Shown one piece after another: positions 1 to 64,000 of a DNA stretch of 64,000 nucleotides (its first letter is position 1; the number at the start of each line of letters is the position of its first letter). The notes beneath the pieces were generated by a model that saw only the letters and a program-made list of their open reading frames with translations, did not search any database and was not told where the DNA came from. A program made the translations under genes and the position numbers. Source of the DNA: an uncultured Verrucomicrobiae bacterium (lineage in GTDB: Bacteria > Verrucomicrobiota > Verrucomicrobiia > Chthoniobacterales > JAATET01); assembly GCA_963719495.1 (NCBI GenBank), contig CAVRCI010000004.1:288001-352000 (forward strand), given 5' to 3'.

Positions 1-1
1 T

Positions 2-427
2 CTGCGGGAGATGATGGTGCTCGAGACGCCGATCATTTCGGTCGTGATCGGGGAGGGGGGGTCCGGCGGGGCGCTCGGGATCGGAGTTGCCGACCGGGTG
101 CTCATTCTCGAGAACGCGTATTATTCCGTGATCAGTCCCGAGGGCTGCGCGGCCATCCTCTGGAAGCACCGCAAGCACGCGCCCGAGGCGGCGGAGGCGC
201 TCAAGCTGAATTCCCGCGAGTTGCTGAAAATGGGCATCGTCGACGGCATCATCGAAGAACCCCTCGGCGGAGCGCACCACGACCACGCCGCCACGGCGAA
301 AACGCTCGAGGAGACGCTCGTTCGCGAGATGTCCGCGCTGAAGAAGATCAAGACGTCGGAGTTGCTCGAGGCGCGCTATCGGAAATTTCGCGCGATGGGC
401 GTGATTGCGGAAGACGTCACGGCCTAA
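2..427 (+). CDS. accA: Acetyl-CoA carboxylase carboxyltransferase alpha subunit (5'-partial)
   Basis: IGEGGSGGALGIGVAD...YYSVISPEGCAAILW...IIEEPLGGAH motifs; frame is open from the window edge. Confidence 0.95.
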   Translation: MREMMVLETPIISVVIGEGGSGGALGIGVADRVLILENAYYSVISPEGCAAILWKHRKHAPEAAEALKLNSRELLKMGIVDGIIEEPLGGAHHDHAATAKTLEETLVREMSALKKIKTSELLEARYRKFRAMGVIAEDVTA

Positions 428-692
428 TAGGCCGTAACGTGATAATCTTCGCGTCTGCTGCGGGTTGAGCCGGAAAAGTCTCGTGGGAGATCCCTGGGTA
501 GCGGCGCTCCGGGTGGGGAGCCAGTGATTGCCTTTTTAGAAAAGCTCTGAAGTGAAGGCTGTCTCGCTGCGCTCGATCCTTCATTGCATTCAGGATGACA
601 GGCCGGGACGAGGGCGCGCTTTGCAACGATGACGGCACCGCCCCTTGCTGTCATTCCGAGGTCGTCCGAAGCTTCCTGTCGTCGGGTTCTTC

Positions 693-3104
693 CTAGTCTT
701 TTGGTTGGTGGTAGCGGGCGGGGAGTTTGGGCGTGGATTTGTCTTGGTGGGTGAGGGTCAGGAGGGCTTCGGCCGCGGCCTTTTGGAGGGTGGCGAAGCG
801 GGCGTTGTTTGGGTTGGGGGCGTGGATGATGTGACGGAGGAGACTTTGCCACTCGAGGATGGCTCGCTCGACGTCCCCTCGGCGGATCAGTGCATCGGCG
901 GGGAGTGAGCGGATGCCGCCGCCGCGGTAGCGGGCCACGACGTCGGCGGTGCCTTCGCCGTAGCCGAGGCTCAGGCCGGTTTCGAGGTAACCTTCGTGGT
1001 CGACGTGGCCGTAGGCCGTGCGCGAGGCGATGGCGAGGCGGTCGGATTCGCCGGTCGCCAGGTCGGCGAAGCGGTGGCCGCCCCGGAGGTTCGCCAGGTG
1101 TGGGATGATCTCGTCGATGGGATAAGTTTCATCCTCGAGCGCAGCGGCGATGACGAGGCCTTCGCCGGCTTGGAAGCGGGCGGCGACGCGGCCGCGCGGC
1201 GTGGGGGTTCCGTCCGCTTCGATGAGGCCGAGCTTGCGCCAGGCGTGGGCGGCGGACCCGGGGGGCGGATCGAAGGTCGCGGCCTCGGCGGTGGCGAGGT
1301 GGGTGTCGGTGTGCAACTCGATCCGGCGACGGGGCGGGTGGAGGAGCGCTCGCCCGGCGGGGTCGATCGTCGCGGGCGTGGGGTGGTGGGTGAGCGGGAG
1401 CTGGATCGCGACGACGCTGCCGTGGTGGGCGAGGGGGAGGATTGCGGATTGCGGATTGCGGATTGCGGATTGGAGGAGGAGCGGGGCGACCGTTTGGAGG
1501 AATTCGGTTTCGGTGAAGGTCTCGGTTTTGGTGAGGTGGAGCTTTTTGCGGACCCAGGGGAGGGGTTGGAGGTCGCCGGTTTCCGTGAGTTTGGCGGCGG
1601 CGAATTCTTTGCCGTATTGGATCGTGCCGTCGGGGGTTTTGATTTTGCAGATTCGACCGGGGCCGTGGGTTTCCGCGATGGTGGGGACGCGGAGGGCGGG
1701 GTGCCATTTGTCTTTGTGCCAGGCCAGGCACTCGCCGAGGGGGCGGGGTTCGGTGACGGCGTTCTTGGCGGGTTGCCAAACGTTATTGCTGTCGAGGTAT
1801 TCCTCCCGGGTTGGGGCGAGAGAAAAGCCTTCGGCGTGATTGGTGACTGGTGAATGGTGATTGGTGGGGGTGAGGCCGAGGGTGGGCGGTTGAGGGCTGA
1901 AGAGATTTTTGCAGGCCTCGCGGGCGGCTTCGAACGGGTTGCGGCCCTGGTCGGCGGCGGTTTCCATGACGCGGAGGAGGCTGGGCCAATCAATTTCGTT
2001 GACGCGGCGGAGTTGGCGCTGGCCGGCGTTGCCGAGGCGGGGGCTGTCGCGGGTGACGATGAGGGTGCCTTCGGTGTCGAGGCCGCGGCGACCGGCTCGA
2101 CCGAACATTTGGAGGAGTTCGTCGGAGCGGAGTTCGCGCTGGGCGAGCCCGTCCTGGTAGGTGGTGCCGGCGATGGCGACGGAGCGGACCGAGAAGTTGA
2201 TGCCGGCGGCGAGGCCGGTGGTGGCGACGATGAAGTGGAGGTGGCCGTTCTTGGCGAGGGGTTCGATCCAGTGAGCGCGGGCGGCGTAGGGGAGGCCGCT
2301 GTGGTGGAAGGCGGTGCGGCGGGCGAGGAGACGGGAGAGGTCCTTGCCGAGGAGCGTCTGGGCTTCGGGCGGGATGGGGATGGCGTCCTGGAGCGGGAGG
2401 GCTTCGCTGATGTGGCGGGCGATCTTCTCGGCGTCGGCGCGGCGGGGGGCGAAGATGAGGAGGGGGGTGAGCCGGGCGAGGTGGGCGGCGGCGGCGAGGC
2501 GGGGCCAGGTGCCGCGGACGCTGTCGGGCACGCGGGGGAGATTTTCGACGGGGACTTCGTTGAGGGGGACGGGGCGGTCGCGGACGCGGATGATCTCGGT
2601 GGTGCGACCGAGGCGCTGGAACCAGTCGGCGACGTGCTCGGGGTTGCGGACGCTCCCGCTGAGGAGGAGGAGTTGGGTGGTGGGGGGAACGAGGGCGAGG
2701 GCGAGTTCGTAGTTGAGGCCGCGGCGGGGGTCGGCGAGCATTTGGTATTCGTCGATGACGAGGGTGCCGGGGGCTTCGCCGGAGAGGATGCGCTCGCGTT
2801 GCGTCTCGAGGGTGGCGACGAGGATGGGGGCGCGGGTGTTCTCGGCGAGGTCGCCGGTGGCGATGCCGACGTCCCAGCCGCGGCGTTGCCATTCGGTCCA
2901 CTTGTCGTTGGCGAGGGCGCGGGTCGGGACGGTGTAGACGGCCTGGCCGCGGCGGGCGGCGGCGCCGGACTCGACGTGGAGTTCGAAGATGCGGGTCTTA
3001 CCCGCGCCCGTTGGGGCGTCGACGATGACGTCGTGGCCGGCTTTGAGCGCGCGGACGGCTTGCTGCTGCCAGAGATCGGGGACGTCGAGGGCGATCTGGA
3101 GCAC
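693..3104 (-). CDS. DEAD/DEAH-box helicase, Ski2/HelY-like
   Basis: APTGAGKT (Walker A), VPTRALAN, IDEYQ, LSGS and QMFGRAGRRG SF2 motifs. Confidence 0.9.
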   Translation of the reverse strand: MLQIALDVPDLWQQQAVRALKAGHDVIVDAPTGAGKTRIFELHVESGAAARRGQAVYTVPTRALANDKWTEWQRRGWDVGIATGDLAENTRAPILVATLETQRERILSGEAPGTLVIDEYQMLADPRRGLNYELALALVPPTTQLLLLSGSVRNPEHVADWFQRLGRTTEIIRVRDRPVPLNEVPVENLPRVPDSVRGTWPRLAAAAHLARLTPLLIFAPRRADAEKIARHISEALPLQDAIPIPPEAQTLLGKDLSRLLARRTAFHHSGLPYAARAHWIEPLAKNGHLHFIVATTGLAAGINFSVRSVAIAGTTYQDGLAQRELRSDELLQMFGRAGRRGLDTEGTLIVTRDSPRLGNAGQRQLRRVNEIDWPSLLRVMETAADQGRNPFEAAREACKNLFSPQPPTLGLTPTNHHSPVTNHAEGFSLAPTREEYLDSNNVWQPAKNAVTEPRPLGECLAWHKDKWHPALRVPTIAETHGPGRICKIKTPDGTIQYGKEFAAAKLTETGDLQPLPWVRKKLHLTKTETFTETEFLQTVAPLLLQSAIRNPQSAILPLAHHGSVVAIQLPLTHHPTPATIDPAGRALLHPPRRRIELHTDTHLATAEAATFDPPPGSAAHAWRKLGLIEADGTPTPRGRVAARFQAGEGLVIAAALEDETYPIDEIIPHLANLRGGHRFADLATGESDRLAIASRTAYGHVDHEGYLETGLSLGYGEGTADVVARYRGGGIRSLPADALIRRGDVERAILEWQSLLRHIIHAPNPNNARFATLQKAAAEALLTLTHQDKSTPKLPARYHQPKD
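1440..1471. repeat. Heptamer tandem repeat (GATTGCG)x4 inside the helicase CDS
   Basis: Seen directly; encodes QSAIRNPQSAI. Confidence 0.9.
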
Positions 3105-3188
3105 GCTCGAGGGTAATGAGAAATGAGGGAATGCGGAATTAGAAATGGAGTGCGGCTTCGCCGGCGGGGGGGCGGCTGGCAGCCGATT

Positions 3189-3431
3189 TCACGGGTTGGG
3201 TCGCTTTCGCTCCGGGGACTTTGCGAGGAGCCCGACCACGAGCTGGGTGGCGGAGAGGGCGGCGAGGTGGAGGAAACTGGTTTCGGTGAAGCCGTTGGAG
3301 TAGAGGCCGATGCCGAGGAGGTTGGTTCCGAACCAACTGAGGGCGGTGACGGTGTTGCCGAGGACGGCGAGGATCGCGAGGCCGCGGGGTTGGACGAGGC
3401 CGCCCAATCGGGCGTGGAGGATGATCCTCAC
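3189..3431 (-). pseudogene. ccsA: C-terminal fragment of cytochrome c biogenesis protein CcsA
   Basis: IILHARLGG...LAVLGNTVTALSWFGTNLLGIGLYSNGF resembles the CcsA C-terminus (ILHAR...SWFGVNxLGxGLHSYGF); the upstream WWD motif is missing and the conserved His is lost. Confidence 0.75.
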
Positions 3432-3666
3432 GGGGAAAATGGAGAATGGCTTCCCGGCCTGCCGCCCGACGCCGCCGTGCGACTTAGCGGATGAAAATCC
3501 TCCGTCTCCTCACTCTTTGATCTTCGATCTCGACCATTTTCCTTTTGAGGTTGAGGGCAACTGGCTCGCTTGGCCGAATTTCCGGGCAGGATTGACAATT
3601 TCGCAACCGGATTGTAGGGGTCATTTATCTCGTCGCTCGCCAGGCCTTCCTCGTTTGGACCGCCGT

Positions 3667-4218
3667 ATGACCATGAAACTCCGAGTTCCCTTCATTCTCG
3701 GTTCTCTCGCTACGGCTTGCGCTGCATTCGCTCAAGTGACCATCCATTGGTTCCCGGTCGGCGACCCGGGTAATCCCGCCGACGAAGTTTCCGCTTCGAA
3801 TTCCTACGGCGCCGTTCCCTACGGGTTCCACATTTCGAAGTTCGAGACGACCATCGCCCGATACACGGCGTTTCTCGACGCGGTCGCCGCTTCCGATCCC
3901 CACGGACTCTGGAAATCCCGACAGCAGGACGTTCGCAACGTTGCCGGCATCGCCGGCTCCGGCCCCGACGAGGCCTACACCTACAGCGTGATCGGCTCGC
4001 GAAGTCGCTCCATCGCTTACACGACCTACGTCGATGCCACCCGCTTCACGAATTGGCTGCAAAACGGACAAAGCTCCGGGGACACCGAGACCGGTGCCTA
4101 CACGCTCCGCTCCGCGACGATCATCGGCTTTAAACGCAGTTCTTCCACCGCCCCGTGCACACCCCGTTTTCGTTGCGAAACGGGTAGGCAACCCAACCTA
4201 CAGCCCCATTTCATCTGA
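3667..4218 (+). pseudogene. Truncated secreted SUMF1/formylglycine-generating-enzyme-like protein
   Basis: Signal peptide, then VGDPGNPAD..YGAV.Y...KFETT...Y..FL.AVA..D...RFTNWLQNGQ...TETGAYTL; similarity stops there and the C-terminal half is absent. Confidence 0.7.
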
Positions 4219-6152
4219 ATGAAAACAGCCCCAAACCTCGGTTCACTCGGACGCCGCCTCACCCTCGGCCTCGCCGCGATCGCGACACTGCTCGCCGCCC
4301 CGCGCGGTTCCGCCCAGACGCCACCCGCCACGCAGATCCTTCTCTTTGCCGGCGACACCGTGCCCGATGGCAATGGCACTTATTCCCTGTTTTTCTCGGG
4401 CGCCGCGCTCAACGACGCCGAGCAGATCGGGTTTCGGGATTTTGCCGGAAACACCACCGGCGGCTCCGCCGACAACACCGTCCTGGTCCGAGCAGGCGGC
4501 TCGACTCCGCCGGTCGTGCTCGCCCGGGAAGGCCAGCCCGCGCCGAATGGCAACGGCAGTTTTCTCTTTATCCAAAATCCGGCCTTCAGTGTCGTGGGCG
4601 CGATGGCGTTCAACGCGGTCACCGAGCGTGCCGAGCCAACTGACGAGACCGCTCTCTTCCGCGTCGACGGCTCCGGCTCGATCGTCGAGATCGTCCGCTT
4701 CGGCGAGGCGGCGCCCGACTCGAGCGGAAACTTTACCGCCTTCGACGATATCCCCGCTCTCAATGAACTGGGACAACTCGCATTCCGCGCGGATATCGAC
4801 CTCGGCGACGGGGGCTCGCGCCTCGATGAAGCCGGCATCTTCATCGGGGAGGGATCGGCTGGACCCGTCCGAATGGCCCGCGATGGCCAGACGGCTCCGG
4901 ACGGCAATGGAGTTTTCACGTCCTTTCACGGCCGAGTTGGGTTGAATGGCCCCGGCCAGGTCGCGTTCGCGGGGTTCGTGACCAGTGGGGGAGCCGATGA
5001 GGACACCGCGATCTTTCGTGGGATCGGAAGCTCCGCCGGACTGACTCAAATCGCCCGAACCGGCGGCCTGGCCCCCGACGGCACCAGTGTTTACCAAATC
5101 GTCCACGGCTCTCCGGCTCTGAACGACGCTGGGAGTGTCGCTTTTTCCTCCTCGTTTGCTGGTGGTGCCGGTGCCGAAGGTCTTTTCCGATCCGACGCCG
5201 CTGGTGGCATCGTCACGATCGCCCGCACGAACGACCCCTCGCCGGGTCGGAACGGCAGCATCGCCGGGATCGAGGGCGACCCCGCCCTGAGCGAGCGGAC
5301 GCCAGAGCAGTTTCGTGGCGCGCTCAATTCGTCCGGGCAGGTGGCATTCGTCGCCTCGCTCACCGGTACGGTTGGCGGGACGAGCGACGACACCGCCGTC
5401 CTCCGGGGCGACGGCGCGGCGGGCAGTCTGCTCGAGATCGCCCGCGAAGGCGGGACGGCACCCGACGGCAACGGAACGTTCGTCGATTTGAGTGGGCGCA
5501 CTTCGCTCCTCGGTTTTCTGGTGAAACCGCTCATCAACGACGCCGGGCGGTGGCGTTCGTCGCCAACTTGGAGAACACCGCCGGAGGAACCAACGACGAC
5601 CGGGGAATTTTCTTCTTCGACGACGCGGCGGGCCTTCTCCAGGTCGTGCGCGAAGGAGACGCCTTCCTCGGCAGCACCATCGTCTCCCTGGGCTTGCTCA
5701 GCGACTCCGGGGGACGGGATGGATTCAACAATTCGGGCCAGGTCGCCTACTCCTTCGGCCTGGCCGACGACCGTCGTGGCTTCGCCCGATGGAACAGCGA
5801 CGGGGCACCACCCACGCCAACGCCCACGCCGAACCCGGCACCCGCGACGCCCCCGGCTCCGTCGGCCGACACAATCCCGCCCGAACTCGCGATCCGCGGA
5901 CGCAAAACCATCGAAACCCTCCGCAAGCGCGTTGTCATCCGCGGCACCGCGAGCGACGCGTCGGGCATCGCGAAGCTCGACGTCAAAGCTCGCGGGGCCA
6001 AGGTCCAGAAGGCCAAAGTGCTCAGCGGAGACCGTTTCAAGGTCGTCCTCCGCGTCTCCAAGGACCGTGGCCGCGTCATCGTGAAGCTCCGCGCTATCGA
6101 CGACGCCAACAACCGCTCGAAATCATCCAAACTCCGCATTCTTCGCCGCTGA
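4219..6152 (+). pseudogene. Secreted NxxGxxAF-repeat (beta-propeller-like) protein with PT linker and basic C-terminal domain; frameshifted
   Basis: Repeated LNxxGQVAF motifs; one base missing at 5548/5549 (GGG C[A]G GTG = NDAGQVAF) joins ORFs 4219-6084 and 5550-6152. Confidence 0.8.
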
Positions 6153-6207
6153 TCCCCCTCTCACCGGACACCTCATCCGCAAACCCCACTCCGACGCGCC
6201 CACCGAA

Positions 6208-8073
6208 ATGAAATCATCGATCCCCGCCCTGGCCGCCCTGCTCCTTCTTCCCGCGTTGCTGGTGCCGACGTCGCTTCCCGCGCAATCCGCTGCCGCCGGG
6301 AGCATCATCGTCCTCAGCGGTGACCCCGTTCCGGGTGGCGGCACCGTCGAAAGTGTCTTCGAATTCACAGCACCCTCCCTCAACGACGTGGACCAGGTCG
6401 CGCTGAGGCTCGATCTCACCGGCACCCCAGGCGGGGATTCCGACAACGTCGGCATCTATCGGGCCGACGGCGCCTCGCCGCTGGTCGAGATCGCGCGGAA
6501 GGGGCAGACCGCCCCTCGCGGCGACGTGCAATTTGAAAACTTCTTCGGCTTTCTCCCCATCAATAGCGCTGGCCAGATCGCGTTATTCGCCCGACCGTTC
6601 ACTCTTGGGGACAGCAATCTCATCGGTGACGGGACGACCCTGGTCGAGATCGCGCGCACGGGGGATCCGGTGCCCGGCGGAGACGGACAGGTTGGTCTTT
6701 TGTCTACGCCTCTGATCAACAACCTGGGACAGACCGGCGTGGGGGTCTTCCTCAGGAACGCTACTTTCGGAGATCGAGGTGCCTTATACCGCGGCGAGGG
6801 CACGGCGCTCACTCAGATCGTGCGGGACGGGCAGACGGTCCCCGGCGGCAACGGCAGATTCTTTTGCAGGTCTACCCCCTCATTCGTTGGGCCGAATGAT
6901 CTCGGCCAGTTCGCGTTCGAGATCGCGATTGCGGTGGCCACCGGAGGAGCCGATCGCGGGATCTTCCGCGGTGATGGCACGACGCTGGTGAAAATTGCCC
7001 TCGCCAGCGAACCCGTGCCGACCGGCGTCGGACAGTTCATCAGCTTCTCCGAGACGCCGGCACTCGACGAGACCGGACGCACGGCCTTCCCCGCTCGTCT
7101 GACCGGCACCTCGGGCAACGGCGACAATACGGGAATCTACTTCGGAGACGAAAACGGCCTCATCCAGATTGTCCGCGAAGGCCAGGTCGCGCCGACGGGC
7201 AACGGTGCTTTTGGCGACGTGGCATTGACCACGGTCGCATTGAACGAGAACGCTTAGATCGCGTTTCGGTCGGATCTCACCGGCACCGCGCTGGGTGCCG
7301 CCGACGGTCAAGGTGTTTACCGGGCCGATGGCTCCACGCTGCGCGAGATCGTCCGCGCCGGGCAGACGGTGCCCGAGGGGAACGGCACGTTTGCCACCTT
7401 CGAGCGGGACGGCGCTCTTGCGTTCAACAACGCGGGCCAGATGGTCTTCGAGGCCACACTGGTCGGCACCCCCGGCGGCAGCGCCGACGACCGCGGTCTG
7501 TATTTTCACGACGACTCGTTGGGTTTGCGTAAGATCGTGCGCGCAGGCGACGCCCTTCTGGGCAGCACGGTGAGTGATTTTCGCTTTCGCGGCAACTACG
7601 GGAGCTTCGACTCGCCCCACGGCAACGTGGTCAGCGGATTCAACAACTCCGGGAAGGTCGCCTACCGATTCTCTCTCGCCGACGGGCGCAGCGGAGTCGT
7701 GCTCTGGACCCAGTCGGCCGTGCCTCCCACGCCGACGCCAACTCCCTCCCCGAGCCCGGCACCCGCGCCCAACCCGGCCCCGTCGGCCGACGCGATCCCG
7801 CCCGAAATCAGAATCCGCGGACGCAAATCCGTAGAGACCCTCCGCAAACGCGTCGTCGTTCGCGGCAACGCGAGCGACGCATCGGGCATCGCGAAGCTCG
7901 ACGTCAAAGCCCGCGGGGCCAAGGTCCGGAAGGCCAAAGTGCTCAGCGGAGACCGTTTCAAGGTCGTCCTCCGCGTCTCCAAGACCAGCGGCCGCGTCAT
8001 CGTCAAAATCCGCGCCATCGACAACGCCGGCAACCGCTCGAAAAAATCCAAACTCCGCGTCCTCCGCCGTTGA
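6208..8073 (+). pseudogene. Paralogous NxxGxxAF-repeat secreted protein with basic C-terminal domain; one in-frame stop
   Basis: NENA*IAFR: TAG at 7255-7257 where the repeat has Gln; the frame continues into ORF 7369-8073. Confidence 0.8.
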
Positions 8074-8125
8074 TCCCCGAATCCGACCGACCTCCTCGCA
8101 CCATCACCAGCCAGCAACCCAACCC

Positions 8126-10051
8126 ATGAAAAAACACCTCGCCTACCTCACCGCCAGCCTTCTCCTGCATTCGCTGCCCGCTTCCGCGCAGACCACCAAC
8201 TGGACCGGCCTCAGCCCCGCCGACGGCAACTGGACCACGGCTGCCAACTGGAACCCGGGCGTCCCGACCACGGGCGATGCCGTCGTCTTCGGTGCCTCGC
8301 CCCGGACCGCGACCACGGTCAACACCAGCTTCTCGCTGGCGTCCCTGAGTTACCTCGCCGCCGCGCCTTCCTACACGACCACGTTCATCTCGAGCCTGAC
8401 GTTTACCGGCGCGGGCGTGAGTAACCTCTCCGGCACAACCCAGAATTTCGACGTGGCCAATTCCCTCCGCTTCAGCAACAGCTCGACCGCTTCCGACGCC
8501 CTTCTCACCGCGCGCGGCTCCGGCTCCGGCGTCGGGCAGTCCGGGTTGATCCGCTTCACGGAAGGGGCCACCGCCGCCTCAGCCAGCATCAGCAACCTTG
8601 GCTCGGCGTCTTTCGGATTCGGCGGTCGGACGAACTTCGGCGGAACGTCCACCGCCGAGAACGCCGTCATCATGAACCAAACCGGTAGCGCCAACGGCGG
8701 CCGCGGCGGGATCACGAACTTCCTCGAGGATTCCACGGCCGGGAATGCGACCCTGACCAACGCGGGGAGCCTCGTCTTTGGCACGGGCGGCGGCAACACC
8801 ACTTTCTCGGGAAATGCCACCGCCAGCACTGCCGCCATCACCAACCAAGCCGCTGTCGGCAGTTCAGCCGTCGCCGCCGGCTTCACCACTTTCTCGGGCA
8901 CGTCCACGGCCGGCAGTGCCAGCATCACCAGCGGCGGAGGCACGGGTGGCAACGAAGGCGGCTTCACGAGCTTCACCGCCACATCCTCCGCGGGGAACGC
9001 TACGATCGTCGCCAATGGCGTCACCGATGCCGGCACGAGCGCGGACAGCAACGGTCGCACCATTTTTCAAGACGACGCCACGGCGGCGAACGCCACGCTC
9101 ATCGCCAACGGGCCGGGCGCGGCGGGCGGACTCGGTGGCGCTATTGTCTTTCGCGACAACGCCACCGGCGGCACCGCCCGCGTAATCGTGAATGCGGGCG
9201 GCGCCTTCGACCTCGACGACGCGAACGCCGCCGTGAGCGTGGGCTCGATCGAGGGAGCGGGGAACTTCCTGCTCTTCACAAACTCCCTCACGACCGGCAG
9301 CAACGGCGTCAGCACCACCGTCTCCGGAATCATCAGCAGCAACGGCCCGGCTACCACCGGAGCCCTCGTCAAGACCGGCACCGGCACCTTGCGATTGACC
9401 GCCAACAACACCTACCGCGGCGGCACGACCGTGTCCGGCGGCACCCTGCTCGTCAGTAATCCGGGAGTCCTCACCGTCGATTCCGGCACCGGCACGGGAG
9501 ACGTGAGCGTGCTCGCCGGCGCCACGCTGGGCGGCACCGGGCGCATCGCTGGAAGCGTGAGCACCACCGGTGCCGCCATCCTCGCACCGGGCGAATCGGC
9601 CGGCCAGCTCAGGATCCAGGGCAATCTCACCCTCTCCTCCGACACGATGTTCGTGATGGAACTCGGTGGGCGCACTCAGGGCGTGGATTACGACTTTCTG
9701 CTCGAGGGCGGCAACGTCGCGCTGATGCTCGACGGCCTGCTCGCCGTCAGTTTCATCGATGGTTTCGAGGCCGGAGTGAATGGCGCCGACACGTTCACCA
9801 TCATCGGCTCGAACCAGACCATCGGCGGAGCATTCGCCAACGTCGCCAACGGCGACCGGCTCGCCACGACCGACGGCCTGGGCAGTTTCCTCGTCACCTA
9901 CGGCGCGACCAACGGCGTCGTCCTGAGCGACTTCCTCCCCGTCCCCGAGCCCTCCAGCGTCCTGCTCATCGGTCTGAGTGCCGTTGCCCTGGGCGCGGGT
10001 GCCTTCCGGCGCAAGCTCGCAACCTGCGGGAAGCCCGCTCGATACTCCTGA
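8126..10051 (+). CDS. PEP-CTERM protein with autotransporter-associated beta-strand repeats
   Basis: Signal peptide, W-x-N-W cap, LVKTGTGTLRLTANNTYRGGTTV, VPEPSS-TM-RRK tail. Confidence 0.9.
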   Translation: MKKHLAYLTASLLLHSLPASAQTTNWTGLSPADGNWTTAANWNPGVPTTGDAVVFGASPRTATTVNTSFSLASLSYLAAAPSYTTTFISSLTFTGAGVSNLSGTTQNFDVANSLRFSNSSTASDALLTARGSGSGVGQSGLIRFTEGATAASASISNLGSASFGFGGRTNFGGTSTAENAVIMNQTGSANGGRGGITNFLEDSTAGNATLTNAGSLVFGTGGGNTTFSGNATASTAAITNQAAVGSSAVAAGFTTFSGTSTAGSASITSGGGTGGNEGGFTSFTATSSAGNATIVANGVTDAGTSADSNGRTIFQDDATAANATLIANGPGAAGGLGGAIVFRDNATGGTARVIVNAGGAFDLDDANAAVSVGSIEGAGNFLLFTNSLTTGSNGVSTTVSGIISSNGPATTGALVKTGTGTLRLTANNTYRGGTTVSGGTLLVSNPGVLTVDSGTGTGDVSVLAGATLGGTGRIAGSVSTTGAAILAPGESAGQLRIQGNLTLSSDTMFVMELGGRTQGVDYDFLLEGGNVALMLDGLLAVSFIDGFEAGVNGADTFTIIGSNQTIGGAFANVANGDRLATTDGLGSFLVTYGATNGVVLSDFLPVPEPSSVLLIGLSAVALGAGAFRRKLATCGKPARYS

Positions 10052-10177
10052 CCTTGGCGCATTTCACCACCGACCCATTCCAATTTCCTTCGGGTCCCTG
10101 GATTGCGCTGGTATTTCAAGCTAGGAGGGGCCAAATGGATTGAGGACGTATCATCAGTTCAGAACCGGACAATGCTC

Positions 10178-12027
10178 ATGAAAAAACTCATCTTCTCCTT
10201 AACGACCGCAGCGCTGGCTTCGACGGTCACACCTTCGGTTCGAGCGGCGGAAATCTGGGACGGCGGCGGCAATGATTCCAATTGGTCGACGGCGCTCAAC
10301 TGGGACGAGGGCGTTCCCGATCCGGGAGACAGCGTCACGTTCGGAACAGCTTTTACGAACGTGGGAACTGACAATATCTCTCTTGCCGGGGATCGTTCGG
10401 TCGGAACCCTCACGTTCGATAGTGGTCCCACGAACGTCATTCTTTCGTCCTCGAATCTCACGGTCAACGCCGGCATCAATCGAATCTCGCCCGCTGACAC
10501 GGAGTCGATCGTGCTCAGCACGGTGACTTTGCCTTCGGACATTGTCGTCAACAACGCCGGTGGTTCGCTGGATCTGTTCGGAGCGATTTCCGGGGTTGGT
10601 CGGATCACCCAGAACGCGACCTCGGCGACGCCGATCAATTTGCTGTTCGGAGGGAACAACTCAGCCTGGACCGGCGGGCTGACCCTGGGTGCCGCTCCGG
10701 GAGGGAGTATCGTCAACGTCAACGCGAATGGACTCGGCACCGGCAGCGTCATCTGGGAGGCGGGGGCGAGCGGACCTACGGTCAGTTTTTCGGCAACGCC
10801 GACCAGGCGATCGGCAATGATTTCACGGTGAACGGCGACCGAACGATCATTCCGTTCAACAACAATAGCACCGGAAAGACCGTCGCATTCAACGGCGACA
10901 TTGGCGGCACCTCCATCTCGACGATTCGGTTCAACGCTCGCCAGGGCGGCATCAGCGGGATCACGACGGAACTCAATGGAGTGAATACCAACGCCGTAGC
11001 TGGCAGCCAAATGGTCTTCCAAGGCTCGAACGACGACGGTTCCGGGCTGGGAAACACCTACGTGATCGGCAACAGCGCCGCGCTCGGCTGGGACCGCATC
11101 ATTTTGGGGGAAGCTTCGACGACTTCGGACGAGGTGGCATTTCTCTACAAGGACGGCGTCGACATCGCGAACGCAATCGAATTGAACGAAGCCGATCCGG
11201 GACGCGTGACCATGGGGGTCACGGGCACCGGTGCTGCGGCGACTCAGAGCGGCGGGATCATTCTCGGCAACTTCGGCCTTGATCTCTCCAAGGATTACCA
11301 GATCACGGCGGGCAGCGACAGCACCTTCACGGTCTCGGGCACCATCACGACCGCCGACGCTGGCGACACGCTCAACGTCACAAAAATCGGCGACGGCACG
11401 GTCGCTCTCACCAGCGCGACCGGCAATGATTACCGCGGGACGACGACCATCTCGGCGGGGACGCTTCTCGTGAACAACACGACGAATTCCGGCACCGGCA
11501 CCGGCGCGGTAATTGTCGCATCCGGCGCGACCTTCGCCGGGAGCAACCTCATCGCTCCGACCGCGGACAACGACGTGACCGTCAACGGCACGCTGGCTCC
11601 CGGGGCGCTCGACAACGGCGCTGGCAGAATGGAGTTCGATCTGAGCGGTGCGTCGAAGCTCGCGTTTGGCGGCGGTTCGGTCCTTGCCTTCGACCTCGGC
11701 ACGACGAGCGATCTGATCGACTTCACCCTCGCGGGGGATTGGCTGACCGGATCGGGTGACGCCACGCTGGCTCTGACGCTCGGCGCTGGGTTCGATTACT
11801 CGCTGACCTACACCGTTTTCTCCGATGTGACGACGACGGGCTTCACCTTCGCGGCGATCACGGGATACGACACGGCGAACTTCGACGCGGACTTTGCGAA
11901 GATCGGCAACGACTACCGAGTCTCGTTCACCGCGGTCCCCGAGCCCAGCCCGGCGATGCTCGGTGCCTGCGGCCTCCTGATCCTGCTCGGCGTCGCCCGC
12001 GCGCGCCGTCGGTCGCGGATGGCGTGA
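10178..12027 (+). pseudogene. PEP-CTERM autotransporter-repeat protein, frameshifted in a T5 run
   Basis: ORFs 10103-10831 and 10828-12027 join if one T is added at 10786-10790 (VSFFGNADQAIGNDFTVNG); ends VPEPSP-TM-RRR. May be a sequencing error. Confidence 0.8.
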
Positions 12028-12050
12028 GGTTGCCTCGGCCAGCGCGAGAG

Positions 12051-12634
12051 CTACCGGGGGCAGGGGTGAGATATTGAAAGACGACGCGAGGTCTGATCGT
12101 CCCTTCGCCCGCGTGGTGGAAGAGTGCGACGTAGGTGTGGAGCTGATTGTCGAGGGCGAGGATCGCGCGTTGATACGGGTCGGTGTCGGGGAGGTCGGCG
12201 GCTTGCGTGGTTTCGGCGGCGGCGCGGATGGCGTCGAGGTGCGGGCGGAGGTCGTCGAAGCTGAGGCGGGTGGGCTTCTCGGTCGGCTGCCCGGCGAGCG
12301 CGAGCACCTGCGGGTGGACGATGCGAATGACGGGGAGGGTGTCGGCGGTCGCCGGATCGGTTAGGTGGGTGACGAGCCAGTGGAGGGGTTGAAAGTCGAA
12401 AGTCGAAAGTTGAAAGTTGAGAAGTGGATTGCGGTTTCGCCGGGAGAGTGAGGGTGGCTTTGCCGCTGAGGAGCGTGAGGGTATTGCGAGCGAGGGTGTC
12501 GAGGGGCTGGAGGCGGCCCCCGGCTTGAATCGGGATCTCGGCGAGCGGGGTGGGGGCGGGGACGCGGAGAGCAGGATGAAGGCGGTCGCGAGCAGCGCGA
12601 CGGCGGTGAGGGCTGACGTGGGGGAGCGGAGCAT
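12051..12634 (-). pseudogene. ccsA: N-terminal fragment of CcsA-type cytochrome c biogenesis protein (two frameshifts)
   Basis: AEIPIQAGGRLQPLDTLARNTL in one frame and WL...ADTLPVIRIVHPQVL...LSFDDLRP...DPYQRAILAL in another, typical of the long periplasmic N-terminus of PVC-group CcsA. Confidence 0.7.
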
Positions 12635-12738
12635 GACGAACCTGACGGGAACGAGGTTGTTCCAAATCGGGCGGAGAGAGTCGATCCAGCGTGAACCCGT
12701 TTGAGCAGTGACCCGGCGTTCGCTGGATTCTCGGAAAC

Positions 12739-13383
12739 CTATTCCTCGACCCGGTCGCCAGTGATCGCGACCTCGTCGAATTCAGCGGTGTCGTTGAACG
12801 ATCCGAAGCCCAGGCACCCGACCGGATAGCGCGTGTCGTTTGCCGTCAGCACGGGCTTTTCCTGATCATCCACCCAGACCGAGATCGCGCCGTTGGCTTC
12901 GTGGGACAACCGGATCGTCTGCCAGCCGACCCCGAGAGCTGGTTTGGGCGACTCTTCGAGTTGGATCGGGGTTCGGCCGGTGGCTTCGACTCGCATGATG
13001 ACGCTGTGCGTCTTCCCGTCGGAATCGTTGGACACGTGGGCGTAGTAGAAATGTTCTGGATCCTCGTAGCCAAAGATCAGCACGAGATCCCGACCCACTT
13101 TGCTGGTTGGCTCCAGTGATCGCGCAATGACCTCGAGCGTCGCGTTTTCCCAATGTCCGGGGGCGAGGGCATACGTGGTTGGTCCACGAACGGGGCCTTT
13201 GATTTGACCCGCCTTCGTGATGCGGAGAATCCCGTCGCGCTGCTCCCAGTGTCCCGCCGGAACCAGCTCCAGGTCGCTTTTTCCCTCGAAATCGGAACGC
13301 CATTCCGCCGCCGATGCCAACGGCCCGAGGATCACGGCTACCGCGATGGCCAAGATTGCAAGCGGGCTACGCAATGCGACCAT
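12739..13383 (-). CDS. Secreted hypothetical protein, concanavalin-A-like/DUF1080-like beta-sandwich
   Basis: Signal peptide; FGYEDPEHFYYAH...GCLGFGSFNDTAEFDEV pattern. Confidence 0.6.
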   Translation of the reverse strand: MVALRSPLAILAIAVAVILGPLASAAEWRSDFEGKSDLELVPAGHWEQRDGILRITKAGQIKGPVRGPTTYALAPGHWENATLEVIARSLEPTSKVGRDLVLIFGYEDPEHFYYAHVSNDSDGKTHSVIMRVEATGRTPIQLEESPKPALGVGWQTIRLSHEANGAISVWVDDQEKPVLTANDTRYPVGCLGFGSFNDTAEFDEVAITGDRVEE

Positions 13384-14323
13384 CCTCGTAGCCTGGCACG
13401 TTCCACGGGGCAATTGTCCCCGTCAGCGAGCTCCGAACTTCGTTGCTCATGGCCGCTTGCGAAACGGACTCCATCGGTTGGAAATTCGAGGCCATGGCCA
13501 CGTTTTCGGAAAGATGAGCCTCGGTATCCAATCCCACGATCACCGACGACACCCCGGTGAGGCTCAAGGCGTATCGGATGAGGTCGGTGCCGCGCAGGTC
13601 GGAGTTCCGCGCGTGCCGGACGGTCTTCATGCCGACGATGCCGAGATTTCGCTCAATGGCCAGGGGCAGGAGCTCGTCTTCGTAGGATCCACCATCCGGG
13701 CGATCGGCTGGGAAGATTGTCAGCAGAGCATCGGGGTCGAATCTCTCGATCGCTTCCATGAGAACGCGGGCTCCAGAGTGGCCGGTCACTCCGTAGGCTC
13801 CGATGAGGCCCTCTTCCTTCGCCCGACGCGCGGCCCGGCAGGCACCGGTTTCGATGGCGGCGAGATCGTCCGTGGGTTTGAGATTGTGGAGATGATAGAG
13901 GTCGATGCGGTCCGTCTTCAATCGGTGCAGACTGCTCTCCAATTCTCGGCGAAACCCCTCGTAGGATCGCTCGGCGGATTTACTGACGAGAAAGATGCGG
14001 TCGCGGTGTCTCTCCACGACCGGAGCGATCGTTATTTCACTGCCAGCGTAATTGTGCGACGTGTCCCAGTAATTGATGCCAGCGTCGAGGGCCTGCTTGA
14101 GAAGGGCATGGCCGCGTTCGGCTTCGCCGACAAAAGGTCGGGTGAAGGCGCTCCCCAGGCCAAGGCCTAGAATGGAGACTTCAACACCAATCCTTCCCAG
14201 CTTCCGCCGGTTCACGGTTGGAACCGATTGCGCCCGCGCCGTTCGACCGCCCAAGCCGATCCCATTGAGACCAGCCAAGCCCGCAGCGCTTCTGGCGACA
14301 AATTGACGGCGGGATGTTTTCAT
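13367..14323 (-). CDS. Aldo/keto reductase with Tat signal
   Basis: SRRQFV Tat motif; GINYWDTSHNY, SLHRLKTDRIDLYHLH, GVTGH. Confidence 0.9.
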   Translation of the reverse strand: MKTSRRQFVARSAAGLAGLNGIGLGGRTARAQSVPTVNRRKLGRIGVEVSILGLGLGSAFTRPFVGEAERGHALLKQALDAGINYWDTSHNYAGSEITIAPVVERHRDRIFLVSKSAERSYEGFRRELESSLHRLKTDRIDLYHLHNLKPTDDLAAIETGACRAARRAKEEGLIGAYGVTGHSGARVLMEAIERFDPDALLTIFPADRPDGGSYEDELLPLAIERNLGIVGMKTVRHARNSDLRGTDLIRYALSLTGVSSVIVGLDTEAHLSENVAMASNFQPMESVSQAAMSNEVRSSLTGTIAPWNVPGYEDGRIA

Positions 14324-14491
14324 TCTTCAGTTCTACCGCCGCTTCAACTCGGAATCAACTCCACCGGGACAATCGGAGTTCCTCGAGTTCCTCGACGTGG
14401 CGGACAGGCCGACCCGAACCGGATGGACCGATCCGATCCGGGGCGAGCCCGGTGTTCAGCGGCCAAGCGGAATGCTCCGGGCCCTCGCCGC

Positions 14492-15037
14492 TCACCCGGC
14501 CAAATCTCGGAAGGCGTCCCAAAGATTCCGCCGCTTCAGTTCGTCCCGGAGGACGTCGTGATCGATCACGGCAGAGGAGATTTCCAGCATTCGCCGAATA
14601 TCGCGAACGTGCTTCTCGCCGCCGCCCTCCGAGAAGTAGGTCACTTTCCAGAGGATGACGTATTCGGGTGGCGCGAAGTGGATCTCGGTGACCGTTCGTC
14701 GATTCCGCCAGGCCCAAGGGAAAAACGCGTCGTTCTGCGAAGGATAGAAGTCCGCCTTCAGCCCCGACGGAACGTGGATCACTTTGAAATGAGCCCGGCA
14801 CTCCCGGGCGTTTTCCGCGGAGATGACTTCAACGGGAGGCGTGTAAGATTCCGGCTCCGGGAAGAGGCTGGGCAGTCTTCGCACGTCGTCTGACGACAGG
14901 GCGACCGCGAGATCGATGTCGATCGTCAAGCGCGGTTCGCTGTAGAGCATCGAGCCGACTGATCCAGCAACGAGGTAGCGGGTTTCAACCGCGTGGAGTG
15001 GGCGGGCAAATAACGCTAGAAGGTCAGGTTCTTGCAC
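14492..15037 (-). CDS. Nucleotidyltransferase-fold protein (putative TA component)
   Basis: YLVAGSVGSMLYSEPRLTIDID (GS..DxD) and EKHVRDI; GTG start overlaps the upstream small gene. Confidence 0.75.
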   Translation of the reverse strand: MQEPDLLALFARPLHAVETRYLVAGSVGSMLYSEPRLTIDIDLAVALSSDDVRRLPSLFPEPESYTPPVEVISAENARECRAHFKVIHVPSGLKADFYPSQNDAFFPWAWRNRRTVTEIHFAPPEYVILWKVTYFSEGGGEKHVRDIRRMLEISSAVIDHDVLRDELKRRNLWDAFRDLAG

Positions 15038-15224
15038 AGGCGGTCTCCCGGGCCAGCTCGCGTTCGACCTCGCCCGCACTCCAATCCGGATGGGCGAGTT
15101 GGATGGCCGCCGACCGGACGCGACGCGCCGTTGCCAGCAGCCCACGGGCGACGGCAAATTTCTCCTCCGGCGTCATCGCGCGGAATCGCTCGATCTGGAT
15201 CGGATGGAGAGGCTCCAGTAACAC
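15024..15224 (-). CDS. Small helical partner protein of the nucleotidyltransferase
   Basis: 66 aa, QIERFRAMTPEEK...AHPDWS; overlapping two-gene arrangement. Confidence 0.65.
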   Translation of the reverse strand: MLLEPLHPIQIERFRAMTPEEKFAVARGLLATARRVRSAAIQLAHPDWSAGEVERELARETACART

Positions 15225-15394
15225 GCCGGGAGTGAACCAAAAGCCGCCGTTGATTCAAATCCGAAAAGGCTGGAGGGCGCTGAAAGTGATCGCTTCAGAT
15301 GGCATCGCGCTCCCCGCTTGTCGGGTTCATTCGTGTTTCGCACACTGTCTCCCATGTCCTCGGTCCATACCTCCCGTGCATTTGGCTCCGACTC

Positions 15395-15661
15395 GAATGG
15401 CACTGTTTTAAGCGAATCGTCGGCACGACTGTAGCGGCGGTCTGTGACCGCCGGAGCCATCAAACTCGGGTGCGCAAAACCCAGCGAGATGGTTTGGCGG
15501 CGGTCACAGACGCGCCGCTACAACTTCGCGCTCACCCCACCAACACCGCCAGCGTCGATCGAAAAGACCCCGGTCGCCGATGATCTCGCGCGGGACGGCC
15601 TCCAAGCCGTCCTCACCGCCTTGCGCTCTTCACCGAAAATCGGCTGAAAACAGTGCCATTC
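15395..15661. mobile_element. MITE copy 1 (267 bp)
   Basis: Terminal IRs GAATGGCACTGTTTT / AAAACAGTGCCATTC; perfect 11-bp TSD GGCTCCGACTC (15384-15394, 15662-15672); internal REP-like inverted pair. Confidence 0.9.
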
Positions 15662-16384
15662 GGCTCCGACTCCATAACCTACGGACTTCTCTGGTCGATT
15701 CCCGCGCCGACCCTGACGCAGGAGTCAATCGGCCAAGTCGGGTCCTTGGCTAACACCTTTGAAAATCGTCGTGAATTTCAGCGGGCTCTCCCGATCAACG
15801 ATTTTCTGAACGAGCCTCATTCTCTTCTGACTTCCGCGACCAGTGACGCGGACCTTCGTCCTGGCGCTGAAATTGACCTGCGAAAACACCTGTTTGATCC
15901 GAATGGTCCGTCGATTGGAGGTGTAGAGAGCGTTTGAGGCCGGATCGCCAACGATCAGAGGATCCGCTGAGTTGATCTGCACGCGACCGTTCTTCTGAAA
16001 ATTGAAGTTTAGCCGGACGTTCAGCCGACTGTCGTCGCTGAGAGTGAAGTTTTGAATCATTCGCATTTTCGCGCTGAGACCTCCGCGCCTGATCTGGAAG
16101 CGCACCTGGCCTTCTCCGGAGGATTCTGGAGGATTGGATTCTTCATCGATGACCTACACCGTTCCGTCGAAAACTCCTTTGAATCTGGAGAGATCGGTTT
16201 CGTTCGCCTTGGCGAGAACTCTCGAGCCGCCATCCGTACTGCCGGAGGGGACCTTGCTTTCGATCTTGTAGCTTGCGAGACCGGCCTCGAGGACGCCGGT
16301 CAGGGAGTTCGACGGGGTCTGGCGGTCGGTTTCCTCTCCGGCCGATTGAAGGCCCATCTCGTCAACATAAATGGTGATGATGGC

Positions 16385-17647
16385 CAGGGCCGACGCATCT
16401 AAAAATTGAGGAGGTGCAGGAGGAAGTCGTGATCCCAGGCTGCGACGAGTTGTTTGGTCTTGATGCTGCGTTTTTTGGACTTTTCGCGAGAGAGCAGGTT
16501 TAGGGCGAGGCGGCGCAGGGTGGCGAGATTCTCGGCGGCGTGAGCGGTTCGAGCGCGGGAACCATCTTCGCGCAGGATGACGTCCAAGACCCAGTGGCAG
16601 GAGTTTTCCACGCCCCAATGTCCACGGACGGCTTGAGCGAAAAGTCCGACGTCGAGGGGCAGGCTGCTCAGGAAGTAGCGTCTTTCCACGCTGATTTGAC
16701 CTTTGATTTCGCGGCTGGATTCGACCATTCCGACGCTCTGCAGCCCTTCCCATTGGCTGATGTCTGCGAACCAGTCGATGGCGACGCTTTGGAAATAGCG
16801 CCGGATTTCCAAGCGCCCGTGGCCTTTGTCGACGGTTTCCAGGAATGCGAAAGTGGGAGCGCTTGGTGGTTTCTTCGTGGATGGTTTGGGCACTGGAGGG
16901 CTCTGGAGCTCGCGATCAAATTCGGCATCGAGGAAGCTTTTGACTTCCTCATGGACGGTTTGGTGATTGCCTTTGAGAGCGAGAACGTAATCGGCGTCGG
17001 CCTCGATGATTTCTCGGGCGATCTCTTTCTGGCACCCCATCGCGTCGGTGCTCACGATGCAGCCACGCAGTTCCAACGCTCGCAGCAGCGTGGGAACCGC
17101 CGTGATTTCGTTGGTTTTGTCGGGCACTTCGAGCTGCCCCAGGACAAGTCGATTGCTGGTTGCCCAAGCATTGACGATGAAGCGCACATTCCCGCCGTCC
17201 TGGCAGGCTGCGCGGAGGGCTTTGCCGTCGACGGCGACGATTTCCCGGTCGATGTGTTCGCGCACGCTCTGCGTCCACCTCATGAAGCACTCGTGAAAAC
17301 TCGCCGGATTGATCAGCGAAAACACGCGATTGAACGTGTCGTGGCTGGGGATGCCGTTGGGCAACTTCAGAAACGTTCGGAACCATTTTTCCTTGGCCCG
17401 ACCGAACTCTTCCATGTCGTAGAAAGACGTGCCCGCGCACAAAAGCGTCGAGATCGCGATCACTAGAATGTCGCTCAACTCATGGTAGCGAGTGCGCGAT
17501 ACTCGCGGATCTTCTATGCGTTTGAACTCTTCGATCAGGCTTTTTTGGATGGGATGCGTTTCGGGCATCTCCTCCATCTACGCACGGGAAAATATAGTAC
17601 CAGCCCAAACTTCCTCCATCGCGATCTTTTTTGATGCGTCGGCCCTG
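16385..17647 (-). mobile_element. Complete ISAs1-family insertion sequence
   Basis: TIRs CAGGGCCGACGCATC / GATGCGTCGGCCCTG; 10-bp TSD TGATGATGGC (16375-16384, 17648-17657). Confidence 0.95.
16399..17577 (-). CDS. ISAs1-family DDE transposase
   Basis: DPR..., GIPSHDTF, AVDGK, KTNEITA, DAMGCQ, LKGN, HGRLEIR, RGHWGVEN. Confidence 0.97.
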   Translation of the reverse strand: MEEMPETHPIQKSLIEEFKRIEDPRVSRTRYHELSDILVIAISTLLCAGTSFYDMEEFGRAKEKWFRTFLKLPNGIPSHDTFNRVFSLINPASFHECFMRWTQSVREHIDREIVAVDGKALRAACQDGGNVRFIVNAWATSNRLVLGQLEVPDKTNEITAVPTLLRALELRGCIVSTDAMGCQKEIAREIIEADADYVLALKGNHQTVHEEVKSFLDAEFDRELQSPPVPKPSTKKPPSAPTFAFLETVDKGHGRLEIRRYFQSVAIDWFADISQWEGLQSVGMVESSREIKGQISVERRYFLSSLPLDVGLFAQAVRGHWGVENSCHWVLDVILREDGSRARTAHAAENLATLRRLALNLLSREKSKKRSIKTKQLVAAWDHDFLLHLLNF

Positions 17648-18056
17648 TGATGATGGCCGCGCCGAGAATCCCGGCGAGTACGATGACTATGACCAATTCG
17701 ATGAGGGTGAACGCGCGATTGCCAACGTGATGGGAAGGGCCTCTGCGGTTCATGAAAGAGAGTTTTCCGGGGAACTCCCCGAATTCCGATGACTATGTGA
17801 CCGTCGGTGTTCGCCGGAGAATCGCTGGCGAAGCGCTGGTGAGGATCGCGCGTGATGATCGCGCGCGAGCTGGACACGGGGACGGTCATGGATATGAATG
17901 TAAGGTGCCTCACGTGGGATGCTTTGAGAGCAGGAATATTCTCCTGACCCCTCCGCCTGCCTCTGCCTGATCCCCCCGCTGCTTGTCTGCGGCGATTGGG
18001 ACATAACGCCGACGGCTTCGAGTCAACAGTCGGAATTCATCGGCTGACCTCTTCCG

Positions 18057-18246
18057 CTGACCCCCGGTTCCGAAAAGAGTGTTCCGAAAAGAGTTGCGTT
18101 TTGCACACTGACCCCCGGTTCGTGACCTGACCCCCGGTTCGTGACCCCCGGTTCGCCCGTTTTGCACACTGACCCCCGGTTCGCCCCACCCTGATCTGTC
18201 ACCCATGTCCTCGGTCAATCTGTCACCCATGTCCTCGGTTCATACC
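18057..18246. repeat. Repeat cluster: 5x TGACCCCCGGTTC plus 2x TCTGTCACCCATGTCCTCGGT (IS-end-like); related copy at 15335-15371
   Basis: Direct repeats seen; resemblance to IS481-type ends is from recollection only. Confidence 0.7.
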
Positions 18247-18331
18247 CCGCTATTTCTTCGATATTTGCCCGCCACACTATTCCAGATAGGCTTGATTAAA
18301 CTCCACCATCTGGCTGACCAACCCCAAAAAA

Positions 18332-20966
18332 ATGCACACTCAACGCGTCCTGAAACCGCTTTCCTACTTCGTTCTCCCGGCACTCATTACGCTGATTATC
18401 TACGGAGCACCCGCTCGCGAGATCGCCCTACCCGAGAAAATGGCGGGACCGTGGAGCACGACAATCGACGTATTCCGCTCGAACGGGGCGCTTTGGTATC
18501 AGGAAGATCTAATCTTGAAGTTCAAACCCACCCGCGATGCCGGTTTCTCGATCCGCTTTATCGCCCCCGCCGCCAAAGGAAAGGGCACTTTCGACGACCG
18601 CGGTCGTTTCCGGCAATCCACCCGGGCGCTGGTTCTCACGGAAACGGACGGCTCCGAGATGTCGAAAGTCGTCACGACCGGCAGATGGAAGCAGCGAGGC
18701 AGGACTCTCGCCCTGCGCGGCAAACGAAAGGTCACCACCGAGTCCGGAGAGAAATGGACCGAAAAATTCACCCAGCGTTTCATCGTCAAAGGAAAGCGTC
18801 TCTTCCGAATCGACAAAATCTCGGGCAACCCGCCCACCAAAATCGTGTTTCGCAAGGGCAAACGCCGAACCGCCAATGGCCGCGGCGGAGCGACCGATCC
18901 CGGAATCTCCAAGATCCTCGCGGTCTCGCCCGCGCCAAACGACTTCGGCGTCAGCCCGACCACCCAGGTGCTCATCGCCATCGATAATGTCGCCGCGATT
19001 GATCCGTCCACGCTCGTTCTCAGCGTCGGCAACCAAGTCGTCACCCGGTCCAGCAATCCGCCGCTGACATTCGTCGGCAACCAAGCCCGTTTCACCCCGG
19101 CCACCGCGCTCGACTCTCCCGCACAAACCATCCAAGCCGAGATCACCTACCAGGACTATTCCGGTCGTATTCACTCGCTCTCTTGGGAATTTGAGCTGGC
19201 CCGAACGCCCGAGGTCGCGCCGAATGTCACCGTATTCGGGTCTCCGCAGACTCAGGCCTCCGGTCAGGCGCTCTCTCCCGCCGCCACCGCGGTCGCCGCC
19301 CGAGCCGCGTTTCCACCCGCGACGGCGAAAGCCGTCTTGGCTCCGGGCACCTCGTGGGAACTGACCTCGATCAGCGCCAACGAAATCGAGATCAGCTACA
19401 CCGGCACCCCTCCCGTATTCGCCGTGGACGGTCTGATCTGCAACGGCGCGCCTCCGACCGCCAACGAGATATTCTACCGCCGCATCACCGCCACCAGCGA
19501 CAATGGAGTCGGCACGATCACGCTCACAACCGTCGACGTCCCGCTGACCGACTTCATCATCAACGGATCACTCCATCTCACCGGTGATGGATTCATCGTG
19601 CTCGATTCGACCGTCGCGTCTTCGTCCGCGCTGCTGCCACCCAATACAAAACATAGCGCGCTACTCGGCTCTTTCGACCTCTCCGGTTCCTTCGGCTGGG
19701 ACGCGGGCACCTTCGGAGAGATTTACCGGGACGTCACACTCGCCGATGTCGGCGTGGCTCGGGCATCTCTGGCCGAAGCCGGATACGAGATTTCACCCTA
19801 CCTCCGCGTTTCCTTCGACATTGAGGACAGCCAACTCGAACGCCTCACCGCAATGGCCGCCGCCGGTGTCCGTGCCAGTCTGATTCCGCGATTGCAGTAT
19901 TCCGCATCGTCGAGCCTCTCCGACTCACGCGAACTCCACAATCGGGACGTATTTCGCCTGATCGGTTTCATTGGAATCGTACCGATCTGGATCGAACTCG
20001 ATTTCACCCTCACCGCCAATCTCGCCGCAACCATCAGCGGAAGCGGAGACTTCCGCACCGGCTTCTCGCGCCGAGGTTCCCTTCGAACGTCCGTGACCTA
20101 CATCCGCGGCATCGAACCGATCTGGACGTCCTCCGCTCGGGGCACTCTTTTCGAGGAAGCCCTCGGATTCGATTCGTCGGAATACCAGGTCGACGGCGAC
20201 GGCACGATCGATTTGGGCCTTGAGGGTCGACTCGACGTTCTGCTCGACAGCCTCGCCGGCGTGTTCGTTTCCACCGAGCCGACCGTTGGGACCACCACGA
20301 AATGGAAAATCGAGAACGGAGACCTCGAAGGAATAATCTGGGAAAACCACGCATTTGCGCGCCTGTCCGCCGGACTCTCCATCGCTTTCACCACCATTGA
20401 CAACGGCTTCCCGAAAGCTGATCTCAGCCTTTTCGAAAGGAACTGGTGCGAAGCGTTCCCCAACCCCGCTCCCGAAGAACTCATTATCAGCCCAATAGAG
20501 CTGTCGGATCGCTCGGGAATTCATCTGGGACCGGACGGACCCGGTCGCGGGATTTCTTATCCTGGCGAATACGTCGGTGATCTTTTTGTCGATGTCTGTC
20601 CGATTCAGGACGCAACCTACCAATGGTTCGATGCGCTTGGAGCAATTCCCGGCGAAACGAATTTATCCTATCGGCTTCCGCCGCGCGACCAACGGCGAAC
20701 CGGCGATGCTCCAGCAAGAATACACGTCGAAATCTCAACTTCCGATGAAGAATTCGCAGAGCCTTTCCGCGAAAACGAGCCTACCGGCCCGGGAAGCGGT
20801 GGCGGAAGGCCCGGCGATGAATTCGCAGAGCCCTTTCGCGAAGACGAGCCTACCGGCCCGGGAAGCAGTGGCGGGAACCAAGGCGAGGGATGAATTCGCC
20901 GAGAGATTCGTGGAACTCCCGAATGGCCTGGAAACCGGTGGAAGCGGGGGTGGGGACACTGGTTAG
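18332..20966 (+). CDS. Large secreted/surface hypothetical protein (basic N-domain, Ig-like domain, C-terminal DEFAE repeats); ORF stops at 20893, probable frameshift to 20966
   Basis: Hydrophobic N-terminus; ILAVSPAPNDFGVSPTTQVLI Ig-like start; third DEFAE repeat lies in the adjacent frame. Confidence 0.65.
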
Positions 20967-21039
20967 ACTCTTCCCACGAACAATGAACCCGCCAAATCCT
21001 TCCTTGCCCCACTCCACTTTCGGCTCGAAGCTTTCAAAG

Positions 21040-21264
21040 ATGGACTGTCGCGGAATCATCACCATCGAGCCGGGCAAGCGGGGCGGGAAGTCTTGCGTTC
21101 GCGGGATGCGGATCACCGTTTACGACGTGCTCGGCTGGCTCTCCGCCGGAATGTGTCACGCCGAAATCCTCGAGGATTTCCCCGACCTGAACGCCGACGA
21201 CATTCGTGCCTGCCTCGCGTTTGTCGCCGATCGTGACCAACACCTCGTTGGAGGCGTCGCTTGA
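21040..21264 (+). CDS. DUF433 antitoxin-like protein
   Basis: IITIEPGKRGGKSCVRGMRITVYDVL...EILEDFPDL...DIRACL. Confidence 0.92.
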   Translation: MDCRGIITIEPGKRGGKSCVRGMRITVYDVLGWLSAGMCHAEILEDFPDLNADDIRACLAFVADRDQHLVGGVA

Positions 21265-21597
21265 AGATCCTCTTCGATCAATCATAATCTCAGCCACCGC
21301 CTCATCCAACGACTGGGCGACATCTTCCCGGATTCCACTCACGTCCGACAGATCGGCATGGAGAGCGAAGATGATCTCACGATCTGGGAATACGCGCGCG
21401 AACATGGCTACATCATCGCTACGCAGGACTCAGATTTCGCAGACTTTAACCGCTTACGGGGCGCACCACCAAAGATTCTTTGGCTTCGCTGTGGCAACCA
21501 GACGGTGACGGAAATCGAACGCCGAATCCGCACCTACTTTCCCCGAATCCAATTTCTGGAAACCGACCCGAAGATCGATGTCGTTGAAGTCTGGTAG
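21261..21597 (+). pseudogene. DUF5615 PIN-like toxin, frameshifted by a 4-bp duplication
   Basis: TTG start KILFD; ATCA duplicated at 21277-21284; removal gives DHNLSHRL...IWEYA...IATQDSDF...PPKILWLRCGN. Confidence 0.85.
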
Positions 21598-21736
21598 ATC
21601 CCCCACCTGCCTCCTCAGCCGATGCCTGTTAATCGGAACTTCACTGGAGTAAAAAGGCAGGGAAGCGCATGAATAGTAGGTTTGCAGCGATTTTTGGCTT
21701 CCAGCTACTGGCTACAGCGTGAATGGGGTCAGTCGA

Positions 21737-22001
21737 GAATGGCATTGTTTTAAGCGGAACGTCGGCAGGGCTGTAGCGGCGGTCTGTGACCGCCGGTGCC
21801 GTCAGACTCGGGTGCGCAAACCCAGCGAGATGGTTGGCGGCGGTCACAGACGCGCCGCCACAACTTCGCGCTCACCCCACCAACACCGCCAGCGTTGATC
21901 GAAAAGACCCCGGTTGCCAATGATCTCGCGCGGAACGGCCTCCAAGCCGTCCTCACCTCCTTGCGCTCTTCGCCGAAATTCCGCTTAAAACAGTGCCATT
22001 C
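21737..22001. mobile_element. MITE copy 2 (265 bp)
   Basis: Closely similar to 15395-15661; 23-bp TIR with one mismatch; left TSD GGGTCAGTCGA, right TSD interrupted by IS110. Confidence 0.9.
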
Positions 22002-22092
22002 GGGTCAGGCGGCATGAAAGGCTGATGAATAGAGCTTTGCTGGGAAGTGGGGCCCGGAGAGCCTGATAAAATGGATGGTGTAAGTTGGGGTG

Positions 22093-23301
22093 ATGAAAAC
22101 CCAACGAAAAAGCCTACCGACGGAATCGAGCTTCATTGGCATCGATTATCACAAGAGATACAGCGTCTATTGCGTGGTCGATAGCCACGGCGAGGTGCTC
22201 GGCCAAGGGCGCATCGAGCACGCGATCAGCGGAGATTTTGGGCGGCTCGTCGAGCGGTGGCCGGGCTGCCGGATCGTCTTCGAAGCGAGCATGAACTGGC
22301 ACTGGCTCTACGAGATTCTCGAGCAGGTGATGCCCGCCGAGAACATCGTGTTGGCCAACCCGTTCAAGACGCGGATCATCGCCGAGGCTCAAATCAAGAC
22401 CGATAAGATCGACGCCCGAGCGTTGGCCAATCTGTTGCGGGCCAATTTGATTTCGAGCGTCCACATCCCCAGTCGCGAGACCCGCGACATCAAGAACGTG
22501 CTGCGCCAGCGTTGTTTCTTCGTGCGCCAACGCACGATGCTGCGCAACCGCATCCACCGCTTACTTGGTGGGCAGCACGAACTCAAACTTCCTGTCTGCA
22601 GCGATCTCTTCGGCAAGAAGGGGCTGAGTTTTCTGGAAAATCTCGAACTCCCGGAACCAGCCGGAATGCTGCTCACCCAGCAACTCGCCCTCCACAACGA
22701 GTTGGCCGCTCGCATCCGCCAAGACGAGGCAGCGCTCAAAGATCTCATGAGCCAAAGCCCCGAGCTCACCCACGTCTGCAGTCTCCCCGGGATGGGACCC
22801 ATCCTCGCAGCGGTTGTCGTCGCCGAGATCGACGACATCTCGCGCTTTGCCCCCGCGCAGAAGCTCTGCGGCTACGCGGGACTCTGCCCGGCGACGAGCA
22901 GCAGCGGCGGTAAGACCTACCACGGACGCCTGCTGCCCCAGTGCAACAAATGGCTGCGTTGGGCCTTCGTCGAGGCTGCCTGGGTAGCCGTTGGCTGCTC
23001 GCCCTACTTCGGCGACTACTACAAAAACAAACGCGCTCACGGCAAGAAAGCCAACACCGCCATTCTGGCCACCGCCCGCCGGATGGCCCGCATCACCTGG
23101 AGCCTCTTGACCCAGGGGCGTTCCTACACGAACTTTCCTGAATCCCAAAAGCTCCGAAGCCAGCGCCGTGACGCGGACGGGCAAACGCCTTCCCGATCCG
23201 GCCTGGCCAAGGAAAAAATTGAAGACATGAAAACCCCGAAAACACGCCAGGGACGCAAACGTCGATCTTCTCGAAAACAATTTCCCCAGCCGCTCCAATG
23301 A
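22093..23301 (+). CDS. IS110-family DEDD recombinase/transposase
   Basis: IGIDYHK, VFEAS, KTDKIDA, LPGMG, YAGLCP..SSSGGK. Confidence 0.96.
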   Translation: MKTQRKSLPTESSFIGIDYHKRYSVYCVVDSHGEVLGQGRIEHAISGDFGRLVERWPGCRIVFEASMNWHWLYEILEQVMPAENIVLANPFKTRIIAEAQIKTDKIDARALANLLRANLISSVHIPSRETRDIKNVLRQRCFFVRQRTMLRNRIHRLLGGQHELKLPVCSDLFGKKGLSFLENLELPEPAGMLLTQQLALHNELAARIRQDEAALKDLMSQSPELTHVCSLPGMGPILAAVVVAEIDDISRFAPAQKLCGYAGLCPATSSSGGKTYHGRLLPQCNKWLRWAFVEAAWVAVGCSPYFGDYYKNKRAHGKKANTAILATARRMARITWSLLTQGRSYTNFPESQKLRSQRRDADGQTPSRSGLAKEKIEDMKTPKTRQGRKRRSSRKQFPQPLQ

Positions 23302-23594
23302 ACGACTGGTTGGTCGCTAAGTCTTAGCACTTAGTCGGCGCACCTTGGGTCAGGATGGAGGGCTGGGGATCTGATCGCCACAATGGATGGGGGCCAGAAG
23401 TGCCCGCCCCGCAGAGAAGTGTGATTCCAGCATCGCTATCGTCCCAAGTTTACAGGCTCCTTCCCTCGATGTAAGAGCCCGCGCTTTTCCCTGCCCTGAT
23501 GGTCACCCATTGGGCGCTTTCTTCTGCGTTCCCCGCCCCACTCGGGCCAAGAACCCTCTAAATTAGACCGTTGACAGCCCTTCGACCCTTTTTT
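23302..23594 (+). ncRNA. Candidate bridge/seek RNA in the IS110 right non-coding end (boundaries unknown)
   Basis: About 290 bp non-coding; contains GGGTCAGG (= left target), TGATCG (reverse complement of core plus right target) and CAGAGAAGT (= element right terminus). Confidence 0.65.
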
Positions 23595-23953
23595 CAGAGA
23601 AGTCGATCATTCGTGACCAGTTTGCGAACAGGGTTGCTCCTTCATGGTGAGGCTTCGCCAGGACGGGGTCGCTCTTTTTGCAATAGCACAGCATTGGCCG
23701 GACAAATCCGCGGAATGACCAAGCGATCCCACCCCCTGACCTCCCAATCCTTCGCGATAACCAGGCGAATCCTCGTGCAGAACTCAGGAATCCACGCTCA
23801 GTGATCTAAGGTGACCGACCCCCGTCACCGGAATCGGAGCGGACTTGTCGAAATCGATCGACTTCCTCCCTTATGCTCGGAGTAAACCAAACGCTCTCTG
23901 CGATTCAAACCGGAAAGAGGTCGGGGTGCGCGCGAGACGACCAGGTTCTCCGT

Positions 23954-26293
23954 TTAGCGACGAATGATGCGGAGTCTGAGGGTCTTGGAGCGGTTGCCTG
24001 ACGGGTCGAAGGCGCGGACTTTGATGAGGTTTTTTCGTTTGTTCTTCCTGGGGCGAACGATGGCTTTCCAGCGGTCGGTTCCGCGGGTTTTCTTGAATCC
24101 GCGTTTGCCGGGCACTTTGAATTCGACCCGCGTGATGCCCGATGCGTCGGTGGCGGTGCCGCGGAACACAATGCGGCGTCGGGTCGACTCGACGCGGCGG
24201 CGACCTTTTACGCGAACAATCGGGCGGGTGACGTCGGGGGTGGGTGCGATGATGGCGGTGGGCGGGAGGACGAAGACGTAGGCGGCTCCGGAGTCGGTCG
24301 CGGTGTTGTCATTGATGGCGAGGGGATTGTTGACGCCGATGGCGTTGCTGTCCTCTTCGGCGGCGCCGACGATGGCGGTCGTGCCCGAGATGGCGACGGC
24401 TCCCCCGAAGCGGTCGTCGGGGTCGGTGTTGGCGGATTTGAGATAAGTTTGTTGGGACCAGGTCGAGCCGGAGCGCACGAAGAGGTAGGCGGCACCGGAC
24501 TCGGGGTCGGTGTTGTCGAGTTGATTCCCGTCGATGCCGACGGCATTGCTGTCCTCGAAGATGCTGCCGACTATGAGATTCCCGCCCGAGAGTGCGAGGG
24601 AGCGGGCGAATTGGTCGCCATCCCCGGCGTTCGACGCTTTGAGATAAGCCTCGGGGAACCAGGTCGGGCCACTTCGGACGAACGTGTAGGCCGCGCCGGC
24701 GGCTTCGGCGCTGTTGTCGGTCTGGTTGCCGTTGATGGCGGTCGCGGTGCTGTCCTCGAAGGGAGCCCCGACGACGAGAAGATTGCCCGAGATGGAGAGC
24801 GAGGTGCCGAACTGATCACCCTGGCCGGAATTGGAGGCTTTGGCGTAGGCTTGCTGGACCCAGTTGGTGCCGTTGCGGGTGAAAATGTAGACTGCTCCGG
24901 CTCCGGGAGCGGTGTTGTCGGTCTGGTCACCGCCGATTCCGGTGGCTCCGCTGTCTTCGAGGGGGGCGGCGACGGCGAGGATGTCGCCGGAGATTGCGAC
25001 CGTGCTGCCGAAGCGGTCGTTGGCGGCGGGATTCGACGCTTTGAGGTAGGCTTGCTGACTCCAGGCGGCGCCATTGCGAACGAAAACGTAGGCCGCTCCG
25101 CTGCTGGCGGCGGAATTGTCGTTCGGGTTGCCGTTGACATCGGTTGCGTTGCTGGCCTCGAAGCGCGCGCCGACGACGATGGTGTCGCCGGAGATGGCGA
25201 CGGATTGACCGAATTCGTCGCCGCCGTCGGAATTAGACGCTTTGAGGTAGGCCTGTTGGGACCAGGCGGCTCCGTCGCGAACGAAGACGTAGGCGGCTCC
25301 GGCGGCGGACGCGCCACTGTTGTTTTGATTGCCGTCGATGATGTCCGCGTCGCTGTCTTCGAGATTTGCTCCGACGACGGAGGTGTTGCCGGAGATGGCC
25401 ACCGAAGCGCCGAATAGATCGGTGTCGTCGGTGTTCGAGGCCTTGAGGTAGGCCTGCTGGGTCCAGGTCGTGCCGTTTCGGACGAAAACGTAGACCGCAC
25501 CGGCAGAATTCAGACCGTTGTCGGTCTGGTCGCCACCGATCCCTTCGGCGTTACTTTCCTCGCCGACGGCAGCGACGATGGCGGTGTTGCCCGAGATTGC
25601 GACGGAACCGCCGAAAAGGTCGCCTGAGTCGGGGTTGGAGGCTTTGAAGAGGGCCTGCTGAGCGACGGGGTCGATGGTGATGGGGTAGCGGGCGGAGCGG
25701 TCGTCGACTTCGATGGCGAAGCCGGCGGGGTGGGCGATGAATCGGGTCGGCAGCGTCCGGCCTTCGGCGTCCCAGGCGAGGAGGCCGGAGTAACTGAGGA
25801 CGGGGGCCCCGGAGTCGTTGGTGAATTGGACCGAGTCGGTGGCGACGAGCGGCGTGAGGTTGCCGCGGGTGGAGAGGGCAAGGATGAGCGGGCGACCGGT
25901 GGCGTCGTCGTCGGTGCGCTCGGTGAGGGTCCAGCCTTGCTGCAGGCCGTGGGGGTGGTTGACGAACCACTCGGCGAGGGTGTCGGAGTGGCGGCGGGCC
26001 AGTCGATTTTCGTCGGCGGCGGCGGCGGGTTCGGGTTGTGAGCCGACGAGTGCGAGGCCCCAGGTCCAGTCACCCCGGTCGGGCTTCGCGAGGAAGCCGT
26101 GTTCGTCAAAGGTGAGGGTCCAGCCTTGAGCGGGATTGCGAGCCGCGTGAGAGCCGTCGGATTCGGAGGTCATGCGGTGCCGCCAGAGGTCGTGGGCGGA
26201 GCGGAGGCCCGACAAGTCGGTGGGGGTGACGTGGGTGGCTGCGAAAGCCGCCGGGAGGCAGGCCAACATAATGAGCGGGAAGATTATCTGCAT
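23954..26293 (-). CDS. FG-GAP/integrin-repeat surface protein with basic C-terminal domain
   Basis: Signal peptide, YPITIDP, seven QQAYLKASN..D.FG.SVAISG repeats; ends LRIIRR; alternative start at 26308. Confidence 0.9.
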   Translation of the reverse strand: MQIIFPLIMLACLPAAFAATHVTPTDLSGLRSAHDLWRHRMTSESDGSHAARNPAQGWTLTFDEHGFLAKPDRGDWTWGLALVGSQPEPAAAADENRLARRHSDTLAEWFVNHPHGLQQGWTLTERTDDDATGRPLILALSTRGNLTPLVATDSVQFTNDSGAPVLSYSGLLAWDAEGRTLPTRFIAHPAGFAIEVDDRSARYPITIDPVAQQALFKASNPDSGDLFGGSVAISGNTAIVAAVGEESNAEGIGGDQTDNGLNSAGAVYVFVRNGTTWTQQAYLKASNTDDTDLFGASVAISGNTSVVGANLEDSDADIIDGNQNNSGASAAGAAYVFVRDGAAWSQQAYLKASNSDGGDEFGQSVAISGDTIVVGARFEASNATDVNGNPNDNSAASSGAAYVFVRNGAAWSQQAYLKASNPAANDRFGSTVAISGDILAVAAPLEDSGATGIGGDQTDNTAPGAGAVYIFTRNGTNWVQQAYAKASNSGQGDQFGTSLSISGNLLVVGAPFEDSTATAINGNQTDNSAEAAGAAYTFVRSGPTWFPEAYLKASNAGDGDQFARSLALSGGNLIVGSIFEDSNAVGIDGNQLDNTDPESGAAYLFVRSGSTWSQQTYLKSANTDPDDRFGGAVAISGTTAIVGAAEEDSNAIGVNNPLAINDNTATDSGAAYVFVLPPTAIIAPTPDVTRPIVRVKGRRRVESTRRRIVFRGTATDASGITRVEFKVPGKRGFKKTRGTDRWKAIVRPRKNKRKNLIKVRAFDPSGNRSKTLRLRIIRR

Positions 26294-26534
26294 GGCGGGG
26301 AGGGGCATGGCGGGGAGGGTGCCGGAAACGTCGGGCCAGAAGCGGGAAGACGTGCTCTCACGAATTTTCAGTGTTCACGGTGTCGGCGGAAGGGTTGGAC
26401 TTCAGGTGATAGTTGGTCGATTGCCAGTGTCGATTGCCAGTTGCAAAACAATTGCTTGGGTCGCAAGAATGGTCCCGGTCGTGGGAGCGGGGGATGGATT
26501 CGAGAAAAATTGACCCTGACCGCTTGCTGGCTTG

Positions 26535-27350
26535 TCAGGAAACCGTGGATATTCTGATCCTGCGGAGAGCAATCAGGCCGATCACGCCGAGCGAGATCAG
26601 GGCCGTGGCAGCTGGCTCAGGAACGGCCGTCGCGTCGAGGCGCACGTTGTCGAAATCGACCTCCAGATCCGCTCCGGGAGCCGACGGATCGGTCACGTTG
26701 AGATTCACCAGTCGAATCGCGAGATTCTCGCCCAGATTGGTGTGGACGGCACCGGTGGTGAAGGTCACGGTGGAGAGGGCAAACTCCCCCTCAGCGATGC
26801 TGCCCGCGAGAGTATTGTTGTCGGATGCCAGGATCGTCGAGCCGGCCATCAGGTCGACCCGGTAACCGGGAAACCCGTCGAGATTGAAGAACGAGCCATT
26901 CGATGCGGTCCCCGATGCGATGTTTCCGATGTCGATTTGCAGGGTGTATTGCCGGTTTGCCAACAGCGTATCGCCGAGGATCTGGGAGAGTCCGTATTCG
27001 AGCCCTCCGCCGGTATCGGTCCGGCCCGCGAAATTGAAGGCGATGCCGACCCGGTTGCCCTCGGAGGCACCGCCCGGGAAGAAGGAAAAATCGCCCGGCT
27101 CAGGGGTGTCGGCGTTGAGTTGTGGAGTGAGAGTGCCGATGAAGAAATCCGGCCCGTTTCCGCCGCTGGTATCCAAGCCCGCCTCTTCGTAAAGTGCCCA
27201 TCCATTCAAGGGTCCGAAGGTAAATTCGTTGGAAGGAGTTTCGCCCGAGATGTCCTCGAATCCGGCGTTGACGACCGTAAGAGGCGCGGTGTGCGAGGCC
27301 GACGTTCCGACAAGGGCGAAAAACAGAGGGAGCAGATGGGCAATTTTCAT
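26535..27350 (-). CDS. PEP-CTERM protein
   Basis: Signal peptide, VVNAGFED...FDNVRLDATAVPEP-TM-RR. Confidence 0.9.
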   Translation of the reverse strand: MKIAHLLPLFFALVGTSASHTAPLTVVNAGFEDISGETPSNEFTFGPLNGWALYEEAGLDTSGGNGPDFFIGTLTPQLNADTPEPGDFSFFPGGASEGNRVGIAFNFAGRTDTGGGLEYGLSQILGDTLLANRQYTLQIDIGNIASGTASNGSFFNLDGFPGYRVDLMAGSTILASDNNTLAGSIAEGEFALSTVTFTTGAVHTNLGENLAIRLVNLNVTDPSAPGADLEVDFDNVRLDATAVPEPAATALISLGVIGLIALRRIRISTVS

Positions 27351-27595
27351 GAGGCGAAGAATCGGACGGTGGCAGATGGTCGCGCTTTCGATGCGGTTAC
27401 GCTAGCTCGTAAATTATTTGGAATCAACATTTGGTCCGAGGCGATGGCGATGAGGGGTGGAAGGTGTTGGACGCGGACGGTTTCGGCAGGTCAGCGGGAG
27501 TGAACGAGTTTTGTGGCGTGCGTGGGATTTGAAGCTTCGCTTTCGGGTTGGGGCGCCGGGCTGGATGCCCGGCGCGACAGGCAGGGATGCCTGTT

Positions 27596-28127
27596 CTACC
27601 CTTGATTGGATCGATGCGAGCGGTTTCGTGGGTGGTGAGGATTTCGATCGTTCCGGCGGGGAGGGGATTTTCTGGCCGGGGGACAGGTCGGCGAAGGGGA
27701 TGATTTGCTGGCCGATGACGAATTCGGTTTCGCGGGGGGATTCGGAGAAGTCGGCGCTTTGACCGACGTCGAGGGTCAGGCGCGATTCTTTGGCGAGGTA
27801 GTCCGTGGCGAATTGGCTGAGGATGAGGAGGCCGACGTGGATGACGTGGATGCCGAGCTTGGACCACGTGAGTCGGAAGCGGGTGAGGTGGGCGGCCCGG
27901 AGGTTGACGATGAGGATCGCGCCGAGGAGGTGGCCACCGGGGAGGAGCGGGACTTGAAGGCCGCCGATGTCGAAGAAGACGATCGAGCTCTGGAAGTAGC
28001 GCTAATGGGCGAGGTCGAGGCCTTCGCTGACCTGGGCGAAGGTGCCGGGGAGGCTGAGGACCATCGCCAAGCCGAGGCAGCCGATGGTCAGGCGAAGGGA
28101 GGACTGGACGCGGATGAGAGGTCTCAA
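27596..28127 (-). pseudogene. resB: ResB/Ccs1 cytochrome c biogenesis protein, N-terminal remnant (not in the ORF track)
   Basis: Manual translation from TTG 28127: SSLRLTIGCL...GTFAQVSEGL..AH*RYFQS...LLPGGHLLGAILIVNL.AAH..RF..TWSKLGIHVIHVG...ESRLTLDVGQSADFSESPRETE; TAG at 28002-28004. Confidence 0.8.
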
Positions 28128-28129
28128 TG

Positions 28130-28206
28130 GACAGGATTAACGGGATTCACAGGTTTGGGATGAAAGGCAGCTTCCGAAAAATCCTGTTCATCCCGTAAAT
28201 CCTGTC
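28130..28206. repeat. Intergenic inverted repeat GACAGGATTAACGGGAT...ATCCCGTAAATCCTGTC; lone arm at about 59363-59388
   Basis: Seen directly. Confidence 0.75.
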
Positions 28207-28426
28207 TCACTCATTCTCGCGCATCGATTTCGAGGTCGGTTTTGGGGAGGGAGTGGGCAGAGAGAGCGAGGGAACGCGCGGCGCGACGTTCCCTACCCGA
28301 CTGGGTGGGGCTGGTCGCGCCGCGCCAGCCGTCCTCGATCTCCGCGGTGCCACTTTCTTCGTCTCGCCCCTTTGACCCTTTTTGCAATCCCACCCGGCTT
28401 CGGTTGGAAGCCGATGGCACGGTCGT

Positions 28427-28456
28427 CAGAGATACTTCGCTTCGCTCAGCGCGACA
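28427..28456. repeat. REP-like repeat CAGAGAT(A/G)CTTCGCTTCGCTCAGC..GACA; further copies at 51207-51237 and 59476-59506
   Basis: Three similar copies at gene ends; this copy supplies the dxr stop codon. Confidence 0.75.
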
Positions 28457-29588
28457 GATTTAGGATGACGGATTTGGCGTTTTGTCTCGCCCAGCTGTCG
28501 GCGGCCAGGAGGGTGGGGAGGTTGGGGTTTTTGGTGACCTCGTGGGCGGTCATGGTGGTCTCGACGGTTTGCCAGATTTCTTGGAATGGGATCTTTTCCT
28601 CTAGAAACGCGGCGGCGGCGATTTCGTTGGCGGCGTTGAGGACGGCGGGGAGGGTGCCGCCGGTGCGGCCGGCTTCGCGGGCTAGGCGGAGGGCGGGGAA
28701 ATCGTTTTCGCGGGGGGCGGAGAATTCCAATGAGCCGAGGGTGGCGAGGTCGAGGGGTTGGAGCGCTCCCGGGACTCGGTCGGGGTAGGTGAGGGCGTAT
28801 TGGATGGGGAACGCCATGTCGGAATGGCTGAGCTGGGCGAGGAGGGAACCGTCGACGAATTCGACGAGGGAATGTACGACGCTCTGCGGGTGGATGACGA
28901 CGTCGATGCGGTCGATGGAGACGTCGAAGAGCCAGCGGGCCTCGATCATTTCGAGGGCTTTGTTGAAGAGGGTGGCGGAGTCGAGGGAGATCTTGCGGCC
29001 CATGTCCCAGGTGGGGTGGCGGAGGGCTTGGGCGGGGGTGACTTGGGGAAGATCGGCGGCGGGGGTCTCGCGGAAGGGACCGCCGGAGCAGGTGAGGATG
29101 AGGCGGGCGACGTGGTCGGAGGGGCGGCCTTCGAGGCACTGGAAGATGGCGTTGTGCTCGCTGTCGACGGGAAGGACGCGGACGTTTTTTCGCCGGGCGG
29201 CGGCCATGAGGATGCCGCCGGCGAGGACGAGGATCTCCTTGCTGGCGACGGCGATGTCCTTGCCGGCTTCGATGGCGGCGAGGGCGGGGGCAAGGCCGGC
29301 GGTGCCGACGATGGCGATGAGGACGAGGTCGGCGTCGGGGTGGGTAGCAAGCTCGAGGAGACGGTCCGGGCCGTCGGGGCCGTTGGTCCGGGCGGTGCTG
29401 GCGTCGGGGAAGGCGGCGGCTGCGGTGGCGAGGCCCTCGCTGTTTTCGTGGGCGGAGAGGCCGACGATTTGGATGCGATCGGGGAGTGCGCGCGCGACGC
29501 GTTGAGCGCTTTGGCCGATGGAGCCGGTCGCACCGAGCAAGGAGACCTTGCGGGTCGAAGGTCGAAGGTCGGAAGGTTCGAAGGTCAA
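28446..29588 (-). CDS. dxr: 1-deoxy-D-xylulose-5-phosphate reductoisomerase
   Basis: LLGATGSIG, LPVDSEHNAIFQ, HPTWDMGRKISLDSATLFNK, NAANE; start uncertain. Confidence 0.97.
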   Translation of the reverse strand: MTFEPSDLRPSTRKVSLLGATGSIGQSAQRVARALPDRIQIVGLSAHENSEGLATAAAAFPDASTARTNGPDGPDRLLELATHPDADLVLIAIVGTAGLAPALAAIEAGKDIAVASKEILVLAGGILMAAARRKNVRVLPVDSEHNAIFQCLEGRPSDHVARLILTCSGGPFRETPAADLPQVTPAQALRHPTWDMGRKISLDSATLFNKALEMIEARWLFDVSIDRIDVVIHPQSVVHSLVEFVDGSLLAQLSHSDMAFPIQYALTYPDRVPGALQPLDLATLGSLEFSAPRENDFPALRLAREAGRTGGTLPAVLNAANEIAAAAFLEEKIPFQEIWQTVETTMTAHEVTKNPNLPTLLAADSWARQNAKSVILNLSR

Positions 29589-29655
29589 AGTGTGGGTACG
29601 CCCGCTGCAATCGCGCCAGCGATTCTTAAATGACTTTCGACCTCGGACCTTCGAC

Positions 29656-30537
29656 TCACGTCAGCTTGAGCACGAGGCGCATGTAGAAGTAGAGGAGGGG
29701 GGCGGTGAAGAGGAGGCTGTCGATCAGATCGAGGGTGCCGCCGATACCGGGGAGGGCTCCGCTGCTGTCTTTGATGGCGGTGCTGCGCTTGACGATGGAC
29801 TCCGCCAGGTCGCCGACGATGGCGGCAAATCCGAGGCCGATTCCGAGGATGGCGTAGTCGATGACGGAGAAGGCGGGGAGTTTTTCCGGGATCAGCCAGT
29901 AGAGAATGAAGGCGGCGGCGGCGGAGGTGATGAGGGCGCCGAAGAAGCCTTCCCAGGTTTTTTTCGGGCTGATGTGGGGGACGAGCGGGTGTTTGCCGAA
30001 GAGGCTGCCGAAGAGGTAGGCACCCATGTCACTGAATTTGGTGACCATGAGAAGGAAGAGGACGTACCACTGGCCGGTGGGGTCGCCGTCGAGGGTGCGC
30101 GGGGGGATGAAGAGGATCTTGGTGATGAAATTGAAGAGCCAGGGGATGTAGAGGAGGCCGAAGAGGGTATACGCCATCGTCTGGAGCGGGCGGCGGTCGC
30201 GGAGGGGGGCGAACATTTGCCGGGCGAACATGACGACCAGGAAAAGAACGAGGATGGCGAGTTCGAAGTCGAGCGCTTGGGCGGGGCCCCAGGTGGCGAA
30301 GTAGTAGAAGCTGCCAACCAGAAAAATCGCGGCGGTGACCAGGCCGGTGAGCTGGAAATTTGGGATGCCGTCGTGGTCGAGCATCCGGAAGTATTCCCAG
30401 AGCGCGGTGAGGGCCATGAAGCCGATGACGACGAAGTAGGCGATCTCGCGGCCGGAGAAGATGGCGGCTAGGATGAGGGTCCAGAGGGCCAGCGTGCTGC
30501 CGAGGCGGAGGAAAAAGGTGGCTCGTCGGCTGCTCAT
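29656..30537 (-). CDS. cdsA: Phosphatidate cytidylyltransferase
   Basis: SDMGAY..G..FGKH, ISPKKTWEG, GDLAES..KR...KDS...PGIGG.LD.IDS. Confidence 0.95.
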   Translation of the reverse strand: MSSRRATFFLRLGSTLALWTLILAAIFSGREIAYFVVIGFMALTALWEYFRMLDHDGIPNFQLTGLVTAAIFLVGSFYYFATWGPAQALDFELAILVLFLVVMFARQMFAPLRDRRPLQTMAYTLFGLLYIPWLFNFITKILFIPPRTLDGDPTGQWYVLFLLMVTKFSDMGAYLFGSLFGKHPLVPHISPKKTWEGFFGALITSAAAAFILYWLIPEKLPAFSVIDYAILGIGLGFAAIVGDLAESIVKRSTAIKDSSGALPGIGGTLDLIDSLLFTAPLLYFYMRLVLKLT

Positions 30538-30607
30538 CGGAAACTGGGGAGGGTAGGGAGTGATTTTGGATTTTGGAATTCGGATTTTGGACTGGTAGGT
30601 TTCGGCG

Positions 30608-30964
30608 GTGGTTGTTGAACGATTCAAGGCGGTGATCTGGGCGGCGGATGTGGCTCGGGCAGTGAAGTTTTACGGCGACGTTCTGGGTGCTACGGTGGCT
30701 CGGGATATCGGCGTGATCGTGGAGCTGGAGATCGCCGGGGTGGCGGTGTCGGTTCACACGGGGGGGGAGGGGTCTTTTGCTAAACGAACCTGGACGGCGA
30801 TGAGTTTTCAGGTCGCTGACGTGATCGTCGGGGCCGCCGAGGTGCGGGCGGCGGGTGGGCTGGTCGAGCGCGAACCTCAGCCGGAGGATGGGGAGCCGCC
30901 GCACCTGGCGATGTGCGTGGATCCGGAGGGGAACGAATTCATGCTGACTCGAAAGCGCTCGTGA
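30608..30964 (+). CDS. VOC/glyoxalase family protein
   Basis: DVARAVKFYGDVLG...SFQVAD...DPEGNEF. Confidence 0.85.
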   Translation: MVVERFKAVIWAADVARAVKFYGDVLGATVARDIGVIVELEIAGVAVSVHTGGEGSFAKRTWTAMSFQVADVIVGAAEVRAAGGLVEREPQPEDGEPPHLAMCVDPEGNEFMLTRKRS

Positions 30965-31027
30965 GCCGAGGCCGGGAGCCTTCCGCTGACGGCGTGGAGT
31001 CTCGAGGGGAGTGATCCGCCTCGCGGA

Positions 31028-31057
31028 TTGGTTCGGCGATTGCAAATCGCCGCTCCT
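31028..31057. repeat. REP-like palindrome TTGGTTCGGCGATTGCAAATCGCCGCTCCT; identical copy at 32017-32046
   Basis: Two identical 30-bp copies flank the L,D-transpeptidase gene. Confidence 0.85.
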
Positions 31058-31089
31058 CGAGCGGGAAGGCTCCCCGGCTTTTGCCCCGC

Positions 31090-31260
31090 TGTCTTGTCGA
31101 GAGGACCTTTGCCTGGGTCGGCAGATGCCACCGATTGTCCAATGACTACGGGGTCACGATCTTCGACTCCGAAACCTTCGTTTACGGAGCCGTCTGCCGC
31201 GCGCCGCTTTGGCGTCAGACGCCTCGGCAAATCCACCGCCTGACGGTTTTTTGACGCGCT
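31090..31260 (+). pseudogene. IS5-family transposase C-terminal remnant
   Basis: LVERTFAWVGRCHRLSNDY...SETFVY resembles IS5 VERTFAWL.R.RRLSKDYE. Confidence 0.7.
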
Positions 31261-31261
31261 G

Positions 31262-31891
31262 TTAGAAGTTGTAGAGCTTGCCTTGGCGGATGTCGGCCAT
31301 GGCTTGGCGGCTTTGCATGTAGGAATCGGGAGGGTTCGGGAGGGGGCCGTCGTCGAGGATGGGGAGGGTCTTGCCGATGGTCTCATCCCAAGGCTGGGTG
31401 GTGGCGACGTTGATCGGGGTGCCAACGCTGACGAGGTCAAAGACCTTTTTGGCGGACTTGAGCGGCATGCGGACGCAACCCATCGTGGATGGCTGGGGCT
31501 TCACGAAGCCCCAATGCATTCCGTAGGCCGGGCCGTAGAATTCGATCCAGTAGGGCATTGGATAGCCGGCTCCGGGGCTGCTGACGCGGCGGCGTTCGGC
31601 GACCTTGGCGCGAACCGGGAAGGTGCCTTTCGGGGTCGGGGTGGCGGCGGTGCCGACGGACACGGGTGTCGCGAGGAGAACCTTGTCGCCCTCGACGACG
31701 TAGAGCTTCTGCGCGGAGGTGCTGAGTTTGACCTTCACGTTGGAGCGATTGGTCGGCTGCGTGACGGGTGGGTCGAATTGGAAGGCGTTCGAGCGGCTGC
31801 CGCTCGTCGGCATCGTGGTGCAGGCTCCGAGGGCGAGGGTGGCGGCGGCGAGGGCGGCGGTGGCGAGGAGACGGGTGATGGAAAATTTCAT
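31262..31891 (-). CDS. L,D-transpeptidase (YkuD) lipoprotein
   Basis: Lipobox LGAC; VSVGTAATPTPKGTF, MPYWIEF, H...STMGCVRM. Confidence 0.9.
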   Translation of the reverse strand: MKFSITRLLATAALAAATLALGACTTMPTSGSRSNAFQFDPPVTQPTNRSNVKVKLSTSAQKLYVVEGDKVLLATPVSVGTAATPTPKGTFPVRAKVAERRRVSSPGAGYPMPYWIEFYGPAYGMHWGFVKPQPSTMGCVRMPLKSAKKVFDLVSVGTPINVATTQPWDETIGKTLPILDDGPLPNPPDSYMQSRQAMADIRQGKLYNF

Positions 31892-32052
31892 GGCGTGCGG
31901 TTGGTGAAGTGCGGCGAATGTGGTGGAAGCGGGTTGCGGGGGCAAGTGGGAAGATGCGGGGTGTGGGTCGTTGATCTGCGGCGTGTCGGTCTTAGATTTG
32001 CGGCTTCGCCGTTGGGTTGGTTCGGCGATTGCAAATCGCCGCTCCTTGAAGG

Positions 32053-33054
32053 TCATTCCGGCGGGGTGAACGTGGGGTTGGTTGGGAGGTCGCTTAGGAA
32101 TTTCCAGAGGTCTTTGGAGTCGCGTTTTTGGACGCGGATGTCTTCGACTCCGGTGGCGTCGCAGCGGAGGACGAGCTGGTAGCCTTTGTATTTGCGGGGG
32201 TGGCCGATGACTCGGGCGAGAGTTGGGTCGGCGGGGGGGCGGTCGTGTTGGGTCATCGCCAGGAAGCTGTAGGGGAGGGCTCGGAGGTCGATCTCGACGG
32301 CGCGGGCGAGTTCGGACCAGGCGGCGTTTTGGGAGGCTTCGGTCGGGGGCTTGGCGAAGGTGTGGCACCAGTGGCGGGCGTTGGCTTCGGTGAGGAGGCC
32401 GCAGGTTTCGGAGTGGGTGCAGGGGGCGATGACGCGGTGGGTGGCGCGGAGGGGTTCGCGGACGCGCTCGACGAGGGCGCGGCTGTCGGGGTGGGAGCCG
32501 GATTCGACCCAGAGGATCTCGCCGGCGGTGCGGGCGAGGCGGAGGAGGGTGGCGGTGGCTTCGGGGGTGAGTTCGTTGAGGATGTGGCTGACGACGAGGA
32601 GGGTGTCGGCGTCGCTGGTGGGTTCGCTGGTGCTGACGCGAAGGGTGGGGAAATCTTTTGCGGCCCGGGTGCTGGTGAAGCGGACGGCGGCGCGGGAGCG
32701 GTCGTGGACCTGGAGTTCGGTGAAGCCGTCGAAGGCTTCGAGGACGCGGCGGCTGGCGACACCGGACCCGCAGCCGAAGTCGAGGATGCGGGTGGCGGTG
32801 GGCGCCCAGTCGCGGGCGACGAGTTCGCTCAGGACGGCGTCCCATTTCCAGCCGATGCGCTCGCCGAAGGTTTCGTTGTAGAGGGCGAGATCTTCGGGGG
32901 TGCGCCAGTAGTCGGTGGTGCCGGCGGTGCCGTCGAGGAAGCCGTTGCGGAGGCGGCGGAGGGTGGTGATTTCGGCGGGTTTCCAGTGGTGCACACTGGA
33001 GTTGTGGGGCTCGGCGGCGCGTCGTGTCAATCGGGCGTCTTGCGAGATGGTCAC
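32053..33054 (-). CDS. Rsm22/METTL17-family SAM-dependent methyltransferase
   Basis: ILDFGCGSG, SHILNEL, VESG, IAPCTH...C...WCH; start may be GTG 32994. Confidence 0.8.
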   Translation of the reverse strand: MTISQDARLTRRAAEPHNSSVHHWKPAEITTLRRLRNGFLDGTAGTTDYWRTPEDLALYNETFGERIGWKWDAVLSELVARDWAPTATRILDFGCGSGVASRRVLEAFDGFTELQVHDRSRAAVRFTSTRAAKDFPTLRVSTSEPTSDADTLLVVSHILNELTPEATATLLRLARTAGEILWVESGSHPDSRALVERVREPLRATHRVIAPCTHSETCGLLTEANARHWCHTFAKPPTEASQNAAWSELARAVEIDLRALPYSFLAMTQHDRPPADPTLARVIGHPRKYKGYQLVLRCDATGVEDIRVQKRDSKDLWKFLSDLPTNPTFTPPE

Positions 33055-33105
33055 GGCACCCGGGGCCCGGCTGCCCTACCTTGGTTGGGATGCCGCTGGC
33101 GCGGC

Positions 33106-33315
33106 TTAGGCTCGTTCGACTTCGCTCTGCGATTTGAGGACGGTGGTGCCGTCCTCCTGTTCGATGACGTAGGCGGGGTCGTCGTCGGTGCCGTTGCGGG
33201 TGACTTCGGAGCCTTTGATCGTTTTGGTGATTTTTTCGTGGTGGACCTCGGTGACTTTGCCTTCGGCGGTTCCGTTGCCCCAACTCCATTTCACTGTGCT
33301 GCCGGTTTTGATCAT
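33106..33315 (-). CDS. DUF2945 (Hva1 Tudor-like) small protein
   Basis: VKWSWGNGTAEGKV...TIKGSEVTRNGTDDDPAYVIEQEDG...LK. Confidence 0.9.
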   Translation of the reverse strand: MIKTGSTVKWSWGNGTAEGKVTEVHHEKITKTIKGSEVTRNGTDDDPAYVIEQEDGTTVLKSQSEVERA

Positions 33316-33364
33316 CAAATTCTTTTCGTGTCCGGGCGTGCGGGCGGATGCGTGGTGAACGATC

Positions 33365-34402
33365 TTACGGCTCGGTGGGGTGGCAACCGGCGAAGAGGGC
33401 GGTGAGGGCGGGGGCGTCGATCTGGGAGCCGATGGCGACGATGCGGCTGTGGGGCTGGGTGGACTGGTCGAGGGGGGTGAGTTCGGTGCGTCGGCCGACG
33501 GCTTGGAGGGCGTGGGGGCTGGTCGGCGCGTCGGCGAGGTGGACGATGCCTTTGCAGCGGTAGACGTAGGCGGGGAGGTGGCGGCGGACCATTTCGACGA
33601 GGGCTTGGCGGTCGAAGGGGCGGTCGGTTTCGTAGCTCCAGGTTTGGAATTGCTGGCTGGCTTGGTGGGGGGTGTTTTCGGCGGCTTCGTGGCGGGGTGT
33701 GAGGTGCCGGGGGTCGAATCGGGCGACGGCGAGGAGGATGGCGAGTGGGACGTCGCAGCGGGTGGTCTCGACGATGCGGACGCGGTCGAGGTGTTGGCCG
33801 ATCCATTCGTGGATGACTTCGAGGTGGTCGCGGGTGACGAGGTCGGTCTTGTTGAGGACGACGAGGTCGGCGTAGGCGATCTGGCGGATTTTGAGGCGGT
33901 TGAGTTCGTCGTTGTCGGCGTGGGTGAAAATGGCTTCGGCGTCGACGAGGCAGGTGATGCTGTCGAGGCGGAGGAGTTGCCGGTATTTGCGGTCGAGGAA
34001 GGTCATGACGATGCCGTCGGGGTCGGCGACGCCGCTGGCTTCGAGGATGACGTAGTCGACGGCTTCTTCGCGGGTGAGGAGGCTCTCGAGGGAGCGGACG
34101 AGGTCGTCGCGGATCTCGCAGCAGACGCAGCCGTTGCTGAGGCTGATGGTGTTCGCTTCGATGCCGTCGATGAGGTCGGCGTCGATGTTGATGGCTCCGA
34201 AGTCGTTGACGAGGACGCCGACGCGGAGGCCGTGGTCGCCGTGGAGGATGCGGTTGAGGAGGGTCGTTTTTCCGGAGCCGAGGAAGCCGGTGAGGAGGGT
34301 GATGGGGACGGGATCGCGTCCGGGGATGACGATGGGCTCGGTGCGGGCGGCGGGGGCGAGGGGGTTGGGGGGCGCTTCGCGCGTGATTGGTGACTGGTTA
34401 AT
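33365..34402 (-). CDS. CobW/COG0523 G3E GTPase metallochaperone (no canonical start codon)
   Basis: Frame upstream of the listed ORF reads LTGFLGSGKTT, VNDFG, SNGCVCC, EASGVADP; NKTD and CobW_C follow. Confidence 0.88.
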   Translation of the reverse strand: MNQSPITREAPPNPLAPAARTEPIVIPGRDPVPITLLTGFLGSGKTTLLNRILHGDHGLRVGVLVNDFGAINIDADLIDGIEANTISLSNGCVCCEIRDDLVRSLESLLTREEAVDYVILEASGVADPDGIVMTFLDRKYRQLLRLDSITCLVDAEAIFTHADNDELNRLKIRQIAYADLVVLNKTDLVTRDHLEVIHEWIGQHLDRVRIVETTRCDVPLAILLAVARFDPRHLTPRHEAAENTPHQASQQFQTWSYETDRPFDRQALVEMVRRHLPAYVYRCKGIVHLADAPTSPHALQAVGRRTELTPLDQSTQPHSRIVAIGSQIDAPALTALFAGCHPTEP

Positions 34403-34420
34403 GGTGATGGGTGGGTTGCG

Positions 34421-35878
34421 TTAGGCGGGGTCGACTTTGATGCCGCGAGCTTCGAGCATTTCCCGGGGGTTGAGGGTGACGCCGGGCCATTTCTGGACGG
34501 GTTTGCGGTAGACGTCGGGTGGGTAGTAGAGGTGGGGATCGATCTCGAGGTCGCGGAGGAATTGATCCTGCTGATCTTCCCGGGGGGTCGTGGGGGTGGG
34601 GAGGGCCATGGTTTCCGGGAGTTTTTCGCCGGGGGCGAGGAGCCACCTCGGGTCCATGGCGGCGGGGGCGGCTCCGTCGGGGAGGAGGGCTTCGCGGGAC
34701 CAGATGGCGTCTTTGCTGACGTTGACGACCTGGACGTCGGGTCCGCCGAACATGAAGAGGCCGTCCCAGTTGGCGCGGACCTCGGCGACGGATTCGGCGG
34801 CGAGGGCTTCGCCGGCGTATTCGTAGTGGCAGATGGCGGCGAGGCGCGGGTTGGTTTTTTTGAAGAGGTAGCCGGCGGCGTAATACATCGTATGGTAGAT
34901 ATCGATGGTGTATTCCCAGAGTTCGGCGGGGGCGCCGAGCTTCATGGCGGAGAGGGCGGGGACGTCGATGGTGCCTTCGGAGACGAAGACGTCGGCGCCT
35001 TGGCCGTATTCGGCGGAGAGTTCGTCGGGGCGGCCGTCGCCGGTGAAGACGAAGGAGAGGCCGGCGTCCTCCCAGTCGAGACGGTAGGCGACGGCTCCGT
35101 TCTTGACGTGGGAGCGGGGCCAGGAGCGGACTTTGACGCCGTCCTGGTCGTAGACGATGCCGTTGCGCTGCTTCCAATCGAACTCGTGGACGTCGATCTC
35201 GAAGCCGTCGCCGATCGGGCAGGCGTTGAAATTTTCTTCGTGCCAGCGGTTCATTTCGCGCATGTGTTTGATCATGTGCGCGGTGCCGAGCTCGGGCGTG
35301 TCGCCGGAGGGTCCGTAGACGCGGAGGGGCTTGAAGCCGCCCGCGAATGCGCGGAAGGGATACATGTAGGGGAGGTCGGCGTAGTGGTCGGCGTGGAGGT
35401 GGGTGAGGAAAATGTCGTTGATGAGGGGGGCGGGGACCTGCATGGCGATGGCGTTGCGGACGCTGCCGTTGCCGAGGTCGAAGAAGAAGCGGCGGGGCTG
35501 CGGGTCGCCGGTGCCGAGTTCGACCAGGATGGAGGTGCCGGACTGGAGCTTGGTTGGGGGCCAGGGAGTGCTGCCGAGGAAGGAGATGCGCATCTCGTTC
35601 TTGGGCAGGGTCTCGGTGCCGGGGGCGTAGAAGTTGTTGTTCTTGAGCGAGTCCCAGGGCTTGAAATAGGGCGGGAGGCTGATGCCGCCGCCGGGGGCGG
35701 GGCCGTAGGGGTTGGTCTCGACGGGTTCGGTGGGGGTGGAGTCCGCGGTGGCGGCGGCGACTCCGGGGACGGTCATGGCGGCGACGGCGGAGGCGGACGT
35801 GAGGCCGGTTTTGAGGAAGTCGCGGCGGCTTTTTGGGGTGGGTTGATCGGGCATCTTTGGGGTGGGTTGATCGGGCAT
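34421..35878 (-). CDS. Tat-exported MBL-fold (RNase Z/arylsulfatase-like) hydrolase
   Basis: SRRDFLK; FFDLGNG, FLTHLHADH, FTGDG, DIYHT. Confidence 0.85.
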   Translation of the reverse strand: MPDQPTPKMPDQPTPKSRRDFLKTGLTSASAVAAMTVPGVAAATADSTPTEPVETNPYGPAPGGGISLPPYFKPWDSLKNNNFYAPGTETLPKNEMRISFLGSTPWPPTKLQSGTSILVELGTGDPQPRRFFFDLGNGSVRNAIAMQVPAPLINDIFLTHLHADHYADLPYMYPFRAFAGGFKPLRVYGPSGDTPELGTAHMIKHMREMNRWHEENFNACPIGDGFEIDVHEFDWKQRNGIVYDQDGVKVRSWPRSHVKNGAVAYRLDWEDAGLSFVFTGDGRPDELSAEYGQGADVFVSEGTIDVPALSAMKLGAPAELWEYTIDIYHTMYYAAGYLFKKTNPRLAAICHYEYAGEALAAESVAEVRANWDGLFMFGGPDVQVVNVSKDAIWSREALLPDGAAPAAMDPRWLLAPGEKLPETMALPTPTTPREDQQDQFLRDLEIDPHLYYPPDVYRKPVQKWPGVTLNPREMLEARGIKVDPA

Positions 35879-36020
35879 TTTTGGGTGGGAATTTTGGAGA
35901 GGCTGATGGTGAGGGGGCGATCCGGCTAGGTTAAACGGGTGGGCGTGAGTGCTGGGTCGGTTGGGCTTCGCTTGCTTCCGGGGTCGGCGGTGGGTGTATT
36001 GGCGGGGTGAGGTTGTTGAT

Positions 36021-37259
36021 TTGAGGACGGAGATTTCGGAGTTGGGGAACGGGGTGCGGGTGGTGACTTGCGAGATGCCGCAGACGGAGTCGGTGACTTA
36101 TGGCGTGTGGGCGGCGGTGGGCGGGCGGCACGAGCCGAAGCGCTTGGCGGGGATTTCGCATTTCATCGAGCACATGCTTTTCAAGGGGACGGTGCGGCGG
36201 ACGGCGCGGCAGATCGGTCAGGAAATCGAGAGCGTGGGCGGCTACCTCAACGCGACGACGTCGCACGATCACACGGTTTACTACGGGGCCGCGCCGGCGA
36301 ATTATTTTCGGCGGTTGAGTGGCGTGCTGTGCGACATGGTGCTGTCGCCGCGGTTCGCGGAGCTGGACATCAAGCGGGAGCGGGGGGTCATCGGGGAGGA
36401 GATTCTCATGTACGAGGACGAGCCGGCGGAGGTGGCGCAGGAGGGGCTGTGGGAGGATCTGTGGCCGGGACACGCGCTGGGGCGGCCGCTGACGGGGACG
36501 CTGAAATCCATCGCGGGCTACGGGCGGGCGGAGTTTTTGGACTACCGGGCGAAGCATTATCACGGCGGGAACGTGGTGGTGTCGGCGGCGGGGAAGGTGA
36601 TGCACGCGGAGGTGGTGGCGCGGACGGCGGCGTTGCTGGGCGAGTTGTCCGGAGGGCGGCGGAGTCGTGCCGGGCGGGCTCCGGCGTTGCCGGACGAGCG
36701 GCGGACGCGGCACGTGGAACGCGACACGCAGCAGACGCACGTGGCTTTTGCGACGCCGGCTTGTGATCTGCGCGATCCGGATCGGCACGCGATTCACCTG
36801 CTCAACGTGATCCTCGGCGGGAACATGAGCTCGCGGCTTTTCCAGGATCTGCGGGAGAAGCGGGGGATCTGTTACACGGTGAGCTCGAGCGTGAGCCTTT
36901 ACGAGGATACGGGGGTGATCAATTTCTACGTGGGGCTGGACGCGAAGAATCTGGAGCGGACGATGGCGCTGGTGGGGCGGGCGTTCGCACGGCTGAGGGA
37001 CGATCTGGTGCCGGACGGGGAGTTGCGGCGGGCGAAGGAATTTGCGATCGGGTCGGACCGGATGTCGCTGGAGCGGACGTCGTCGCAGAATTCGCGGATT
37101 GGGTATTCGGCGCTTTTTTACGGGGAGGTGCTCGAGCCGGAAGTGGCGCACGAGCGGCTGCGAGCGGTGACGAGTGAGGACGTGCGGCGGGTGGCTCGGC
37201 GGTGTCTGGATGAGCGGCGGGTGACGATGACGGTGGTTGGGCCGGCTGGCGTTGCGTGA
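36021..37259 (+). CDS. M16 (pitrilysin) family Zn peptidase
   Basis: GISHFIEHMLFKGT; LGGNMSSRLFQDLREKRG; start uncertain. Confidence 0.93.
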   Translation: MRTEISELGNGVRVVTCEMPQTESVTYGVWAAVGGRHEPKRLAGISHFIEHMLFKGTVRRTARQIGQEIESVGGYLNATTSHDHTVYYGAAPANYFRRLSGVLCDMVLSPRFAELDIKRERGVIGEEILMYEDEPAEVAQEGLWEDLWPGHALGRPLTGTLKSIAGYGRAEFLDYRAKHYHGGNVVVSAAGKVMHAEVVARTAALLGELSGGRRSRAGRAPALPDERRTRHVERDTQQTHVAFATPACDLRDPDRHAIHLLNVILGGNMSSRLFQDLREKRGICYTVSSSVSLYEDTGVINFYVGLDAKNLERTMALVGRAFARLRDDLVPDGELRRAKEFAIGSDRMSLERTSSQNSRIGYSALFYGEVLEPEVAHERLRAVTSEDVRRVARRCLDERRVTMTVVGPAGVA

Positions 37260-37473
37260 TCAGATTTCTGATACGGTTTTTTGAACAGAAGGTCGCGAAG
37301 GTAGCAAAGGATACGGAAGAGGGGGATTCCGGTGGCTCCCGCTGGCGCGGATCTCCTGACGTCGACCTCTACGGGGATGAGATTTGCGGGGGTGGGGCTT
37401 CGTGGTGGCGGAAGTGAGGACGCCCGGGTTGGGCGTGGCGGGTGGGATTCGGGTTGACGGTCGGGGATGAGCA

Positions 37474-37488
37474 TGAGACTCAGTCTCA
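37474..37488. promoter_or_regulatory. Candidate Fur-type operator TGAGACT-C-AGTCTCA
   Basis: Perfect 7-1-7 palindrome 3 bp before the imelysin ATG; TTGACG at 37454. Confidence 0.6.
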
Positions 37489-37491
37489 GAC

Positions 37492-38724
37492 ATGATGAAG
37501 AAGGCGAATTTTGGTTTGTTGGTCGGGTTTGCGTTGGTGGTAGCGGGCTGCGACGGGGGTGGGACGTCGGAGGCGGTGGCTTCGCCGACTCCGGCTGGTG
37601 AAGCGGTGGAATCTGAGCGGGCCGCGCCGGAAACGGATGAGTTGGCGGAATTAAAGGGTGAGGTGGTCGCGAATTACGCGGATTTGGTTTTCGCGACTTA
37701 TTCGGATTCTTTGGCGGCGGCTGAGAACCTGCGGGATTCATTGGAGACTCTGGTGAAAGCTCCTTCGGCGGAGACGATGGAGGCGGCGCGGACGGCTTGG
37801 CGCGAGGCTCGGGTGCCTTATTTGCAGACGGAGGCTTTTCGGTTTTACGGCGGTCCGGTGGACGAGATCGAGGGGATGATAAACGCGTGGCCAATGGATG
37901 AGGCCTACGTGGATTACGTGGTGGGGAATCCGGAAGCGGGGGTGATCAATCAGCCGGAGAAGTATCCGGAGATCACCGAGGCGGTGCTGGGTGAGCTGAA
38001 CGAGAAGGACGGGGAGACGAACATCAGCACGGGGTATCACGCGATCGAGTTTTTGTTGTGGGGTCAGGATTTCCGAGCGGACGGGGCAGGCGAGCGGAGT
38101 TTCGAAGATTACTCGACGGCGGCGAACGCGGATCGGCGGGGGGCGTATTTATTGGAACTGGGAGACCTGTTGGTCGGGCATTTGTGGTCGCTGACGGAGG
38201 CTTGGAATCCGGCGGAAGCGGGGAATTTCCGCGCGGAATTTCTGGCGTTGCCGAAGGACGAGGCGCTGCACGATATTTTTACGGGGATCGGGGTGTTGAG
38301 TGGATTCGAGGTGTCGGGTGAGCGGTTGGCGGTGGCGTATGAAACGCAGGCGCAGGAGGACGAGCATTCGTGTTTCAGCGACACCACGCACGTTGACATG
38401 ATCGAGGACGCGCGGGGGGCGCGGAACGTCTACACGGGACGCTACGTGCGGACGGATGGGAGCGTGGTCGAGGGTCCGGGTGTGGACGAGCTGGTGGCGG
38501 CGAGGGATTCGGCGTTGGCCGCGCGGTTGGGCGACGAAATGGACGCGACGGTTGCGGCGGCGGAGGCGCTGCCGGTGCCGTTCGATCAGGCGATTCTGGG
38601 GGAGAATGGTGCTCCGGGACGGGTGGCTGTTGCGACTTTGATCGATGATTTGAGGACGCAGGGGGCGACGATCGTGGAGGCCGCCAAGGAGTTTGGGCTG
38701 ACGATTCAGCTCGATGGCGAGTGA
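37492..38724 (+). CDS. Imelysin/iron-regulated protein A family lipoprotein
   Basis: VAGC lipobox; TEAFRFYGGP, INAWPMDE..DYV, TGYHAIEFLLWGQD, QEDEHSCFSD. Confidence 0.93.
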   Translation: MMKKANFGLLVGFALVVAGCDGGGTSEAVASPTPAGEAVESERAAPETDELAELKGEVVANYADLVFATYSDSLAAAENLRDSLETLVKAPSAETMEAARTAWREARVPYLQTEAFRFYGGPVDEIEGMINAWPMDEAYVDYVVGNPEAGVINQPEKYPEITEAVLGELNEKDGETNISTGYHAIEFLLWGQDFRADGAGERSFEDYSTAANADRRGAYLLELGDLLVGHLWSLTEAWNPAEAGNFRAEFLALPKDEALHDIFTGIGVLSGFEVSGERLAVAYETQAQEDEHSCFSDTTHVDMIEDARGARNVYTGRYVRTDGSVVEGPGVDELVAARDSALAARLGDEMDATVAAAEALPVPFDQAILGENGAPGRVAVATLIDDLRTQGATIVEAAKEFGLTIQLDGE

Positions 38725-40145
38725 GGGTGGTCCGCAGATTTCGCAGATTCGCGCAGATTTTATTCGGTCTGGGTTGCCTGGCCGTGCTCATCGTGTCGTT
38801 CGCGCGGGAGGAGAATCTGACGCCGGTCGAGGGTGAGGAGCTTTCGGGGGGGGATACGACTGTTTTCGACGCGACGGACAATGCGTTTGGGTATTCCGCG
38901 AGGAACCTTCGGAAGGACAAAAAGAATTCGTTTTTCGTCGGGAACTCCTTTTTCAAGCAGAACTGGGTGATTGCGCCGGCTTCGACTTCGGCTCGGGATG
39001 GACTGGGGCCGCTCTTCAACGCGCGGTCTTGCTCGGCTTGTCACTTCAAGGACGGTCGGGGACGACCGCCTCGGGAGGGGGAGGAGATGGTGTCGATGTT
39101 GCTGCGGCTGAGCCGGCCGGGGGAGCGGGACGCGAAGGCGGGGGTTCGGCTGGACGAGGCGCTGGGCGATCAGCTTCAGCAGAACGCGATTCCGGGCGCG
39201 GAGGGTGAGGGGGTGCCGGTGGTGGAATACGCGGAGGTGGCGGGGGAGTTCGCGGATGGGTCGACTTATTCTCTGCGGAAGCCAAGTTACCGGATCGAGA
39301 AGCTGGGCTACGGCGGTGACTCGGCGGAGGGGCTGGAAATATCGCCGCGCGTTGCGCCGCAGATGGTGGGGATGGGTTTGCTGGAGGCGATCGCGGAGGA
39401 GGATCTCATTCGGAACGCGGACCCGGATGACTTGGATAGGGACGGGGTGTCGGGTCGGCCCAACTGGGTGTGGAACCACGAGGTGGGTGTGAACCAAATC
39501 GGGCGCTTCGGATGGAAGGCGAACACGGCGACGGTGCGCGAGCAGGTGGCGGGGGCGTTCCTTGGCGACATGGGACTGACGACGCCGACTCGGACGCACG
39601 GGGGGGCGAGCTTGTCGGAACTGGGCGTGGCGGCGATTGCCTACGAGGACGGCGATGAGCCGGAGGTGACGGCGAAAATTTTCGACCACGTCGTTTTTTA
39701 TTCGTCGGTGCTCGCGGTGCCGGCGCGGCGGGACGTCGCGGACCCGGAAGTGCTCATTGGGAAGCAGGTGTTCGGGCGCTTGGGGTGCGCGGAGTGTCAC
39801 GTGCCGGAGTTTCGGACGGCGGTGGTGGAGGGTTTTCCGGAAGTGTCGGGTCAGCGGATTTTTCCGTATTCGGATTTGCTGTTGCACGACATGGGCGATG
39901 GGTTGGCGGATGGGCGTGGGGATTTTGAAGCGAACGGGCGGGAATGGCGGACGCCGCCGCTTTGGGGGATCGGGCTCGTGGAGACGGTGAACGGGCACAC
40001 CGAGTTCTTGCACGACGGTCGGGCTCGGAATCTGGAGGAGGCCGTGTTGTGGCACGGCGGGGAGGCGGCGGTGTCGCGGGCGGGTTACGTGGCGCTGGGG
40101 GCGGGGGAGCGGGCGGCGGTGGTGCGGTTTCTGGAGTCTTTGTAG
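38721..40145 (+). CDS. Di-heme oxidoreductase family protein (DUF1111)
   Basis: GLGPLFNARSCSACH, GRFGWKA, GCAECH, DLLLHDMG, WRTPPLWG, LHDGRAR. Confidence 0.93.
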   Translation: MRVVRRFRRFAQILFGLGCLAVLIVSFAREENLTPVEGEELSGGDTTVFDATDNAFGYSARNLRKDKKNSFFVGNSFFKQNWVIAPASTSARDGLGPLFNARSCSACHFKDGRGRPPREGEEMVSMLLRLSRPGERDAKAGVRLDEALGDQLQQNAIPGAEGEGVPVVEYAEVAGEFADGSTYSLRKPSYRIEKLGYGGDSAEGLEISPRVAPQMVGMGLLEAIAEEDLIRNADPDDLDRDGVSGRPNWVWNHEVGVNQIGRFGWKANTATVREQVAGAFLGDMGLTTPTRTHGGASLSELGVAAIAYEDGDEPEVTAKIFDHVVFYSSVLAVPARRDVADPEVLIGKQVFGRLGCAECHVPEFRTAVVEGFPEVSGQRIFPYSDLLLHDMGDGLADGRGDFEANGREWRTPPLWGIGLVETVNGHTEFLHDGRARNLEEAVLWHGGEAAVSRAGYVALGAGERAAVVRFLESL

Positions 40146-40215
40146 ATTTTTTAAACCATGAAGGGGTGAGGGGGAACCGCGAATGGACGCGAATGAACGC
40201 TGATGGTGAGGTGAT
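40146..40215. repeat. Imperfect direct repeat of about 70 bp; second copy at 52506-52576
   Basis: AACCATGAAGGGGTGAGGGG..GAACCGC.AATGGACGCGAATGAACGCT.ATGGTGAGGTGAT at both ends of the accessory zone. Confidence 0.9.
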
Positions 40216-40469
40216 TTCAGCGAGTAGTCGTCCGCGGACAGGCGGAGACGCTGAAGGAAACGATAGCGCTATTCCTGAATTCTACCCGCTCTCATTGGCG
40301 TCCGTTCGGGATTCTGAACTCAAACAGTTCGACGGTGCTGCGTTTCGCTTCGGGTGGGGGCTTGGTTTTTGCAGACGGTGGTCACCCGAGTTAGGAATGG
40401 TGCTGAGGGCCACGACCCCCTACTTGGAAAGGTTACTCGGTTCAGACGTCGACTGATCCAAACGTCCTT

Positions 40470-40747
40470 TTGGCGGATCCGCGGAAATGCCAGTTTTCGG
40501 CGAGAAATCGTCGGCTGACCCGAATGCCACGTGAATGCCACGGTCATTTTCGCGAAATCTCCGCCCTCGTCCGAACCGGTATCCCTGAGCGTGTCTGCTC
40601 TCTGGATCAACTCCGCCGCACCCTGGACGCCGTTGTTAAGTGTCGCAATCTCGCCACTGTCACCACCAATTGGCAGTTCACCAATGACAACGCCAGGATC
40701 AAGCTCCGCAGCCTTTATCCTTCTGTTCTGATTTGATTGACTACTAG
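40470..40747 (+). pseudogene. IS630-family transposase C-terminal remnant with right end
   Basis: EISALVR...RN...NWQFTNDNARIKLRSLYP, followed by GACTACTAG. Confidence 0.75.
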
Positions 40748-40867
40748 TGGGCGCTCACAAACGCAATTTTCGACGTGTCATCGAGAAATATGTCAATACG
40801 TAGGACCGCCCCGTTCTTGATGGTTCTTTGAATTCCTGAGCCGGAGTAGGCAGGAATACGAGGAGGT

Positions 40868-41974
40868 CTACGACTCACGCATCCGCAATCGCACGACGGC
40901 ATTTTGCGGGACTGACGCGAGGTCGGCCACCGGCACGCGAGTGGTGATCACGAAAAAACTCGTCGGATAGGAAAATAGGAGGTGCATGAAGAGCGCGACC
41001 AACGGCTCGCACTGGATCCGACCGACTCCGGTCTCCGGAGCCGACATCACGGAGTCAAGTCCGTCGAAGACGTAGAGAGTCGGGGTGTTGGCCGCGAGAG
41101 TGAGTAGAAATTCCGTCACATCCGCGGGGGGAGCGTCGAGCGGAACGCGGACTTCCAAAGCGCCTTCCATTGCCTCGACCCATTGGGCGTAGGGGTCTCG
41201 GCTCTGCGCCCCGCAGCCGTCGAAGGAGCAAATGATGACGCGTCGCAACGGCCGACATCCGATGCCGACCGGATGCCGGATCCAATCCGCGAGGAGTCCG
41301 GTCTTTCCCGAGTCGGGAGGTCCAATGATTTCCAGCCCGCGCGCCACGGAGTGGCTGAGGGCGGCGTGCAGGGAGGCGCGGTGGAAGGCGGTCGCCGCCC
41401 GGTCGGCGGGACCTGCCGGGAGATTCCCGATGATCTTCAGAACACCCGGATCGGGTTCGGCAAGGTCGAGTCGCAGCGTGAGGATCAATCGGGTGAGCGT
41501 CTCGTGGTCGACCTCCCCGCCGTCGACCAGCACGGTGATCTGAGTCGGCAGCAGAGCGTGGCTTCCGCGTGCGGGAAAGATTTTCACCGGTTGGCCGGGA
41601 TCGTTGAGCTGGGAATTCCTGCGGTCGAACCACATCTGGAGCCGCCTCCTCGGAGAGTCCCCGGGCACGATCTCCAGCATATCGCGCAGGTAACCCAGGC
41701 CGTCGGCCTTGTGAACGAGGTTGTCCACCGTGCTGGCGGCGCTGCCCCGCCCCCCGATCAGGAGCGGCAATCCCTGCGACTTGTCCGCGACACGTAGTCG
41801 GAGCAGAGCCAGAGAGAGCGAAAGGATTCCTCTCCCCCAGGTGAAGCACGGCCCGCCCGGAGCGGTCTCCCGCCGCTCGTCGCACACCCGGCAGCCGCCG
41901 CTGGATCGAAGGACCGTGCGAACGAGGCGCGGAGGTCCGTCGTTGGCGAAGTGCAATTCGATTTGATCCTTCAT
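40868..41974 (-). CDS. Hypothetical protein with C-terminal P-loop NTPase (STAND/NACHT-like) domain
   Basis: IIGPPDSGKT, LYVFDGLD, VITTR. Confidence 0.6.
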   Translation of the reverse strand: MKDQIELHFANDGPPRLVRTVLRSSGGCRVCDERRETAPGGPCFTWGRGILSLSLALLRLRVADKSQGLPLLIGGRGSAASTVDNLVHKADGLGYLRDMLEIVPGDSPRRRLQMWFDRRNSQLNDPGQPVKIFPARGSHALLPTQITVLVDGGEVDHETLTRLILTLRLDLAEPDPGVLKIIGNLPAGPADRAATAFHRASLHAALSHSVARGLEIIGPPDSGKTGLLADWIRHPVGIGCRPLRRVIICSFDGCGAQSRDPYAQWVEAMEGALEVRVPLDAPPADVTEFLLTLAANTPTLYVFDGLDSVMSAPETGVGRIQCEPLVALFMHLLFSYPTSFFVITTRVPVADLASVPQNAVVRLRMRES

Positions 41975-42190
41975 GGCAGATGCGAAGTCGACGGCGCCCG
42001 TCGCAATAGCTCCACGCCTCGTTCCAGGCAAAGTAAATTCTGCGGCGAACGGAACTTTGGAAGTTTGGAAGAAAGTTTGGAAAATGGTTGGGAAGACAAA
42101 AAACCGGACGAGCCGCTAAAAGCTCCGTTCATACCGACAAAGCAGCGCCCAGCGGAGTCCCATTACCACTGTCCGCGTCGGATGAATCCC

Positions 42191-42871
42191 ATGAAAACTC
42201 GTTCCATTCTCCGCAATCTTCTGGAATCGCCGCTCGGTCTCGGTGTGCTGGCTCTCGTCGCCGATTTCGCCGCGTTGGGGGGATTCTTGCTGTTCTCATC
42301 GAGCGACGATCCCGAGCTGACGGCTGCGCCGACAGCCGCGGAGCCGGCCGCGCGCACCGAGGCGCGCCTGCCGCTGTCAGCGTCGTCCGGCCAGACAGAC
42401 GCCCGGCTGACCGAGACGTCGAGCGAGACGGTCCATGATTCAAGTTTCACCCTCGACGCGGCAAAGGCCGAGGTCGTGACGACCGACGGTGCTGTGATGC
42501 GGCTTGAATCCACGGAGGGATTGTTCGAGCGGGTATTCATCCCGATGGGGGAGCCCGTGACGTTCCGCGTGAGCGTTCCGCGCTTGGTGGCTGGGGCTGA
42601 GGTGAGCATCGCGGCACCGAATGGCGGCTCGCTCCGGTGGCTCGACGGGCCAATGAAGTTCAAGGCCTTGGGCGGTGCTGAGGAACTCGAGTTCGAGCTC
42701 GCACCGACTCTCGGCCGGGGTGCCTACAACGTGACGATCCGCCAATCCGGTTCCGTGGCCACCCTCAACTTCTGGGCGGGCGAACTCAATCCCGCCGGCC
42801 AACCCGGGCCGGCTTACGTGCAGACCAACTCCACCGACATCTCATCCTCTCCAAATCAAATCGACCCATGA
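42191..42871 (+). CDS. Membrane-anchored hypothetical protein coupled to the RHS gene
   Basis: N-terminal TM segment; ATGA overlap with the RHS start. Confidence 0.65.
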   Translation: MKTRSILRNLLESPLGLGVLALVADFAALGGFLLFSSSDDPELTAAPTAAEPAARTEARLPLSASSGQTDARLTETSSETVHDSSFTLDAAKAEVVTTDGAVMRLESTEGLFERVFIPMGEPVTFRVSVPRLVAGAEVSIAAPNGGSLRWLDGPMKFKALGGAEELEFELAPTLGRGAYNVTIRQSGSVATLNFWAGELNPAGQPGPAYVQTNSTDISSSPNQIDP

Positions 42872-45657
42872 AATCGACCTATCACCTGCTCGCGTGCCTC
42901 GTCGCGCCGATCTCCATCGTTTTCAACTCGTTCGCATTCGACCCCGGATGCGGCAATCCGGGGCAGAACGAGCCGGACTGTCCGCCGCCGCCGGTCGGCA
43001 CCAATCCGATCAATCCGCACCGAGGGTCCCTGCTGCGCGAGGTCACGGATTTGGAGACCTTCGGCGCTGCGCCGATTCAGTTCACCCGGCACTACAACAG
43101 CCGCACGCGCGATTACACCAAGCCTCGCTGGGAATTTGGCACGCAGTGGACGTGGCAGCACAACTGGCAATATGAAGTGCGCGAATCGAGCACGAGTGAC
43201 TTTGGGTTTCCGCGCCTGATCGTCCGTTATCCCGCGGGACGGGAGTATTATTTCCGCGCGGTGGACGCGACTGGGAGCGTGCGAGTACCGGACGCAAACT
43301 GCGGCGACCGCCTGTATCCGACCGGGACGGGCCTTTACACGCTGCGCACACCGGAGGGCCGCCAATACGAGTTCCGGAAAACCGGGAGCGGATCGAGCTA
43401 CGAGTATCTGCTCGACCGCGTAAGGAATGGGACGGGCTGGACGTGGACGCTCACCTATCAAACCCAGGGCGGCAAGCAGCGCCTCTATCGGATCACGAAT
43501 AACTACGGACGCTACATTCAGATCACTCGCGCATCCGGTGCAAACGGCTACTGGCAGATCACTTCGATCAAGACGAATGACAATCGCATCGTGAACTACA
43601 CCTACTCCACTTGGGCGCCAACCTCCGAAACGGTGCTGACGAAGGTCACCTATCCGGGAGCCGAGGAGGCAAACTATACGTGGTGCGGATCGGACTCACT
43701 TACCGCCGGACCCCCGGTCCTGGAAAGCGCGGACGATCCGATGCAAAGCACCAGCGGCAGCCGGATGAAGTACGTTTACAACTACACTGCCACCTACGGC
43801 GGATCGAACATCGTCAATGGCACGATCCTCGAGGAGCGCAATCTCGTGACGAATCAGCTCGTGGTCAGCCTGCCGCTGGGTTCGGGCCTGTATCCCCAAG
43901 TGACCGAGGGGAATGGCACGGAATTGCTCCGGAAATACAACACCTTCGGTGTGTCCACGGAATTTGCCGACGGCGAAGGGCGCACGACGAGCTTTACCCG
44001 CGACGCGGGCGGTGCGGGATTCATCACGAGCATCGCCGAGCCGGGCGGCGCGACGACCAGCTACACGCGGGACTTCGCCGGGCGCGTCCTCGCGCGGACG
44101 GATGCCCTGAGCGGCGTGCAGACCCGCACCTACAACGCCAATGGCTTCCTGCTCACGGACACGGATGAGCTTTCGCGTACGACCACGCACACCCGCGACA
44201 CGAACAACCGGATCACGCGCACGGACCACCCGGACGGGACCTACGAGATCTTCACCTACACCGGCACGGGCCTCATGAAGACGCACCGCCTGCGCAATGG
44301 CACCACCGAGACCTTCACCTACGACAGTTGGGGCAATCTCGTCACCCATGTCGATGCGGCGAGCCACACGTGGACCTTTACGTATCACTCAAGCGGGATG
44401 CGCGCGACGAGCAAGGACCCGCGCAACTACACGACCAGCTACCAGTCCACCTGGCGGGGCCTGCTCACGCGGGTGACGCATCCTGACAGCAGCTACCGGG
44501 AATTCGGCTACAGCCCGTATGGAAAAAAGACGAGTGACCGCAACGAGCTGGGCCACACCTCGAACTTCACCTACACGGAATACAACCAGCTCGCGACGCA
44601 GACCGATCCGCTTAATCGCACCACGACCTACGAGTACGGCCGCGAGCCAAGCTGCGGCACCTGCGGGTATTTGCAGACCGTCGCGAAGGTGACGCTGCCC
44701 AGTGGCAAGGTGACTGACAATCACTACGACTTGAGCGGCAAGCTCCTCTCCCAAGTCGTCGCTCCCGGAACTGCCGACGAGGCGACCACCACGTGGTCCT
44801 ACGATGCCCGCGGACGCGTCCAGACGACGACCGACGCACGCGGCAAGGTGACCAGCTTCACCTACGACCTGCTCGACCGGATGCTCACGGAGACCGATCC
44901 GCTCCTGCACACCACGACGAACAGCTACGACGCCGTCGGCAATCTGCTCACGGTCACGCGGCCGGACACGACCGTGTTCACTTACACCTACGACACGATG
45001 AACCGTCGTCTCACCGAGACGAATCCCAATAGCGAGACGACGACCTACACGTATCACCCAGATGGGTCGCTCGCCTCGCTGAAAGATGCGAGGAACAGCC
45101 TCTACTCGTTTCTCGTGGACCCGCTCTCGCGGCGCACGCGGATGACGTATCCCGTTGGGAGCTACGAAAACTGGACCTACGACGGCGCTGGAAACCTCTC
45201 GATCTACCGTGCGCGTAACGGAGCCATGAGAACGTGCACTTACGATAGCCGCAACCGCGATACGCTGTGCGACTGGAGCGACACCACAGGCGACGTGTCG
45301 AAAGTCTACGATGCCGCAAGCCGGGTGACGAGTCTTACGAAGGGCTTGACGCTGAGCTACACCTACACCGATGCGAATGAACTCCAGAGTGAGACTTATC
45401 AGTTTGGAGGGGCGGTAGGGAACAAGGTCGTCAGCTATGAATACGACGCGGACGGCAACCGTACGACATTGACTTATCCGGACGGCACCATAGTCGGAAA
45501 GGGGTCGGTCATTCATATTGACACATATACCCCGCAATGGATCACAGATCGAGCCTCCCGATATGCCCATATGAATGACCGACCCCTCCTAGAAGGGCGA
45601 GCCGGAACTCCAAATAAAGTGATGCGGCCGCATCACTTTATTGGGAATGTGAGTTAG
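42868..45657 (+). pseudogene. RHS/YD-repeat protein with signal peptide, truncated at about 45494
   Basis: Many YD repeats; no core-end DPxG motif or toxin tip; the tail is read from the 96-bp element and palindromes. Confidence 0.85.
45495..45590. mobile_element. 96-bp palindromic element, copy 1
   Basis: 18-bp perfect IR GGGGTCGGTCATTCATAT (45501-45518 / 45569-45586). Confidence 0.8.
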
Positions 45658-45765
45658 GCTGGGCGCACTCTTCTCGGGAGAATCCAAGGCGGAATGGGCC
45701 GTCAACGACGAATGTCGATGGTCACCGCTCACCGATAAAATGTAGCGGCCGCATCATTTTATCGG
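45613..45765. repeat. Two related palindromes with a GCGGCCGC core (45613-45642 perfect; 45732-45765 imperfect)
   Basis: AATAAAGTGATGCGGCCGCATCACTTTATT and CCGATAAAATGTAGCGGCCGCATCATTTTATCGG. Confidence 0.85.
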
Positions 45766-45795
45766 GGGTTTTTGTGGATTGGGTTGGCCGGGAAG

Positions 45796-46827
45796 TCAGT
45801 GCTTCGACTGGATCGTTGTGGCTCCGGCGTGCCAGCGACCGGTGACGAGATTGGTGCGGGGCTGGGCCGGTGAACCGGACTCGTTGCGGTGGAGTTGGGC
45901 GACCACCATGTCGACGGCGGCGCGGCCGACGAGACCGATCTGCGAGTCGATGCCAGAGACGGTGTGGTCGAGTTTCAGGAGATTCAAATTGATGTAGCCC
46001 GCGTCGTCCGGCACGCGCCAGCCGATGGCGGCCAGCTCCTCGCGGAAGTCGCCGTACCCGATGATCGCGTCGGGTCGGTGGCGTTTCAGCCAGGTCGCGA
46101 TCCGGGATGCGTCGTCGGGAAACGACTGGTGGCAGGGCGGGATCGAGGCGATTCCTGCGGTGTATCGCTGGAAGGCCAGGAAGGCGGCGGTGAAGTGGTA
46201 GTTGGTCCGCGCGTTCGTGACCTCGGGCAGCAGGAGGGCGAGGCGGCGGTAGCCGAGGGCTCGGGCGGATTCCAGAGCGGTCCACGAATTCTGAAATTGA
46301 TTCGACGCTGCGCGGTGGAGGCTGGGGGAGTGAAGGGTGTGGCCGAGGGTCACGGCGCTGTAGTGGGCCCACGGGAACTCGAGTTCGGGAAATTCGGACG
46401 CGACGGGAAGGACGATGACGCCGCGGATTCCTTGCGCCTCGAAGATGCGGTGGAGGCGGGCGGCGGAGGTCGCGCCGGGTCCGCGGAGCGAAAAAATCTC
46501 GGCCCGGAATCCGAGTTCCACGCAGCGATGTTCGATCCCGCGGAGGAGCGTGCCGTAGAGCGGGTCCTTGCGAAATGTCGTCGCGGCACCGTGGTTGTTG
46601 ATCAACGCCATGGGGTAGACGGCGTCGGGGGATTTGTGGGCTGACCGCTGCGCCATGAGCGCGGAGACCAGGGGGTTGGGACGGTAGCCCATTTTTTTGG
46701 CGAGGGCTCGGATGCGCTTTCGGACTTTGGTCGAGACGCGGGAGCTGTCCCGCAAGGCCAGCGACACGGTCATCCTCGACACGCTGGCGACGGTGGCGAT
46801 CTCCTGCATGGTGGGGGGCTTGGCCAT
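45796..46827 (-). CDS. LacI-family transcriptional regulator
   Basis: TMQEIATVASVSRMTVSLAL...MGYRPNP; VPDDAG. Confidence 0.93.
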   Translation of the reverse strand: MAKPPTMQEIATVASVSRMTVSLALRDSSRVSTKVRKRIRALAKKMGYRPNPLVSALMAQRSAHKSPDAVYPMALINNHGAATTFRKDPLYGTLLRGIEHRCVELGFRAEIFSLRGPGATSAARLHRIFEAQGIRGVIVLPVASEFPELEFPWAHYSAVTLGHTLHSPSLHRAASNQFQNSWTALESARALGYRRLALLLPEVTNARTNYHFTAAFLAFQRYTAGIASIPPCHQSFPDDASRIATWLKRHRPDAIIGYGDFREELAAIGWRVPDDAGYINLNLLKLDHTVSGIDSQIGLVGRAAVDMVVAQLHRNESGSPAQPRTNLVTGRWHAGATTIQSKH

Positions 46828-46873
46828 GACTCAAGAAAACCGGGGCGCGTGGGTGCGGCAAGGGAGGATTGTA

Positions 46874-46885
46874 TTTACGGGTAAA
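46874..46885. promoter_or_regulatory. Possible LacI-type operator TTTACGGGTAAA
   Basis: Near-palindrome in the divergent intergenic region. Confidence 0.35.
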
Positions 46886-46934
46886 CGTGCCGTGAAATTG
46901 AGGGTACGCGTCCGGCGGGGGAGTTTTCGCTCGT

Positions 46935-48515
46935 ATGAAAGAGACGCCGTCCGTCGACCCAGCGACCGCTTCCGAGCCGGACTCCGAGACCCATCAGCCG
47001 CCGGTCATCCGCAGTAATCCCGCCAATCGCGAATTGGCGAAGGCGATGCCTCGACCGGAAGCGCAGGAGATTTTCTGCACGAAGGGGGATGGCTATCGCG
47101 GAATCTGGTGGGGGCAAACCGCGACGGGGGACGAATACGTTTATAAATATTCCGGCGGGCTGGGGACGTATCCGGTGCAGAACGCCCCGTTCGCCGTGTA
47201 TCGCGAGGAGGTCGGGAAGACGTTTTTCGTGTGGGGTGGCGCGACCGTGGAGGGTTGGCGGGACGTGGAAACGCGGGGGCCGCGGTGGGACTACGGATCG
47301 GGGGAATTGCTTCACATGGTGAGCTATTACGATCACCGGACGGGGCAGGTGCCGCGGCCGACGGTGTTGTTCGACAAGTGGACGGCGGACCCGCACGACA
47401 ACCCCGTGCTGACGATCGACGACGAGGGATACTTGTGGATTTTCTCGCCGTCGCACGGGCATTGGACGACGCCGTCGTTCGTGCACCGGAGCGTGGAGCC
47501 GTATTCGATCGAGCAGTTCGTGACTGTCAGCGAGGGCTTGTTCGCTTATCCGCAGGTTTGGTGGACGCGCGGGAAAGGGCTTTCGTTTTTTCACACGAAT
47601 TACGGGACCGTCGAGGCTCGGGCTGCGGATCGGGGGATTTGTTATCGGCACAGTCGGGATGGATTCGAGTGGGGATCGGCGGTGCGGCTCGGGTGCTGTG
47701 AATTGGGGCACTATCAAGTGACCGCGGAGCGGAGCGGTGTCGTGGCGACGGCGTTCGACGTTCATCCCAACGAGGGGGGGCTCGAGGCGCGGACGAATTT
47801 TTATTACCTGCAATCGACGGACTTCGGAAAGACGTGGACGACCGCGGCGGGCGAGGAAGTTGTCGTTCCCGTCGACCGGCGTGATCATCCCGCGCTGGTC
47901 CGGGATTTTCACGCTGAGGGGCTGCTTTGTTACATCAAACACCTCGTGCTCGACGGGGAGGGGAACCCGCACGTGCATCTCGTGACGTCGCGGGGTTGGG
48001 AGCCGGGGCCGGAGAAGGGTCCGCACGTCTGGCACGTCGCAACCTGCCGGGATGGAGTGTGGATTTACGAGGAGGTGCTCCGCAGCGACTGCAACTACGA
48101 CATGGGAAGTCTCACCGTGCAAGCGGACGGGTCGCGCAGTCTGGTCGGGACCTCGGGCAAGGGGCCGCAGGAATTCAACACCGGAGGGGAGGTCGAGCTG
48201 TGGTCGCAGTCGGCGGTCGGCGAGCCGTGGACTCGCGAGCGCGTCCTGACCGACGGGAGTGAGCGCAATCACAGTCACCCCCGGTGCGCGGTGGATGCAC
48301 ACGCTGAGTTTCGCGCGCTGTGGGCGGACGGGCACACGCGGCAACCGTCGCCGTCGCGGTTGTATTTCACCAACGCCGCCGGGGACGTCCGGGTGCTGCC
48401 GGATCGAATGGACGATGATTTTGCGACGCCTTTGCCGGAAAGGGGTCGGTCATTCATATTGACACATATACCCCGCAATGGATCACAGATCGAGGCTCCC
48501 GATATGCCCATATGA
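46935..48515 (+). CDS. BNR-4 repeat (beta-propeller) protein, possible polysaccharide lyase/hydrolase
   Basis: DGYRGIW, YKYSGGLGTY, DPHDNP, STDFGKTW Asp-box; last residues come from the 96-bp element. Confidence 0.75.
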   Translation: MKETPSVDPATASEPDSETHQPPVIRSNPANRELAKAMPRPEAQEIFCTKGDGYRGIWWGQTATGDEYVYKYSGGLGTYPVQNAPFAVYREEVGKTFFVWGGATVEGWRDVETRGPRWDYGSGELLHMVSYYDHRTGQVPRPTVLFDKWTADPHDNPVLTIDDEGYLWIFSPSHGHWTTPSFVHRSVEPYSIEQFVTVSEGLFAYPQVWWTRGKGLSFFHTNYGTVEARAADRGICYRHSRDGFEWGSAVRLGCCELGHYQVTAERSGVVATAFDVHPNEGGLEARTNFYYLQSTDFGKTWTTAAGEEVVVPVDRRDHPALVRDFHAEGLLCYIKHLVLDGEGNPHVHLVTSRGWEPGPEKGPHVWHVATCRDGVWIYEEVLRSDCNYDMGSLTVQADGSRSLVGTSGKGPQEFNTGGEVELWSQSAVGEPWTRERVLTDGSERNHSHPRCAVDAHAEFRALWADGHTRQPSPSRLYFTNAAGDVRVLPDRMDDDFATPLPERGRSFILTHIPRNGSQIEAPDMPI

Positions 48516-48531
48516 ATGACCGACCCCTCCT
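48436..48531. mobile_element. 96-bp palindromic element, copy 2
   Basis: 95/96 identical to 45495-45590, same orientation. Confidence 0.8.
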
Positions 48532-48532
48532 C

Positions 48533-48949
48533 CGGGACGTCGCGGATCCCGAGGTGCTCGTCGGGAAGCACCTCTTTGGTCGGTTGGGGTGCGCGGAGTG
48601 TCACGTGCCGGAGTTTCGGACGGCGGAGGTGGAGGGGTTTCCGGAAGTGTCGGGTCAGCGGATTTTTCCGTATTCCGATTTACTGCTGCACGACATGGGG
48701 GACGGCTTGGCGGATGGACGGGGTGACTTCGAAGCGAACGGGCGGGAGTGGCGGACGCCGCCGCTCTGGGGGATCGGTTTGGTGGAGACGGTGAATGGGC
48801 ATTCCGAATTTCTGCACGATGGGCGGGCGCGGAGCTTGGAGGAGGCCGTGTTGTGGCACGGCGGCGAGGCGGAGGGGTCGCGGGACGCTTACCTTGGGCT
48901 TGCGAAGGTTGAGCGGACGGCGGTTTTGCGATTCTTGGAGTCGCTGTAG
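48533..48949 (+). pseudogene. Diverged duplicate of the 3' 417 bp of the di-heme oxidoreductase gene
   Basis: Collinear with 39729-40145; about 17 of 138 aa differ (manual count); in-frame ATG at 48512 comes from the element. Confidence 0.92.
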
Positions 48950-49073
48950 CGCGTCACGCCAGATTGCGGGACGAGATGGCCCGTTGCAGCTCGTCTGATC
49001 GGATGGGAGGACTCCAGTCGTTCGGGGCGTGAGCGGATGAATTTAGTTGTCGGCGGATCCGGTGCCGCGGAGC

Positions 49074-50042
49074 TCAGGCCTTCGCCTGACTGCGAGTCCG
49101 ACGTCGGAGCAGCAGCAGCGTGAGTCCAGCCACGCAGACGAATGCTATGGTTCCGGGTTCCGGCACCGGATTCAGGACGTAGAGGGTCTGCGGCGAATTG
49201 CCCGGTCCCATTTCGCCGACCAGATAGATGTTCCCGGCGAGATCAATGGTGACGCCTTCGATTGCCTTGGTGCCGGTGAAGGTCTGGAGCGAGATCGAAC
49301 TGAGAAGATCGCCGTTGCCGTCGACTTCGAGCAGACGGGCCGACTCCTGACTCAGAATCAAGAGATTGTCCGCCAGACCGGTATTCACGAATGACGGAAC
49401 GGTGCCAAGACTCTGGATGTCGGCAAAATCCGTGACTCCGAAGGCCGCAATTTGCGCCGCAGTGAAGGGCCGGGTGAGATCGACGGCGAGAGTGACCGGG
49501 TCGAAAGTGAATCGGTAGACGTCGAGCGGGGTCTTCTCCTTCACGCCGTAGTAGACGGCAGCGGTGGGGTCATAGCTCAATCCCTCCAACCCAGCGTTGC
49601 CGACGTTGTCCGGGGTCCCGAAGAGGTCGATGCGGGTGGATTGGGCCAGGTCGATGGTCTGGACGGGGTCGGGGAACGTCGTTTCAAAAATGAAGCCGGC
49701 GCGGATGCGCTCGAGTCCATACATGTAGCGATTGTTGCCGAGGTAGGTGATGGCCTCGGCGTCGGTGGTGTTGACGCCCGGTTGGTTCGGGTGCCCGGAG
49801 ATGCGGATGCGACCGAGTTGCTGACCGAATCGATTGATTTCGACCACGTCGAAGGCCTCATCGTCGACGATGACGAAGGAGTCGCGGTCCCAATTGTAAG
49901 TGATGGCCGAGGCCTCGGGGACGGCGAAGGGGAGGGTGAAGGTGCCCCCGAGGGTGTAGCCCGCGAGATTTAAAGACGTCTGAGCGGAAAGCGGCAGGCT
50001 GATGAGAGCCGTGAGTGCGATGGCGAATTGAATGGTTTTCAT
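49074..50042 (-). CDS. SdiA-regulated-domain (YjiK-like) PEP-CTERM protein
   Basis: EASAITYN, DAEAITY, NAGLEGLSYD, LLILSQES, EGVTID; VPEP-TM-RRR. Confidence 0.85.
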   Translation of the reverse strand: MKTIQFAIALTALISLPLSAQTSLNLAGYTLGGTFTLPFAVPEASAITYNWDRDSFVIVDDEAFDVVEINRFGQQLGRIRISGHPNQPGVNTTDAEAITYLGNNRYMYGLERIRAGFIFETTFPDPVQTIDLAQSTRIDLFGTPDNVGNAGLEGLSYDPTAAVYYGVKEKTPLDVYRFTFDPVTLAVDLTRPFTAAQIAAFGVTDFADIQSLGTVPSFVNTGLADNLLILSQESARLLEVDGNGDLLSSISLQTFTGTKAIEGVTIDLAGNIYLVGEMGPGNSPQTLYVLNPVPEPGTIAFVCVAGLTLLLLRRRTRSQAKA

Positions 50043-50112
50043 TGGACGAAAAACGAACGCGCCCTGGTGGCGGGCGCGTTCGCGGATTCGGTTGACTGGT
50101 TGGACGCGGGGA

Positions 50113-50820
50113 TCAGACGTTCCGGCGGCGGCGGGCGTGGACGGCGAGTCCACCGGCGAGGGCCAGCGTCAGGAGCGCGATGGTGCCCGGCTCGGGAACC
50201 GCGGCGATGCCGGGCGATCCGACGCCGCTGCCGGACTGGGCATTCACGGACCCAAAAATGCCGTCGGTCGCGGGGGCGTAGCGCGCCGTCGCTGGCGTGG
50301 TGCCGAAGTTGGGGTTGAAGACGAGCGATTGGCCGGAATTGCCGCCTCCGGCGGAGATGCCGGCGTGGCCGCCGGTCGAAGCGGTGTCGTCAGATTTCGT
50401 GAAGCCGCCTGCCGCGTAGGTGAGGGAAAGCACGAGAGCGTTTGAGCCGTCGTAAAGAAAAACACCGTCACTTTGGCCCAGGCCAGGCCCAGTCGCGGAA
50501 ACGATCGGCACCGAGGCATCGAGCGCCCAGGTCTGCCGGAACGTGGTCTCGTCGGCGCCGCCAGCGAGCAAGATGAGCGACTGACCAGCGGCGATGGAGG
50601 TCCCCAGCGGGATCGTCACCGTCCCGGCGACTTCGGAGTCGTCGTCCCAGCTCCAAGCGGACGTCCCGGTGAACAGATTAAACGGAGTCGAACCGAAGTT
50701 GCTAATCTCCCAAAAATCACCCCCGGTCGCGTTCGAGTTGAGTTCGGTGATGAGGATCTGGGCGTGGCCGTTGGCGACGGCGGCGAGTGTGACGGCGGTG
50801 AGAATGTGGCGGAGCTTCAT
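50113..50820 (-). CDS. Lamin-tail-domain PEP-CTERM protein
   Basis: ILITELNSN...DFWEISNFG...VGSPG; VPEP-TM-RRRR. Confidence 0.85.
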   Translation of the reverse strand: MKLRHILTAVTLAAVANGHAQILITELNSNATGGDFWEISNFGSTPFNLFTGTSAWSWDDDSEVAGTVTIPLGTSIAAGQSLILLAGGADETTFRQTWALDASVPIVSATGPGLGQSDGVFLYDGSNALVLSLTYAAGGFTKSDDTASTGGHAGISAGGGNSGQSLVFNPNFGTTPATARYAPATDGIFGSVNAQSGSGVGSPGIAAVPEPGTIALLTLALAGGLAVHARRRRNV

Positions 50821-51038
50821 TGGAATGGTTTGGTTCGGGCGGCAGAACAATGGGGTTCCCCGGATCGAGCAAACAATTCGGTGTGACGTTTTTGGAACGA
50901 ATGTCGACGGGGGCAGGGGCCGGTGTCGAAGAAGTCCGTTCATTGGTTCAGAAACGGCCCGAGAGAATCGTTTATGAGTCCGACTGACTCTCTCGAATTG
51001 CTTGTCAGCTACCGCGTTCGACCGCCCATCACACAAAG

Positions 51039-51149
51039 TTTCTGCACGACGGGCGGGCGCGGTGCCTGGAGGACGCTGGGTTGTTGCACGGGGGCAGGGG
51101 GGGCGTGACTTGGGGCGGGCCGGTGGTGCGGTTTTTAGAGTTGCTGTGA
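51039..51149 (+). pseudogene. Third, degenerate copy of the di-heme oxidoreductase 3' end
   Basis: FLHDGRARCLEDAGLLHGG...VVRFLELL* with an internal deletion. Confidence 0.8.
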
Positions 51150-51275
51150 AAGGTTGCGGGAGCTTGGGCGGCTTACGTGGGGGAGCGGACGGGGAAGAGT
51201 GTAGGCCAGAGATGCTTCGCTTTGCTCAGCATGACAGGTTGCGGTGATCGGCTGGAAGCCGATGCCACGGAGTTG

Positions 51276-51377
51276 ATACAATTCTACGGGGCTGCGTTTG
51301 CCGTTTTCGGGGCTTCTCGTTGTGGCTTGGTCTTCGCGGAGGATGTCGGCTTTTAGTTTGATGACTTCTTCGTCGAA
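51276..51377 (-). pseudogene. Diverged duplicate of the nagZ 3' end
   Basis: FDEEVIKLKADILREDQATTRSPENGKRSPVELY versus native LDEEVKKLRAATLGEDQADTRSPEDGKRSPVELY. Confidence 0.85.
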
Positions 51378-51500
51378 GGGGGCATCGAAGGGGGCAGGGC
51401 GTTCATTGGTTCAGAACGTGAGAGGTTCGAATGGGTAGAAGCGTTCAGCGTCCGAGTTTTCATTTTGCGCCCGGGCTCGTCGCACGCTATTCCGCCGAAG

Positions 51501-52460
51501 ATGAAATGCGCGGTGACTCCACTGTTTCGGATGATTGCCGGTATCGCTTTGGCGTCGAGCTGGACCGATTCGCTGCGGGCGATTACCGCCGAAGAGGCCG
51601 CCGGACGCGTCGGTCAGGACGCATCGGTGACGGGTCGAGTCGTAAGCGTAATCCAACTCAACGGTTTTTCAGGAAAACCTGTGATTTTCGATTTCGATGA
51701 ATCGTATCCCAACGCGGTTTTTCAGGCGGTGATCTTCGAGAAGGACCGGTTGAAATTTCCGGATGATCTGATGTCTCGATACCAAGGGAAAACCCTCTCC
51801 GTTTCCGGACGGATCGGACAGTATCGGGGCGTCCCTCAGATCGTGCTGACTTCACCCGAGCAGATCGGCTCCTCCGGCGAGGCTGGAGGCGGGTCAGTCC
51901 CGAGTCTTGAGTCGCCGCTGACCACGCCAACGGCGGTCGGCGTCCTTGATGCGCCTCGGGCGCGGGCTGATGAAGTAATGACGGAGTCGACGGGTGAGTT
52001 CTCCTCCGGTGAACGCACCACTGCCCGGCCGGGGGTGGATCTGCCTCGGGGATCGGAAATATTTTCCGAGGGTGGGCAATCTGGATTGCGGATCAAATTG
52101 GACCCTCGCGCGCCGCAGGTTGTCTCTCAACGGATCGGTGGTGGCATTCCTCGGGATGCCATCCAATTCCAAGCCTTGTTCCAAGCGCGACTCACGACTG
52201 GCTCGAGTCTCACCGGATCGCTGCGGCTGGAGCTTGGAAAGCCTGGCTTGGGCAGTCACCTTGATCGTCCAGTGAGACCGTCGCCGGGCACTTGGCAGGA
52301 AATCAAATGGACCCGCACTTCCGATCTCCCCCGTCTGTCGGCAATGACTTTCTCGATTGAGATTCCCCCGGGAGTTGGGGCTTTAGAGATTCGCGATTCC
52401 TATCTCTTCGCGCATCCTGATTGGAAGGACAAAGCGACCTGGAAAGTCTCCGACGGCTAA
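51501..52460 (+). CDS. Secreted hypothetical protein with N-terminal OB-fold domain
   Basis: Signal peptide; ITAEEA...VG...VTGRV...YPN..F.AVIF...GKTLSVSGRI..YRG.PQIVL. Confidence 0.65.
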   Translation: MKCAVTPLFRMIAGIALASSWTDSLRAITAEEAAGRVGQDASVTGRVVSVIQLNGFSGKPVIFDFDESYPNAVFQAVIFEKDRLKFPDDLMSRYQGKTLSVSGRIGQYRGVPQIVLTSPEQIGSSGEAGGGSVPSLESPLTTPTAVGVLDAPRARADEVMTESTGEFSSGERTTARPGVDLPRGSEIFSEGGQSGLRIKLDPRAPQVVSQRIGGGIPRDAIQFQALFQARLTTGSSLTGSLRLELGKPGLGSHLDRPVRPSPGTWQEIKWTRTSDLPRLSAMTFSIEIPPGVGALEIRDSYLFAHPDWKDKATWKVSDG

Positions 52461-52623
52461 GGGTGAAGAAGTCCTCGAGACCGATCGTCGAAGGCTTTGG
52501 GAGATATTTTTGAACCATGAAGGGGTGAGGGGTTGAACCGCTAATGGACGCGAATGAACGCTAATGGTGAGGTGATGAGTGAATTTCTATTCGCGTCAAT
52601 TCGCGTCCATTCGCGCTTCCAAA

Positions 52624-53712
52624 TCAGTAGAGTTCGACCGGGCTGCGTTTGCCGTCTTCGGGGCTTCTCGTGTCGGCTTGGTCTTCTCCCAGGGTGGCGG
52701 CTCTTAGTTTTTTGACTTCTTCGTCCAGGGCTTCGTGGGCTTCGAGGGTGAAGTCGGTGGGGGGGGCGAGGTCGTTCTTGAACTTCGCAATGTTTGCGAG
52801 GGCGGGGGCGAGGGTGGATTCGGGGAGAGCGCTTAGGATGTCGAAGGCTTCGGTGATCATCTCGACCCGGTGGCAGATCATGAGGAGGTCGTTGCCCGCC
52901 TCCAAGCCGAGGCGGAGGGTGTCGGCGAGGCCGTAGTGATTGAGGATGGCGCCCATGTCGAGGTCGTCGGTCATCGTGAGGCCCGCGAAGCCTAAATCGG
53001 TTTTCAAGAGGTCGGTGGTGATGGCTTTTGATAACGAAGCGGGGCGGTCGGTTCGTTCCAATCCGTCGATGGTGATGTGGCCGGTCATCATGGAGTCGAC
53101 CTTGTCGGCGAAGTAGCGGAAGACGGCAAGTTCGTGCTCTTCCATGAGTTCGCGGGTGCGGGAGATGCGGGGGAGTTCGTGGTGGGGGTCGAGGCCGGCG
53201 GAGGTGTAGCCGGGGAAGTGCTTGCCGCAGGTGAGGATGCCGGTGGCTCGGAGGGCGTCGTTGAAGATGCCGGCGAGGTGGATGACCTGGGCGGCGGTTT
53301 TTCCGTAGCAACGGCCTTTCACGGAGTTGTCGGCGTCGTCGTCGAACGAGATGTCGAGGACGGGGCAGAGGTCGAGGTTGAAGCCGAAGAGGCGGAGGAG
53401 GTGGCCGGTGAGCTGGCCGTGCCAGCGGATGAGGCCGGGGTCGCCTTTTTCGCGGAGCTGCTGGGCGTTTGGCGGTTCGGCGCCGATCTCGCGGAGCCGG
53501 GAGACGCGACCGCCTTCCTGGTCGATGGTGATGATGGGCTCGATCTCGGAAACGGCGCGGAGGTCGTCGAGGAGGCGGCGGAGCTGGGTGGGGGACTCGA
53601 TGTTGCGGCTGAAGATGATGAAGCCGCCGGGCTGGATGCGGCGGAAGAGGTCGGCGATGTCGGGGGTGAGCGTTTTGCCGGGGACGCCGACGAGGAGAGT
53701 TTGGCCAATCAT
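52624..53712 (-). CDS. nagZ: GH3 beta-N-acetylhexosaminidase
   Basis: IDQEGGRVSRL, PVLD, KHFPG, PASLS, TDDLDMGA. Confidence 0.9.
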   Translation of the reverse strand: MIGQTLLVGVPGKTLTPDIADLFRRIQPGGFIIFSRNIESPTQLRRLLDDLRAVSEIEPIITIDQEGGRVSRLREIGAEPPNAQQLREKGDPGLIRWHGQLTGHLLRLFGFNLDLCPVLDISFDDDADNSVKGRCYGKTAAQVIHLAGIFNDALRATGILTCGKHFPGYTSAGLDPHHELPRISRTRELMEEHELAVFRYFADKVDSMMTGHITIDGLERTDRPASLSKAITTDLLKTDLGFAGLTMTDDLDMGAILNHYGLADTLRLGLEAGNDLLMICHRVEMITEAFDILSALPESTLAPALANIAKFKNDLAPPTDFTLEAHEALDEEVKKLRAATLGEDQADTRSPEDGKRSPVELY

Positions 53713-53759
53713 GGAATTTCGGATTTTGGATTTCGGATTTCGGATTGAAAGCTAATACG

Positions 53760-54368
53760 ATGATGTCTGTGGTAAATGAACGGGTGGGGATTTTCGGGGG
53801 GTCTTTTGATCCGATTCATAATGGGCATCTCATTCTGGCTCGGGATGCTCGGGAGCGGCTGGGGTTGGATCGGGTGGTTTTTGTGCCGGCGGGGGTGTCG
53901 CCTTTTAAGACCGAGGCGCCGCCGGCGGATGCGGAGGTGCGGCTGGAGATGGTACGGGCGGCGGTGGCGGGGGAGCCGGGGTTCGCGGTGGACGACGTGG
54001 AGGTGCGGCGCGGGGGGACTTCGTTCGCGGTGGAGACGGTGCGGCAGATTCGCGGGCGGGCGGAGCACGGGGCGGGGACGGAGTTCTTTTACTTCATCGG
54101 TTCGGACAATGTTGCGGACCTGGGGGCTTGGAAGGAGATCGGGGCGTTGCGGGAAATGGTGACGTTCGTGGTGCTTTCGCGGGCGGGGGAAAGTGGCTCG
54201 GACGAGGGTCTGGGGATGCCGGTGGTGCGGCGGCTGGTGGACATCTCGTCGACGGAGGTGCGGAATCGCGTTGCGCGGGGGCTCTCGATTCAATACCTCT
54301 GTCCGCAATGCGTGTGTGCGGTGATTTCCCGGGAGAGTCTTTATTGTGATGGCCGAAGTGGCGACTGA
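53760..54368 (+). CDS. nadD: Nicotinate-nucleotide adenylyltransferase
   Basis: IFGGSFDPIHNGH, SPFK, IGSD, ISSTEVR. Confidence 0.95.
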   Translation: MMSVVNERVGIFGGSFDPIHNGHLILARDARERLGLDRVVFVPAGVSPFKTEAPPADAEVRLEMVRAAVAGEPGFAVDDVEVRRGGTSFAVETVRQIRGRAEHGAGTEFFYFIGSDNVADLGAWKEIGALREMVTFVVLSRAGESGSDEGLGMPVVRRLVDISSTEVRNRVARGLSIQYLCPQCVCAVISRESLYCDGRSGD

Positions 54369-54732
54369 GGAGGGTTCGGTGCGGGGTGACGGTGAAGCGC
54401 TCGCGGTGGCGTGCGCGGAATTTGCGGCGGACCGGAAGGGCGAGGACATTCAGGTGATCGACCTGCGGGGTCGGTCTTCGTTCTGCGATTACTTCGTGAT
54501 CTGCAGTGGGATGTCGGATCCGCAGTTGCGGGCGATCGGCGCTTCGGTGCGGTCGGGGGTGCGGGAGCGCTTCGGTTACGGGCCTTACTCGGAGGAGGGG
54601 TTTGCGGGGAGCAAGTGGATCGTGATCGATTATGCCCAGGTGGTGGTGCACGTGTTTCACCACGAGGCGCGGGCGTTTTACACGCTCGAGGATCTGTGGG
54701 GCGACGCGCCGCGGGTGGTTGGTGACTGGTGA
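54346..54732 (+). CDS. rsfS: Ribosome silencing factor
   Basis: DRKGEDI...DYFVICSG...WIVIDY..VVVHVF....R.FY.LEDLW. Confidence 0.95.
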   Translation: MMAEVATEEGSVRGDGEALAVACAEFAADRKGEDIQVIDLRGRSSFCDYFVICSGMSDPQLRAIGASVRSGVRERFGYGPYSEEGFAGSKWIVIDYAQVVVHVFHHEARAFYTLEDLWGDAPRVVGDW

Positions 54733-54764
54733 AGAGTGACTGGTGATTGGTGCGGTAAGTCCTG

Positions 54765-54950
54765 ATGGATATCGTCGAGGAGATCGGGGTGGATTGTCCG
54801 CATTGCGGGGAGGTCTTCTTTATCGAGGTGGAGACGACGACGGTGGAGGTGGGGATGATCGAGGACTGCGCGGTGTGTTGCCGACCGATCAACGTGCGGG
54901 TGCGGTGCGAGCCGGGAGCGGTTGTATCGGTGGACATTTCGGCGGCTTGA
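54765..54950 (+). CDS. CPXCG-motif cysteine-rich protein
   Basis: CPHCGE...IEDCAVCCRPI. Confidence 0.85.
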   Translation: MDIVEEIGVDCPHCGEVFFIEVETTTVEVGMIEDCAVCCRPINVRVRCEPGAVVSVDISAA

Positions 54951-54990
54951 TGGGGTTGCGCGGCTTGGGGTTGTGGACTAACGGTTTGTT

Positions 54991-55821
54991 ATGATTCTTG
55001 GTCAGAGCAAAGCCATCGTCCGGCTGTTGGAGGACGATGATCCGGAGACGGTGCGGCTGGTGAAGGAGCAGTTGCTCGAAGCGGACGGTGCGATGCTGGA
55101 CGAGTTGCGTGGCGTGGGGGGTGGGGACGGTGCCGCGGCGGGTCACGCGCTGGAGGTGCTGCGGGCGATCGATGATCGCGAGGCGGTGGAGGAATTCGGG
55201 CTACTGTGTCATTTTTTTGGGGATCACCACGATTTGGAGCGGGCGAATTGGATGCTGGCTCGGGCGCTGATGCCGGAGGCGGAAATCGGGCCGCTGGAGA
55301 CGAAGGTGAACGCGTGGGGACGGCAATTTTTGGTGAAGAGCAGTGGGGCGGTGTCGAGCCGGGAGCGGGTGATTCTGCTGTCGAAGTTCATGGCGGGGGA
55401 GTTGGGGTTTCGGGGGAACACGGAGGATTACTACAGCGAGCGGAATTGTCTTCTCCCGGGGGTGGTCGAGACTCGGATGGGGATTCCGATCGCGCTGACT
55501 CTGCTTTACAAGATGGTCGCGGCGCGGGCGGGGATGTGCTTGGCGGGCGTGAATCTACCGGGACACTTCATCGCGCGGCACGGGGATTTGTTTTTCGACC
55601 CGTATCACCGGGGAAAAATTCTCACAAAAGCGGATTGTTTGGCGATCCTTGCGAAGCAACAGCTGAGTCTGTGCGGGAATCACCTGGCGGACGCGAGTCC
55701 GCGGCAGTTGCTCATCCGGACGCTGGCGAATCTGTTGTATGTCTACGATCTTCGGCGGGATCAGGAGAAGCACGCGAAGGTGGACGGGTGGATTCGGGCG
55801 CTGACGGCGGACGTTGCGTGA
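54991..55821 (+). CDS. SirB1/transglutaminase-like protein
   Basis: FRGNTEDYY...R.GIPIAL...GVNLPGHF...FFDPY. Confidence 0.85.
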   Translation: MILGQSKAIVRLLEDDDPETVRLVKEQLLEADGAMLDELRGVGGGDGAAAGHALEVLRAIDDREAVEEFGLLCHFFGDHHDLERANWMLARALMPEAEIGPLETKVNAWGRQFLVKSSGAVSSRERVILLSKFMAGELGFRGNTEDYYSERNCLLPGVVETRMGIPIALTLLYKMVAARAGMCLAGVNLPGHFIARHGDLFFDPYHRGKILTKADCLAILAKQQLSLCGNHLADASPRQLLIRTLANLLYVYDLRRDQEKHAKVDGWIRALTADVA

Positions 55822-55883
55822 GTCGCTTCGCTCCGTGATTGGTGACTGGTGACTGGTGAATGGTGGGAATGCGGGTGACGGGT

Positions 55884-57119
55884 ATGCGGGTCGAGGTCGT
55901 CAATACGGGGACGGAGCTTTTGCTGGGGGCCGTTGTGAATTCGCACCTGGCTTGGTTTGGGGCTCGGTTGTTCGACCTGGGGTTGCGGATTGATCGGGGG
56001 GTGACGGTGCCGGATGGGGCGGGGATTCGGGACGCGCTGGTGGAGGCTTTCGACCGGGAGCCGGACGTGGTGCTGGTGACGGGTGGGTTGGGGCCGACTT
56101 CGGATGATTTGACGCGGGAGATCGTGGCGGAGTTGTTGGGGCTTCGGCTGGAGGAGGACGGGGAGGTGCTGCGAGGGATCAAGGATTTGTGCGCGGGGCG
56201 GGGGTTTGAATTTCAAGAACGAATGGGGCGTCAGGCGATGGTGCCGACGGGGGCCGTGGTGCTGCCGAATCGGCGCGGGACGGCTCCGGGGATCTACGTT
56301 CCGCCGCTTGAGCGTCCTTCGTGGAGGTCGCCTCATTTGTTTTTGCTGCCGGGGCCGCCGCGGGAGTTGAAGCCGATGTTCGAGGCGGAGGTGGTGCCGC
56401 GCTTGCGGGAACTGACGGCGGGGACGGTGGTAAAAATCTGCCGGACCTATCGGTGCGTGGAAATCGGGGAGTCGATGGTGGAGGCTCGGTTGGGGTTGCG
56501 GTTGTCGAGCGTGGCGGGGCTGGAGGTGGGGTATTGCGCTCGACCGAACGAGGTGGATTTCCGGTTGATCGGGGAGGCTGGGTTGCTGGATTCGTTGGAC
56601 GCGGAGGTTCGGGGGGAGTTGGCGGAGTTTTTGGTGACGACCGACGCGGAGGGGCTGGAGACGGTGGTGGTCGGTGAATTGGTGCGGCGGGGGTTGACGG
56701 TGGCGACGGCCGAGTCTTGCACGGGTGGATTGCTGGCGAGTCGGCTGACGGATGTGCCGGGGGCTTCGGCGGCGTTTTTGCGGGGTTGGGTGACTTACGC
56801 GAACGAGGCGAAGGTGGGAGAGTTGGGCGTGGACGCGGGGTTGATCGAGGCGCGCGGGGCGGTGAGTGAGGAGGTGGCGGGGGCGATGGCGGTGGGGGCG
56901 TGCGAGCGGGCCGGGACGGATTTTGCCCTGGCGACGACGGGGATCGCGGGACCGGGCGGGGCGACGGCGGGGAAGCCGGTGGGGACGGTTTTTATCGCGC
57001 TGGCGCGGCGGGGTGGGGACGTGATGGTTTGGCGGGAGTCGTTTCCGACGGATCGGGTGACCTTTAAGTTGCTGGTGACGCAGGCGGCTTTGAACGCGCT
57101 GCGGCGGGCGATGCGATGA
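55884..57119 (+). CDS. cinA: Competence/damage-inducible protein A (MocF plus PncC domains)
   Basis: GTELLLG, TGGLGPTSDDLT, LPGPPRE, AESCTGG, TTGIAGP. Confidence 0.92.
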   Translation: MRVEVVNTGTELLLGAVVNSHLAWFGARLFDLGLRIDRGVTVPDGAGIRDALVEAFDREPDVVLVTGGLGPTSDDLTREIVAELLGLRLEEDGEVLRGIKDLCAGRGFEFQERMGRQAMVPTGAVVLPNRRGTAPGIYVPPLERPSWRSPHLFLLPGPPRELKPMFEAEVVPRLRELTAGTVVKICRTYRCVEIGESMVEARLGLRLSSVAGLEVGYCARPNEVDFRLIGEAGLLDSLDAEVRGELAEFLVTTDAEGLETVVVGELVRRGLTVATAESCTGGLLASRLTDVPGASAAFLRGWVTYANEAKVGELGVDAGLIEARGAVSEEVAGAMAVGACERAGTDFALATTGIAGPGGATAGKPVGTVFIALARRGGDVMVWRESFPTDRVTFKLLVTQAALNALRRAMR

Positions 57120-57204
57120 GGGTTTGCGGCTTTGCCGTTGGTTATGAGGTCCCGGGCAGGATGCCCGGGACGACAGGCTGGAAGCCTGTTTTCCCCAGCT
57201 GCTT

Positions 57205-59373
57205 ATGACGGATGATGGGGTGCGGGGGGTGGTGGAACGGGTGACGTTTCACAATGAGGAATCGGGGTTTTCGGTTCTGCGGGTGCTGGTGCGGGGGCGG
57301 AAGGATTTGGTGACGGTGATTGGGAACGTGGCGACCGTCACCCCGGGTGAGTGGATTACGGCGGAGGGGCGGTGGGTGCGGGATCGGGAGCACGGGATGC
57401 AGCTGAAGGCGGAGCGGGTGGAGACTCAGCCGCCGGACTCGCGGGAGGGGATCGAGAAGTATCTGGCAAGTGGGATGATCAAGGGGATCGGGCCGGTTTA
57501 CGCGAAGAAGCTGGTCGCGCAGTTCGGCGAGGAGGTGTTTTCGATCATTGAGAACGAGTCGGCTCGGTTGCAGGAGGTCGGGGGGATCGGGGCCGAGCGG
57601 CGGCGGGCGATCAAGGACGCCTGGGCGGAGCAGCGGGTGGTGCGGGAGATCATGGTCTTCCTGCACGCGAACGGGGTGAGCACGAGCCGGGCGGCGCGGG
57701 TTTACAAGACTTACGGGGAGGAGGCGATTGCGCGGATCCGGACCGATCCGTATTGCCTGGCGCGGGACATTCGGGGGATTGGGTTCAAGAGCGCGGACGC
57801 GATCGCGGCGAAGGTCGGGTTGGCGGGCGATTCGGTGCTGCGGGTGCGGGCGGGGTTGGCGCATTGCCTGGACGAGGCGGGGGCGGATGGGCATTGCGCG
57901 ATGGTGCGGCGGGATTTGGTCGGCGCGGCGGGGGAGTTGCTGGACGTGGGTTTGGAATTGGCCGAGCGGGTGTTGGCGGGGGCTTTGGAGCGGAAGGAGC
58001 TGGTTGCGGAGACGAGTGAGGGGCGCGACTTGATCTACGCGCCGCCGATGTTGGCGGCGGAGCGGGTCGTGGCGGAGCGGTTGCGAGCGATGGCGGAGCG
58101 GACGCGGACGGGGTATCCGGCGATCGACGTGGAGCGGGCGTTGGACTGGGTGCAGGGGGCGACCGGGAAGGTGCTGGCGGATTCGCAGGCGGCGGCGTTG
58201 CGGCTCGCGCTCGGGCGGGCGGTGGCGGTGGTGACGGGTGGACCGGGCGTGGGGAAGACGACGCTGGTGAATTCGATTCTGAAGATTCTGAGCGCGAAGG
58301 GGGTGCGGTGCGTTTTGTGCGCGCCGACGGGGCGGGCGGCGAAGCGGTTGGCGGAGTCGACGGGGATGCCGGCGATGACGATTCATCGGTTACTCGAGCC
58401 GGAGCGGGGTGGGGGATTCAAACGATTCGAGGGGAATCCGCTCGCTGGCGATTTGTTCGTGATGGACGAGGTGTCGATGGTGGACGTGTCGCTGATGGCG
58501 CGGTTTCTGCGGGCGGTGCCGGGGCGCGGGAACCTTCTGTTGGTGGGCGACGCGGATCAGTTGCCGAGCGTGGGGCCGGGCCTCGTTCTGCGGGACGTGA
58601 TCGCATCGGGTGCGGTGCCGGTGGCGCGGCTCGACGTGGTGTTCCGTCAGGCGGAGGCGAGTGGGATCGTGACGGCGGCGCACGCGATGAACGCGGGGCG
58701 GCTGCCGGAGTTGGACCACCGGGAGGGGTCGGATTTTTTCTTCATCGAGCGGGAGGATTCAGCGGCGGCGTTGGAGACGATCGTCGAGTTGGTGGCTCGG
58801 CGGGTGCCGGGGAAGTTTGGGCTGGATCCGGTGCGGGACATTCAAGTGTTGTCGGCGATGAACAAGGGGACGCTCGGGGTGAGGAGCGTAAACGGGCGGT
58901 TGCAGGCGGCGCTGAATCCCGCGCGGGAGGGGGTGGGCGAGGTCGAGCGCGTTGGGGTGACGTTTCGGGCGGGGGACAAGGTGATCCAGACGCGGAACAA
59001 TTACGACAAGGAGGTGTTCAACGGGGACATCGGGGTGGTGCGGGCGGTGGAGTGGTCCGAGAAGGAGGTGATCGTGGAATTCGAAGGGCGGCGGGTCGTT
59101 TATGAATTTGGGGAGATGGACGAGCTGGATCCGGCTTGGGCGATCACGGTGCACAAGAGTCAGGGCTCGGAATTTCCGTGTGTGATCGTGCCGGTGGCGA
59201 TGGAGCAGTTCGTGCTGCTGCAGCGGAATTTGATTTATACGGCGATCACGCGGGGGAAGCGGTTGGTGATCGTGGTGGGTCAGCGGAAGGCGCTGGGGGC
59301 GGCGGTGCGGAATAATGCGGTGCGCGCGCGGGTGTCGGGGTTGCGGGGGCGATTGGGGGTTGGACAGGATTGA
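57205..59373 (+). CDS. recD2: RecD2-like SF1B DNA helicase
   Basis: HhH repeats, TGGPGVGKTT, APTGRAAKR, DEVSM, GDADQL, HKSQGSE. Confidence 0.93.
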   Translation: MTDDGVRGVVERVTFHNEESGFSVLRVLVRGRKDLVTVIGNVATVTPGEWITAEGRWVRDREHGMQLKAERVETQPPDSREGIEKYLASGMIKGIGPVYAKKLVAQFGEEVFSIIENESARLQEVGGIGAERRRAIKDAWAEQRVVREIMVFLHANGVSTSRAARVYKTYGEEAIARIRTDPYCLARDIRGIGFKSADAIAAKVGLAGDSVLRVRAGLAHCLDEAGADGHCAMVRRDLVGAAGELLDVGLELAERVLAGALERKELVAETSEGRDLIYAPPMLAAERVVAERLRAMAERTRTGYPAIDVERALDWVQGATGKVLADSQAAALRLALGRAVAVVTGGPGVGKTTLVNSILKILSAKGVRCVLCAPTGRAAKRLAESTGMPAMTIHRLLEPERGGGFKRFEGNPLAGDLFVMDEVSMVDVSLMARFLRAVPGRGNLLLVGDADQLPSVGPGLVLRDVIASGAVPVARLDVVFRQAEASGIVTAAHAMNAGRLPELDHREGSDFFFIEREDSAAALETIVELVARRVPGKFGLDPVRDIQVLSAMNKGTLGVRSVNGRLQAALNPAREGVGEVERVGVTFRAGDKVIQTRNNYDKEVFNGDIGVVRAVEWSEKEVIVEFEGRRVVYEFGEMDELDPAWAITVHKSQGSEFPCVIVPVAMEQFVLLQRNLIYTAITRGKRLVIVVGQRKALGAAVRNNAVRARVSGLRGRLGVGQD

Positions 59374-59521
59374 CGGGATTCTCAGGATTATTTAGAGCGG
59401 GACCTTTCGGTGACTGCTGCGCTTTGCGACGGTTGGGTGACTGTAGAGTTGGTCACCGGGGTGAGATGAACAAGCCAGAGATGCTTCGCTTCGCTCAGCG
59501 TGACAGCGTTTGGGGGGAGGC

Positions 59522-61003
59522 TTAGGCCTCTTCTCGGACTTCGGCCCGGTCTTCGAATCTGGTGAATTCTTTCAGGAAACTTAGGGGGATTTCGCCGATG
59601 GGGCCGTTTCGCTGTTTGGCGATGATGAGCTCGGCTTCGCCGGCTTTTTCCTGTTTGGCTTCTTCGTCGTCTTCGTAAATTTCCGAGCGGACGAGGAGGC
59701 CGACGATGTCGGCGTCCTGCTCGATTGAGCCGGATTCACGGAGATCGCTGATGCGCGGCTTCCCTTTGGAAGCGCCGGTGCGGCTTTCGGGATTTCGGTT
59801 GAGCTGGGCGAGGACGATGACGGGGATATTGAGCTCTTTCGCCAGGGCTTTGACGCCGGCGGAGATTTCCGCGATTTCGATCTGGCGGTTTTCCTGGGCG
59901 CGTTTCGAGCTGGAGCGGAGGAGCTGAAGGTAGTCGATGACGATGAGCTCGATGCCGTGCTGGGAGTGGAGGCGGCGGGCCTTGGCTCGGAGTTCGAGGA
60001 TGGTGATGCCGGGGGTGTCGTCGATGAAGATGCGGCTGTCGACGAGGCTTTTTGCGGCTTTGTAGATTTTGTTGGAGTCGGCCTGGGAGAGGAAGCCGTC
60101 GCGGATGCGCTGGAGATTGACGCGGGCGCAGGAGCAGAGGAGACGCTGGACAAGCTGGCTGCTGGACATCTCCAGGCTGAAGACGCCGACGGCTTTGCCG
60201 AGGTGGACGGCTACGTGCTCGGCGATGTTCATCGAGAACGCGGTCTTGCCCATGGAGGGGCGGGCGGCAATGACGAACATTTCGCTGCCGCGCATGCCGC
60301 CGGTCATTTGGTCAAGGACCTTGAAACCGGTGGAGATGCCGGTGAGGCCGCCCTTGTTCTTGTAGAGTGCTTCGATCTCCTCGATGGCGGTCATCACCAT
60401 CGCTTTCATTTCTGGGAGGGTGCCCTTGAAGCGGTCCTCGCCGATGGCCATGACGCTCTTTTCGACGTCGTCGAGGAGGACTTTAACTTCGCCCTGCTCT
60501 TCGTAGCAACGGGCGGCGGCCTCGGTGCAGGTGGTGATCATCGACCGGAGGAGAAATTTCTCGCGGACGATCTCGAGGTAGAACGACGCGTTGGCGGCGG
60601 TGGGGACGAACGTGAAGAGCTCGGAGATGGTGGCGGGGCCGCCGCAGGCTTCGAGCTGGCCGCGGTCGCTGAGGATCTGGGTGAGCGTGATGAAGTCGAC
60701 GGGCTTCGAGTCCTTCCACTGCTCGATCATGACCGCATAAATTGTCTGATGCGGTGGGTGGTAGAAGTGATTCTCGCCGATGCGCTCGACGCAATCGCCC
60801 ATCACCCCCGCGGGCGAGAGGAGGGCGGAGCAGAGAAGACCCTTCTCGGCGTCGTTGCTCTGGGGGAGCGTTCTGTGAATATCGGGTAAATAACTCCCCG
60901 ATTTTTGGGAATAACTCCCGGTTTTCTGCGGACCGTCGAATTTACCGTCCCCGTTTTGTCTCTGGGGATTCTCTGGCTTCGGGGCCTGAGAATCGGGCGG
61001 CAT
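59522..61003 (-). CDS. dnaB: Replicative DNA helicase
   Basis: AARPSMGKT, IDYLQL, AQLNR, DLRESGSIEQDAD, AKQRNGP. Confidence 0.98.
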   Translation of the reverse strand: MPPDSQAPKPENPQRQNGDGKFDGPQKTGSYSQKSGSYLPDIHRTLPQSNDAEKGLLCSALLSPAGVMGDCVERIGENHFYHPPHQTIYAVMIEQWKDSKPVDFITLTQILSDRGQLEACGGPATISELFTFVPTAANASFYLEIVREKFLLRSMITTCTEAAARCYEEQGEVKVLLDDVEKSVMAIGEDRFKGTLPEMKAMVMTAIEEIEALYKNKGGLTGISTGFKVLDQMTGGMRGSEMFVIAARPSMGKTAFSMNIAEHVAVHLGKAVGVFSLEMSSSQLVQRLLCSCARVNLQRIRDGFLSQADSNKIYKAAKSLVDSRIFIDDTPGITILELRAKARRLHSQHGIELIVIDYLQLLRSSSKRAQENRQIEIAEISAGVKALAKELNIPVIVLAQLNRNPESRTGASKGKPRISDLRESGSIEQDADIVGLLVRSEIYEDDEEAKQEKAGEAELIIAKQRNGPIGEIPLSFLKEFTRFEDRAEVREEA

Positions 61004-61143
61004 TTGTTGTCTGGTGGGCGTTGGTGAGGTGAGGTGGCGAGTATGCGGCCTTTGGCCGTTGGGGTGGTGGAGGACAGGATGTCCTCGCCCCGCTGTGATG
61101 GAGGACGGGTTGGCCTGCCCCGTTGGGGATTCGTCCGTTGGTT

Positions 61144-61641
61144 TTAGTCGTCGTCTTCGTCGGGGGCTTCGGCCTTTTCGATGACGTGGGCGTTGACTTT
61201 GACTTTGAGCTTGGCGGTGACGTCGGGGTGGATCTTGACGGGGACTTCGTGGTCGCCGGATTCCTTGATGCCTTTATCGAGGACGACGGCGTGGCGGGGG
61301 AGGGTGACGTTTTGGAGTTCCTGCTCGATGCGCTCGGTGAGGTCCTTGGCGGTGATGGAACCGAAGGCTTTGCCGGATTCGCCGGTTTCGAGCGTGAGCG
61401 TGATGCGGAGCTTGTTGATACGGGAGGCCAGTTCCTCGGCAGCATTCAGCTCACGGCCTTCGCGCTCGGCGCGTTTGGCTTTGAGGTGATTGATGGCGCG
61501 CATCGAGCCGGCGTCGGCTTCGAGGGCCTTGCCTTGGGGTAGGAGAAAATTGCGGGCGTAGCCGCGACGGACTTTGACGATGTCGGCTTCCGCGCCGAGC
61601 GGGCCAATGTTTTCAGTGAGGATAACTTCGGTAAGAGCCAT
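61144..61641 (-). CDS. rplI: 50S ribosomal protein L9
   Basis: VKVRRGYARNFLLPQGKA; FGSIT. Confidence 0.97.
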   Translation of the reverse strand: MALTEVILTENIGPLGAEADIVKVRRGYARNFLLPQGKALEADAGSMRAINHLKAKRAEREGRELNAAEELASRINKLRITLTLETGESGKAFGSITAKDLTERIEQELQNVTLPRHAVVLDKGIKESGDHEVPVKIHPDVTAKLKVKVNAHVIEKAEAPDEDDD

Positions 61642-61759
61642 AATGGTGTGATTGGTCGGAGGGCAGAGGGTAGGGGGCGGCTGGGGGGAGTCAATTTATT
61701 TTGGGGCGGCGGGTGAATTTGCCGCAAAGAGGCGCAGAAGGCTCAAAGGGGGTGAGGGT

Positions 61760-62557
61760 TCACGCGCCGGGATTGAGTTCGGCGATGATACGGAGGCCTT
61801 GGAGGGTGAGGTTGGGGTCGATGGTGTCGAAGATTCCGAGGGATCCGCCGATGAGTTTGGCGTCGCCGCCGGTTGCGATGATGCGGGGCCGTCGGCGGGG
61901 AAAGGTTTCCCGGCGGATCTGGGTGAGGATCTCGGTGATGAGTCCGCGGTATCCGTGGACGGCTCCGGCGAGCATGGCGGCTCGGGTGGATTTACCGACG
62001 GCGGTGAGAGGTTCGGTGAGGGTGATGGCGGGGAGGAGGGCGGTGCGGTCGTGGAGGTAATGGGTCATGGCCTCGAGGCCGGGGGCGATGACGCCGCCGA
62101 TGTAGGCGGGGCCGGTGGCGAGGATGTCGAAGGTGACGGCGGTGCCGAAGTCGACGACGATGGCGGGGGTGCCGTGAAGGGCGGCGCAGGCGGCGGAGTT
62201 GGCGAGGCGGTCGGCTCCGATGCTGGGTGGGTCCGGGTAGTCGAGGGCGACTCCGAGCCGGGTGCTGGCGGTGACTTCGACGAGGGGGGTGCCGCGGAGG
62301 ACGCGGCGGATGACGGTCGCTTTGGCGGGGACGACCGACGCGAGGATGGCGCGATCGTAGCGGAGGGGAGCGAGGGCCTCGGCGAGGGTGCGGGCGGTCA
62401 GCGTCGGCGTCGGGATCCGGTGGACGCGACCGATGCGAGTGCCGGTGGAGACCGCGAATTTCGTGAACGAGTTACTGTTGTCGAGGAGGAGGGTGGGGAG
62501 GGCAGAGCCGTGATTTGTGACTGGTGAGTGGTGATTGGTGGTGGGGTGGCGGGCCAC
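61760..62557 (-). CDS. coaX: Type III pantothenate kinase
   Basis: LDNSNSFTK, ASVVP, IGADR, VDFGTAVTFD, GGVIAPG, ATGG; start uncertain. Confidence 0.92.
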   Translation of the reverse strand: MARHPTTNHHSPVTNHGSALPTLLLDNSNSFTKFAVSTGTRIGRVHRIPTPTLTARTLAEALAPLRYDRAILASVVPAKATVIRRVLRGTPLVEVTASTRLGVALDYPDPPSIGADRLANSAACAALHGTPAIVVDFGTAVTFDILATGPAYIGGVIAPGLEAMTHYLHDRTALLPAITLTEPLTAVGKSTRAAMLAGAVHGYRGLITEILTQIRRETFPRRRPRIIATGGDAKLIGGSLGIFDTIDPNLTLQGLRIIAELNPGA

Positions 62558-62562
62558 TTTTT

Positions 62563-63702
62563 TTATGCGAGCGGTTTGCGGCCGGCGGGCTTGGCTTTTT
62601 CCTCGGACTCGGAGGCTCCGGAGCTGTTGGCGAGGTCGGCTTCCTCGGGTGGCAGGAAATTCCGGAAGCGGCCTTTGTCGATCGCCTTCATGTAGGCCTC
62701 GTGAGGGGAGACGTCGCCCTTGCGGAGTTGTTCCCAGATGGCGTCGTCCATGAATTGCATGCCTTCGCCGCGTCCGCCAATGATGACGTCCTGCAGCTTT
62801 TGCGTGGCCCCTTCACGAATGATCGCGGCTGCGGCCGAGTTAACGACGAGGATTTCGTTGACCGCGACGCGGCCGGTGCCGTCCTGTTTTTTCATGAGCA
62901 GCTGGGCGATGACGCCGCGGAGGGAGGACGCGAGCATGGTGCGGACTTGGGCCTGCTGATCGGAGGGGAAGACGTCGATCATGCGGTCGACGGTCTTTTG
63001 GGCGTTGTTCGTGTGGAGAGTTCCGAAAACGAGCATGCCGGTCTCGGCGGCGGTGAGGGCGAGGGAGATGGTCTCGAGATCACGCATCTCGCCGACGAGG
63101 ACGATGTCGGCGTCTTCGCGGAGAGCGGCTTTGAGGCCGCTTGGGAATGAGCTGGAGTTCTCCGGCACCTCGCGCTGGGTGATGATGGATTGTTTGTTTT
63201 TGTGAACGAATTCGATGGGTTCTTCGATCGTCACCACGTGGCGTGAGGAGGTGGAGTTGATGTGATCGATGAGGGCGGCCAGGGTGGTGGATTTTCCGGA
63301 ACCGGTGGGGCCCGTGACGAGGACGAGGCCACCGCGGAGGTCGGCGAATTTTTTGATCACTTCCGGGACCTTGAGTTCGTCGAGTGTGGCGATCTTGGTG
63401 GGAATGAGGCGAAAGACGGCACCGTAACCGTTCGACTGCTTGAGGTAGTTGCAACGGAAGCGCGAGTCGGCGTCCATTTCGTAGGCGAAATCGAGGTCGC
63501 CGGATTTTTCGAAATCCTCCCAGCGCTCCGGCGAACAAATTTCGCTCAACATGTAGGTTGCTTCTTCGCGGGTGATGACTTCGTCGCGGATCGGGAGGAT
63601 CTCGCCGTGGCGACGGACCTTCGGCGGCTCACCTTCCGCGAGGTGAAGGTCGGAGGCACCGGATTCGATGAGGACTTTGAAGAATTGGTCGATGTAGGCC
63701 AT
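62563..63702 (-). CDS. pilT: PilT/PilU type IV pilus retraction ATPase
   Basis: ASDLHL, TGPTGSGKSTT, TIEEPIE, ALRED.D..LVGEMRD, GTLHT. Confidence 0.93.
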   Translation of the reverse strand: MAYIDQFFKVLIESGASDLHLAEGEPPKVRRHGEILPIRDEVITREEATYMLSEICSPERWEDFEKSGDLDFAYEMDADSRFRCNYLKQSNGYGAVFRLIPTKIATLDELKVPEVIKKFADLRGGLVLVTGPTGSGKSTTLAALIDHINSTSSRHVVTIEEPIEFVHKNKQSIITQREVPENSSSFPSGLKAALREDADIVLVGEMRDLETISLALTAAETGMLVFGTLHTNNAQKTVDRMIDVFPSDQQAQVRTMLASSLRGVIAQLLMKKQDGTGRVAVNEILVVNSAAAAIIREGATQKLQDVIIGGRGEGMQFMDDAIWEQLRKGDVSPHEAYMKAIDKGRFRNFLPPEEADLANSSGASESEEKAKPAGRKPLA

Positions 63703-63754
63703 TGGATTTGAGGGGGCGAAGGTCGGAAAGTCTGAAGGTCGGAATGTCGGAGGA

Positions 63755-64000
63755 TTACTCCAGTCCGGTGGCTTTTCGCATGGACTGTTTTTGGTCGGAG
63801 CGAGAGACGGCTTCCTGGGCGGTGATGAGATCCTTTTCGAAGAGTTCGAAGAGGGAATCGTCCATGAGTTTCATGCCGAGGCGTTTTCCGGTTTGGATGA
63901 TGCCGGGGAGCATGAAGGTCTTGGCTTCCCGGATGGTGTTCGCGACGGCGGGAGAGTTCATGAGGACCTCGAGCGCGAGGACGCGGCCGGTGCCGTCGGC
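63755..64000 (-). CDS. pilT: Second PilT-family ATPase (5'-partial)
   Basis: GRVLALEVLMNSPAVANTIRE...IQTG...GM..MD.SL. Confidence 0.85.
   Translation of the reverse strand, partial: ADGTGRVLALEVLMNSPAVANTIREAKTFMLPGIIQTGKRLGMKLMDDSLFELFEKDLITAQEAVSRSDQKQSMRKATGLE

Follow-up and report, generated by a model that had tools for sequence, protein, structure and literature searches.

An IS110-family insertion sequence of a verrucomicrobial genome with IS1111-type layout and a probable guide RNA in its right end

The 64-kb stretch of DNA analysed here (the window) contains an IS110-family insertion sequence of 1,594 bp, counted with one core copy, which is present in five intact copies in this verrucomicrobial genome. 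The locus raises the question of where such an element ends, which dinucleotide is its core, and which segments of its right-end non-coding region could guide it to target and donor. The initial annotation had already recognized an IS110-family element with bridge- or seek-RNA guides in that region, a view that the Pfam and NCBIfam matches, the fold and the guide matches bear out. Very probably, the element is intact, has an IS1111-type layout, and carries in its right end an RNA with both target and donor guides.

Ends and core dinucleotide

The features of the element outside its RNA are the following.

22002..22006, + strand: left target flank (LT) GGGTC, the identical five bases before 5/5 genome copies
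22007..22008, + strand: core dinucleotide AG, left copy; homology between differently targeted copies starts exactly here
22009..23600, + strand: insertion-sequence body, 1,592 bp (1,594 bp including one copy of the core); the five copies are 95-98% identical
22009..22013, + strand: right donor (RD) GCGGC, bases 1-5 of the left end
22015..22021, + strand: subterminal inverted repeat, left arm TGAAAGG, short and imperfect, partner at 23587-23596
22090..23301, + strand: IS110-family DEDD transposase/recombinase gene, 403 aa, ORF intact in 5/5 copies
23587..23596, + strand: subterminal inverted repeat, right arm CCTTTTTTCA, read from the sequence
23595..23600, + strand: left donor (LD) CAGAGA, terminal six bases of the right end
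23601..23602, + strand: core dinucleotide AG, right copy
23603..23610, + strand: right target flank (RT) TCGATCAT, with the core complementary to the right-target guide (RTG) with one mismatch

Comparison of the copies within the same genome reveals that positions 22002-23604 are common to all five and that the sequence differs beyond. The left side of the four other full copies reads GGGTCAGGCGGCATG (4/4); on the right side, three of the four read CAGAGAGG-TCATTCAT, in which CG is absent, and the fourth is CAGAGAAG-TCCGTTCAT. What the two junctions have in common is the dinucleotide AG (RG), and homologues with a different left flank are alignable from AG exactly. Left junctions carry AG in all 59 loci where this junction was found, and the 65 right junctions found comprise 59 with AG and six with GG; 46 loci have AG on both sides, and six combine AG on the left with GG on the right. 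Junctions with more than three (left) or more than two (right) mismatches to the end motif were left out. Insertion is at a specific short sequence, with the core dinucleotide at both junctions and no target duplication. Within the element, CATGAAAG is kept in all left ends found and TTTTTCAGAGA at the right end in 18 of 18 homologues examined, and the subterminal inverted repeat formed by TGAAAGG and CCTTTTTTCA is conserved in the family, at about 5-7 bp with an indel. The non-coding regions measure 81 bp on the left (22009-22089) and 299 bp on the right (23302-23600). The sequencing runs listed included none of RNA. In contigs from four DNA runs the element is seen at other insertion sites, and loose ends occur at 22002 and 23604; neither a circle joint nor an empty site was found in these contigs.

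The neighbouring MITE bears on the same ends. Duplications of other MITE copies are 11 bp long, and excision of the element at AG rebuilds GGGTCAGTCGA, which matches the neighbouring MITE duplication (21726-21736) at 11 of 11 positions. The initial annotation had noted a match of 10/11 upon excision, which is what its CG-based ends give; the comparison favours the AG ends, which restore the duplication in full.

The recombinase and the right-end RNA

The 403-aa protein matches Pfam DEDD_Tnp_IS110, which is RuvC-like (E = 2.9e-16), and Transposase_20 (E = 9.2e-24), and it reaches 235.7 bits with NCBIfam NF033542, 'IS110 family RNA-guided transposase', for which the cut-off is 140. The NCBIfam profile spans residues 15-344, and the remainder is a basic tail of roughly 55 aa. 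The best plasmid matches by tblastn are IS110-family genes of Rhizobium and Ensifer, at about 40% identity; for a family name, this plasmid search returned only generic 'IS110 family transposase' labels. Identity is about 22% to ORFs annotated as IS4321/IS5075-family transposases, which we take to be IS1111-type. The recombinase contains the GL-P----SG motif and the residues D19, E65, D105, D108 and S272. Its alignment to the IS621 protein is limited to the C-terminal domain (E = 8e-11), and phmmer aligns KTDKID (D105, D108) and SSSGG (S272) to KTDTVD and YESGS of IS621. By manual residue count, D105, D108 and S272 would be the counterparts of the IS621 catalytic residues given in the portion of PMC11208158 available to us; D19 and E65 were assigned from local motif alone.

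Beyond the stop codon, the first ~135 nt retain 77-91% identity in homologues whose proteins are 51-75% identical. We collected 100 related loci, and a covariance model built from 16 sequences gave 68 RNA matches in 100 sources (67 in 99 loci plus that of the window), which were aligned. The RNA search took in 100 sources at most, for which reason one locus with a weak 40-residue match (L037) was left out of it, and the alignment (A3) omits L017, which has a donor-guide deletion, and L045, which is cut by a contig end. The plus strand very probably specifies, between ~23284 and ~23430, a bridge RNA (seekRNA) roughly 145 nt in length, for which we propose these parts.

23284..23296, + strand: P0 5' strand CCCCAGCCGCTCC, closing the target-binding loop, within the last four transposase codons
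23298..23307, + strand: putative right-target guide (RTG) ATGAACGACT, reverse complement of core plus right flank
23308..23344, + strand: P1 hairpin, between the two target guides, 12 pairs
23347..23353, + strand: putative left-target guide (LTG) GGGTCAG, same sense as LT plus core
23357..23368, + strand: P0 3' strand GGAGGGCTGGGG, pairing with 23284-23296
23368..23371, + strand: P2 5' strand GATC, closing the donor-binding loop, pairing with 23423-23426
23372..23377, + strand: TGATCG segment, 5' part of the donor-loop strand
23377..23381, + strand: putative right-donor guide (RDG) GCCAC, reverse complement of RD +1 to +5
23384..23411, + strand: P3 hairpin, within the donor loop; compensatory changes in 4 of its 7 pairs
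23412..23419, + strand: putative left-donor guide (LDG) CAGAGAAG, same sense as right-end terminus plus core
23423..23426, + strand: P2 3' strand GATT, pairing with 23368-23371

The fold comprises two stem-loops with four helices, and each stem-loop has an internal loop that carries guides; the target domain is about 85 nt long and the donor domain (P2 plus P3) about 60 nt. In the four-helix model 97.4% of cells are paired and 19 of 34 pairs show compensatory changes, a result reached by none of 500 shuffles, with slid controls giving 6-11 pairs. P0 (99.5% of cells paired, compensatory changes in 5 of 11 pairs) recurs in both the lowest-energy fold and the centroid fold computed for the window RNA. 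P1, with 96.0% of cells paired and compensatory changes in 9 of 12 pairs, supplies the stem between the target guides that the initial annotation could not discern. In P2, U-A is replaced by C-G in 14 of 54 sequences. Frequent U-G pairs, seen at two pairs in 27 and 46 of 54 sequences, are compatible with the plus strand only. RNAalifold also pairs 23357-23368 with 23427-23436, with some covariation too; its helix 23357-23365/23427-23436 was set aside for P0 and kept as a possible alternative fold, and two further pairs by which it joined the donor guides were discarded as implausible.

An Rfam scan of 21500-24000 with E up to 10 returned no relevant family, its sole match being a chance lncRNA outside the element. 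No promoter was found in a sigma-70-type scan of 21950-23700, and a convincing -35/-10 pair was absent from the in-silico circle junctions of 48 elements. A conserved TTGAC lies 20-21 nt (35/48) or 30 nt (13/48) from the right end.

Target and donor guides

The left-target guide agrees with its DNA at 7/7 positions in 52 of 59 loci and at 6/7 in the remaining seven. Where the guide reads GGGTCAG, flank plus core is GGGTCAG in 46 of 49 loci; the variants TTAATAG, TAATAAG and GGGACAG go with the flanks ATAAT-AG, TAATA-AG and GGGAC-AG, so that four variants match their own flank. The initial annotation had located GGGTCAG (23347-53) correctly and had included one base too many, 23354 lying beyond the guide proper. 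This base is a G, considered as a handshake-guide analogue; by eye, it agrees with the base that opens the left end in many loci, not all.

For the right target, complementary words of at least 6 nt were sought across the right end, and no recurring position was found there except the RNA 5' end, which pointed to the guide proposed here; this overlaps the transposase stop codon TGA (23299-23301). In nearly every sequence it terminates in CT, the complement of the core. The match is 9/10 in the window, 8/10 plus a G-U pair in three copies, and 10/10 with one base skipped in the fifth. With one skipped DNA base allowed, at least 8/10 is reached in 38 of 63 loci; ungapped, 25 of 63 loci show 6/10 or fewer. 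Different guides are found with different flanks: ATTGCACACT with TGTGCAAT, AGCACGGACT with TCCGTGCA, and ATTATCGCCT with GCGATAAA, at 9-10/10 each. Several loci need the skipped base for their match, which is no established pairing mode for this guide.

With high confidence, we read the two target guides as specifying GGGTC-AG-TCGTTCAT, in place of the target GGGTCAGGCGATCA put forward at first. The targets are two abundant short repeats in the genome and, within the window, a repeat-like MITE duplication. GGGTCAG-TCCGTTCAT occurs at 28 genomic sites and matches the right-target guide in full with one base skipped; GGGTCGG occurs at 42 sites, one mismatch from the guide-specified right flank, and most of those displayed read TCATTCAT. 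Four of the five copies sit inside these two repeats. The motifs on which the initial annotation relied were all confirmed: GGGTCAGG at 22002-22009 and 23347-23354, TGATCG at 23372-23377, and CAGAGAAGT at 23412-23420 and 23595-23603. In the 64-kb window GGGTCAGG, which belongs to a genomic repeat, occurs seven times where 3.14 are expected, a count attained in 2 of 100 shuffles, and CAGAGAAGT three times where 0.28 are expected, a count attained in 0 of 100.

A right-donor guide, which the initial annotation could not find, is offered by GCCAC at 23377-23381. It pairs with the right donor in 4/5 positions in this copy and, across 58 loci, in 5/5 in 22, 4/5 in 28 and 3/5 in 8; examples are GTCGC with GCGAC, GCCGC with GCGGC, and GTTAT with ATAAC. 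This guide is only 5 nt long, and the expected core complement (CU) is AA here and never CU in the family. The left-donor guide matches at 8/8 here and, across 64 loci, at 8/8 in 40 and 7/8 in 24. Here too the earlier position (23412-19) holds, and the last base, 23420, falls beyond the guide proper. Hardly any variation exists in either this guide or the terminus from which covariation could be judged, and the putative role is assigned by identity alone. Both same-sense guides (LTG and LDG) end in AG.

The initial annotation had proposed guide/target covariation as a check, and it was found at three of the four guides, the left donor being invariant. The mean match of the right-target guide in the family is 6.50/10 against 4.61 under label shuffling (reached in 0 of 5000 shuffles), right-donor positions +3 to +5 co-vary with their guide (a match as good in 0 of 5000 shuffles), and 24 of 5000 shuffles reach the match observed for the left-target guide; these counts overstate independence, since related elements owe their common guides and donor ends to shared ancestry.

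How far do other readings account for these data? The initial annotation had set the junctions at GGGTCAGG-CG-gcatg and cagagaagt-CG-ATCA, which implies a CG core, a target GGGTCAGG-CG-ATCA, and TGATCG (23372-23377) as right-target guide. This one copy does have CG at both junctions, and its right flank contains CGATCA, of which TGATCG is the reverse complement. The right ends of other copies differ, however, with CG missing from the right junction in three of the five, and TGATCG is identical in all five copies despite their differing right flanks; family variation in that segment is untied to the right flank, and we regard the 6-mer as a chance match to this one flank. The 10/11 repair of the MITE duplication against 11/11, the start of family homology at AG, and the AG at the end of both same-sense guides also speak against CG, and we give this reading almost no credence. 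Another possibility is that the left-target guide is the only one to choose the site, aided by contacts with the protein or by the hairpin form of the repeats, the right-target complementarity being weak and dispensable. Copies with one common guide do have varied right flanks, the ungapped match is poor (6/10 or fewer) in 25 of 63 loci, and the targets of one subgroup are palindromes (CAATAAT..ATTATTG). Against it stand a guide-flank match far above that of shuffled labels (0/5000), the pairing of distinct right-target guides with distinct flanks at 9-10/10, and the near-constant CT at the guide terminus; we hold it to be improbable.

The conserved 3' region might instead be a structured cis-element, either a recombinase binding site at the DNA level or an element of mRNA stability or translation, with the matches to flanks and ends as by-products. 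The location of the P0 5' strand within coding sequence would suit such a role, as would the failure to find a promoter in 21950-23700. We judge it very improbable: the compensatory changes and U-G pairs argue for a plus-strand RNA fold, the guides sit in unpaired loops and change with DNA outside the element, which is unlike a cis-element, and the family is experimentally RNA-guided according to the portions of PMC11208160 and PMC11187229 available to us.

The overlap with the gene admits a further idea, which we consider rather unlikely, that guide RNA and recombinase message are coupled, one transcript switching between translated and guide forms. The first RNA helix lies in the last four codons and the stop codon in the right-target guide, and therefore a terminating ribosome would unfold the target-binding loop. 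Pairing of the middle strand 23357-23368 with downstream sequence (~23427-23436), which also co-varies, could underlie this switch. If the coupling were true, retargeting of the right flank would necessarily rewrite the C-terminus of the protein. As part of the same conjecture, the unpaired AA at which the donor guide would be expected to meet the core could bias strand exchange by design.

Relation to known elements and implications

The layout is IS1111-type: the recombinase gene follows a short left end and precedes the long right end. For an RNA-guided element with these ends, the following course of events may be proposed. By analogy with IS621 and ISEc11-type elements, the right-end RNA would be made, bound by the 403-aa DEDD/serine recombinase, and would direct recombination. 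In its donor domain the 5' side, GCCAC, would pair with the first five left-end bases, and the 3' side, CAGAGAAG, with the last six right-end bases plus the core. The RNA-bound recombinase would then bring the circularised element (CAGAGA-AG-GCGGC) to GGGTC-RG-TCGTTCAT sites, where strands would be exchanged at the AG dinucleotide and no duplication made.

Comparison with published systems draws on the portions of the cited papers available to us. The guides follow one another as RTG (23298-23307), LTG (23347-23353), RDG (23377-23381) and LDG (23412-23419), with the right-side guide first in each loop. In the IS1111 pattern a downstream non-coding region has its top-strand match 5' of its bottom-strand match (PMC11187229). 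As here, the IS1111 elements ISEc11, ISPa11, ISKpn4 and ISPst6 have their long non-coding region downstream of the recombinase, and in IS1111 seekRNAs the top-strand-complementary segment lies 5' of the bottom-strand one; the GL-P----SG motif and insertion into a specific short sequence without duplication are likewise shared (PMC11187229). The target domain of ~85 nt and the whole RNA of ~145 nt are close to the lengths published for seekRNAs, 82-96 nt in the short form and 148-172 nt in the long form (PMC13604230). Differences from IS1111 elements are the length of the transposase (330-350 aa against 403 aa here, the extra being the basic tail of roughly 55 aa), the short and imperfect form of the subterminal inverted repeat (about 5-7 bp here, 7-17 bp in the group), the overlap of the first RNA helix and the right-target guide with the coding end and stop codon, and the tblastn identity of only about 22% to the ORFs with the IS4321/IS5075-family annotation.

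IS621 (PMC11208160, PMC11208158) resembles the element in its two internal loops, one for target and one for donor, in its DEDD plus serine recombinase, and in its use of genomic repeats as targets. It differs in carrying the RNA in the left end, in a guide order per loop reversed relative to that here (right guide 5', left guide 3'), and in its core, CT instead of AG. The 2-nt core is paired in four guides in IS621 and in three of four here, the right-donor guide excepted; the left-target guide is 5+2 nt here against 7+2 in IS621, and the right-target guide here is 8+2 nt. No equivalent of the IS621 handshake guide was found in the RNA of this element. ISPpu9 of Pseudomonas putida (PMC12288879) is also of the IS110 family, lies in repetitive extragenic sequences, and has a small-RNA gene downstream of its transposase; its host belongs to a different phylum, and the likeness is by description only. 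The architecture thus matches the IS1111-type order of Siddiquee et al. 2024 (PMC11187229) and not that of IS621. The suggestion in the initial annotation that it may differ from IS621 was well founded, given a right-end RNA with the right-side guide first in each loop, and the architecture is not new, because Siddiquee et al. had already described this order.

The known working of the IS110 family is unchanged by this element. The locus does carry a caution: the conserved target of site-specific elements can pass for element sequence, and the core dinucleotide must be set from several copies, never from one. What is gained is a guide set, parsed in full and validated by natural variation, of a recombinase from Verrucomicrobia that is uncharacterised; the set covers 15 bp on the target side (5+2+8) and 13 bp on the donor side (6+2+5), in a family of 403-aa proteins with an RNA of about 145 nt. 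Its relatives display natural retargeting, as when a one-base shift of the guide accompanies a one-base shift of the insertion point, and such evidence serves the choice of orthologues for programmable recombination.

The recombinase gene and the copies of the element

The window is part of contig C4 of a 4.54-Mb genome in 16 contigs, and Verrucomicrobia MAGs are the near-exclusive source of the element's relatives.

22090-23301, plus strand: recombinase ORF, 403 aa

Both IS110 Pfam domains were detected in the protein, which scores 235.7 bits (cut-off 140) against NCBIfam NF033542 'IS110 family RNA-guided transposase' and carries D19, E65, D105, D108 and S272. The solved IS621 and ISCro4 transposases align with its C-terminal domain (phmmer; E = 8e-11 and 1.6e-10); SSSGG of the recombinase is placed opposite YESGS of IS621, and KTDKID opposite KTDTVD. 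BLAST of the region revealed four further full copies (two on contig C14, one each on C9 and C2), alignable over window positions 22002 to ~23604. The ORF is intact in all five, with 5 to 23 residue differences among them. The C14 copies (C14:87221-90816) share orientation, are separated by 378 bp and have near-identical flanks on the right; local duplication, or a repeat array hit twice, is the probable origin. BLAST also found a solo 130-bp right-end fragment (C7:83312-83441), which terminates in CAGAGA-GG-TCATTCAT within a TCATTCAT repeat array. Directly downstream of the window copy (23954-26308, minus strand) is a gene for a 784-aa protein with many AYLKASN…GD.FG..VAISG…VGA repeats.

Ends and core dinucleotide

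The left junction is GGGTC-AG-GCGGCATG in all five copies. On the right, CAGAGA is followed by AG-TCGATCAT in the window copy, by GG-TCATTCAT in three copies and by AG-TCCGTTCAT in one. The CG core proposed in the initial annotation is therefore missing at three right junctions, and AG (RG) is the dinucleotide common to both sides. When relatives with a different left flank are aligned to the window, the alignment begins exactly at AG. Elsewhere in the genome, copies of the adjacent MITE (21737-22001) are flanked by 11-bp duplications; the one to the left of the window MITE is GGGTCAGTCGA (21726-21736), and excision of 22009-23602 restores its right counterpart at 11/11 bases. This duplication had been cited in favor of the original ends, which indeed give 10/11, yet the AG ends do better. 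The element body is 22009-23600, with AG on each side.

Six loci have GG at the right junction (copies C14a, C14b and C9, and related loci L001, L067 and L087; not all independent), and all six have AG at the left. The left junction therefore carries a donor-type first core base, and the right junction a target-type one; strands may effectively cross over 5' of this base, or the information of one strand may be kept. Near the right end, all homologues have a conserved TTGAC(A) hexamer (window 23571-23576), which begins 20-21 nt before the end in 35 of 48 and 30 nt before it in the other 13. No matching -10 hexamer was found within the element end or across the predicted circle junction.

A conserved predicted RNA and its four guides

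Related loci were gathered from genomes (37) and metagenomes (63). The first ~135 nt past the stop codon are 77-91% identical where the proteins share 51-75%, and the remainder of the right end is unconserved but for its final ~45 nt. With a covariance model of 16 sequences, 68 matches were obtained among 100 sources (locus L037 left out); in the RNAalifold structure, 17 of 33 pairs show compensatory changes. No Rfam family matches the RNA. Extension upstream disclosed a further helix, P0, in which CCCCAGCCGCTCC (23284-23296), formed by the final codons of the recombinase gene, pairs with GGAGGGCTGGGG (23357-23368). For the window RNA, the lowest-energy fold and the centroid fold both contain P0; across 58 distinct rows 99.4% of its cells are paired, with compensatory changes in 5 of 12 pairs. 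A newly built alignment of 54 distinct sequences (L017 and L045 left out) served to score a four-helix model.

23285-23296 with 23357-23367, plus strand: helix P0
23308-23344, plus strand: helix P1
23368-23371 with 23423-23426, plus strand: helix P2
23384-23411, plus strand: helix P3

In this model 97.4% of cells are paired, and both sides change in 19 of 34 pairs; none of 500 shuffles did as well, and slid controls gave 6-11 pairs. U-G occurs at two helix pairs (27/54 and 46/54 sequences), compatible with the plus strand only. P1 is the stem between the target guides that had earlier escaped notice.

GGAGGGCTGGGG can pair upstream with the coding strand (P0) or downstream with CCAGCATCGC (23427-23436), and in several sequences a CUG-to-CCG change within it is accompanied by CAG-to-CGG on both partners; the RNA may adopt either of two folds. 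In a soil metagenome (run X6), contigs of depth up to 61 match only the conserved guide-loop core (23338-23375), and relatives of the RNA seem abundant there.

All four guides are located in the unpaired strands of two internal loops.

23298-23307, plus strand: right target guide, ATGAACGACT, reverse complement of core and right flank
23347-23353, plus strand: left target guide, GGGTCAG, same sense as GGGTC + AG
23377-23381, plus strand: right donor guide, GCCAC, complementary at 4/5 positions to GCGGC, the five outermost bases of the left end
23412-23419, plus strand: left donor guide, CAGAGAAG, equal to right-end terminus and core, 8/8 in the window copy

The left target guide matches flank and core at 7/7 positions in 52 of 59 loci and at 6/7 in the remaining seven. 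Its four variants accompany their own flanks: GGGTCAG with GGGTC-AG, TTAATAG with ATAAT-AG (6/7), TAATAAG with TAATA-AG, and GGGACAG with GGGAC-AG. The TTAATAG and TAATAAG elements share a palindromic repeat as target, and a one-base shift of the guide goes with a one-base shift of the insertion point. The left donor guide and right-end terminus are near-invariant across the family. The initial annotation assigned these two same-sense guides correctly, but the last base of each of its motifs lies beyond the core.

The right target guide emerged when sequences complementary to the right flank were sought; it lies at the RNA 5' end, in the ten bases directly before P1. It matches core and right flank of the window copy at 9/10, those of the three TCATTCAT copies at 8/10 plus a G-U at the core, and those of the TCCGTTCAT copy at 10/10 if one base is skipped. 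Other guide/flank pairs are ATTGCACACT/TGTGCAAT (10/10), AGCACGGACT/TCCGTGCA (9/10) and ATTATCGCCT/GCGATAAA (9/10). TGATCG (23372-23377), formerly given this role, is identical in the five copies despite their differing right flanks, and its family variants do not change with the flank; the segment lies at the beginning of the donor-loop strand. The right donor guide, previously not found, varies together with the left end (GTCGC/GCGAC, GCCGC/GCGGC, GTCAC/GTGAC, GTTAT/ATAAC). When labels were shuffled on non-redundant guide/DNA pairs, the observed match was reached in 24 of 5000 shuffles for the left target guide and in 0 of 5000 for each right guide, counts that kinship among loci inflates, yet the flanks lie outside the element and complementarity is not inherited; the left donor guide had no variation to test.

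Target sites and relation to known systems

The site predicted from the guides is GGGTC-AG-TCGTTCAT. The genome contains 2,867 GGGTCRG sites, including one GGGTCGG-TCGTTCAT, 28 GGGTCAG-TCCGTTCAT (full guide match with one base skipped) and 69 with one mismatch (27 after GGGTCAG, 42 after GGGTCGG; TCATTCAT in most of the GGGTCGG matches listed). These full and one-mismatch sites are members of two short dispersed repeats, where four element copies are inserted; the window copy is inserted in a duplication of the MITE that resembles them. The MITE itself spans 265 bp, is bounded by terminal inverted repeats (GAATGGCA…TGCCATTC) and is flanked by 11-bp target duplications. Its ~9 full-length and 2 partial genome copies are in many cases inserted in GGGTCAGTCCG-like repeats, also used by the IS.

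The guide order is that of IS1111 in both loops. Against simple IS1111 membership count the protein length (403 aa, compared with 330-350 aa), the short subterminal inverted repeat and the ~22% identity (tblastn) to ORFs annotated as IS4321/IS5075-family transposases, which we take to be IS1111-type. The RNA domains (~85 and ~145 nt) are close in size to the short (82-96 nt) and long (148-172 nt) forms given in PMC13604230, and IS1111-type elements have their non-coding region downstream, according to Siddiquee et al. (PMC11187229). IS621 carries its RNA in the left end, and no equivalent of its handshake guide (PMC11208158) was found in the present RNA. The present donor guide has AA at the two expected core-pairing bases, and CU is never seen in the family. 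The earlier suspicion of an architecture unlike IS621 was well placed, as RNA position, guide order and donor-core bases all differ.

Contigs of four DNA runs contained no circle joint or empty site, and no sigma-70-type promoter was found within the element or across the in-silico circle junction. Judged from its sequence, the element appears to be a genuine RNA-guided insertion sequence of known kind, probably active, and its guide map is now corrected and complete. The mechanism of such elements is established and thousands exist; two minor points here concern the way the RNA extends into the 3' end of the recombinase gene and a donor core that is left unpaired.
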